Position numbers and translations under genes: made by a program. This document shows positions 1-24,000 of a stretch of 24,000 nucleotides of DNA, one piece after another; positions within the stretch are counted from its first letter, which is position 1; each line of letters starts with the position of its first letter. The DNA lies in assembly GCA_003225295.1 (NCBI GenBank), contig QHYZ01000047.1, positions 134,213 to 158,212 of the forward strand. Reading direction: 5' to 3'. Below the pieces are notes generated by a model. That model made no database searches. It saw only the letters and a program-made list of their open reading frames with translations, and was not told the origin of the DNA. This stretch comes from Acidobacteriota bacterium. Lineage in GTDB: Bacteria > Acidobacteriota > Terriglobia > Acidiferrales > UBA7541.

Positions 1-6
1 GGACAT

Positions 7-1302
<1,296 letters not shown>

Positions 1303-1338
1303 GAGCACTCCGCGATCTCTCCATCTCAGTCACCACCT

Positions 1339-1371
1339 AAAAAAAGGCGCAGTGAGTTTCCCCGCTGCGCT
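1339..1371 (-). terminator. Intrinsic terminator for the rsr operon, possibly bidirectional with convergent rho
   Basis: Stem GCGCAG (1347-1352) pairs with CTGCGC (1365-1370), plus flanking G.U pairs. On the plus strand it is preceded by A7 (1339-1345), so the minus strand reads hairpin + TTTTTTT. It sits 31 nt after the rsr stop codon and 37 nt after the rho stop codon. Confidence 0.6.
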
Positions 1372-1401
1372 GGTTGAATTGTTCAGTTCCAAGACGAATT
1401 G

Positions 1402-2733
1402 TCAGGCCGCTGCTTGCGCTTCCACTGCGGCGATGAAATCGACGATTCGCTCCGACCAACCGTCAACGTGCGTCCAGCCGTTGCCGTAGCTGATGCCGTG
1501 TTTGTACGGGGCCACGTTCACCGCGTACGCGCGCGGCGCCCACGCTTGCAGGATGCCGTGGTGCGACTGCTCGTCGGTAATTACGATCAGCCGATCGAGT
1601 TCGCGCCACGCCGCCTTGTCGTGGAGCTGCGTCAGCGCGCGCTTGAGGTAGGTTCCCGAGTGCGCCTGCGAGCCCACCATGGCATCGCGCAACGCGAAGC
1701 CCCGTTGCGGAGGCAATTCGATGCAAGTGTCGGAGAAGGTCGCGATGGAGAACTCCTCGGCCTTCTCGCGAAGCAGAATCGCCAGCCCTGCCGCCGCGTC
1801 CATGCGCGTGGTCTGGCCCTTTTTCGACAGCTTGTAGTTCATCGAGCCGGACACGTCCACGACAAGCCCGGTCGACCCCGCAAGCTTCGCGATTCCGGCG
1901 ATGCTCTTGAGCATGGCCTTTTCGAGAGCGCCCTCGAGCCTGGGTGCGTGGCGTGCCGCCGTCACGAAGTGCAACGGCAGCGCTCGCGCGACGCCCTGGT
2001 CCAGCCGCTCGCGCACGAGCTTGGGATCGACGCCCGATGCCAGCATCAAGCGGAGGTTTCGCAGGACGGCCATGCCGCCGAGCTTCCCTTCGCGCAGCAG
2101 TCTCTCAAAGTTCTCGCGCTTGTCCTTCCCTGTGGACAAGGCAACCTCCCAGGTATCGGGAGGTTCGAGCGTGTTCTCAACGAGCTTCTTCCAGAGCGCG
2201 GCCTGCGCTTGGTCCTTGGGCTTCGCGTGGCAGAGGACCAGCACGTCGCGGAGCTTCACCGCCGATTCGCGGTCGTACTTCGCAAGCTGGTAGGCGTCGA
2301 ACTTCGTGAACGCTCGTGCCAGACCGCGCTTTACGCCCGCGGAGAGTGGCTGCTTCTTTTCCTTCCAGTAGAGGGCCACAAACTCGCCGAGTTCATCGGC
2401 CCGCTGGATGACGTCCTCGAGCGTTTCGGCCACGAGTCGGCCGGTGCCCTTGCGGCGCGCGAGTTCACGCGTGAGTAAGAGCGGCGCGTGACGAAGCTGC
2501 ATCTTGCTGCGTGCTTCCCGCGCGAGGGCGGCCACGACTTCTGGCGTGTTCTCGGCGGCAAGCGCGGCGATCTGCTTGGCGATGTCGTTGCCCTTCTCGT
2601 AGAAGGTGTCTTCCCAGAGCAGGCATGTGAGCACGGTGCGCCGTAGCTCGCTTTTCGCGTCCACCTTCTGCGCCACTGCTCCTTCATGCGTCCGCACCGG
2701 GAACATCGGCTTCCAGACGTTCTTCTTGGCCAT
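1402..2733 (-). CDS. rsr: Ro60-like RNA-binding protein (TROVE domain + C-terminal vWA/MIDAS)
   Basis: 443 aa. Blocks alignable by eye to human Ro60: LTCLLWEDTFYE vs FLCFGSEGGTYY; KLRDVLVLCHAKP vs KDLLRLSHLKP; MAVLRNLRLMLASGV vs LTALLRNLGKMTANSV; ALPLHFVTA vs RIHPFHILIA; GLVVDVSGSMN (MIDAS DxSxS) vs LLAVDVSASMN; LIVITDEQS vs FIVFTDNET. A strong Shine-Dalgarno GGAAAGGAGG lies 7 nt before the ATG. Confidence 0.85.
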   Translation of the reverse strand: MAKKNVWKPMFPVRTHEGAVAQKVDAKSELRRTVLTCLLWEDTFYEKGNDIAKQIAALAAENTPEVVAALAREARSKMQLRHAPLLLTRELARRKGTGRLVAETLEDVIQRADELGEFVALYWKEKKQPLSAGVKRGLARAFTKFDAYQLAKYDRESAVKLRDVLVLCHAKPKDQAQAALWKKLVENTLEPPDTWEVALSTGKDKRENFERLLREGKLGGMAVLRNLRLMLASGVDPKLVRERLDQGVARALPLHFVTAARHAPRLEGALEKAMLKSIAGIAKLAGSTGLVVDVSGSMNYKLSKKGQTTRMDAAAGLAILLREKAEEFSIATFSDTCIELPPQRGFALRDAMVGSQAHSGTYLKRALTQLHDKAAWRELDRLIVITDEQSHHGILQAWAPRAYAVNVAPYKHGISYGNGWTHVDGWSERIVDFIAAVEAQAAA

Positions 2734-2790
2734 TGCTAGTCCTCCTTTCCTGAAGGCTTTGCCCCTTCTCCAAGCGACAGGCCCCGGCCG

Positions 2791-3738
2791 TTAATCGAGA
2801 AACGCTAGAAAACGCATTGCGCTCGAGCGATTCTCGGTGTTCATCAGTACACGGTGCCAGCCAATGAGCGTCACGGTTTCGTGATCGGGATGCGACACCT
2901 TCCCGCGCACGTAAACCGTTGCATCGCGCTTCATGATGCGGAAGCCCCGATTGCGCTCGCTCGCTGGCAACTTCTTGTATTCCGGAGCGGTCAATCCGTT
3001 CGGATATCTCGCTGAGACATAAACGGTGTCTCCGCCGGACCGATAACACTCTTCAGCCCAGTGAGGCTTTCCGCCGTTGCCGCGAGAGAGCGGCTCGTCC
3101 TTGAGAACGAGCAATGGATCCGCTTTTACCGCCGTGGGGACGAAAAACCATTCCCCCTGGCGGATGAAGGCTGAATTCCTCCGCTGGAAGCTCGCTTTCC
3201 GCGATATTCCAAGCAGACCTTCTCGTGTCCGTACTTCCTCTGGCTTCAGCGCGATCTTTGCGCTCGCGACGGTGGTTACTGGTTCATTTTCTGGAATTGC
3301 CGCTACGAACCAGTGCCTTTCGTCATGACCGCAGAGAAACTTCTGCTTGGCCAAAAACCGCCCCTGCTCGTCGAACTGGCGGCTGAGCAGCAGCAAATGC
3401 TTTTCCCTTGGCTGGACGTTCAGAACGACGACTTCCTGCAAGCCGCCTGGAGCGGTTCGGATCTCGAAGAATTCGCCAATTTTGTCTCGACGAATATCGA
3501 GAACCATGCGCGGGGCTTCCTCCCGAGACCCAGCCAGGTTCCCACGACCAGCTGCAGGCACGTCCTCGAAAACCTTCACGCGTACGCCCATCCGAGAAAA
3601 ATATCGGTTCAAATCACTGCCCACTGCTTTTTCCTTTCTAAAGACTGCCCGTGGCAGTCGGAATGTGTTCACCGCTCGGAGTCTTGCTCCGAACCGTTCA
3701 AAAACAGACGAGTTGACGCCACAAGATTCTTGCCCCAC
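2791..3738 (-). CDS. Uncharacterised protein; no domain recognised
   Basis: 315-aa ORF ending 57 nt upstream of rsr on the same strand. Its composition is plausible for a protein, unlike the antisense shadow ORFs. Recurrent His/acidic motifs: CGHDERHWFVAAIP, RQGEWFFVP, GGKPHWAEE, SHPDHETVTLIGWHRV. The start is a GTG at 3738, 12 nt after AAGGAG (3751-3756), so the start is uncertain. The next in-frame Met (3591) has no Shine-Dalgarno sequence. Confidence 0.6.
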   Translation of the reverse strand: MGQESCGVNSSVFERFGARLRAVNTFRLPRAVFRKEKAVGSDLNRYFSRMGVRVKVFEDVPAAGRGNLAGSREEAPRMVLDIRRDKIGEFFEIRTAPGGLQEVVVLNVQPREKHLLLLSRQFDEQGRFLAKQKFLCGHDERHWFVAAIPENEPVTTVASAKIALKPEEVRTREGLLGISRKASFQRRNSAFIRQGEWFFVPTAVKADPLLVLKDEPLSRGNGGKPHWAEECYRSGGDTVYVSARYPNGLTAPEYKKLPASERNRGFRIMKRDATVYVRGKVSHPDHETVTLIGWHRVLMNTENRSSAMRFLAFLD

Positions 3739-3767
3739 TTCATTTCTTTTCTCCTTGACCGTAACCG

Positions 3768-3901
3768 AAAAAACTCCGGACGGGAACCCCTAGCCAGGGA
3801 ACATTAGCCGCTCTATCCATTGAGCTACTGGCCCGTATCAGCCAGGTGGGAATCGAACCCGTAACCGCCCGCTCTTGAGCCGAAGTAAGCCCGTCCTGAA
3901 C
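3768..3901 (-). ncRNA. Candidate YrlA-type Y RNA (permuted tRNA-like module A)
   Basis: The minus strand reads GGG-TTCGATT-CCC (3860-3848, T-arm-like). Next comes CTGGC-tgatacgg-GCCAG (3845-3828, a loop-capped acceptor-like stem). Then TA (U8/A9 equivalents) and GCTC-AATGGATA-GAGC (3825-3810, a D-arm with A14, G18G19 and A21 equivalents). The module is enclosed by GGACGGG (3896-3890) pairing with CCCGTCC (3784-3778), with 3 further pairs beyond a mismatch. It is followed by GGAG + T6 (3773-3768). It is adjacent to and co-oriented with rsr. The ends are approximate. Confidence 0.55.
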
Positions 3902-4299
3902 CGCGTCCAACTTTGTTGTCTGCGCTCAAAGCATCCGCACAAGCGATTCTTGGTTAGCGTCACCACCGCTGGCGGCGATTTTCCCCAGCCCCGGCGCGAA
4001 CCGCCGACTGTTCCGCGGTTCGCGCCGGCCAAATTCGAGCCGGGAGGAATAATCGAGCAGAGCTGCGGAGCGGCAGCTCCGCATCGCTTAACCACGAAGT
4101 ATCTCTGCGCAGCGCCATCCCGGCAGCTCATCTGGTGGGAACAAGCGGTTCGCGTTTGTCTGAGCCACTGCTTCTTACCAAGCAAACGAGAATTGCACTC
4201 GCGACCTCCCCAGTTCATCGCCGGGGCGCTCGATAGAAGTAACGCTCACCTTCCCGACACCAGAAACTCTCGCGGCAGGAATCGGCGGTCCAGGTATTT

Positions 4300-4370
4300 C
4301 TCCGCTGCTCTATCCGTTGAGCTACGGCAGCTCGCGCCAGCGGCAGGAGTCGAACCCGCAGCCGTCGGAG
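4300..4370 (-). ncRNA. Second permuted tRNA-like module (module B); a Y RNA-like core with undefined transcript ends
   Basis: The minus strand reads CTCCG (4370-4366), acggct, then GCGGG-TTCGACT-CCTGC (4359-4343, a 5-bp T-arm with one G.U). Next is a short capped stem (4342-4325; GGC/GCC plus wobble pairs). Then TA and GCTC-AACGGATA-GAGC (4322-4307), ag, and CGGAG (4304-4300), which pairs back to CTCCG. Together these give a closed four-way junction in the same permuted order as module A. Confidence 0.5.
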
Positions 4371-4815
4371 CCCGATGTAACCCCGGCCTTCACCACGCCG
4401 CAAACTCTTCAAACTTTCCAAGCGCTTCTCTCCTCGTTTACCCGGCCCCGTGACTCCTTCACTAGCGCACACCCGTAGCGTGGCGTTTCGTTCTTCAAGG
4501 ATCCACGGCGTCAAAGAAATCCGGAAGGGATCAGCCCTCACGGTGAAACTGCATTCTTGCCTGAAGAGCACTGCGTACTCCCGAGGCCAGAACCAGCCGT
4601 GAACTTCATCGTCCCTGGACACAAATCCCGAGGCCGATAATCTTAAATCGAAACCACTTAGGCGGCTTGTTTTACAGTCGCGCGAACAAGCAGTCCACGA
4701 GACCTGATCGCCTTGGTGTTATCCCGCATTGGCTCTTGTCTTCGTGTCTCATAATCTGCTCTTCACGCTCAGCAAGGACCTCGGCTAAGCCGAGGCGTAC
4801 GACTGAGGTATCACG

Positions 4816-4844
4816 AAAGTAAACGGATTCGGAAAGTCTGTCAA
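4816..4844 (-). promoter_or_regulatory. Possible sigma70-type promoter reading toward the RNA modules
   Basis: On the minus strand: TTGACA (4844-4839), a 17-nt spacer, then TACTTT (4821-4816). An A/T-rich tract (ttttcaaaaatag) lies immediately upstream. It sits in the only visibly AT-rich patch of the window. Called from sequence pattern only. Confidence 0.2.
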
Positions 4845-4937
4845 GAACTATTTTTGAAAAGCAGCGTTTTTGGCCCATTTTTGCGGTGCTTGTTAATTTC
4901 AAAGTACTTATAGGCCGCCCGACCCACGCCGCGGTCT

Positions 4938-6203
4938 TCATTCGTACCGCAGGCAAACGATGGGGTCAAGGTTAGCAGCTAGATTCGCCGGATAGTATCC
5001 GAAGAACAGTCCCACACCGACGGAGATGGCAAACCCAATGGAGACCCACAGATAGGACAATGTCGCGGGAATTGAAGGCACGAGTGTACGCACCAGAATG
5101 GACACGCCTGCCCCGATCAGAATGCCGATCGAGCCGCCGACCAGGGTGAGCACCACGGCTTCCAGCAAAAATTGTAGGCGGACATCCGCGCGGCGCGCGC
5201 CGATGGCTTTGCGCACGCCAATTTCCTGGGTGCGCTCGGTCACGGAGATGAGCATGATATTCATTACGCCGATGCCGCCCACGAGCAGCCCGATCGAACT
5301 GATGACCGTAGTGAGAATGACCAGCGCGCCAGTGAGCTGGTTCCAAAGATTGCTGAGGAAATCCGGTGAGCTCAACTCGAAATCATTTTCCTGTCCCGCA
5401 GGGATACGGCGGAGACGGCGCAACGTCTGAATAACTTCGCCGTGCGCGGTTTCGACGTTGACGTTCTCCGGAACAGTGAATGCCATAATCAATTCTTTGG
5501 CTTCCGGGTACTGTTTCTTGAAGTTGCTGAGCGGGATGACCACAAAGATGTCCACGCCCGGGCCGAGGAACAAGCCCTGGTCATGCTCGAATACGCCGAT
5601 CACTTCGTAAGCGGCGCCATTGACGCGCACAGTCTTCCCCAGGGCGTCCGTGTTGGGGAACAGCGATTCGCTGATGGCCGCGCCCAGCACAACGACGGGC
5701 CGCGCATGCTCCTGATCGAAGGCGCTGATGAAACGGCCGCGCTCGATGCTGAACAACGGAATCGCCTCGGTGTACTCCGGCTCCGCGCCGCGTATGACAA
5801 CCTTCTCGACACTGCGGTCACCGCTGATAATGCGATTGCTGTCACCGAAGAAGAAGCCCCGCGTGCCAAACGTCGTGACGATATGCACGTCGGGTGCAGC
5901 ATTTCGGACAAACTCGGCGTAATTGTATTCAAGATACTTGCGCGTTCGAATCCGTTCTGGCAAGCGGGATGGGTCGGTGCCGAACGGGAATCGTGAAATA
6001 AAATAAGTGCGCGACCCCAGCCGCTCCACCCGGTCCTGCACAAACTTGTTCAGACCTTGAATGATGGCCGCCATGGAAATCACCGAAGATACACCGATGA
6101 CGATACCCAGCACGGTCAAGGCGGAGCGCACCTTGGACGAGCGCAACGTCTCCAGTGCGGCAAACAGATTCTCCCGCGTTTGCGCAAGCGTCATAATGGC
6201 CAT
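4938..6203 (-). CDS. ABC transporter permease, MacB-like periplasmic core + FtsX domain
   Basis: The track ORF (4938..6608) is over-extended by 135 junk codons that overlap the upstream gene. The real start is the ATG at 6203-6201 (MAIMTLAQTRENLFAALETLRSSKVRSALTVLGIVIGVSS...). It overlaps the upstream stop as TAATG. The C-terminal FtsX helices include TERTQEIGVRKAIGARRADV. Confidence 0.85.
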   Translation of the reverse strand: MAIMTLAQTRENLFAALETLRSSKVRSALTVLGIVIGVSSVISMAAIIQGLNKFVQDRVERLGSRTYFISRFPFGTDPSRLPERIRTRKYLEYNYAEFVRNAAPDVHIVTTFGTRGFFFGDSNRIISGDRSVEKVVIRGAEPEYTEAIPLFSIERGRFISAFDQEHARPVVVLGAAISESLFPNTDALGKTVRVNGAAYEVIGVFEHDQGLFLGPGVDIFVVIPLSNFKKQYPEAKELIMAFTVPENVNVETAHGEVIQTLRRLRRIPAGQENDFELSSPDFLSNLWNQLTGALVILTTVISSIGLLVGGIGVMNIMLISVTERTQEIGVRKAIGARRADVRLQFLLEAVVLTLVGGSIGILIGAGVSILVRTLVPSIPATLSYLWVSIGFAISVGVGLFFGYYPANLAANLDPIVCLRYE

Positions 6204-7423
6204 TAGTCGGACCTCAAAGCCACAATCGGGTCCAGCTGTGACGCGCGCACTGCCGGATATATTCCGAAAAACAATCCGACTGCGGAGCTCAGCAGTACTC
6301 CTAGCACCGCGACCCACGTTTGCACCGCCGCTGGGAACGGCGTATACGTGCGCAGTGCCAGCGCCACCAGAAATCCGAGAGAGATGCCCAGAGCGCCGCC
6401 GGCGATACATTGCATGACGCTTTCGGCCATGAACTGCCGCAGAATGTCGCTCTTCGTCGCACCCACTGCGCGGCGCACGCCGATTTCCCGTCGCCGCAAG
6501 TTCACACTTACCAGCATCACGTTCATGATGACGATTCCGCCGATGACCACTGAGATCGCGCTCACCAGAATGAAAACGCCGAAAAACGCCGAGCTGATGC
6601 TGCGCCACAAGGCCATGTAGCTTTCTTTCGTGCCGATGAAGAAATCATCTTCCATCTTGCCACTGAGGTGACGTCGCGCCCGCAGGACCAGGTCGGCCTG
6701 ATCCTGTGCCTTTTCAAAATCACCGGTGTTTGTCCTGACGTTGATCGTGAGGCTGGTGTGCACACCTTGCATGCGCAGAAATACCGGCAGGGGGACAATG
6801 ATGAAATTGTCCTGGTCCTGCCCCAGAACACTGCCGATCTTCTCGATGACCCCAATTACCACGAGTTCGTCATTACCGACACGAAGGTTCTTCCCGATGG
6901 GGTCCATGCCGAGAAACAGCTGCTGCACCAGTGTGTCGCCGATCAAGCAAACATCAGTGTGGTGCTCGGCTTCTGCGGCCGTGAAGTAGCGGCCAAATTC
7001 CACAGTGCGCGTATCAATGTCGGCCATGTTTGGCGTTTGCCCATAGAAATTCACATCGGTCACCTCTTTGTTGGCGTATCTTGCGTGCGCGCTTCCGCTG
7101 GCCGTGGCGCCAACCTCCTGGCAAGCGGGACAGCCTTCTGCAACCGCGCGCATGTCCTCGAGCTCAATCTTCTTGAACTTCAGCGCCTTGATAATGATGT
7201 TGAAATCGGTCACCGCGAAGGGAGTGCGCGCGATTTGAAAGACGTTTGTGCCCAGGTTGGCGATCTTTTGCTCGACGTAGACGTTTGCGCCCTGCACGAT
7301 GGTCATGACCGTGATGAGTGTGGCCACACCCATCGTCAGCCCCAGCATGGTGAGCGAGGCGCGCAGTTTGTGCGTGCGCAGGGCACTCAAGCATTGCCCG
7401 AGATTGTCACGGAGAGCGAGCAT
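6203..7423 (-). CDS. ABC transporter permease, MacB-like periplasmic core + FtsX domain
   Basis: 406 aa. It has an N-terminal TM helix (LRASLTMLGLTMGVATLITVMTIV), a large periplasmic domain, and a C-terminal FtsX region (RRREIGVRRAVGATKSDIL...). It is a paralogue of the downstream gene. Confidence 0.85.
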   Translation of the reverse strand: MLALRDNLGQCLSALRTHKLRASLTMLGLTMGVATLITVMTIVQGANVYVEQKIANLGTNVFQIARTPFAVTDFNIIIKALKFKKIELEDMRAVAEGCPACQEVGATASGSAHARYANKEVTDVNFYGQTPNMADIDTRTVEFGRYFTAAEAEHHTDVCLIGDTLVQQLFLGMDPIGKNLRVGNDELVVIGVIEKIGSVLGQDQDNFIIVPLPVFLRMQGVHTSLTINVRTNTGDFEKAQDQADLVLRARRHLSGKMEDDFFIGTKESYMALWRSISSAFFGVFILVSAISVVIGGIVIMNVMLVSVNLRRREIGVRRAVGATKSDILRQFMAESVMQCIAGGALGISLGFLVALALRTYTPFPAAVQTWVAVLGVLLSSAVGLFFGIYPAVRASQLDPIVALRSD

Positions 7424-7621
7424 GGGCTAAAGGGAACTGCCATTCACTCTATCAAATCCTTTGGGCGCGCACTCAAAGCTCGCGCCCCACATCGGAATCG
7501 TCTCTAAGTGAATACGGAAGGAGAGCTGCGGGAGTTACAGGGCTCGGATCGTAATTCAGGGGGTGCCGGATTCTTTGCCAGTTGAAACGCCGGTGGGGCT
7601 GCAGTGCCTGGCGGCAGGCCG

Positions 7622-9445
7622 CTAATGGCCCACCTGCTCGTCCATCCAGCGCTTGATACGCGCTTCCAAGACACTCAGGGGCACCGCGCCTTCTTCAAGC
7701 ACCGCATCATGAAATTTGCGCACCTCGAATCTTTCGCCCAGTTTCTTCTGGGCTTCCGAGCGCAACTCGCGAATCTTCATCTGCCCGATCTTGTACGCGA
7801 GCGCCTGCCCCGGCCACACGATGTAGCGATCGACTTCGACGGTGATGTCCTGATCGGTCTTTCCGGTATGCTCGCGGAAGAAATCAATGGCCTGCTGCCG
7901 GGTCCAGCCCATGGAATGCATCCCGGTATCCACCACGAGCCTTACCGCGCGCCACATTTCGTAGCCCAGCTGCCCGAATTTCGAATACGCATCTTTGTAC
8001 ATGCCCAGCTCTTCGCCGAGGCTCTCCGAATACAATGCCCAGCCCTCGACAAACGCGGAGTAGCCGAGGTGTTTTCGAAATTCAGGTACGTTTTCCATCT
8101 CCTGCCCGAGCGAAAGCTGAAGATGATGCCCGGGCACCGCCTCATGCAGCGAGAGCGCCTCCATTTCCCACTTTGGTCGCGCGTGAAGGTTGAAGGTGTT
8201 GACGAAATAGCAGCCTGGCCGCCCGGCACTCGGTGCACCCGGTTGATAATACGCCGTTGTCTGTGAAGGCGCTTTGAACTCCGGAATCACGCATACGCCG
8301 TAAGGAAGCCGAGGCAGCTTGCCGAAGAGATGCGCGAGTTCTGGGTCGATCTTTTTTGTGATAATGCGGTAACCGTTCACCAGATCATCCGCCCGGTCAT
8401 AATAGAAGCGCTGATCCGTGCGCAGAACTTCCGTGAAATCGTGGAAGCTGCCCTGGAATCCCGCCGAGGCAATGACCTTGTCCATCCCCACGCGGATACG
8501 TTTTACTTCGGAAAGTCCGATCTCGTGAATCTGTTGCGGCGTCAAGTTCGTGGTGGTCTGCCAGCGCACATGAAACGCGTAAGCTGCGGCGCCGTTGGGC
8601 AGCGCCGTTGCCGCGATCGATTCACGGCAGGCCGGCAGGTACGTCGAAGTCACGTAGTCGTGTAGTTTCTGAAACGCCGGAGCAACGGCGCTGGCGTAAA
8701 GCTTCTTGGCGCGATCGGTAAGCCGGATGCGCTCCACTTCGGGAAATCCCGCGGGGAATTCCTTGAACGGCTCCAGCGGCGGGCTAGCCAGCGGATCGGC
8801 GGGAATCAGACCAGCGATTTGTTTCGGAACATCGCGCAGCATCAACTTCGGCGGCGTATAGCCTTTGTTCAAACCCTCCTGAAGAAACAAACGATTCTGT
8901 TCAATGCTGCCCGGCAGCGCTGCGAGCCGCGCAAGAATATCCTCGTAATCCGCGACCGTTTGGCGCGGCATCGCCGCGATTATTTCTGCCGCACCCTGCT
9001 GGATTCCACCCATCTGCGTTATGGGCATCCAAGAGTTACTCGGGACAACATCACGGAATGGGATAGGATCGTCGCCGTACTGCAAGCCCTCTTCCGCCGT
9101 TTCCAGAAGCTCCCGGTAAAGGTCGTAGTTGAATTGTTCCTCGGCCGGGAGTCGATCGCGCGGAATGGAATCGAGCTTCGTGAGACTCTCGTGGAGGTGG
9201 CGGATTCTCGCTTGCAGGCCCTCTCGCGAATCGTCGCGCCACCGGCGGTTCTGCCCGGGAAACCCAACGAGAGTCGCGGTTTCGGGATATTCCCGCATCC
9301 AGCGTTTCCAATCTTCATGGAGATAAGCGCGGAATTTTCGGCTTGCTTCCGCTGAGCTGGAACTGGTTTGTGCCATCGTCAGCAAGGGCATCACCAGCAG
9401 CGCGCTGCCTGCGGAAAATGCCAGCATCAATGATGTTCGAATCAC
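7622..9445 (-). CDS. DUF885 family secreted protein
   Basis: 607 aa with an N-terminal signal-like segment (LMLAFSAGSALLVMPLLTMAQ) and the family-typical HEAVPGHHLQ motif. The GTG start overlaps the cmk stop as GTGA. Confidence 0.8.
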   Translation of the reverse strand: MIRTSLMLAFSAGSALLVMPLLTMAQTSSSSAEASRKFRAYLHEDWKRWMREYPETATLVGFPGQNRRWRDDSREGLQARIRHLHESLTKLDSIPRDRLPAEEQFNYDLYRELLETAEEGLQYGDDPIPFRDVVPSNSWMPITQMGGIQQGAAEIIAAMPRQTVADYEDILARLAALPGSIEQNRLFLQEGLNKGYTPPKLMLRDVPKQIAGLIPADPLASPPLEPFKEFPAGFPEVERIRLTDRAKKLYASAVAPAFQKLHDYVTSTYLPACRESIAATALPNGAAAYAFHVRWQTTTNLTPQQIHEIGLSEVKRIRVGMDKVIASAGFQGSFHDFTEVLRTDQRFYYDRADDLVNGYRIITKKIDPELAHLFGKLPRLPYGVCVIPEFKAPSQTTAYYQPGAPSAGRPGCYFVNTFNLHARPKWEMEALSLHEAVPGHHLQLSLGQEMENVPEFRKHLGYSAFVEGWALYSESLGEELGMYKDAYSKFGQLGYEMWRAVRLVVDTGMHSMGWTRQQAIDFFREHTGKTDQDITVEVDRYIVWPGQALAYKIGQMKIRELRSEAQKKLGERFEVRKFHDAVLEEGAVPLSVLEARIKRWMDEQVGH

Positions 9446-10164
9446 AGATTTGCTCCCGCAACCCCCGCCAATTCTTTCGCGCGATCCTCGGCGAGCATGA
9501 CGATCAACCGCGCGGTTTCTTCGATGCCCATGGCGGTGTTGTCCACCAGCACGGCGTCCCCCGCGCGCACGAGCGGGGACACTTTGCGTTCGCGATCGCG
9601 GCGGTCGCGCTCTATCACTTCGTCGAAAACTTCGGCGAGCGTCATCTTCTCGCCTTTTTCCTGGTGCTCTTTCCAGCGGCGTTCCGCGCGCTCTTCCGGC
9701 GATGCATCCAGAAAAATCTTCAGCTCGGCGTTTGGGAAAACGACGGTTCCGATGTCCCGCCCTTCCATCACGACTCCGCCGCCCCCACCGGCGCGCTGCT
9801 GCTCGGCGACCAGTACGCGACGCACTCCGGCAATCGTTGCGAGTCGCGACGCCGCTTGCGCCACTGCCGGAGTACGAATTTCCCTCGTCACGTCTGTACC
9901 GTCGAGGAATACACCATTGGTCGCGCCCGCCGCTTCCTGCTCCGGTTTAGGGGGCTGTAGTTCGATGTGCGTTTCTTTCGCAAGTGTTTCCAGTCCGACC
10001 TCGTCATTCAGCGACGCACCGTGCCTCAGCGCCTTCAGCGCCAGCGCGCGGTAGGTGGCCCCGCTGTCTAGATACAGATACCCGAGCATGGCGGCAACGC
10101 GCCGCGCCACGCTGCTTTTGCCGGACCCCGCAGGACCATCGATAGCGATAGTAAGTTTTGCCAT
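9442..10164 (-). CDS. cmk: Cytidylate kinase
   Basis: 240 aa. IAIDGPAGSGKSSVARRVAAMLGYLYLDSGATYRALA is the canonical Cmk N-terminus with its P-loop. Confidence 0.9.
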   Translation of the reverse strand: MAKLTIAIDGPAGSGKSSVARRVAAMLGYLYLDSGATYRALALKALRHGASLNDEVGLETLAKETHIELQPPKPEQEAAGATNGVFLDGTDVTREIRTPAVAQAASRLATIAGVRRVLVAEQQRAGGGGGVVMEGRDIGTVVFPNAELKIFLDASPEERAERRWKEHQEKGEKMTLAEVFDEVIERDRRDRERKVSPLVRAGDAVLVDNTAMGIEETARLIVMLAEDRAKELAGVAGANL

Positions 10165-10250
10165 CTTCGTGGTTCAGCTCGGTCTTGGGTGTGAGCCTTT
10201 GCTTTGAGGCGGCCGCCAACCGGGCACCGGCAAGAGTCCCTGTGCCACTC

Positions 10251-11015
10251 TCAAAATCCCATGATGTTATAGCCGCAATCGACGTAAATCGTTTCGCCAG
10301 TGATACCGGAACCGGCCTCGGAGAGCAGGAACGCAGCGGTCCCGCCAACTTCCCCCGGATCGACGTTGCGCTTGAGCGGGGCGCGCTCGGCATGCGCCTT
10401 CAACATGTCTCCCAACCCAGAGATCCCTCGTGCCGCCAGCGTTTTGATCGGGCCGGCAGAGATGGCATTCACTCGGATGTTCTTCGGCCCCAGGTCGTTT
10501 GCCAGATAGCGCACACTTGCTTCGAGTGCGGCCTTAGCGACACCCATCACGTTGTACTTCGGCACGACTTTTTCCGCGCCGTAGTACGTCAGCGTGACGA
10601 TTCCTCCGCCCGCCGTCATCAGCGGCGCGGCAGCGCGCGCCACCGCGACCAGCGAGTACACGCTGATGTCATGCGCGATACGAAATCCCTCGCGCGTGGT
10701 GTTCACAAATTCGCCCTTCAATTCTTCCGCAGGAGCAAACGCCACGCTGTGCACGATCCCGTTCAACAAGCCATATCGCGTTTTTAGTTCATCGAAGAGT
10801 CTTGCGATTTGGTCGTCCGACGAGACATCACACATGAAGCCCGCCGCGCCCGGCAGATCGGTGATCAAGTCTCTGGCTTCCTGCTCCATCCGATCGTTCT
10901 GATAGGTGATAGCCAGCCGCCAGCCGGCTTGGTGCAGCTTCTGGGCGATAGCCCACGCAATGCTGCGCTTGTTGGCCAGGCCGAAAATCACTCCCGTTTT
11001 CTGCGTCTCCGTCAT
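10251..11015 (-). CDS. fabI: Enoyl-[acyl-carrier-protein] reductase (NADH)
   Basis: 254 aa. The Rossmann N-terminus GLANKRSIAWAIAQKL and the catalytic YNVMGVAKAALE block are typical of FabI. Confidence 0.9.
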   Translation of the reverse strand: MTETQKTGVIFGLANKRSIAWAIAQKLHQAGWRLAITYQNDRMEQEARDLITDLPGAAGFMCDVSSDDQIARLFDELKTRYGLLNGIVHSVAFAPAEELKGEFVNTTREGFRIAHDISVYSLVAVARAAAPLMTAGGGIVTLTYYGAEKVVPKYNVMGVAKAALEASVRYLANDLGPKNIRVNAISAGPIKTLAARGISGLGDMLKAHAERAPLKRNVDPGEVGGTAAFLLSEAGSGITGETIYVDCGYNIMGF

Positions 11016-11175
11016 CCGCGTCTCCCCACACTTATCATCCTGAGGTCCCCACCGGTCGGGGCCCGAACGATCTCATCGCAACCATCTGCGACCAACTTCG
11101 GATTGCGCGCCAATCATCACCTTGAGTTCCTGTGCTTCCCTCAGGATGACAATATGCTTTGCGTGCATGACATGG

Positions 11176-13131
11176 CTAAATGCGATGAAAGGCCTTCTCA
11201 ATTTCTTTCATGGAATACCGCAGCACCACCGGCCGCCCATGCGGGCAGCTCATCGGACAATCGGTCTTGGCCAGCGCGTCCAGCAGCCATTCCATTTTCG
11301 ATTGTTCGAGCGGCGTGTTCACCTTGATCGCCGCGTGGCACGCGGTGGACGCCGCGATTTTCGCCTGCAGTGTTTCCATCGAAATCGCCGCGTTTTCGCG
11401 CTCGATGCCATCGAGAATTTCGGTGAGCAGTTTTTCAGCATCGGGCGCGCCAACCCCGGCGGGCACGGCCTGGATCGCCACGCTCTTAGGACCCATGGGC
11501 TCGACTTCAAATCCGTTCGCGAACAGTTCTTCGGTGATCTTTTCAAACGTGACGATCTGGCGGGGCGACAATTCAATCACCAGCGGCATGAGCATGCGCT
11601 GCGATTCTACTCTTCCGGCGCGCCGCGCTTCCAAATGCTGCTCAAAGAGTACGCGCTCGTGCGCCACATGTTGATCTACGATCCACAGCCCTTCGCCGTT
11701 CACGGCAACGATGAAGCTTGCGCTCACCTGACCCAGTGGCTTTAGATCTGCTATGTGTTCGGTGCGCGGGAGACTCGCGGGAGCGTCCGCGCTAGGGGCG
11801 GCGAGATTGGCGGCCCAATTTCCAGAAGAAGTCTGCGCTGGTGCGACAGCTGCGCCAAAGGCAGTCCCGGAAGTGAATGGAATCCGCTGTTCGACGGGTC
11901 CGAGGGTCGCGCCGGTGGGATCAAATCCACCGTCGGAGCCGACACCGACCTCTTCCACGGGAGGAATAATCGCGCGCGGCACGCGCGATTCCACCGCCGC
12001 GGGCGTTATGCCACCGGAAAACGTCCCATTTCCTGAGCCCCCGGTTTGCGGCGTGGCGGCAGCGGCCGCAGCGAAACTTGCAATCGGCCGCGCGCCCATC
12101 AATGCTTGCCGAATTGCATCGCGCGCAAAATCGTGGACCAATTGGGAACGCCGGAAGCGCACTTCGATTTTTGCCGGATGCACGTTGACGTCGACTTCGT
12201 CGTAGGGCATCTCCAGGAAAAGCAGCGTCGCGGGAAAGACGGCCGGCGGGAGAATGTTGCGATAGGCCTCGTGAATGGCGTGCAGAATCAGCCGGTCACG
12301 CACCAGGCGCCGGTTTACAAAAATGTAGATTCCATTGCGATTCATCCGCTGTATGTCGGGACGCGAGGTAAACCCACTCACCGTCAGCGATGACTTTTCG
12401 TCTTGCGGTTCGAGTTCCGGCTCGGTGATGGCCGCGCGGAAAGGCGCAGAGACGGCGAGAATTTCCACCAGCTCTTCCAGTGCTTGCCGTCCGAAGAGTT
12501 GATAGACGCGGTCGGCCAGCTTCTCCGCGGGCGGACAGTTAATGATTTCCTGGGTCGGGGTCGTGAGAATGAATTGTTTGCCGGGATTCGCGAGCGCGTA
12601 GTGGGTGACCAGCGAAGCGATGTGGCCCAACTCCGTGGTGTCCGCCTTGAGGAATTTTCTGCGCGCTGGGACACAATAAAAAATGTCGGCGACGCTGATG
12701 GTCGTTCCCACAGGCAAACCCGCCGACTTTACGTTAACCAGCTTGCCCCCCGCGAATTCGACGCGCGTGCCTTCGGCTTCCGCTTCCTCACGCGTTTCGA
12801 GCAGCAATCGCGATACGGCGGCGATCGTTGGCAAGGCCTCACCGCGAAATCCCAGCGTGGCAATCGAGAGCAGATCGTCTGCCGAGCGCAACTTGCTCGT
12901 GGCGTGGCGCTCGAACGCCAACAGCGCATCGTCATGGGTCATCCCGTGACCATCATCGATCACGCGAATCATGCGCTTGCCGCCGACCTCCACTTCGACA
13001 CGAATCGTCTTCGCACCTGCGTCGATGGCATTCTCCAGGAGCTCTTTCACCACCGACGCCGGCCGCTCGACAACCTCGCCCGCGGCGATTTTATTCGCCA
13101 CCGCCTCCGGCAATATACGTATCCGTGACAT
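11176..13131 (-). CDS. mutL: DNA mismatch repair protein MutL (endonuclease-type)
   Basis: 651 aa. GHKL ATPase N-terminus: IRILPEAVANKIAAGEVVERPASVVKELLENAIDAGA. It has an Ala/Pro-rich linker and the C-terminal DQHVAHERVLFE endonuclease motif. The start overlaps the aspS stop as TGATG. Confidence 0.95.
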   Translation of the reverse strand: MSRIRILPEAVANKIAAGEVVERPASVVKELLENAIDAGAKTIRVEVEVGGKRMIRVIDDGHGMTHDDALLAFERHATSKLRSADDLLSIATLGFRGEALPTIAAVSRLLLETREEAEAEGTRVEFAGGKLVNVKSAGLPVGTTISVADIFYCVPARRKFLKADTTELGHIASLVTHYALANPGKQFILTTPTQEIINCPPAEKLADRVYQLFGRQALEELVEILAVSAPFRAAITEPELEPQDEKSSLTVSGFTSRPDIQRMNRNGIYIFVNRRLVRDRLILHAIHEAYRNILPPAVFPATLLFLEMPYDEVDVNVHPAKIEVRFRRSQLVHDFARDAIRQALMGARPIASFAAAAAATPQTGGSGNGTFSGGITPAAVESRVPRAIIPPVEEVGVGSDGGFDPTGATLGPVEQRIPFTSGTAFGAAVAPAQTSSGNWAANLAAPSADAPASLPRTEHIADLKPLGQVSASFIVAVNGEGLWIVDQHVAHERVLFEQHLEARRAGRVESQRMLMPLVIELSPRQIVTFEKITEELFANGFEVEPMGPKSVAIQAVPAGVGAPDAEKLLTEILDGIERENAAISMETLQAKIAASTACHAAIKVNTPLEQSKMEWLLDALAKTDCPMSCPHGRPVVLRYSMKEIEKAFHRI

Positions 13132-14915
13132 CAGCTGAGCCTGTCAGTCTCTAGGGCGATGCCCAACTGGTCAAGCTGGTCTTGGTCCACTGGTGACGGC
13201 GAATCGGCCATCAAATCCTGTGCGGCAGTCGTTTTCGCGAAGGCGATGACTTCGCGGATGGACTTTTCACCGGCGAGGAGCATGACCACGCGGTCGATCC
13301 CGAGTGCGATGCCGCCATGCGGAGGAGTGCCATAGGTCAACGCGTCGAGGAAGAAACCGAAGCGGCGACGCAATTGCTCTTCGGATAGGCCCAGCGCTTT
13401 GAACAAGCGCTCCTGAATGTCCTGGCGGTGAATTCGAATGCTGCCGGAGCCGAGCTCATTGCCATTCAGAACGAGGTCGTAGCCTTTCGAACGCACTTCC
13501 CAGGGCGCCGATTCGAGCTTTTCCAGGTCTTCATCGACGATGCCGGTGAAGGGATGCTGCGCGCTCACCCAGGTTTTGTCGGACTCGCTCCATTCGAACA
13601 GCGGAAAGCCTGTGAGCCACAAGAATTTCCACTGGGACCTGTCGATCACGCCGAGTGCTTCACCAAGGTGAACACGTAATTGACCCGCGATCAGCGCGGC
13701 TGCTTCGGTGCCTTTGATTTGTTCTTTCGCGGAAACAGCGACAACCAGATCGCCGGCCTTCGCGCCGCATGCCTCGGCGAGCTTCTTCACATTCTCCGCG
13801 CCGATCAATTTCTCAACCGTCGAGGTCAACCCTTCCGGTGCTACTTTTACGAAATATGCGCCGCGCGCGTGGAGCGACTTGGCCTTCTCCGTCAACTCGT
13901 CAAGCTGCTTGCGCGAATAGCCTGCCGCTCCCGGGGCGGCAAAAGCGAAGACATGGCCTTCGATCTGCAGTTTTTCCTTTGCCGAGACTGGGAAACAAGG
14001 CGTCACTTCATGCAATTCCATTCCAAAGCGCATGTCCGGTTTGTCGCTGCCGTACGTTCGAATGGCATCCTTATAGAGCATGTGCGGGAACGGCGCTTCG
14101 GCCTTGATGCCTGCGACAGCACAAGCACGCACCATCACGTTTTCGATCACGCGGAAGACGTCTTCCTGCCTCGGAAATGACATTTCCAGGTCGAGCTGCG
14201 TGAATTCGAGCTGGCGGTCAGCGCGCAAATCTTCGTCTCGGAAGCACTTCACGATCTGAAAGTATTTGTCCACCCCGGCGATCATCAGAATCTGCTTGAA
14301 AATCTGTGGCGACTGCGGCAGCGCGTAAAACTGCCCGTGATGAATACGACTGGGCACAAGAAAGTCGCGCGCCCCTTCCGGCGTCGAGCGCGTGAGCATG
14401 GGGGTTTCCACTTCGAGGAAGCCCATCTCGTCCATCACCTTGCGAATTTCGAGGATGATCTTGTGGCGCAGCGCGAGATTATGGTGCGGCTTCGGCCGAC
14501 GAAGGTCGAGATAGCGGAAGCGCAGGCGCGTCTCTTCCGCCGCGTTGATTTCGTCTTCGATCGGGAAGGGAGGCGTCTTGGCGTTATTCAGAATGTGCAA
14601 TTTCGCCGCCACGAGCTCCACTTCCCCGCTGGACAATTCCGGATTGGCTTTCTGCCGCTTGAGGACCTTGCCCTCGACGGCGACGACGAATTCGCCGCGT
14701 GCCTGCTCGGCTTTGGCGTGCGCCGCAGGCTGCGTCTCTTTGTTGAAGACTACTTGGACGATGCCGGTGCGGTCGCGCACGTCGAGAAAGAGCAGATTGC
14801 CCAGGTCGCGGCGCCGCGCCACCCAGCCCATCACAACAGCTTCTTGTCCTTCGTGCTTCGCGCGGAGCTCGCCGCAGTAATGTGTGCGCTTCAAGTTTCC
14901 CAGAAAGTCCAGCAC
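13131..14915 (-). CDS. aspS: Aspartate--tRNA ligase
   Basis: 594 aa, bacterial type with an insertion domain. Motifs: RTHYCGELR, FLDVRDRTGIVQVV, ALPQSPQIFKQ, FRDEDLRADRQLEFTQLDLEMSF, PPHGGIALGIDR. GTG start. Confidence 0.95.
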   Translation of the reverse strand: MLDFLGNLKRTHYCGELRAKHEGQEAVVMGWVARRRDLGNLLFLDVRDRTGIVQVVFNKETQPAAHAKAEQARGEFVVAVEGKVLKRQKANPELSSGEVELVAAKLHILNNAKTPPFPIEDEINAAEETRLRFRYLDLRRPKPHHNLALRHKIILEIRKVMDEMGFLEVETPMLTRSTPEGARDFLVPSRIHHGQFYALPQSPQIFKQILMIAGVDKYFQIVKCFRDEDLRADRQLEFTQLDLEMSFPRQEDVFRVIENVMVRACAVAGIKAEAPFPHMLYKDAIRTYGSDKPDMRFGMELHEVTPCFPVSAKEKLQIEGHVFAFAAPGAAGYSRKQLDELTEKAKSLHARGAYFVKVAPEGLTSTVEKLIGAENVKKLAEACGAKAGDLVVAVSAKEQIKGTEAAALIAGQLRVHLGEALGVIDRSQWKFLWLTGFPLFEWSESDKTWVSAQHPFTGIVDEDLEKLESAPWEVRSKGYDLVLNGNELGSGSIRIHRQDIQERLFKALGLSEEQLRRRFGFFLDALTYGTPPHGGIALGIDRVVMLLAGEKSIREVIAFAKTTAAQDLMADSPSPVDQDQLDQLGIALETDRLS

Positions 14916-14944
14916 GGTCCCTGACCTCTCAAATCTCTACCATC

Positions 14945-15069
14945 GTCATGCTGAGCCCTTCGACAGCGCTCAGGGTAAAGTTCCGCAAAGCATCTCCACT
15001 CATCATCACGCGGGGCGTGTCCGACGTTCGGATCCTTCGGCCATCCTGGCCGGATGACCTCAGGATGAC
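14945..15069. repeat. REP/MITE-like hairpin-dense element in the hisS-aspS spacer
   Basis: Imperfect terminal inverted repeats: GTCATGCTGAG (14945-14955) and CTCAGGATGAC (15059-15069), 10 of 11 complementary. Internal hairpins: CTGAGC/GCTCAG (14951-56/14968-73), TCCGA/TCGGA (15020-24/15028-32) and GGCCATCC/GGATGACC (15039-46/15052-59). GGATGACC is directly duplicated (15052-59, 15063-70). The right end overlaps the hisS stop codon. Confidence 0.35.
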
Positions 15070-16646
15070 CCCGCTTTGCTTTTGCGCAAGTGCTCGATCA
15101 ATGCGGGCTCCGGCAATTTTAGCTGCGAGCCGTCCGCCAGCGTCTTCAACGTCCACAAGCCTTCGGATACTTCATTATCGCCAAGGATCAGCGCGTGTTT
15201 CGCGCCGAGCTTGTCCGCCTGGCCGAGAGCTTTGCCGAATTTTTGTTCTACCGGCGGCAGCTCAACACTGAAGCCCGCTTTGCGCAGATCTTTCGCCGCG
15301 CGGATGGCGGTCGCGTGAGCTCGTTCACCCATCCAAGCAATGTACACGTCGCGGCCCGGCTGCGCAGGTGCTTTCCTGCTCTCCTGCAACGACAAGATCA
15401 GGCGGTCTTCGCCGATGGCAAACCCAATGCCCTTGGTTGGCGGCCCGCCAAGCAATTCTACTAGCCCGTCGTAGCGGCCGCCGCCGCAGACGGCATTTTG
15501 CGAGCCCAGTCCCTGCGCCGTGATTTCAAAGGTCGTGCGCATGTAATAATCCAGCCCGCGCACTAGCCGCCAATTCTCCCGGAAGAACACGCCACGCATT
15601 TCAAGTTGACGTTTTACGGCCGCGTAGTGCGTCGCGCAGGCTTCGCACAGGTGATCGGTGATACGCGGCAGCGTGGCGATAGTGCCCTGCTCGCTTTCGA
15701 GTTTCGAATCGAGCACGCGCAGCGGATTCGTTCGAATCCTCCGCTGGCTGTCTGGCCCGAGCTTGTCTTTCACTTTCAGCAGCTCCGCGCGCAGCAATTC
15801 GACGTATTTCGGCCGGCATTCGCGGCAGCCGATTGAATTGATGTCCAGCTGCACGCCATGCAATTCCAGCCGGTCGAAAAACGTCATGACCATTTCAATC
15901 ACTTCGGCGTCGATGGCCGGTGCGTCGCTGCCGCCCAGCACCTCCGCGCCGATCTGATAAAACTGCCGGTAGCGTCCTCTCTGCGGGCGCTCGCGCCGGA
16001 ACATCGGCCCGATGTAATACAGCTTGACCGGCTGCGGAAGCTGCTGCATCCCATGTTCGATATACGCGCGACATACGCTGGCGGTGGCTTCTGGACGCAA
16101 CGAAATAACATCGCCAAACCTAACCTGACGGACGGCATCTTTTAACTCCGCCACTCTCGGGAGGATTTCGCGCTCACCTTGGTATCCAAAAGCCTGAAGA
16201 TTGGCGGTAAGCTCGCGGGCCATTTGCAAGGTGCGTTCGTTCTCAGGAGTTTTTGGGATACGTCCAGCCTCGAATGCCTTTTCCGCGGCCAAAATGAAAT
16301 TCCCAACGCGGTCCAGGAAATCTATGAGCGCCTCTCCGGTGGCCAAGGAAGCAACATTTGTCACCACTGCGGTTCGAAGCTCAACAAGTTCAGTTGCTTC
16401 GTAGTCCTCGAATGTGTACATCTCTTTTGAAACGACATCGGTATCCAGGCCGATGGAGCGTGCAAACAACTCGGTCGGCTCGAAGATGGGGACACGGATT
16501 GCGCCAAAGCCGAAAGTGGCAAAGACTTGGTTGGCGGTTTGCTCGACATGATTCCAGAGCGCCGTCTCTGGCGGCAAGAGATCGCGGGTGCCGCGGATGG
16601 CCTGAAACTTGCGCCGTTCTTCCTTTTTGGCTGCGCCTTCGCTCAC
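15060..16646 (-). CDS. hisS: Histidine--tRNA ligase with a large internal insertion
   Basis: 528 aa. Motifs: RGTRDLLP, KEMYTFED, LRPEATAS, YYIGPMFRRERPQRGRYRQFYQIG, GGGRYDGL, and a C-terminal anticodon-binding domain. About 95 extra residues lie between KEMYTFED and LRPE. The GTG start overlaps the upstream stop as GTGA. Confidence 0.93.
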   Translation of the reverse strand: MSEGAAKKEERRKFQAIRGTRDLLPPETALWNHVEQTANQVFATFGFGAIRVPIFEPTELFARSIGLDTDVVSKEMYTFEDYEATELVELRTAVVTNVASLATGEALIDFLDRVGNFILAAEKAFEAGRIPKTPENERTLQMARELTANLQAFGYQGEREILPRVAELKDAVRQVRFGDVISLRPEATASVCRAYIEHGMQQLPQPVKLYYIGPMFRRERPQRGRYRQFYQIGAEVLGGSDAPAIDAEVIEMVMTFFDRLELHGVQLDINSIGCRECRPKYVELLRAELLKVKDKLGPDSQRRIRTNPLRVLDSKLESEQGTIATLPRITDHLCEACATHYAAVKRQLEMRGVFFRENWRLVRGLDYYMRTTFEITAQGLGSQNAVCGGGRYDGLVELLGGPPTKGIGFAIGEDRLILSLQESRKAPAQPGRDVYIAWMGERAHATAIRAAKDLRKAGFSVELPPVEQKFGKALGQADKLGAKHALILGDNEVSEGLWTLKTLADGSQLKLPEPALIEHLRKSKAGSS

Positions 16647-17176
16647 TCGGTGGGTTCCTCGCGATAGATATTTTTATAGCCGACGTAGCGCTGGGCGTAG
16701 GAATCGATCGATGCCTTGTCGATCTCGGTGAGCGCACGCCTCACTTTTCCTGGCGAGCCCATGACCAGGCTGCCGGCAGGAATCGCAGTTCTCTCGGTGA
16801 TCAGTGTACCCGCCGCGACGATGCTGCCCGCGCCAATGGTCACGCCGTTCAGAATGACCGCGCCCATGCCGATCAGGCAGCGCGACTCGATGGTGCAGCC
16901 ATGCAGCGTCACCGAATGGCCGACGGTGACGTCATCGCCGAGGATCAGTGGCCGCTCGTCGCGCATGACGTGTAGCACCGAGCCGTCCTGAATGTTGGTC
17001 CGCGCGCCGATGCGGATGTAGTGGACATCGCCGCGAACCACGGCGCACGGCCACACGCTGGAGTCCTCGCCAATCACAACGTCGCCGATGATAACGGCTG
17101 CGGGGTCGATATAGGCCGAAGCGGCGATTCGCGGCCGCTTGCCGCGATGGGGCCGGATGTCGGGTGGTCGTGCCAA
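16643..17176 (-). CDS. Gamma-carbonic-anhydrase-like / hexapeptide-repeat (LbH) protein, YrdA/PaaY family
   Basis: 177 aa. IAASAYIDPAAVIIGDVVIGEDSSVWPCAVVRGDVHYIRIGARTNIQDGSVLHV is followed by further hexapeptide turns. Confidence 0.85.
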   Translation of the reverse strand: MARPPDIRPHRGKRPRIAASAYIDPAAVIIGDVVIGEDSSVWPCAVVRGDVHYIRIGARTNIQDGSVLHVMRDERPLILGDDVTVGHSVTLHGCTIESRCLIGMGAVILNGVTIGAGSIVAAGTLITERTAIPAGSLVMGSPGKVRRALTEIDKASIDSYAQRYVGYKNIYREEPTE

Positions 17177-17238
17177 TCGTGTCCTTTTCCCCGGTCTACC
17201 TTCGTCTCAGCCGCGAGCGGTGGCGCTATCTCATTGTA

Positions 17239-17260
17239 GGGGCACGATATATTGTGCCCC
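17239..17260. repeat. Palindromic hairpin GGGGCAC-N8-GTGCCCC (REP-like or operator)
   Basis: 7-bp perfect arms (17239-45 / 17254-60) around an AT-only loop core, gatatatt. A second small hairpin, GGGG(17263-66)/CCCC(17276-79), follows. It lies in the divergent intergenic region between the LbH gene and the CWC ORF. Confidence 0.4.
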
Positions 17261-17389
17261 TAGGGGTGGACAAAGCCCCGCCCTATAGAAGACTTGGCGT
17301 TTCCCGGATCACGTCAAGATATCATCCGCGTTGCCCGACTGACAAGGAACCGCGGGTACGGCTCTGGACGGCGCGCCACAACTGCGCCA

Positions 17390-18322
17390 TCATCGCCTGG
17401 TGGAAACGCACTGCGCAAAGTGCGGCGCGACGATGACCTGTCGGCCGGAAGGTGGCTGTTGGTGCGCGGAATTGCCGCACCTCCCGGTGCCGGCCGATGA
17501 GGAGGGATGCCTGTGCCGGAACTGTCTCTGTGCCAAGATGGAGGCATCGCTCGAGTCCGACCATGGAAAAGAAGCGTGAGCCTTCAATCGATCTGAACCG
17601 CCGGGCCGCCGGAAGTGCCAGCCACTTCGTCCACGAATGCGCGGATCGATTTCAACTTCGCCAAGGACCGGCACACCATAGGCCAGCGCCGTTTTCGAGC
17701 CTTCGCCGTGGCCAAAAATATCCAATGACTTGCCGCAGTGTGGGCAGGAGAACGTGCTCATATTCTCGACCACGCCGAGCACTTCCACGTTTACCTGGCG
17801 GAACATTTCGATGGCCTTGCGCACATCGGCGAGCGCCACCGTCGATGGAGTGGTGACCAGCACAGCGCCGGTAACGGCAACCGTCTGGATCAGTGTCAAC
17901 TGCACGTCACCGGTGCCCGGCGGAAGATCAATGATCAGATAATCCAGCTCACCCCATTCCACGCTGCGCAGGAATTGTGTAATCACGCTGTGCAACATCG
18001 GCCCGCGCCAGATCATGGGCTTATCACCGGGGTTCAGCAGGCCCATGGAAATCATCTTCAGCCCCTGCGATTGGACAGGAATGATGCGCTTATCCTGCGT
18101 GGCTTCCGGCTGCTGCGTCGCGCCCAGCATGATCGGTACGTTGGGCCCGTAAACGTCCGCGTCGAGCAAGCCGACGCGGTGGCCCAGCTTCGCCAAGGCC
18201 AGTGCCAGATTCACGGCGACGGTGGTCTTGCCGACGCCGCCTTTGCCGCTGGCAACCGCAACGAGATTCTTCACGCCGGGGATCGGCTGACGTTCCGGTG
18301 TTGGTTGCGGTGCTGGAGGCAT
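17390..18322 (-). CDS. mrp: Mrp/ApbC/NBP35-type Fe-S cluster carrier ATPase; 3' end doubtful
   Basis: Deviant Walker A VASGKGGVGKTTVAVNLA, DADVYGPNVP, DYLIIDLPPGTGD, and the CPHCG motif. Family-like sequence holds through LGEVEIDPRIR (to about 17630). The last 79 codons or so (RSGWHFRRPGGSDRLKAHASFPW...) look like noise and lie antisense to the CWC ORF. An alternative frame stops at 17584-17586. Confidence 0.75.
   Translation of the reverse strand: MPPAPQPTPERQPIPGVKNLVAVASGKGGVGKTTVAVNLALALAKLGHRVGLLDADVYGPNVPIMLGATQQPEATQDKRIIPVQSQGLKMISMGLLNPGDKPMIWRGPMLHSVITQFLRSVEWGELDYLIIDLPPGTGDVQLTLIQTVAVTGAVLVTTPSTVALADVRKAIEMFRQVNVEVLGVVENMSTFSCPHCGKSLDIFGHGEGSKTALAYGVPVLGEVEIDPRIRGRSGWHFRRPGGSDRLKAHASFPWSDSSDASILAQRQFRHRHPSSSAGTGRCGNSAHQQPPSGRQVIVAPHFAQCVSTRR
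17400..17579 (+). CDS. Small cysteine-rich CWC-family protein; not in the ORF track
   Basis: My own translation: VETHCAKCGATMTCRPEGGCWCAELPHLPVPADEEGCLCRNCLCAKMEASLESDHGKEA*. The pattern C-x2-C-x5-C-x5-CWC ... CLC-x2-CLC matches the Cys_rich_CWC family as I remember it. GTG is the only canonical start after the in-frame stop at 17340, and there is no clear Shine-Dalgarno sequence. Confidence 0.6.
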   Translation: METHCAKCGATMTCRPEGGCWCAELPHLPVPADEEGCLCRNCLCAKMEASLESDHGKEA

Positions 18323-18345
18323 GTGGTTCTCTTTTCTCGGATGCG

Positions 18346-21324
<2,979 letters not shown>

Positions 21325-21493
21325 GAAGGGTGTTGCCGTCTCCTGACGGTTCTCCGCGTGCTCGCTTCGACTGGGCAGTACGATCTCGTCGCTGCAACAT
21401 CTTATTCTAACTGGTTGGGTGCGCCAGCGCCAAGAACCACGGCGTAAGCTCTGGCGGGGCAAGAGAATCACTATCGGCGCGGGTGAATGAGGG

Positions 21494-24000
21494 TTACTTG
21501 GAAGCTGCTACGCCAACGGGTTCGGGAGTGACGTCGCTTTCGACGACCGCGGGCCCGGTAGGTTGCAGGCTACCCGCGAGGAGCCGCCGGTACTTGCTGC
21601 GTTCCTCCAGGTTCATGTCCACGATCTCGAAGGCCATGTCCTGGGCGCGGTAATCGCGCATGAGCGCGGTGGCCTGCAGGTTACGCATGCCGACCTGCAG
21701 CTTCAATTGCACTTGCGTTCCAGGGGGGAGGTGCCGGCTGATGGTGGCCACGCCACCGCTCAGGCTCGCGGTCTTGATCTCCAGGGAGCAATTCTCCGTC
21801 AGGTTGATGCTCACGGCCCTGACCGGCTTCTGCAGTCGCACGCGCGTGTGCCGGCGCTGCCGCACAAATCTTGACGAGGGGGGAATCTCCAGCGGTGCGA
21901 GCGTGAAATCTTCCTTGTCAATTCCGCTCTTGGGCAGATAATTCTGAACCCAGTCCGGATCGAGTTTGTCGAGCGCCTGCAGCGCGGCAATGCGCAGCTC
22001 CAGCGGTTGTACCCAACCAAACACTTTCTTCGCTTCGACGATGCGCTTTAGAGTGCTGGCCGATTCTTGCGCTTGAACTCTTCCCAGTGCTTCGATGGCT
22101 TTCACGCGCAGAAACGACCCGCCACCGGAGGGCAAGTCACCGTCGGCGATAGTCAGCAATTTGCCGAGCGCCTCGCGGTCCGCAGTAACCCCGATCTCAT
22201 CGATCACCAGCGGCGTCACCAGCGGGTCCACGTGATCGAGCAACTCCAGCAAGATGTGGCACCTGCGGGCCGCTCCACTGGCGGAAATCTGCCGCACGAT
22301 GCGGTCTTGCGAGGTCCGGGGAAAATCTTTCATCCGGCCGGGCAGAAATACCATGACCGACTCCGGATCGAGCCGGCTCAGCAGCCCGGCCATCTCCACG
22401 GCTTCGGCGATCGGCCCGCCGCGCACCGTACTCCGGAGATACTGAACAGCCTCTTCGCCCATATCGGCCGCCAAATTGGCCACATGCTCGGAATCATCGC
22501 GCAAACTACAACGATTGAAACGCGCCGAGAGCTGCTCCATGGTCGTCTGCGGGAGCAGTCTAAGAACATCGGTCAGCCCCGCGGCCACCTGGCGGGCCTT
22601 CAGGGCTTCCTCGACAAACTCCGGCACGCGTTCTTCGATTCCCATTTTTCCGCGCAGGCTGCGCGCGATTCCCGGCCGCTGTGACTCGACGCCGGCAAGG
22701 AGATCGAGTGCCTGTTCCATCGCCGGAAAATAACGGCTAGTGGCCGCCTCCTGGCTCAGCCGTACGAAGGCCGCGCTCACCAAACCCTGGAGTTCCGAGT
22801 CTTGCTCCACACTGAGCCGCAAGCCCACGTGCCGCAGCGCTTCGCTGAGCAGCTTCGGATCGGCCTTGGCATACAGCTCAGCCATCTCGGATAGTCCGAC
22901 CGCGGTTTTCTTCCGCGCATCGGCATCTTCGCTGTCCGCGCAAGCCGCATAATTCTGAAGAATACTGATGGCCTCGGCGATGTTGCCGTGCTCGATCAGT
23001 TCGCCAACATAGGACTGCACGTTGCGCGGTGGAATGCACCAGGCATCTCCGGATAGCAGCACGGCGCGTTTACCACTCTCCGGCACGGCAGCCCAAAACT
23101 GTTTGTCAAGAATTTCACGATGCGACTCCGCCAGGATGCCAGCTTCGCTCATCTTGTCTTCATGGGAGCCGAGAATCTTTCGTAGATTCTCGATTTCCTG
23201 GTTCATGCGGTCGAGCATCTGGCGAACGGCGTTGACTTTCACTTCGCCGCGTTCAAACCGCTCCAGCGCAAAGCGGATCGCCAAGTGTTCGGCCAGCTTT
23301 ACGATCACCGACTCGTCCGGCTTGTTGTTAGGCGCTTGCGCCGCCAGGCTCGCAAGTGCTTGCTTCAGCGTGTCTTGCGCGCGGCCCGGCAATTGCGACA
23401 TCTGCTCCTGAAACACGCCCGCCGCAGCCACGCCACCCTGCCCCGTTCCGACGGTCCCAAAACTAGTCAGCGCGCTGAGAATTCCGTAGATTTCTTCTTC
23501 GCTCGGCTCGCCGTGCCCGCCACTGGCGCTTCCCTTTCCCGCACCGAACCCGGCACCCGCCACTCCCACAGAGCCAACTGCGGCGCTGCACTCTATTTCG
23601 GAAACGAAACCCACACCGCTACCGCCCGCGGTCCATAAACCTGTACCCCGCCCAGTCCCGGTGCTTGTCCCACCGCCAGCAGTCCCTGCTCCATAACCGG
23701 AACCGCCGCCGGCGGGTCCAGCGGCAGCGGAATCTCCCGTTCCCGGTGCTTCTCCAGCTGGTATTGGTCCGCCCGGGCCCGGTCCAGAAACTCCGCCGCT
23801 TTTCGAACCCTGGGCCGCGGCAATCAATTCGAGCAGCTTCTGGGGGTCGTTCAACCACTGTCTGAATTGCTCTTGGTCGCCGCCAAGCGACGCGGCAGCA
23901 ATCTGAGCAGCTATGCTCACGTCTTTCAGCCGCGCATCGGTAGCCACGAAGCAAATCTCGTTGATGCGGATGCCCTGGGCGTCGGCGAGAGCGGCTTTCA
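21494..24000 (-). CDS. Large Gly-rich/HEAT-like repeat protein with a C-terminal PilZ-like domain (5' partial)
   Basis: The frame stays open upstream of the listed GTG (23947) to the window end, so the N-terminus is probably outside the window. The C-terminus (about 21578-21877) has RQRRHTR (RxxxR), then TASLSGG about 27 residues later as a divergent D/NxSxxG, in a beta-rich context. The middle region has HEAT-like repeats ([12 protein letters not shown]..., [13 protein letters not shown]). Confidence 0.7.

Follow-up and report, generated by a model that had tools for sequence, protein, structure and literature searches.

The Ro60 homologue of Salmonella Typhimurium is encoded with adjacent, same-strand Y RNAs in the rsr-yrlBA-rtcBA operon, under the control of RtcR and sigma-54 (PMC7790460; PMC4201824). 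YrlA has a tRNA-like T arm, acceptor-like hairpin, and D arm, and YrlB is stem-only. According to PMC4201824, it is not known what the tRNA-like module of YrlA interacts with. Phage Ro60–Y modules were described for Thermus phage phiLo (phiRo60 with Yrl1/Yrl2, the protein binding two Y-like RNAs; PMC12135203) and for a mycobacteriophage (Ro60/YrlA; PMC4201824). In Deinococcus radiodurans RYPER (Rsr-Yrn1-PNPase), the Y RNA tethers the Ro60 ring to the effector (PMC4201824; PMC7790460).

We analyzed a 24-kb stretch of a soil acidobacterium chromosome (the window), which carries a Ro60–Y RNA locus with all features on the minus strand. We read it as a chromosomal operon of an Acidoferrum-like acidobacterium in which a phage-type Ro60–Y RNA module is joined by a third conserved component, the protein UNK; the probability of this reading is roughly 0.6. 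As in Salmonella, the Ro60 gene is accompanied by same-strand Y-like RNAs, some with a tRNA-like domain and one (unit D) stem-only and comparable to YrlB. Compared with Salmonella, the window showed no rtcB, rtcA, or rtcR (tblastn) and no sigma-54 −24/−12 match, as first annotated; the RNAs precede the proteins, and there are five units, not two. The Ro60, 443 aa long, reaches 27.7 bits where the Rsr equivalog cutoff is 900 bits, the RNAs fall below the YrlA gathering score, and UNK is additional, not being described for the Salmonella operon in PMC7790460 or PMC4201824. Compared with the phage modules, which also have several Y-like RNAs per locus, this locus is chromosomal, lies between rho and permease genes, and is kept across an acidobacterial order; its array is expanded to five units, with UNK placed between them and TROVE.

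Locus anatomy and predicted operon layout

The features, in minus-strand order, are as follows. R1 is a covariance model built in this analysis.

4863–4913, minus strand: AT-rich block 5′ of the promoter, with ACTTG-N8-CAAGT-like arms; mostly invariant in nine loci (alignment A6)
4816–4844, minus strand: putative sigma-70-like promoter, TTGACA (4844–4839), 17 nt, TACTTT (4821–4816); kept in eight related loci
4677–4772, minus strand: structured 5′ leader element, class unknown; 29 pairs, four with compensatory changes, nine loci (RNAalifold)
4512–4620 (approximate), minus strand: unit E, both stems kept, T-arm-like hairpin decayed in the window and present in relatives (alignment A6, consensus fold)
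4262–4400, minus strand: unit B, full tRNA-like domain of closing stem, T arm, acceptor-like hairpin, and D arm (R1 130 bits; Rfam YrlA 27.3 bits, E 0.0025)
4123–4261, minus strand: unit C, closing stem, V-like hairpin, T arm with mutated loop, acceptor-like hairpin, truncated D arm (R1 16 bits, E 0.023)
4030–4122, minus strand: unit D, stem-only Y RNA with one small hairpin (R1 22.3 bits, E 8e-4)
3989–4030, minus strand: GC-rich hairpin, stem about 15 bp, no U tract; 90–94% identity in relatives, compensatory changes in alignment A9
3767–3908, minus strand: unit A, full tRNA-like domain ending in U6 at 3773–3768 (R1 59.8 bits; Rfam YrlA 33.5 bits, E 4e-5; alignment A2 and fold)
3669–3756, minus strand: AAGGAG (3756–3751) and predicted 24-codon uORF (ATG 3743 to stop 3669), read from the sequence
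3632–3659, minus strand: hairpin GACUGC/GCAGUC (3659–3643), then UNK Shine-Dalgarno AAAGGA (3637–3632); invariant block in alignment A8
2791–3624, minus strand: UNK, 277-aa basic protein of an unannotated family (homologues, conserved start codon)
1402–2733, minus strand: compact Ro60 homologue, TROVE ring and vWA with DxSxS, 443 aa (Pfam TROVE; phiLo Ro60 alignment)
1339–1370, minus strand: intrinsic terminator, GCGCAGCGGG...CUGCGCC, then U7 (sequence and fold)

The features given in the first-pass annotation were recovered at their stated positions, with corrections to the open reading frame (ORF), the AAGGAG, and the leader. The reported 315-aa ORF is present and ends at 2791, but it starts at GTG 3624: GAAAGGAAAAAGCA-GTG is invariant at this start, other loci lose the longer frame through a 1-nt indel, and most listed homologues have 265–280 aa. 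The AAGGAG lies at 3756 as reported and precedes the uORF ATG, so that it would serve the uORF and not UNK. The uORF start region is kept only in the window and four related loci. In front of UNK, the hairpin at 3659–3643 showed a single compensatory variant, GGCUGC/GCAGCC, in one relative (alignment A8).

The possible promoter noted earlier near 4840 was confirmed as a conserved element. Its −10 hexamer matches 3/6 consensus positions and was therefore not called by the consensus scan, which found no further promoter-like site in the locus. The transcription start is predicted near 4810. The AT-rich block is possibly a regulator site, and the GC-rich hairpin at 3989–4030 possibly a processing site. 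The 5′ element had no Rfam match, and an invariant CCGCCUAAGUCGUUUCGAU (about 4665–4645) lies 3′ of it. UNK and TROVE are separated by the 57-nt gap (2734–2790) described before, with AAGGAGG 5′ of the TROVE ATG at 2733. The terminator, also reported correctly, has its stem at 1370–1346 and U7 at 1345–1339, between the convergent TROVE and rho genes. Because all parts share a strand with one promoter-like site found on it, and a terminator of the operon occurs only downstream of TROVE, a single transcript of array, UNK, and TROVE with partial termination at 3768 is plausible.

The flanks are the core genes that had been named, rho (7–1302) and MacB/FtsX permeases. The window has no tRNA genes (ARAGORN), and no integrase or phage genes were seen among the window ORFs checked. 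The locus is stably chromosomal: in 11 genomes rho is convergent downstream of it, a synteny that suggests long vertical residence.

The Ro60 protein and the Y-RNA-like units

The TROVE-vWA assignment held: Pfam TROVE gave 52.8 bits (cutoff 23) and vWA_Ro60 26.8 bits, just below its 27.7 cutoff. Source databases name the gene TROVE or 60 kDa SS-A/Ro. Among solved structures, the nearest relative is phage phiLo Ro60 (9L5Y/9KOP; full-length alignment, E 8e-28). The protein matches phrog_850 (E 3e-47) and has 314 relatives in IMG/VR. Of 80 viral (phage-like) loci with this TROVE type, about 70 carry the same Y-RNA family immediately upstream on the TROVE strand. The pair of compact Ro60 and upstream Y RNAs is thus of an already known kind. 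The first-pass view of a Ro60–Y RNA locus with an unrecognisable protein in the conserved partner position stands.

The 0.9-kb upstream region contains five Y-RNA-like units (A–E), the structured 5′ element, and the conserved hairpin. Modules A, with its U tract, and B had been proposed earlier and were confirmed as tRNA-like; their Rfam scores are far below the curated YrlA threshold of 69, which nothing in the window reaches. The supposed hairpin-rich spacer and the region 5′ of module B hold units C, D, and E and other conserved elements. R1 detected four abutting units. It did not detect the window copy of unit E, which was added from alignment A6 and the fold; relatives of this unit scored 28–44 bits with R1. 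Three of the five window units are reduced or decayed. In unit B, both the T arm and the acceptor-like hairpin showed compensatory changes, unit C aligned to well-preserved units in five related loci, and unit D was highly conserved, its internal hairpin covarying. Most transcripts could end at the U6 tract that follows unit A.

Among 77 related units, 96.7% of cells were paired compared with 38–45% when partners were slid, a figure somewhat inflated as the alignment was fitted to the model, and compensatory changes occurred in 24 of 29 pairs. Because pairing exceeds the slid-partner control and compensatory changes are present, the RNA modules are far beyond chance. In acidobacterial loci R1 found arrays of three to six units upstream of UNK; in Terriglobales the units lie between UNK and TROVE.

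Such a region might instead act mainly in cis, as an attenuator or sensor leader for UNK and TROVE, and not yield stable trans-acting Y RNAs. It lies between promoter and genes on one strand and begins with the conserved, structured 5′ element; further along come a uORF preceded by a strong Shine-Dalgarno sequence and a conserved hairpin abutting the UNK ribosome-binding site, and a U tract follows unit A. However, each unit is a module with its own fold, and copy number ranges from three to six; the units take other positions relative to the genes in Terriglobales and phage loci, and their architecture is shared by proven Ro60-binding RNAs of other species. A mainly cis-acting leader is very unlikely, and a cis role of the 5′ element, uORF, and ribosome-binding-site hairpin could coexist with trans-acting Y RNAs.

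UNK: family and genomic linkage

UNK carries the motifs CGHDERHWF, RQGEWFF, KPHW, HPDH, and WHRVLMNTE, with invariant polar residues E102, R155, Q156, E158, H188, H248, and E264. The family is large (roughly 2,200 clusters), and the median pI of 41 diverse members is 9.9. No match was found in Pfam, NCBIfam, PADLOC, PHROGs, or PDB, and the AF2 model (pLDDT 79.7) gave no fold match. As no fold or family relative is detectable, it is the genomic context that points to a probably catalytic or tRNA-binding role.

The linkage of this ORF to TROVE, central to the first-pass reading, was found in 20/20 testable acidobacterial loci in two gene orders: Y-array-UNK-TROVE in Acidoferrales and rtcR (divergent) | rtcB-rtcA-UNK-Y-Y-TROVE in Terriglobales, where a 31-tRNA array follows the locus. 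Because in this sister order the UNK-Y-TROVE block directly follows rtcR | rtcB-rtcA, resembling Salmonella, the lack of Rtc genes, correctly noted here, is a lineage-specific state and not a defining trait. Six independent UNK–TROVE cases were observed (L097, L130, L110, L152, L058, and L034). The first four lie on contigs that differ widely in GC content, their UNK being 30–43% identical (43% to the window UNK in L097; 30% for L130 in alignment A5, 25% for the best segment in another comparison). In the planctomycete L034, a YrlA-like RNA and a vWA-only remnant come after UNK.

This linkage does not hold everywhere. Most UNK homologues adjoin neither TROVE, Y RNA, nor RtcB, including about 58 planctomycete loci (Singulisphaera among them) with no TROVE within 6 kb, and none of 80 phage-type TROVE–Y loci had UNK; therefore, neither partner generally needs the other. 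More broadly, UNK associates with tRNA gene arrays and RtcB. In six loci the distance between UNK and RtcB is at most about 1.6 kb, in three it is 5–8 kb, and one viral contig showed the order Band7-GNAT-RlaP-UNK-RtcB-HNH. Viral contigs with UNK inside tRNA arrays held 414 tRNAs in 1.2 Mb, 403 on the UNK strand and some within 6–65 nt of the UNK gene; these homologues come from IMG/VR, and many of the contigs may be host DNA, not phage. Long tRNA arrays share with the locus a same-strand UNK, whose homologues also have RtcB, RlaP, Band-7, and HNH neighbours. The window differs in having tRNA-like Y units in the position corresponding to the tRNA genes, and UNK is not named as an array component in the literature found.

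The solitary planctomycete genes, the 80 phage loci lacking UNK, and the mutual relatedness and rho synteny of the acidobacterial loci would all suit UNK as an unrelated passenger, its adjacency to TROVE being inherited synteny and the module being phage-type Ro60 with Y RNAs only. But adjacency persists although gene order differs between Acidoferrales and Terriglobales, and the linkage recurs in L034 and across the divergent contigs of differing GC. TROVE is also the only neighbour family common to unrelated genomic backgrounds (159 loci), and the recurrent RtcB, RlaP, and tRNA-array neighbours belong to the same functional theme. We consider a passenger unlikely.

Equally unlikely is a domesticated phage counter-defence cassette serving conflict, not housekeeping RNA quality control, in which Ro60 and Y RNAs would dampen host PNPase or decoy tRNA-cleaving nucleases and UNK would protect or manipulate the tRNA pool. 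The phiLo Ro60 attenuates host PNPase, the TROVE protein matches phrog_850 and has relatives in IMG/VR, and a decoy role of YrlA was proposed earlier (PMC7790460). UNK is embedded in arrays on viral contigs, and long tRNA arrays spread horizontally and have neighbourhoods enriched for RtcB and HNH genes (PMC8421152). Against this, the locus sits between core genes with no phage genes among the ORFs checked, its rho synteny suggests long vertical residence, and no UNK occurs in 50,697 genomes of isolated phages (or in plasmids). A conflict reading and a housekeeping reading could both hold.

Proposed mechanism and meaning

In the preferred reading, a chromosomal Ro60–Y RNA operon with UNK as third component, the promoter near 4840 would drive a non-coding precursor of about 1.05 kb, comprising the structured 5′ element and five head-to-tail units: A and B complete, C partial, D stem-only, and E decayed. 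Transcription past the U tract at 3768 would give UNK and the TROVE-vWA Ro60 and stop at 1370–1339. By homology, the Ro60 ring may bind the closing-stem motif shared by the units (5′ UGGUGAAG..GUUACUUC, 3′ GAUUCC). UNK, basic and probably catalytic, would recognise tRNA-shaped RNA, as its genomic context suggests, and together with the Ro60–Y RNP could act in surveillance and repair of tRNA or structured RNA. It may be tethered via the tRNA-like domain or act on the same damaged tRNAs.

For this locus, RYPER supplies the working model of an effector tethered via the non-Ro-binding module of the Y RNA. It differs in that PNPase is encoded elsewhere in the Deinococcus genome, whereas the candidate effector lies within the operon here, and Yrn1 has a different tRNA-like arrangement. 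The new element of the locus is UNK, encoded between the Y RNAs and Ro60. Because its homologues occur within tRNA gene arrays and next to RNA-repair ligase genes, it is a testable candidate partner for the tRNA-like portion of Y RNAs in bacteria.

Layout of the locus and start of UNK

All features of the locus lay on the minus strand, within 4913-1339. Part of it is of a known kind, a Ro60-Y RNA locus; new are an unannotated protein component (UNK), an array of five Y-RNA-like units (A-E) and a compact phage-type Ro60 in a chromosomal operon. The first-pass annotation had already described the TROVE-vWA gene, the terminator, the 57-nt gap and two tRNA-mimic modules (A and B); its coordinates were essentially right and all these features were found again. 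Bit scores in the list are for R1, a covariance model built from module B.

4863-4913, minus: invariant block rich in AT, carrying arms like ACTTG-N8-CAAGT; it precedes the -35 box by about 20-70 nt
4844-4816, minus: conserved putative promoter, TTGACA-N17-TACTTT
4677-4772, minus: structured RNA element of about 95 nt that follows closely on the predicted transcription start; its invariant tail runs to about 4645
about 4620-4512, minus: unit E, clear in relatives; the window copy keeps the stems and has lost the T-arm hairpin
4400-4262, minus: unit B, 130 bits, full tRNA-like domain
4261-4123, minus: unit C, 16 bits, loop of the T arm mutated and D arm truncated
4122-4030, minus: unit D, 22 bits, stem-only
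3989-4030, minus: GC-rich hairpin of about 15 bp between units D and A, with compensatory changes and no U tract
3908-3767, minus: unit A, 59.8 bits, full tRNA-like domain
3669-3756, minus: AAGGAG and 24-codon uORF (ATG 3743), between unit A and UNK
2791-3624, minus: UNK, 277 aa
1402-2733, minus: TROVE and vWA gene, 443 aa
1370-1346 (stem) and 1345-1339 (U7), minus: intrinsic terminator directly 3' of the TROVE gene, facing convergent rho

The predicted promoter was missed by the consensus scan because its -10 hexamer fits just 3 of 6 positions, and the stretch from the array to the genes gave no further promoter-like site in that scan. The AT-rich block may be the binding site of a regulator. 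Four of the 29 predicted pairs in the 4677-4772 element showed compensatory changes; the element had no Rfam match and belongs to no known class. No credible coding sequence was detected in the roughly 1.1 kb upstream of both ORFs, and the window held no known RNA at Rfam curated thresholds and no tRNA by ARAGORN. The reported lack of Rtc genes and of a sigma-54 promoter was borne out: rtcB, rtcA and rtcR gave no tblastn match anywhere in the 24-kb window, and the -24/-12 element (TGGCAC-N5-TTGCW) had no match over the same 24 kb. AAGGAGG precedes the TROVE gene, with a 57-nt gap to the upstream ORF that ends at 2791, and rho was convergent downstream in 11 Acidoferrum-like loci. On the other flank, the MacB/FtsX permease ORFs at 4938-6608 and 6203-7423 (both minus) share about 400 nt in their listed coordinates; the true start of the first is probably well after GTG 6608, because its Pfam domains begin at residue 162.

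The unknown ORF had been read as 315 aa, with AAGGAG at 3756 as its ribosome-binding site. This reading was rejected: apart from the window and its closest relative, every locus loses the longer frame to a 1-nt indel just before the block GACUGC-loop-GCAGUC-UUAGAAAGGAAAAAGCA-GTG, which was itself invariant in nine loci. Given these two observations and a homologue length of 265-280 aa in most of those listed, the start of UNK was assigned to GTG 3624, served by a separate Shine-Dalgarno sequence, AAAGGA. The strong AAGGAG precedes the uORF, whose start region was conserved in just 5 of 9 loci; the uORF ends shortly before a conserved hairpin next to the Shine-Dalgarno sequence of UNK.

Y-RNA-like units and the compact Ro60

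Two full-length alignments to YrlA (RF02553) in E-value mode, at 3780-3893 (33.5 bits, E 4e-5) and 4273-4386 (27.3 bits, E 0.0025), were the only meaningful Rfam matches in the window; units A and B did not reach the gathering score of 69 bits. Related units scored 63.6 bits in a Gemmataceae locus (L058), 41.5 bits in a further planctomycete locus (L034) and 37.3 bits in a Terriglobales locus (L065). The Rfam model detects this Y subfamily weakly.

Binding by the Ro60 orthologue and modification by TruB and DusA are characteristic of YrlA RNAs. In an alignment of modules A and B with the matching modules of 11 related loci, each had a closing stem, a T arm (GGGUUCGAxUCCC), an acceptor-like hairpin of variable sequence and a D arm (GUAGCUCAAUGGAUAGAGC) that did not vary. 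Compensatory changes fell in the T arm and in the acceptor-like hairpin. This layout is the T/AS/D stem-loop architecture of YrlA, in which near-invariant T and D stem-loops enclose a variable acceptor-like (AS) stem-loop and a closing stem surrounds them (PMC4201824). The same source takes as a criterion for YrlA a position on the same strand as a Ro60 orthologue and within 4 kb of it; units A and B lay 1.0-1.9 kb upstream of the TROVE gene, on the minus strand.

R1 found 77 units in 80 related loci, with 3-6 head-to-tail units in the acidobacterial loci, and with filters off it gave four abutting units in the window. In the 77-unit alignment 96.7% of cells were paired, compared with 38-45% in slid controls, and 24 of 29 pairs had compensatory changes; both values are somewhat favourable, as the alignment was fitted to the model. 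Unit C aligned convincingly with intact units of relatives, and unit D was strongly conserved and is comparable to YrlB. The closing stem of all units was flanked by 5' UGGUGAAG..GUUACUUC and 3' GAUUCC motifs. The 5' motif was GGUGAAG in B and E (U for C), GGUUCAG in A of the window and GGUGUAG in A of relatives, and GGCGCUG in D; it resembles, and is not equal to, the GNCGAAN0-1G proposed for Rsr recognition. The hairpin at 3989-4030 may be a processing site. In one relative (L011, 5343-5621, plus) the array carried an insert of about 400 nt with a small ORF (...FLKIVIPGWLAEILEVEEGDFLRVSN...), by eye resembling an AbrB/MazE-type swapped-hairpin protein; similar inserts were seen in L009 and L007.

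Of the leader described earlier, with its two tRNA mimics, modules A and B stood, but units C, D and E and other elements are also there. The modular build of the Y units, with a copy number and a position that differ between loci, makes a purely cis-regulatory leader unlikely as their explanation; the uORF, the 5' element and the hairpin at the ribosome-binding site may have such a role.

The product of the TROVE gene matched Pfam TROVE PF05731 at 52.8 bits (cutoff 23, E 5e-14) and vWA_Ro60 at 26.8, just below the cutoff of 27.7. A MIDAS DxSxS motif was present, with VVDVSGSM aligning to the vWA domain of phiRo60, the Ro60 of Thermus phage phiLo. The NCBIfam equivalog RNA-bind_Rsr (NF041674) was missed (27.7 bits against a cutoff of 900). 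The best solved relative was phiLo Ro60 (9L5Y/9KOP; E 8e-28, residues 13-439 aligned), compared with just E 0.007 for a canonical Ro60 structure (9NEN), and phrog_850 of PHROGs matched at E 3e-47. These matches place the window Ro60 in a compact phage-like clade, and the full-length alignment to a solved ring suggests a closed ring to which misfolded RNA and the Y RNA stem would bind. phiRo60 has the canonical ring shape; it binds two Y-like RNAs that the phage encodes, and it engages and attenuates host PNPase (PMC12135203). IMG/VR held 314 relatives of the window Ro60, and about 70 of 80 viral TROVE loci from this set had 1-3 Y-like units directly upstream on the same strand (R1). The Ro60 and Y RNA pair of the window thus adds a member to a known kind. 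One viral contig (L164, 4246-7329) carried RtcB, then a Y-like RNA (5597-5733) and then a compact TROVE gene, along with 32 tRNA genes and with no UNK.

The UNK family and its neighbourhoods

UNK, as a single sequence or a profile, had no match in Pfam, NCBIfam, PADLOC, PHROGs or PDB sequences. Its family comprised more than 5,500 proteins in one search (2,242 clusters at 50% identity), hypothetical in every case where the source gave a name; it may already have been described in the comparative-genomics literature on RNA repair. The AlphaFold2 model was mostly beta (pLDDT 79.7, pTM 0.70), with no significant Foldseek match to its fold in PDB or BFVD. Fifteen residues were invariant in 41 diverse members (G99, E102, A122, R155, Q156, G157, E158, W159, F161, H188, G241, H248, W256, V259 and E264), and the median pI of these members was 9.9. 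The basic character and the conserved polar constellation suggest a nucleic-acid-binding enzyme. A 2H-phosphoesterase, a PD-(D/E)xK enzyme and an HxD...H oxygenase were considered by eye and rejected, as the motifs misfit and the beta-rich fold gave no supporting match. UNK was also rejected as a phage or plasmid gene, with 0 matches in 50,697 isolated phages and 72,556 plasmids.

Neighbourhoods were compared in 159 loci with UNK, 80 from GTDB and 79 from IMG/VR. Acidobacterial gene content was seen in 21 of the 80 GTDB loci, and TROVE lay downstream of UNK in 20 of the 20 acidobacterial loci that extended far enough. Acidoferrum-like loci had the order Y-array-UNK-TROVE, and in Terriglobales the Y units lay between UNK and TROVE. 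Three loci (L060, L065, L070) had rtcB-rtcA and a divergent rtcR before the UNK-Y-TROVE block and a tRNA array of up to 31 genes after it. Directly downstream of the Terriglobales locus, tRNA arrays were seen at 8950-11620 and 12248-12709 (L065), 9741-10671 (L070) and 5232-5687 (L064); they resemble the horizontally spread L-arrays of PMC8421152.

The other 59 GTDB loci, nearly all planctomycete, had no TROVE within 6 kb of UNK save for two. In L058 a canonical 539-aa Ro60 with two YrlA-like RNAs lay 2.2 kb from UNK. A DUF4058 protein (8140-8928, minus) immediately downstream of that Ro60 showed no kinship with UNK by profile comparison. In L034 (1169-2940), UNK came first, then a YrlA-like unit (71.6 bits), an ORF resembling just the C-terminal vWA part of Ro60, and a stem-only Y unit; this is a Ro60 locus that is either decayed or split. 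No protein neighbour proved to be conserved beside the planctomycete UNK genes. Among the 79 IMG/VR loci, TROVE/Ro60 adjoined UNK in four (L097, L130, L110, L152), whose UNK was 30-43% identical to the window copy. The "Y-like" match in L130 was probably tandem tRNAs and was discarded as a Y RNA.

Neighbour clustering over the 159 loci gave TROVE/Ro60 as the sole family common to unrelated backgrounds, with RtcB as a further cluster spanning genome and viral loci. RtcB lay within about 1.6 kb of UNK in six loci (L091, L086, L060, L064, L065, L070) and at 5-8 kb in three (L151, L157, L161); the order in L091 was Band-7, GNAT, RlaP, UNK, RtcB, HNH. IMG/VR contigs with UNK, perhaps not truly viral, carried 414 tRNAs in 1.2 Mb, 403 of them on the UNK strand, and tRNAs were found on both flanks of UNK, down to 6-65 nt away. 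UNK lay inside same-strand tRNA arrays in contigs among L084-L162, for example L088 (6582-8834), L112 (6647-9973) and L125 (5119-10075). An ARPP-1 domain protein (PF20208) was directly upstream of distant UNK copies (about 27% identity) in L127 (6937-7983), L112, L114, L115 and L128.

That UNK is simply a passenger gene beside TROVE is improbable, as the adjacency outlasts rearrangement and recurs at low identity in unrelated contigs. The expected linkage of UNK homologues to TROVE held for the acidobacterial loci and a few unrelated contigs, but failed for most planctomycete loci, and in the reverse test UNK was present in 0 of 80 phage TROVE-Y loci. The linkage is conditional: UNK is no obligate Ro60 partner, and Ro60-Y needs no UNK.

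UNK and the tRNA-like domain

The observation of the first-pass annotation was largely confirmed, with corrections. Its interpretation, a self-contained RNA surveillance, repair or conflict module with a new protein, was partly supported: the linkage is real but conditional, and the rtc absence is specific to this lineage, as the rtc genes are retained in the same operon by the sister order.

The recurrent companions of UNK (Ro60 with tRNA-mimic Y RNAs, RtcB/RtcA/RtcR, RlaP, Band-7 and tRNA arrays) all deal with tRNA or tRNA-shaped RNA, and the window has its tRNA-like Y-unit array where real tRNA arrays sit around UNK elsewhere. On the most economical reading, UNK would recognise tRNA-shaped RNA; in Acidobacteria it would have become part of a phage-type Ro60-Y RNA operon; the conserved closing stem would be bound by the Ro60 ring; and the tRNA-like domain would present or recruit UNK, by analogy with the Y-RNA-tethered PNPase. 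A domesticated phage counter-defence cassette is also plausible and is compatible with this reading. A link to mobile elements is suggested by the Ro60 clade as well as by the tRNA-array context, and phiRo60 attenuates PNPase; against it, the locus is stably chromosomal.

The partner of the bacterial Y RNA tRNA-like module was stated to be unknown by Chen et al. (PMC4201824), so UNK as this partner is a testable nomination and no finding. We give a probability of roughly 0.3 to the reading that UNK is the missing partner of the tRNA-like domain, an enzyme of new fold that recognises the tRNA shape, joins phage-type Ro60 and Y RNAs in a three-part particle and also services real tRNAs in phage and mobile-element arrays beside RtcB and RlaP. 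If this is true, no natural version of that three-part system is clearer than the acidobacterial operon.

Y RNA genes can expand to arrays of 3-6 units, apparently within one precursor transcript, and a large Y-RNA subfamily of phages and acidobacteria is under-detected by the Rfam YrlA model. The window locus and its relatives nominate a widespread unannotated family for testing as the partner of the tRNA-like domain. If UNK binds or processes tRNA-shaped RNA, Ro60-Y RNPs would be mechanistically tied to tRNA repair, a recurrent gene of phage and mobile-element tRNA arrays would be explained, and RNA-repair systems would gain a component.

Follow-up and report, generated by a model that had tools for sequence, protein, structure and literature searches.

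Bacterial particles of Ro60 proteins and Y RNAs, as well as the Rtc operon, are established systems of RNA repair and quality control. In the RYPER particle of Deinococcus, a Y RNA tethers PNPase to the Ro protein Rsr, and PNPase is encoded outside the rsr locus. An operon of the Salmonella type, rsr-yrlBA-rtcBA, is dedicated to RNA repair and regulated by RtcR (PMC7790460; PMC4201824). For YrlA, Wang et al. state that no effector is known, and they predict a protein binding the tRNA elbow (10.1101/312249). In jumbo phages, finally, the RNA-repair and NAD genes of tRNA islands are thought to counter host attack on translation, according to the passages on TROVE and RNA repair in a survey of these phages (PMC7824862). 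The locus described here belongs to these already known types of system (Ro/Y RNA, Rtc and tRNA-island RNA repair), and its component X, a protein of most likely 277 amino acids, has no family entry in the databases searched. All residue numbers given below refer to this 277-aa version.

X is encoded in the window, i.e., the whole stretch of 24,000 nucleotides that was analyzed, where two or three YrlA-like RNAs, X and a TROVE/Ro60-like protein follow one another in this order on the minus strand and form a co-oriented unit. The last gene of the unit (1402..2733, minus strand) encodes a short-form, Ro60/Rsr-like TROVE and vWA protein of 443 amino acids. This protein matches Pfam TROVE with 52.8 bits (cut-off 23), vWA_Ro60 with 26.8 bits, just under the cut-off, and the NCBIfam Rsr equivalog with 27.7 bits compared to a cut-off of 900. 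It is separated from X by a spacer of 57 nt (2734..2790, minus strand), which carries the ribosome-binding site GGAAAGGAGG of the TROVE gene; in orthologous loci this spacing amounts to 61–101 nt. Directly upstream of X lies YrlA-like module 1 (3771..3905, minus strand), which matches Rfam YrlA with 33.5 bits (E 7.7e-5, positions 3780–3893), and further upstream module 2 (4266..4397, minus strand), with 27.3 bits (4273–4386), both matches being below the Rfam gathering score of 69. R1, a covariance model for which 28 YrlA-like modules, these two among them, served as the training set, gives 86.4 and 109 bits, respectively. A possible third, degenerate module (4126..4259, minus strand), which is not part of the training set, reaches 33 bits (E 2e-5) with the same model. 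The layout given in the earlier note, with X on the same strand as the TROVE/vWA gene, 57 nt upstream of it and downstream of two YrlA-like modules, is thus the one found here. The tight YrlA-X-TROVE unit is conserved within the lineage of the window, where it is flanked by ordinary chromosomal genes, i.e., rho, lon, clpX and an EAL-HDOD gene. ARAGORN detects no tRNA gene in the window, RtcB, RtcA, RtcR and KptA are absent from its 24 kb, and scans for promoters, terminators and sigma-54 sites gave nothing above chance.

Like the X loci, the Salmonella-type operon combines a TROVE/Ro60 protein with the tRNA-like YrlA, but in its described form it has no counterpart of X. The window differs from it in the absence of RtcB, RtcA and RtcR, in its short and divergent TROVE protein and in its Y RNA modules, which are arranged in tandem upstream. 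The likeness goes further in three loci of Acidobacteriaceae (L054, L058, and L063), where RtcR, RtcB and RtcA are present too: a divergent rtcR is followed by the co-oriented genes rtcB-rtcA-X-YrlA (two copies)-TROVE (rsr), all in one block. Pfam identifies RtcB, RTC and RtcR in these loci with 437, 280, and 282 bits, respectively. This block is the Salmonella-type, RtcR-controlled repair operon with X added. In two of the three loci (L058 and L063) it is followed by a tRNA array, with 10 to about 26 tRNA genes in the stretches examined. As these relatives carry both rtcB and rtcA in the same operon, X does not act as a replacement that excludes them, and the earlier suggestion that it takes their place is not supported. 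In concept, RYPER offers the other parallel, since a Y RNA there tethers Ro to an effector and X would be a candidate for such an effector, tethered in an analogous way. The two differ in that X resembles neither PNPase nor the KH/S1 domains and is encoded within the rsr locus.

The mechanical open reading frame of the X gene (2791..3738, minus strand) starts with GTG and corresponds to 315 amino acids. Homologs have a length of 266–280 amino acids and their alignments begin at the residue encoded by another GTG, at position 3624. In addition, a Shine–Dalgarno-like AAGGA is present at 3632–3636 (minus strand), 7 nt upstream of this codon. Because of these homolog lengths and starts and the AAGGA just upstream, the coding sequence most likely runs from GTG 3624 to the TAA stop at 2791–2793 (2791..3624, minus strand; 277 amino acids, pI 9.8), rather than from 3738. 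The first 38 codons of the longer frame (3625..3738, minus strand) are probably untranslated: most homologs do not have this extension, and in those relatives with an in-frame upstream extension only the purine-rich stretch that encodes the Shine–Dalgarno sequence ('LRKEKAV') is conserved. The gene called earlier therefore exists on the strand given for it, but its 315-aa start probably does not hold.

A word-indexed protein search yields 5,581 relatives of X at E ≤ 1e-3, of which the best 120 are 69–99% identical and are all named 'hypothetical protein' in their source. When 1.84 billion representatives clustered at 50% identity were searched exhaustively with a profile, 1,835 clusters fell into the family at E ≤ 1e-3, and a stricter threshold of E ≤ 1e-30 left 505. 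Comparison of X with eight orthologs by the Nei–Gojobori method gives dN/dS values of 0.12–0.36, with dS up to 1.7; across deep divergence the values are 0.12–0.18. X is thus under purifying selection, and with more than 5,500 homologs the gene is more than a chance reading frame. Altogether, X is a real protein, and the family to which it belongs is large and has not been described so far. No mention of this family was found in the literature covered, one relevant survey (PMC5062991) lying outside that coverage, and the jumbo-phage survey mentions no X-like family in its passages on TROVE and RNA repair (PMC7824862).

The members come mainly from Acidobacteriota, Planctomycetota and large uncultivated phage contigs. 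At least 561 loci with a relative of X are present in GTDB species genomes; the best 80 of these, on which all genome neighborhood counts below are based, belong to Acidobacteriota, among them an Acidobacteria 'gp1' MAG to which the window is 93% identical, to Planctomycetota, to one Dormibacterota MAG and to a few other groups. In IMG/VR, 97 loci were confirmed, mostly on contigs of 50–530 kb, and the viral neighborhood counts are based on 79 of them. X of the window has no match among 50,697 GenBank phage records, nor do two viral members and X of the window match anything in GenBank phages or PLSDB plasmids.

The description of X as unrecognizable was borne out. The protein has no match in Pfam (2025), NCBIfam (June 2026) or PADLOC, and its single match in PHROGs, to phrog_31170, is marginal (E 0.063). 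Pfam searches with 83 diverse and 29 viral members gave scattered chance matches only, none of them consistent, and the longer members have no informative Pfam domain fused to them; the WD40 fusion of one member, P0242, looks like a gene-call artifact. Against the PDB, searches by sequence and by profile likewise gave chance matches only, among which are an L1 ribosomal protein (E 0.48), matched via an 'RQNEWF' string, and 3r2t (E 0.044). The profiles of RtcB, RtcA, PNPase, RNA ligase, Pnkp and Tpt1 in Pfam and NCBIfam are matched neither by X of the window nor by the 112 family members, and the PDB sequence search links X to no enzyme of RNA repair or decay. In PADLOC, the TROVE protein remains without a match to defense models as well. 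The predicted structure was compared to the PDB with Foldseek, both in full (best E 0.16, TM < 0.2) and as the core only (best E 0.21), and neither comparison is significant. In BFVD, the model matches one unnamed viral protein of 424 amino acids (E 3e-6). A confident match to a well-known family outside RNA metabolism was thus obtained neither from the profile searches nor from the combination of AlphaFold and Foldseek. Two known families were considered on the basis of motifs and rejected. A 2H phosphoesterase (LigT/ThpR/CPDase) has two H-x-T/S-x motifs on a two-lobed α+β fold; X contains one H-x-T only (H248-x-T250), its invariant H188 preceding A, C, or V, and Foldseek gave no match to such a fold. 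The motifs of a PD-(D/E)xK enzyme are incomplete, again with no fold match.

A resemblance to other proteins had been noted before, i.e., between the RQGEWFFVP segment of X and the phage 'RQGD' proteins. This resemblance is probably real, but remote, as hhalign aligns the X profile over 70 columns of the central module with gp165 of Gordonia phage OneUp (probability 89.8%, E 1.8e-6), where RQGDMFAIP takes the place of RQGEWFFVP. Both OneUp gp165 and gp96 of Microbacterium phage OneinaGillian, two hypothetical proteins, share with X the central module D-E...F...LP...A..LKP...RQG[DE]xF.P, which is probably remotely homologous. Distant viral members of the X family match in part phrog_29643 and phrog_7247 (1e-7 to 1e-20), both annotated as function unknown, but X of the window itself does not match these two profiles. 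The phage proteins are longer than X (423–510 amino acids) and, unlike X, lack a tRNA or Ro neighborhood in both phage genomes that were inspected. A search with one distant viral member led only to 'hypothetical proteins' of Gordonia and Microbacterium phages, weakly related and with uninformative neighbors. The relationship brings no function to X.

The genes around X are informative. Using an iterated TROVE profile, a TROVE gene was found in the flank of X in 23 of the 80 genome loci and in 12 of the 79 viral loci. These 23 comprise almost every Acidobacteriota-type locus, the Dormibacterota locus and three from Planctomycetota. Most of them contain full-length YrlA-like modules as detected by R1, in several gene orders, but only about two of the 12 viral loci do (L103 and L122). 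The Acidobacteriota-type loci that bear TROVE have 2–6 such modules. In loci of the Acidoferrales type, including the window, the 2–6 copies are arranged in tandem upstream of X; in those of the Terriglobales type and in the Dormibacterota locus, the modules are located between X and the TROVE gene. YrlA-like modules are also present in L034, L051, L078, and L084. In another locus, L083, they occur in a stretch in which no TROVE gene was detected. The proposed link of X to the Ro/Y-RNA locus is supported, the combination of YrlA, X and TROVE being kept across Acidobacteriota in two gene orders, in a Dormibacterota MAG, in a few Planctomycetota and on about a dozen phage contigs.

The stronger claim that X is a dedicated partner of Ro does not survive. 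About 55 Planctomycetota loci stand alone, with no TROVE or YrlA within 7 kb and no conserved non-coding element beyond local synteny, and clustering of the neighbors revealed that, apart from TROVE, no gene is widely common to the 80 genome loci. In the reciprocal test, the 134 viral TROVE loci (54 of the long form and 80 of the short form) included only three with X, all of which were already known. On account of the stand-alone loci and this low number, X is neither an obligate partner nor a dedicated subunit of Ro. It belongs to a group of several genes found repeatedly near RNA-repair enzymes and near genes for tRNAs or tRNA-like RNAs. In phages, the co-occurrence of X and TROVE may exist at the level of the island rather than being specific, as shared tRNA islands could explain it: at least five tRNA genes are present in 31 of the 54 long-form viral TROVE loci.

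More generally, X is associated with arrays of tRNA genes and with genes of RNA repair. Among the 79 viral loci, 52 have at least one tRNA gene within 10 kb of X, 40 have at least five and 24 at least ten. Nearly all of these tRNA genes (615 of 626) share the strand of X, and they flank X on both sides in 33 loci. The density of 0.3–0.7 tRNA genes per kb over most of the 10 kb on either side indicates that viral X sits in broad tRNA islands. In Planctomycetota, X is located inside arrays of 28–31 tRNA genes in two loci (30 tRNA genes counted in L072 and 28 in L084). RtcB is encoded at most 10 kb from X in five viral loci, in one of them (L092) 100 nt downstream. In five Planctomycetota loci, a gene for Tpt1/KptA (PF01885, 174 bits) follows immediately 3′ of X on the same strand. 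It is not clear on which substrates bacterial Tpt1/KptA acts in the cell. Other viral neighbors are NADAR, NUDIX, NAPRTase, RlaP, PTH2, an Rnl2-type RNA ligase and ARPP-1, and genes for HNH, LAGLIDADG and endonuclease VII proteins are frequent. With X homologs lying among 5–46 tRNA genes together with RtcB, the Rnl2-type ligase, RlaP, PTH2, TROVE, NADAR, NUDIX and NAD-salvage genes, these loci correspond to the jumbo-phage islands of tRNA and RNA-repair genes and match the theme of RNA repair plus NAD that the passages on RNA repair of the survey describe (PMC7824862).

The structure of X was predicted with AlphaFold2 from 73 sequences, resulting in a confident model (pLDDT 86.1, pTM 0.79); a model of the core only (residues 89–277) has a pLDDT of 83.6. 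According to the full model, X would consist of an N-terminal helix, a region of seven β-strands, three short helices and a second half that is rich in β-strands. Invariant or nearly so throughout the family are D101 (usually followed by E102), F106, A122, L126 (with K127 and P128), the stretch R155-Q-G-E-W-F-F161, H188, G241, H245, H248 (with T250), N262, E264 and the C-terminal D277, and this holds even when viral members at about 25% identity are included. In the predicted secondary structure these core residues are placed at strand ends and turns, H245-x-x-H248 being modeled on a β-hairpin and N262-x-E264 on the helix that follows. The clusters GHDERH, KPHWAEE and HPDHE, which had been singled out in the earlier note as a possible metal or catalytic site, are present in X and coincide with positions that are invariant in the whole family. 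X is basic, as is the family (median pI 9.9). The invariant Asp, Glu and His residues in such a basic protein suggest that it binds nucleic acids and has a metal or catalytic site.

The reading that we prefer combines this core with the neighborhoods: X belongs to sets of genes for tRNA-centered RNA repair and quality control and would be a metal-dependent enzyme acting on tRNA-shaped RNA, which in the locus studied here may be tethered to Ro by YrlA. As a whole, this reading is given about an even chance of being right. The site of the putative enzyme may be formed by Asp101/Glu102, Arg155-Gln-Gly-Glu158, His188, His245, His248, Asn262/Glu264, and Asp277. The basic, metal-dependent protein to which these invariant residues point would recognize RNA with the shape of a tRNA and would process or heal RNA ends, as a nuclease or a phosphoesterase; the neighboring Tpt1 and RtcA/RtcB genes suggest chemistry on 2′/3′-phosphate ends. 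In the Ro loci, the tRNA-like domain of the Y RNA could bring X next to the Ro ring, while in the tRNA arrays of phages and bacteria X may act directly on tRNAs or their precursors. By its genomic context, X fits the elbow-binding effector of YrlA predicted by Wang et al. (10.1101/312249). A more specific version is tentative and, taken in full, rather unlikely: X would be a metal-dependent enzyme with a new fold that processes RNA ends in the bacterial Rtc/Ro/Tpt1 repair systems, and the copies in huge phages would keep tRNAs functional under attack.

The rival that survives best, although itself unlikely, holds that X is a non-catalytic adaptor or chaperone which binds the elbow of a tRNA or of YrlA and thereby bridges or stabilizes RNPs such as Ro-YrlA, or protects tRNAs. 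A high pI of about 9.9 and a basic helical segment (residues 130–153) that immediately precedes the invariant RQGEWFF would suit such a binding protein, the neighborhoods speak for it in exactly the same way as they do for an enzyme, and Foldseek recognized no catalytic fold in the PDB. What argues for the enzyme instead is the nature of the conserved core, since Asp, Glu and His, the C-terminal Asp among them, make up most of what is still invariant at 25% identity, a pattern typical of metal or catalytic sites rather than of surfaces that simply bind RNA.

A role as a counter-defense factor of phage tRNA islands is quite improbable. X might then be, for example, an inhibitor of host anticodon nucleases or a factor that handles decoys against them; the bacterial copies would be domesticated or prophage-borne, and the adjacency to rsr would reflect the same theme of conflict. 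Such a role would agree with the position of X within tRNA islands that also contain RNA-repair, NAD-salvage and ADP-ribose genes. Some MAGs moreover possess two paralogs, one standing alone and the other in a tRNA/TROVE island, as illustrated by L016 and L084, which are located on one contig. However, the chromosomal loci of Acidobacteriota, beside rho, lon and clpX, exhibit stable synteny and purifying selection, PADLOC gave no match, and X of the window is unmatched in isolated GenBank phages and in plasmids.

Free-standing HNH and Seg endonucleases insert in the tRNA regions of phages. X could accordingly be pictured as a selfish, homing-type nuclease or a passenger of mobile tRNA arrays that came close to rsr only via the tRNA-like Y RNA genes, which we regard as very improbable. 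X does occupy intergenic positions among tRNA genes, often with HNH, LAGLIDADG and endonuclease VII genes as neighbors, and its modeled hairpin and helix with H245-x-x-H248 and N262-x-E264 loosely recall the ββα-metal fingers of such enzymes, which have a catalytic His and a metal-binding Asn or His, in that a conserved H..H hairpin precedes an N-x-E at the predicted start of a helix. On the other hand, none of the 83 diverse and 29 viral members matches an HNH or other endonuclease profile of Pfam, and Foldseek detects no structural match to His-Me nucleases. Values of dN/dS of 0.12–0.18 over deep divergence, an operon order that is kept across Acidobacteriota and the many chromosomal copies that stand alone, away from tRNA genes, do not fit a mobile passenger either. 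A purely coincidental origin of all these neighborhoods, with X serving some other purpose in the cell, is likewise very improbable: about 55 of the 80 genome loci do have variable neighbors with no common theme, but adjacency to the rare TROVE, RtcB/RtcA and Tpt1 genes and to tRNA arrays recurs independently, in lineages that are not related and with the genes arranged in different orders.

As an enzyme or otherwise, X is a candidate for a missing component of RNA repair. Its family spans thousands of sequences that carry no Pfam or NCBIfam annotation and have no detectable structural relative in the PDB, and its recurrence beside TROVE and YrlA, RtcBA, Tpt1 and tRNA arrays makes it a concrete candidate that can be cloned. 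If X binds tRNA-shaped RNA and is active, a new enzyme or fold would be added to RNA repair, part of the role of Ro and YrlA would be explained, and a common gene of the tRNA islands of huge phages would receive an annotation. If it does not have such a role, a large unannotated family is still at hand that deserves a domain entry.

The genes flanking X, the family-less basic protein of 277 aa encoded 5′ of the TROVE/vWA gene rsr, include RNA-repair functions in several relatives. On three Acidobacteriaceae MAG contigs (loci L054, L058 and L063, about 2340–12620), the gene order is rtcR | rtcB–rtcA–X–YrlA-like module (two copies)–rsr. Co-oriented tRNA genes continue directly from this block in L058 (about 26) and L063 (10 in the stretch examined), forming an array attached to the Rtc/Ro operon. 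No tRNA was detected within the short stretch examined of L054. Another repair gene occurs in one Planctomycetota group (L018, L025, L026, L039 and L045), where a gene for a Tpt1/KptA RNA 2′-phosphotransferase lies directly 3′ of X on the same strand.

Some Planctomycetota MAGs encode two X paralogues (L016/L084, L026/L032 and L033/L043). Both members of the first pair are located on one contig, CAVXOB010000002.1. The L016 copy is stand-alone, and the L084 copy lies inside a tRNA array, together with YrlA-like modules and a gene for the long form of TROVE.

The rsr gene of the window (1402–2733, minus strand) encodes a divergent short TROVE+vWA protein of 443 aa, which passed the Pfam TROVE model and scored 27.7 bits against the NCBIfam Rsr equivalog, with its cut-off of 900. 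Among viral contigs in IMG/VR, the short form was found in at least 313 loci and the long form, of about 540 aa, in 54. At least five tRNA genes lie within 10 kb in 31 of these 54 phage long-form loci (L167–L220). The Ro60 homologues of phages are thus themselves residents of tRNA islands, and such loci mostly do not contain X.

Upstream of X, up to five or six YrlA-like modules are arranged in tandem in relatives (e.g., L009 and L014). In the window, a degenerate stretch at 4126–4259 (minus strand), flanked by the two clear modules, is a candidate third module; it scored 33 bits (E = 2e-5) with R1, the covariance model built from 28 such modules. Approximately 420 nt 5′ of the first module, a TTGACA hexamer (4839–4844) and a TACTTT hexamer (4816–4821), separated by a 17-nt spacer, were spotted by eye on the minus strand. 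This candidate promoter (4816–4844) is possibly that of the unit comprising the Y RNAs, X and TROVE, judging from the sequence; the pair was not among the matches of a consensus promoter scan of the window.

The gap separating the last YrlA-like module from the start of X contains an ORF of 25 codons (MKWGKNLVASTRLFLNGSEQDSER; 3666–3757 including its RBS, minus strand), in a frame different from that of the listed 315-aa ORF. Its ATG at 3743 is preceded by a strong ribosome-binding site, AAGGAG, at 3752–3757. The ORF could encode a leader peptide or could have arisen by chance. A gene of 38 aa was likewise called immediately 5′ of X in L002 and L004.

Viral contigs that carry X have further genes of note. 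In two sets of loci (L089, L095, L096, L122 and L123; L098, L099, L114 and L133), tmRNAs were observed, as well as suppressor-type tRNAs with the anticodons CUA (‘Pyl’) and UUA (‘Stop’). These tRNAs hint at stop-codon reassignment or suppression in these large phages. Additionally, a protein with an ARPP-1/ARPP-2 domain (PF20208, 91 bits) is encoded no more than a few kb from X in six viral loci, i.e., L100 (12584–13603), L099 and four others.

Follow-up and report, generated by a model that had tools for sequence, protein, structure and literature searches.

A TROVE/Ro60-like gene and the units upstream of it

The window, by which we mean the whole 24,000-nt stretch of Acidobacteriota DNA analyzed here, carries a TROVE/Ro60-like gene on the minus strand and, upstream of it on the same strand, a tandem array of Y-RNA-like units. 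The encoded 443-residue protein scores 52.8 bits against Pfam TROVE (cut-off 23), and its match to the Ro60-type vWA domain, at 26.8 bits, falls slightly under the cut-off of 27.7. It is shorter than a typical Rsr and reaches 27.7 bits against the NCBIfam Rsr equivalog model, for which the cut-off is 900. The closest relative of solved structure is the Ro60 protein of Thermus phage phiLo (PDB 9KOP/9L5Y; E 8e-28). In soil metagenomes the protein is abundant, and it is assigned there to Acidobacteriota, Candidatus Acidoferrum/Acidoferrales. The rest of the window holds chromosomal housekeeping genes (rho, cmk, mutL, aspS, hisS, secA and ABC permeases), and no rtcBA or rtcR genes are found near module B in the window. 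The 315-codon open reading frame (ORF) between unit A and the TROVE gene belongs to no Pfam, NCBIfam or PADLOC family; its AlphaFold model is mediocre (pLDDT 71), and a Foldseek comparison of this model with the PDB returned no match at E < 0.1. In related loci, a 277-residue uncharacterized protein is sometimes encoded between the array and the TROVE gene.

The gene and the units, with their scores against a covariance model (R1) described below, are listed in the order in which they are read on the minus strand.

~4521..4618 (approximate), minus strand: unit E, a degenerate copy of the array's first unit, identified by alignment only
4272..4401, minus strand: unit B, read as a complete Y RNA of 130 nt, with terminal helices and a tRNA-like domain
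4132..4263, minus strand: unit C, 28.5 bits, E 2e-4, 8 nt downstream of B
4040..4123, minus strand: unit D, a short Y-RNA-like hairpin unit, 28.1 bits, E 2.5e-4, 8 nt downstream of C
3777..3909, minus strand: unit A (module A), a tRNA-like Y RNA, 47.5 bits, followed by a U-tract at 3773-3768
1402..2733, minus strand: TROVE/Ro60-like gene, 443 aa, presumed protein partner, 1.5 kb downstream of unit B

Module B, the core of unit B, is thus one of five tandem Y-RNA-like units (E-B-C-D-A) upstream of the TROVE gene. To place it in a wider context we used 80 loci encoding relatives of the TROVE protein (46–94% identity) in species-representative genomes of Acidobacteriota and a few other phyla. In most of the 80 loci, searching with a simple T-loop/D-arm pattern located between one and four modules upstream of TROVE; the opposite strand gave none. 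From these matches, 40 module B orthologues were aligned without reference to structure, and the R1 model was built from them. Unit B matches R1 over its full length (115.4 bits, E 1e-22), and the 40 orthologues share its ends. At E ≤ 0.01, R1 gives 253 matches, 250 in the 80 loci and three in the window, where a filter-free scan found a fourth unit; the best non-Y match in the window scores 13.9 bits. Unit E is not detected by R1 and is seen only by alignment with five related loci (L004, L006, L009, L014 and L007).

The 250 units are distributed over 73 of the 80 loci, one to six per locus, and all of them lie upstream of the TROVE gene and on its strand, which supports the proposed tie between module B and the TROVE/rsr locus. 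The arrays are collinear; when the units are typed by their helix-1 sequence, the order E-B-(G)-(C)-D-A is kept across related arrays. Unit C has the same terminal helices and the T-like and acceptor-like hairpins, lacks the D arm, and is of a type conserved at its position in related arrays, where the CCGGGA-type unit represented here by unit D is also common. Neighbouring units are closely spaced, with 57 of 177 gaps measuring 7-10 nt. Fourteen independent IMG/VR viral contigs with TROVE homologues contributed 25 further R1 matches, all on the TROVE strand, 23 of them upstream of the gene and two downstream. A BLASTN search of phage genomes with unit B gave a single weak match, to tandem tRNA genes of a mycobacteriophage.

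Architecture of unit B

The elements of unit B, all on the minus strand and given from the 5' end to the 3' end, are as follows.

4393..4401, minus strand: helix 1, 5' strand, GCGGCG, bulged U4395, GG; pairs with 4272-4279
4387..4394, minus strand: GGUGAAGG, presumed Ro60-contact motif on the 5' strand, present in 32 of 40 orthologues
4381..4388, minus strand: helix 2, 5' strand, GGC-C-GGGG; pairs with 4287-4294
4377..4380, minus strand: UUAC, an instance of the conserved YUAY motif, located between helix 2 and the tRNA-like domain; found in 31 of 40 orthologues
4370-4300, minus strand: module B core
4366..4370, minus strand: closing (anticodon-stem-like) stem, 5' strand, CUCCG; partner 4300-4304
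4365-4360, minus strand: 6-nt linker ACGGCU, in tRNA numbering A43 plus a 5-nt variable loop (positions 44-48)
4360..4364, minus strand: variable-loop mimic CGGCU (tRNA positions 44-48), with U4360 as position 48
4343..4359, minus strand: T arm, GCGGG (4359-4355), UUCGACU (4354-4348), CCUGC (4347-4343)
4325..4342, minus strand: acceptor-stem mimic, CGCUGGC/GCUGCCG, seven positions, capped by a GCGA tetraloop
4324-4323, minus strand: U8-A9 (UA), directly 5' of the D arm
4322-4307, minus strand: D arm, GCUC (4322-4319), AACGGAUA (4318-4311), GAGC (4310-4307), with A4317 as position 15
4300..4304, minus strand: closing stem, 3' strand, CGGAG, placed by the ortholog counts and by the ARAGORN drawing of an un-permuted construct
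4287..4294, minus strand: helix 2, 3' strand, CCUG-G-ACC, placed by comparative pairing
4272..4279, minus strand: helix 1, 3' strand, CC-UGCCGC; partner 4393-4401, with a wobble pair G4396.U4277 in the window copy

All elements that an earlier sequence-only reading had described in module B are found. The 5-bp closing stem (CTCCG/CGGAG in the DNA), the 6-nt variable-like linker and the full 5-bp T arm are where that reading placed them, and UA is followed by a D arm whose loop differs from that of module A by a single base (AACGGAUA in module B, AAUGGAUA in module A). The two modules share the same element order on the minus strand, and the core of module A lies 497 nt downstream of that of module B, in agreement with the estimate of about 500 nt. 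The "short capped stem" was correctly seen as capped, by the GCGA tetraloop, and is not short: it is a full seven-position mimic of an acceptor stem, with one C.C mismatch and two G.U pairs in the window copy. Following the closing stem, the order around the four-way junction is T arm, GNRA-capped 7-bp acceptor-stem mimic and D arm. The nucleotides that make tertiary contacts in tRNA are kept (U8, A14, R15, G18, G19, A21, G46, Y48, U54, U55, C56 and A58), and the Levitt pair 15:48 is A4317:U4360 in the window copy.

As the earlier reading held, module B is the second and cleaner of two permuted cloverleaves: a tRNA in circularly permuted order that lacks both an anticodon loop and free ends. 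ARAGORN reports no tRNA and no tmRNA anywhere in the window and makes no tRNA call on native module B, and it calls a tRNA once the parts of module B are re-joined in tRNA order with a synthetic 7-nt anticodon loop. Circularly permuted tRNA genes are known in the red alga Cyanidioschyzon. These genes and two-piece tmRNA, like module B, present tRNA elements in a permuted gene order; they mature with free acceptor ends, whereas module B has a loop-closed acceptor mimic, no anticodon loop and no tag reading frame. Neither the ARAGORN tmRNA search nor Rfam identified a tmRNA in the window.

Outside the core, the anticodon-like stem continues into two further helices. Helix 1 is a bulged terminal helix that joins the ends of the unit (6 bp, the bulged U, 2 bp). 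Inside it lies an asymmetric internal loop, whose 5' strand carries GGUGAAGG and whose 3' strand carries GAUU, followed by helix 2, two pairs of which are non-standard in the window copy when read in the model register. GGUGAAGG is a one-base variant (U for C) of the published motif GNCGAAN0-1G. The exact published motif occurs in 17 of the 250 units and the U variant in 117, and nearly all 250 units share the motif class UGGYGNRGN. The outer helix proposed earlier, 4387-4381 with 4226-4220, is replaced by this arrangement: its first arm belongs to helix 2, as the 5' strand whose partner is 4294-4287, and its second arm falls inside unit C. The estimate of a roughly 170-nt unit likewise gives way to one of 130 nt (4401-4272).

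Single-sequence folding contributes little to this picture. Over several spans the folding energy is no better than that of shuffled sequences (z = +0.9 to -0.7), and the minimum-free-energy fold mispairs the junction, folding being uninformative at such G+C richness; the support for module B is therefore comparative, not thermodynamic.

Conservation and covariation of the helices

We analyzed the alignment of the 40 orthologues to evaluate whether the helices are maintained by compensatory changes. RNAalifold recovered helix 1, helix 2, the T arm, the 7-bp acceptor-like stem and the D arm from this alignment; the closing stem was added to the structure by us before pairs were counted, which gave 35 pairs in total. 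Over these 35 pairs, 96.9% of cells pair, compared with 32-48% when the partners are slid by one to three columns, and 112 cells are changed on both sides, compared with 3-13 in the slid controls. None of 500 shuffles reaches the observed covariation score.

Each part of the structure contributes to this signal. In the T stem 99% of cells pair, with CG/UA (10) and GC/AU (15) exchanges, and the loop is UUCRANU in all 40 orthologues. The acceptor-stem mimic has seven conserved pairs, four of them with changes on both sides (95.7% of cells paired; AU/GC exchanges, 16; GC/AU exchanges, 18), and its loop is a GNRA tetraloop in 36 of the 40 (GAAA 25, GCAA 4, GCGA 3, GUAA 2, GAGA 1, GGAA 1). The four pairs of the closing stem that were counted show GC/AU (17 of 38 cells) and UA/AU changes. 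Helix 1 is paired in 99.7% of cells, with CG/UA compensation at pair 2 (CG/UA count for the helix, 6), and helix 2 in 97.5%, with GC/AU changes. Little or no variation is seen in UA and the D stem, and A14, R15, G18, G19 and A21 are present. In the variable-loop mimic, G45, G46 and Y48 are conserved, and position 48 covaries with position 15: the tertiary Levitt pair is G:C in 18 of the 40 orthologues, A:U in 16 and another combination in six.

The same holds in the 150 best R1 matches, where 95.5% of cells pair (35-48% when slid), 917 cells are changed on both sides (56-104 when slid), and 33 of the 35 pairs, including seven of the eight in helix 1, change on both sides; this larger alignment was fitted to the R1 model, so that it leans towards the structure and its pair counts are somewhat inflated. 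The covariance-model and comparative analysis that the sequence-only reading had called for thus finds its pairings kept with compensatory changes, and the outcome that would have spoken against it, relatives lacking module B or its pairings, is not what we observe, given 40 orthologues and units in 73 of the 80 loci.

These data bear on two alternative explanations. First, module B might be protein-coding sequence, or G+C-rich intergenic DNA that resembles such a structure by chance. Two mechanically called ORFs do overlap the region, one of 135 aa (4622-4215, minus strand) and one of 192 aa (3875-4453, plus strand), and the folding energy is unexceptional. Set against this, the T-loop/D-arm pattern has two matches in the window (4356-4307 and 3859-3810, each on the minus strand) against 0.00 in 100 dinucleotide-preserving shuffles of it, the substitutions are compensatory across the helices, the 135-aa minus-strand ORF has no Pfam match, and the orthologues range from 111 to 140 nt, spread across all three classes modulo 3. 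We regard the probability of this explanation as close to negligible, and the earlier argument that module B is not a product of chance is upheld.

Second, the T and D arms, which are indistinguishable from tRNA arms, might be tRNA gene remnants: a tandem-tRNA artefact that joins the T-arm half of one gene to the D-arm half of its neighbour, a pseudogene in decay, or a permuted gene that yields a working tRNA. There is a weak Rfam tRNA match at 4401-4335 (18 bits; gathering score 29), and in related loci the Rfam tRNA model passes its threshold by bridging two adjacent units, giving spurious calls of 131-138 nt. The T-loop/D-arm pattern also matched genuine tandem tRNAs in one locus, L073. The native sequence, however, yields no tRNA by ARAGORN anywhere in the window; in place of an anticodon loop, the anticodon-like stem leads into the two conserved helices that join the ends of the unit, and a conserved GNRA tetraloop closes the acceptor mimic. 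All six helices are kept with compensatory changes in the 40 orthologues, unlike what decay would produce, in line with the earlier view that this is no decayed tRNA gene, and every unit is linked to the TROVE gene and its strand. An origin as tRNA remnants is consequently very improbable.

Class assignment, predicted processing and significance

We compared unit B with the published description of YrlA, a class of bacterial Y RNA for which a crystal structure exists (PMC4201824; bioRxiv 10.1101/312249). Genes for YrlA RNAs lie no more than 4 kb from Ro60, on its strand (Chen et al. 2014, PMC4201824). The RNAs carry a 5' motif GNCGAAN0-1G, presumed to contact Ro60, and YUAY ahead of the tRNA-like domain, in which T arm, acceptor-like stem-loop and D arm follow in this order, the T and D sequences being almost invariant, with the tRNA tertiary contacts retained, including a compensatory 15:48 Levitt pair already reported by Chen et al. 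(PMC4201824). Unit B stops at 4272 and the TROVE ORF begins at 2733 on the same strand, and the location rule also holds for all 250 units in the 73 related loci; T arm (4359-4343), acceptor mimic (4342-4325) and D arm (4322-4307) follow in the YrlA order; G15:C48 and A15:U48 replace one another in the orthologues; and UUAC stands at 4380-4377. As in Y RNAs generally, a terminal helix with a conserved bulge, here U4395 in helix 1, joins the ends. A canonical tRNA, by comparison, is not indicated: the Rfam tRNA score is below threshold, the anticodon loop is absent, and the acceptor mimic is closed by GCGA.

Rfam points in the same direction at relaxed thresholds, where YrlA ("Y RNA-like", RF02553) is the best family for both modules over 114 of 114 model positions, with 33.5 bits (E 4e-5) for module A (3893-3780) and 27.3 bits (E 0.0027) for module B (4386-4273), both below the gathering score of 69. 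At gathering thresholds Rfam gives no match in the window, and no orthologues are matched by YrlA at its gathering score in 11 related loci. By the annotation rule of RF02553 module B is therefore not a member, and this threshold mirrors the seed sequences, not biology. From these sequence comparisons we propose that module B is, with high probability, the tRNA-like core of a 130-nt YrlA-class bacterial Y RNA (4401-4272, minus strand). It is a rediscovery of the YrlA layout and no new kind of element. A text search of the literature on Ro60 Y RNAs in Acidobacteria returned no paper.

The closest described counterparts show where unit B agrees with the class and where it departs from it. YrlA of Salmonella Typhimurium (RF02553; PDB 6CU1; Chen et al. 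2014, Wang et al. 2018) is likewise encoded beside a Ro60 ortholog on the same strand, with 5' and 3' ends that form the Ro-binding stem (by homology in the case of unit B), the order V region, T arm, capped acceptor-like stem and D arm, the tRNA tertiary nucleotides including the covarying Levitt pair, and YUAY before the tRNA-like domain. Unit B differs in several respects: (i) its 5' motif is GGUGAAGG instead of GNCGAAN0-1G; (ii) both strands of its terminal helix are conserved, with a bulged U, which PMC4201824 notes for Deinococcus and animals and not for Salmonella or M. smegmatis; (iii) its acceptor mimic has the full 7 bp and a GNRA cap, whereas that of Salmonella is, according to the authors, too short to be an RNase P substrate; and (iv) unlike Salmonella YrlA, it has housekeeping genes and no rtcBA/rtcR as neighbours. 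YrlA of M. smegmatis (Chen et al. 2014) shares with unit B the 7-bp acceptor-stem mimic and the position upstream of rsr, and it shares one precursor with a further Y RNA, YrlB. In contrast to it, most acidobacterial orthologues have a GAAA loop and no encoded C at position 74. The differences between module B and the described YrlA RNAs are differences of degree.

More distant relatives share single features. In Deinococcus radiodurans Yrn1/Yrn2 and in metazoan Y RNAs, a bulged terminal helix with both strands conserved, as in helix 1, is the Ro60 site. Here too a genome holds several Y RNAs, and Deinococcus produces a polycistronic precursor, Yrn2-tRNA-Asp-Yrn1. Unlike in unit B, the T-like and D-like arms of Yrn1 are oppositely oriented relative to the ends, and metazoan Y RNAs have no tRNA-like domain. 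The Ro60 protein of Thermus phage phiLo binds Y-RNA-like RNAs encoded directly upstream of its gene (PMC12135203), a position that its Yrl1/Yrl2 and phiRo60 (PDB 9KOP, 9L5Y; NAR 2025) have in common with the locus described here. The phage RNAs were chosen by a CGAA motif and a stem-bulge-stem shape, and the term "tRNA-like" is absent from the text of that paper (PMC12135203).

The suggestion that module B is part of a longer RNA or is excised by processing fits the anatomy of the array, because unit B lies only 8 nt from the next unit and the array contains no promoter-like or terminator-like site. A scan of positions 3500-5000 found no sigma-70-like site, and two terminator-like sites, no more than in shuffles, neither of which bounds unit B. 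As the sequence-only reading had noted, no U-tract adjoins module B; the sole U-tract, at 3773-3768, follows module A. A sigma-54 promoter upstream of the array was considered by eye and rejected, the block at 4697-4669 being without the -12 GC element.

The same features could be taken to mean that the tandem units are a cis-acting part of the rsr operon transcript, one that leads, stabilizes or directs the processing of the message for the downstream ORF and TROVE, rather than free Ro60-bound RNAs. Protein genes do follow the units on their strand, nothing resembling a promoter or terminator separates one unit from the next, the U-tract comes only after the last unit, and many spacers are very short. 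Every unit, however, closes on itself by its own covarying terminal helix, and the architecture matches that of RNAs for which excision and Rsr binding have been demonstrated in three species (PMC4201824). Moreover, the distance from array to TROVE gene in related loci varies from about 40 nt to more than 2 kb, sometimes with other genes in between, which is hard to reconcile with a leader of the TROVE mRNA. We consider a purely cis-acting role to have a slim chance of being correct.

By homology and from published work, we instead expect that the YrlA-class RNA would be produced as follows. Unit B would be transcribed on the minus strand within a polycistronic precursor, E-B-C-D-A, and released by cuts in the 8-nt spacers. 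The Ro60 (TROVE) protein would probably bind the terminal helix and the 5'-strand motif, and the L-shaped tRNA-like domain is probably a stable handle that protects the RNA or recruits an effector; in Deinococcus and Salmonella the recruited effector is PNPase, according to published work. The tRNA-like domain might also be modified by the tRNA enzymes TruB and Dus. Among the YrlA RNAs studied, only that of M. smegmatis, with its 7-bp acceptor stem, is cleaved by RNase P and CCA-tailed (PMC4201824). Since the acceptor-stem mimic of unit B has the full 7 bp, RNase P cleavage with CCA addition is predicted and may occur here as it does in M. smegmatis YrlA.

A more far-reaching scheme can be drawn from the related arrays: a conserved, collinear E-B-G-C-D-A polycistron of up to six different Y RNAs with fixed 7-10-nt spacers, in which RNase P cleavage and CCA tailing in vivo of the YrlA-type units B and G, with their GNRA-capped 7-bp acceptor stems, would give two-piece tRNA-like Y RNAs, possibly aminoacylated, the whole set forming a panel of Ro60 adaptors for different effectors, possibly including the 277-residue protein. 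We offer this scheme as speculation and think it unlikely to hold.

YrlA-type Y RNAs are an already established class, and the kinds of RNA known therefore remain unchanged. The main interest of the locus lies in the RNase P prediction and in the Y-RNA arrays, which are unannotated and highly regular and have as many as six members. Standard annotation overlooks these RNAs in very abundant soil bacteria (Candidatus Acidoferrum/Acidoferrales), and the alignment together with the R1 model would repair both the missed YrlA RNAs and the spurious tRNA calls. The clade, in which no fewer than 250 units fall into five or six conserved paralogue types and covary clearly, is a large natural set for separating the Ro60-binding parts of Y RNAs from those that bind effectors.

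Organization of the Y RNA array

Besides module A, three Y-RNA-like units in the window accompany module B, the YrlA-type Y RNA upstream of the TROVE/Ro60 gene. Bit scores refer to R1, the covariance model built from 40 orthologues of module B, unless another model is named.

Units accompanying module B
About 4618-4521, minus strand: unit E, a degenerate copy of the first (E-type) array unit, by alignment with close relatives
4263-4132, minus strand: unit C, Y-RNA-like, downstream of module B, 28.5 bits
4123-4040, minus strand: unit D, Y-RNA-like, after unit C, 28.1 bits

Modules B, C and D follow one another at spacings of 8 nt each, and share terminal helices and the UGGYG.AGG and UUCC motifs. 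Unit C retains only the T-like and acceptor-like hairpins and lacks a D arm; unit D is a short hairpin. Unit E was not detected in the window by R1 and is visible only by alignment to L004, L006, L007, L009 and L014; in relatives the E-type sequence reads CCCGGGA-U-GG...UCCUCCCGG, and several substitutions in helix 1 (the bulged terminal helix joining the 5' and 3' ends) of the window copy are left unpaired. Module A (3909-3777, minus strand) is weaker in this genome, scoring 47.5 bits versus 67-93 bits for its orthologues: its T stem, ACGGG/CCCAC, carries two mismatches relative to the GUGGG/CCCAC of relatives, and its 5' motif deviates from the family consensus.

In the related TROVE loci L002-L080, up to six Y-RNA-like units stand in collinear arrays upstream of the TROVE gene. 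Their order, E-B-G-C-D-A, is conserved; G is a further type found in these loci.

Example arrays
L011, 4558-5572
L033, 4331-5549
L080, 4550-5585

About one third of the spacers in the related loci measure exactly 7-10 nt and take the form AARRNNUUU. Judged from pairing in the aligned sequences, helix 1 appears to extend by 2 bp into the spacer, with 77% of cells pairing versus approximately 50% in a shifted control.

Flanks of the array

Just upstream of unit E, the block at 4697-4669 (minus strand), TGGACT-17 nt-TAAAAC, is conserved in close relatives. By its sequence it is a possible sigma-70-like promoter of the array; the promoter scan passes over it because its second hexamer does not end in T. 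Units D and A are separated by a gap of 130 nt, in which lies a long G+C-rich hairpin at 4030-3991 (minus strand), GGCCGGCGCGAACCGC...GCGGUUCGCGCCGG, without a U-tract.

Directly after unit A, a 24-codon ORF, MKWGKNLVASTRLFLNGSEQDSER (3743-3669, minus strand), is preceded by a strong AAGGAG ribosome-binding site. In L005 and L002 similar peptides are likewise encoded after the A-type unit, and in L007, L012, L014 and L022 another small gene of about 85 codons is found there instead.

Between the array and the TROVE gene lies a larger ORF:
3738-2791, minus strand: conserved hypothetical protein, likely true start GTG at 3624

This protein occupies the same position in 16 of the 80 loci, and its homologues, mostly of 277 aa, number more than 6,700 in metagenomes. 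No match was found in Pfam, NCBIfam or PADLOC, and no PDB structure significantly resembles the fold of its beta-rich AlphaFold model (pLDDT 71).

TROVE proteins of the window and of viral contigs

The window TROVE protein (2733-1402, minus strand) is short, at 443 aa, and scores 27.7 bits against a cut-off of 900 for the NCBIfam Rsr equivalog. Among solved structures it is closest to a phage Ro60 (phiLo) rather than to Deinococcus Rsr or Xenopus Ro60. The protein may belong to a Ro60 subfamily of its own. TROVE homologues of 37-62% identity are encoded on the IMG/VR viral or prophage-like contigs L082-L092, mostly with one to four Y-RNA-like units just upstream on the same strand.

High-scoring units on viral contigs
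L085, 3378-3513: 103 bits
L084, 2616-2754: 96 bits

Apparent tRNAs bridging adjacent units

In related loci the Rfam tRNA model matches above its gathering score (33-41 bits versus 29), calling "tRNAs" of 131-138 nt.

Spurious Rfam tRNA matches
L016, 5313-5443
L004, 1576-1708
L080, 4835-4972

Each spans two neighbouring Y RNA units, taking the acceptor/D-arm half from the first and the T-arm half from the one that follows. These matches are an annotation artefact, one that could pass for intron-containing tRNA genes.
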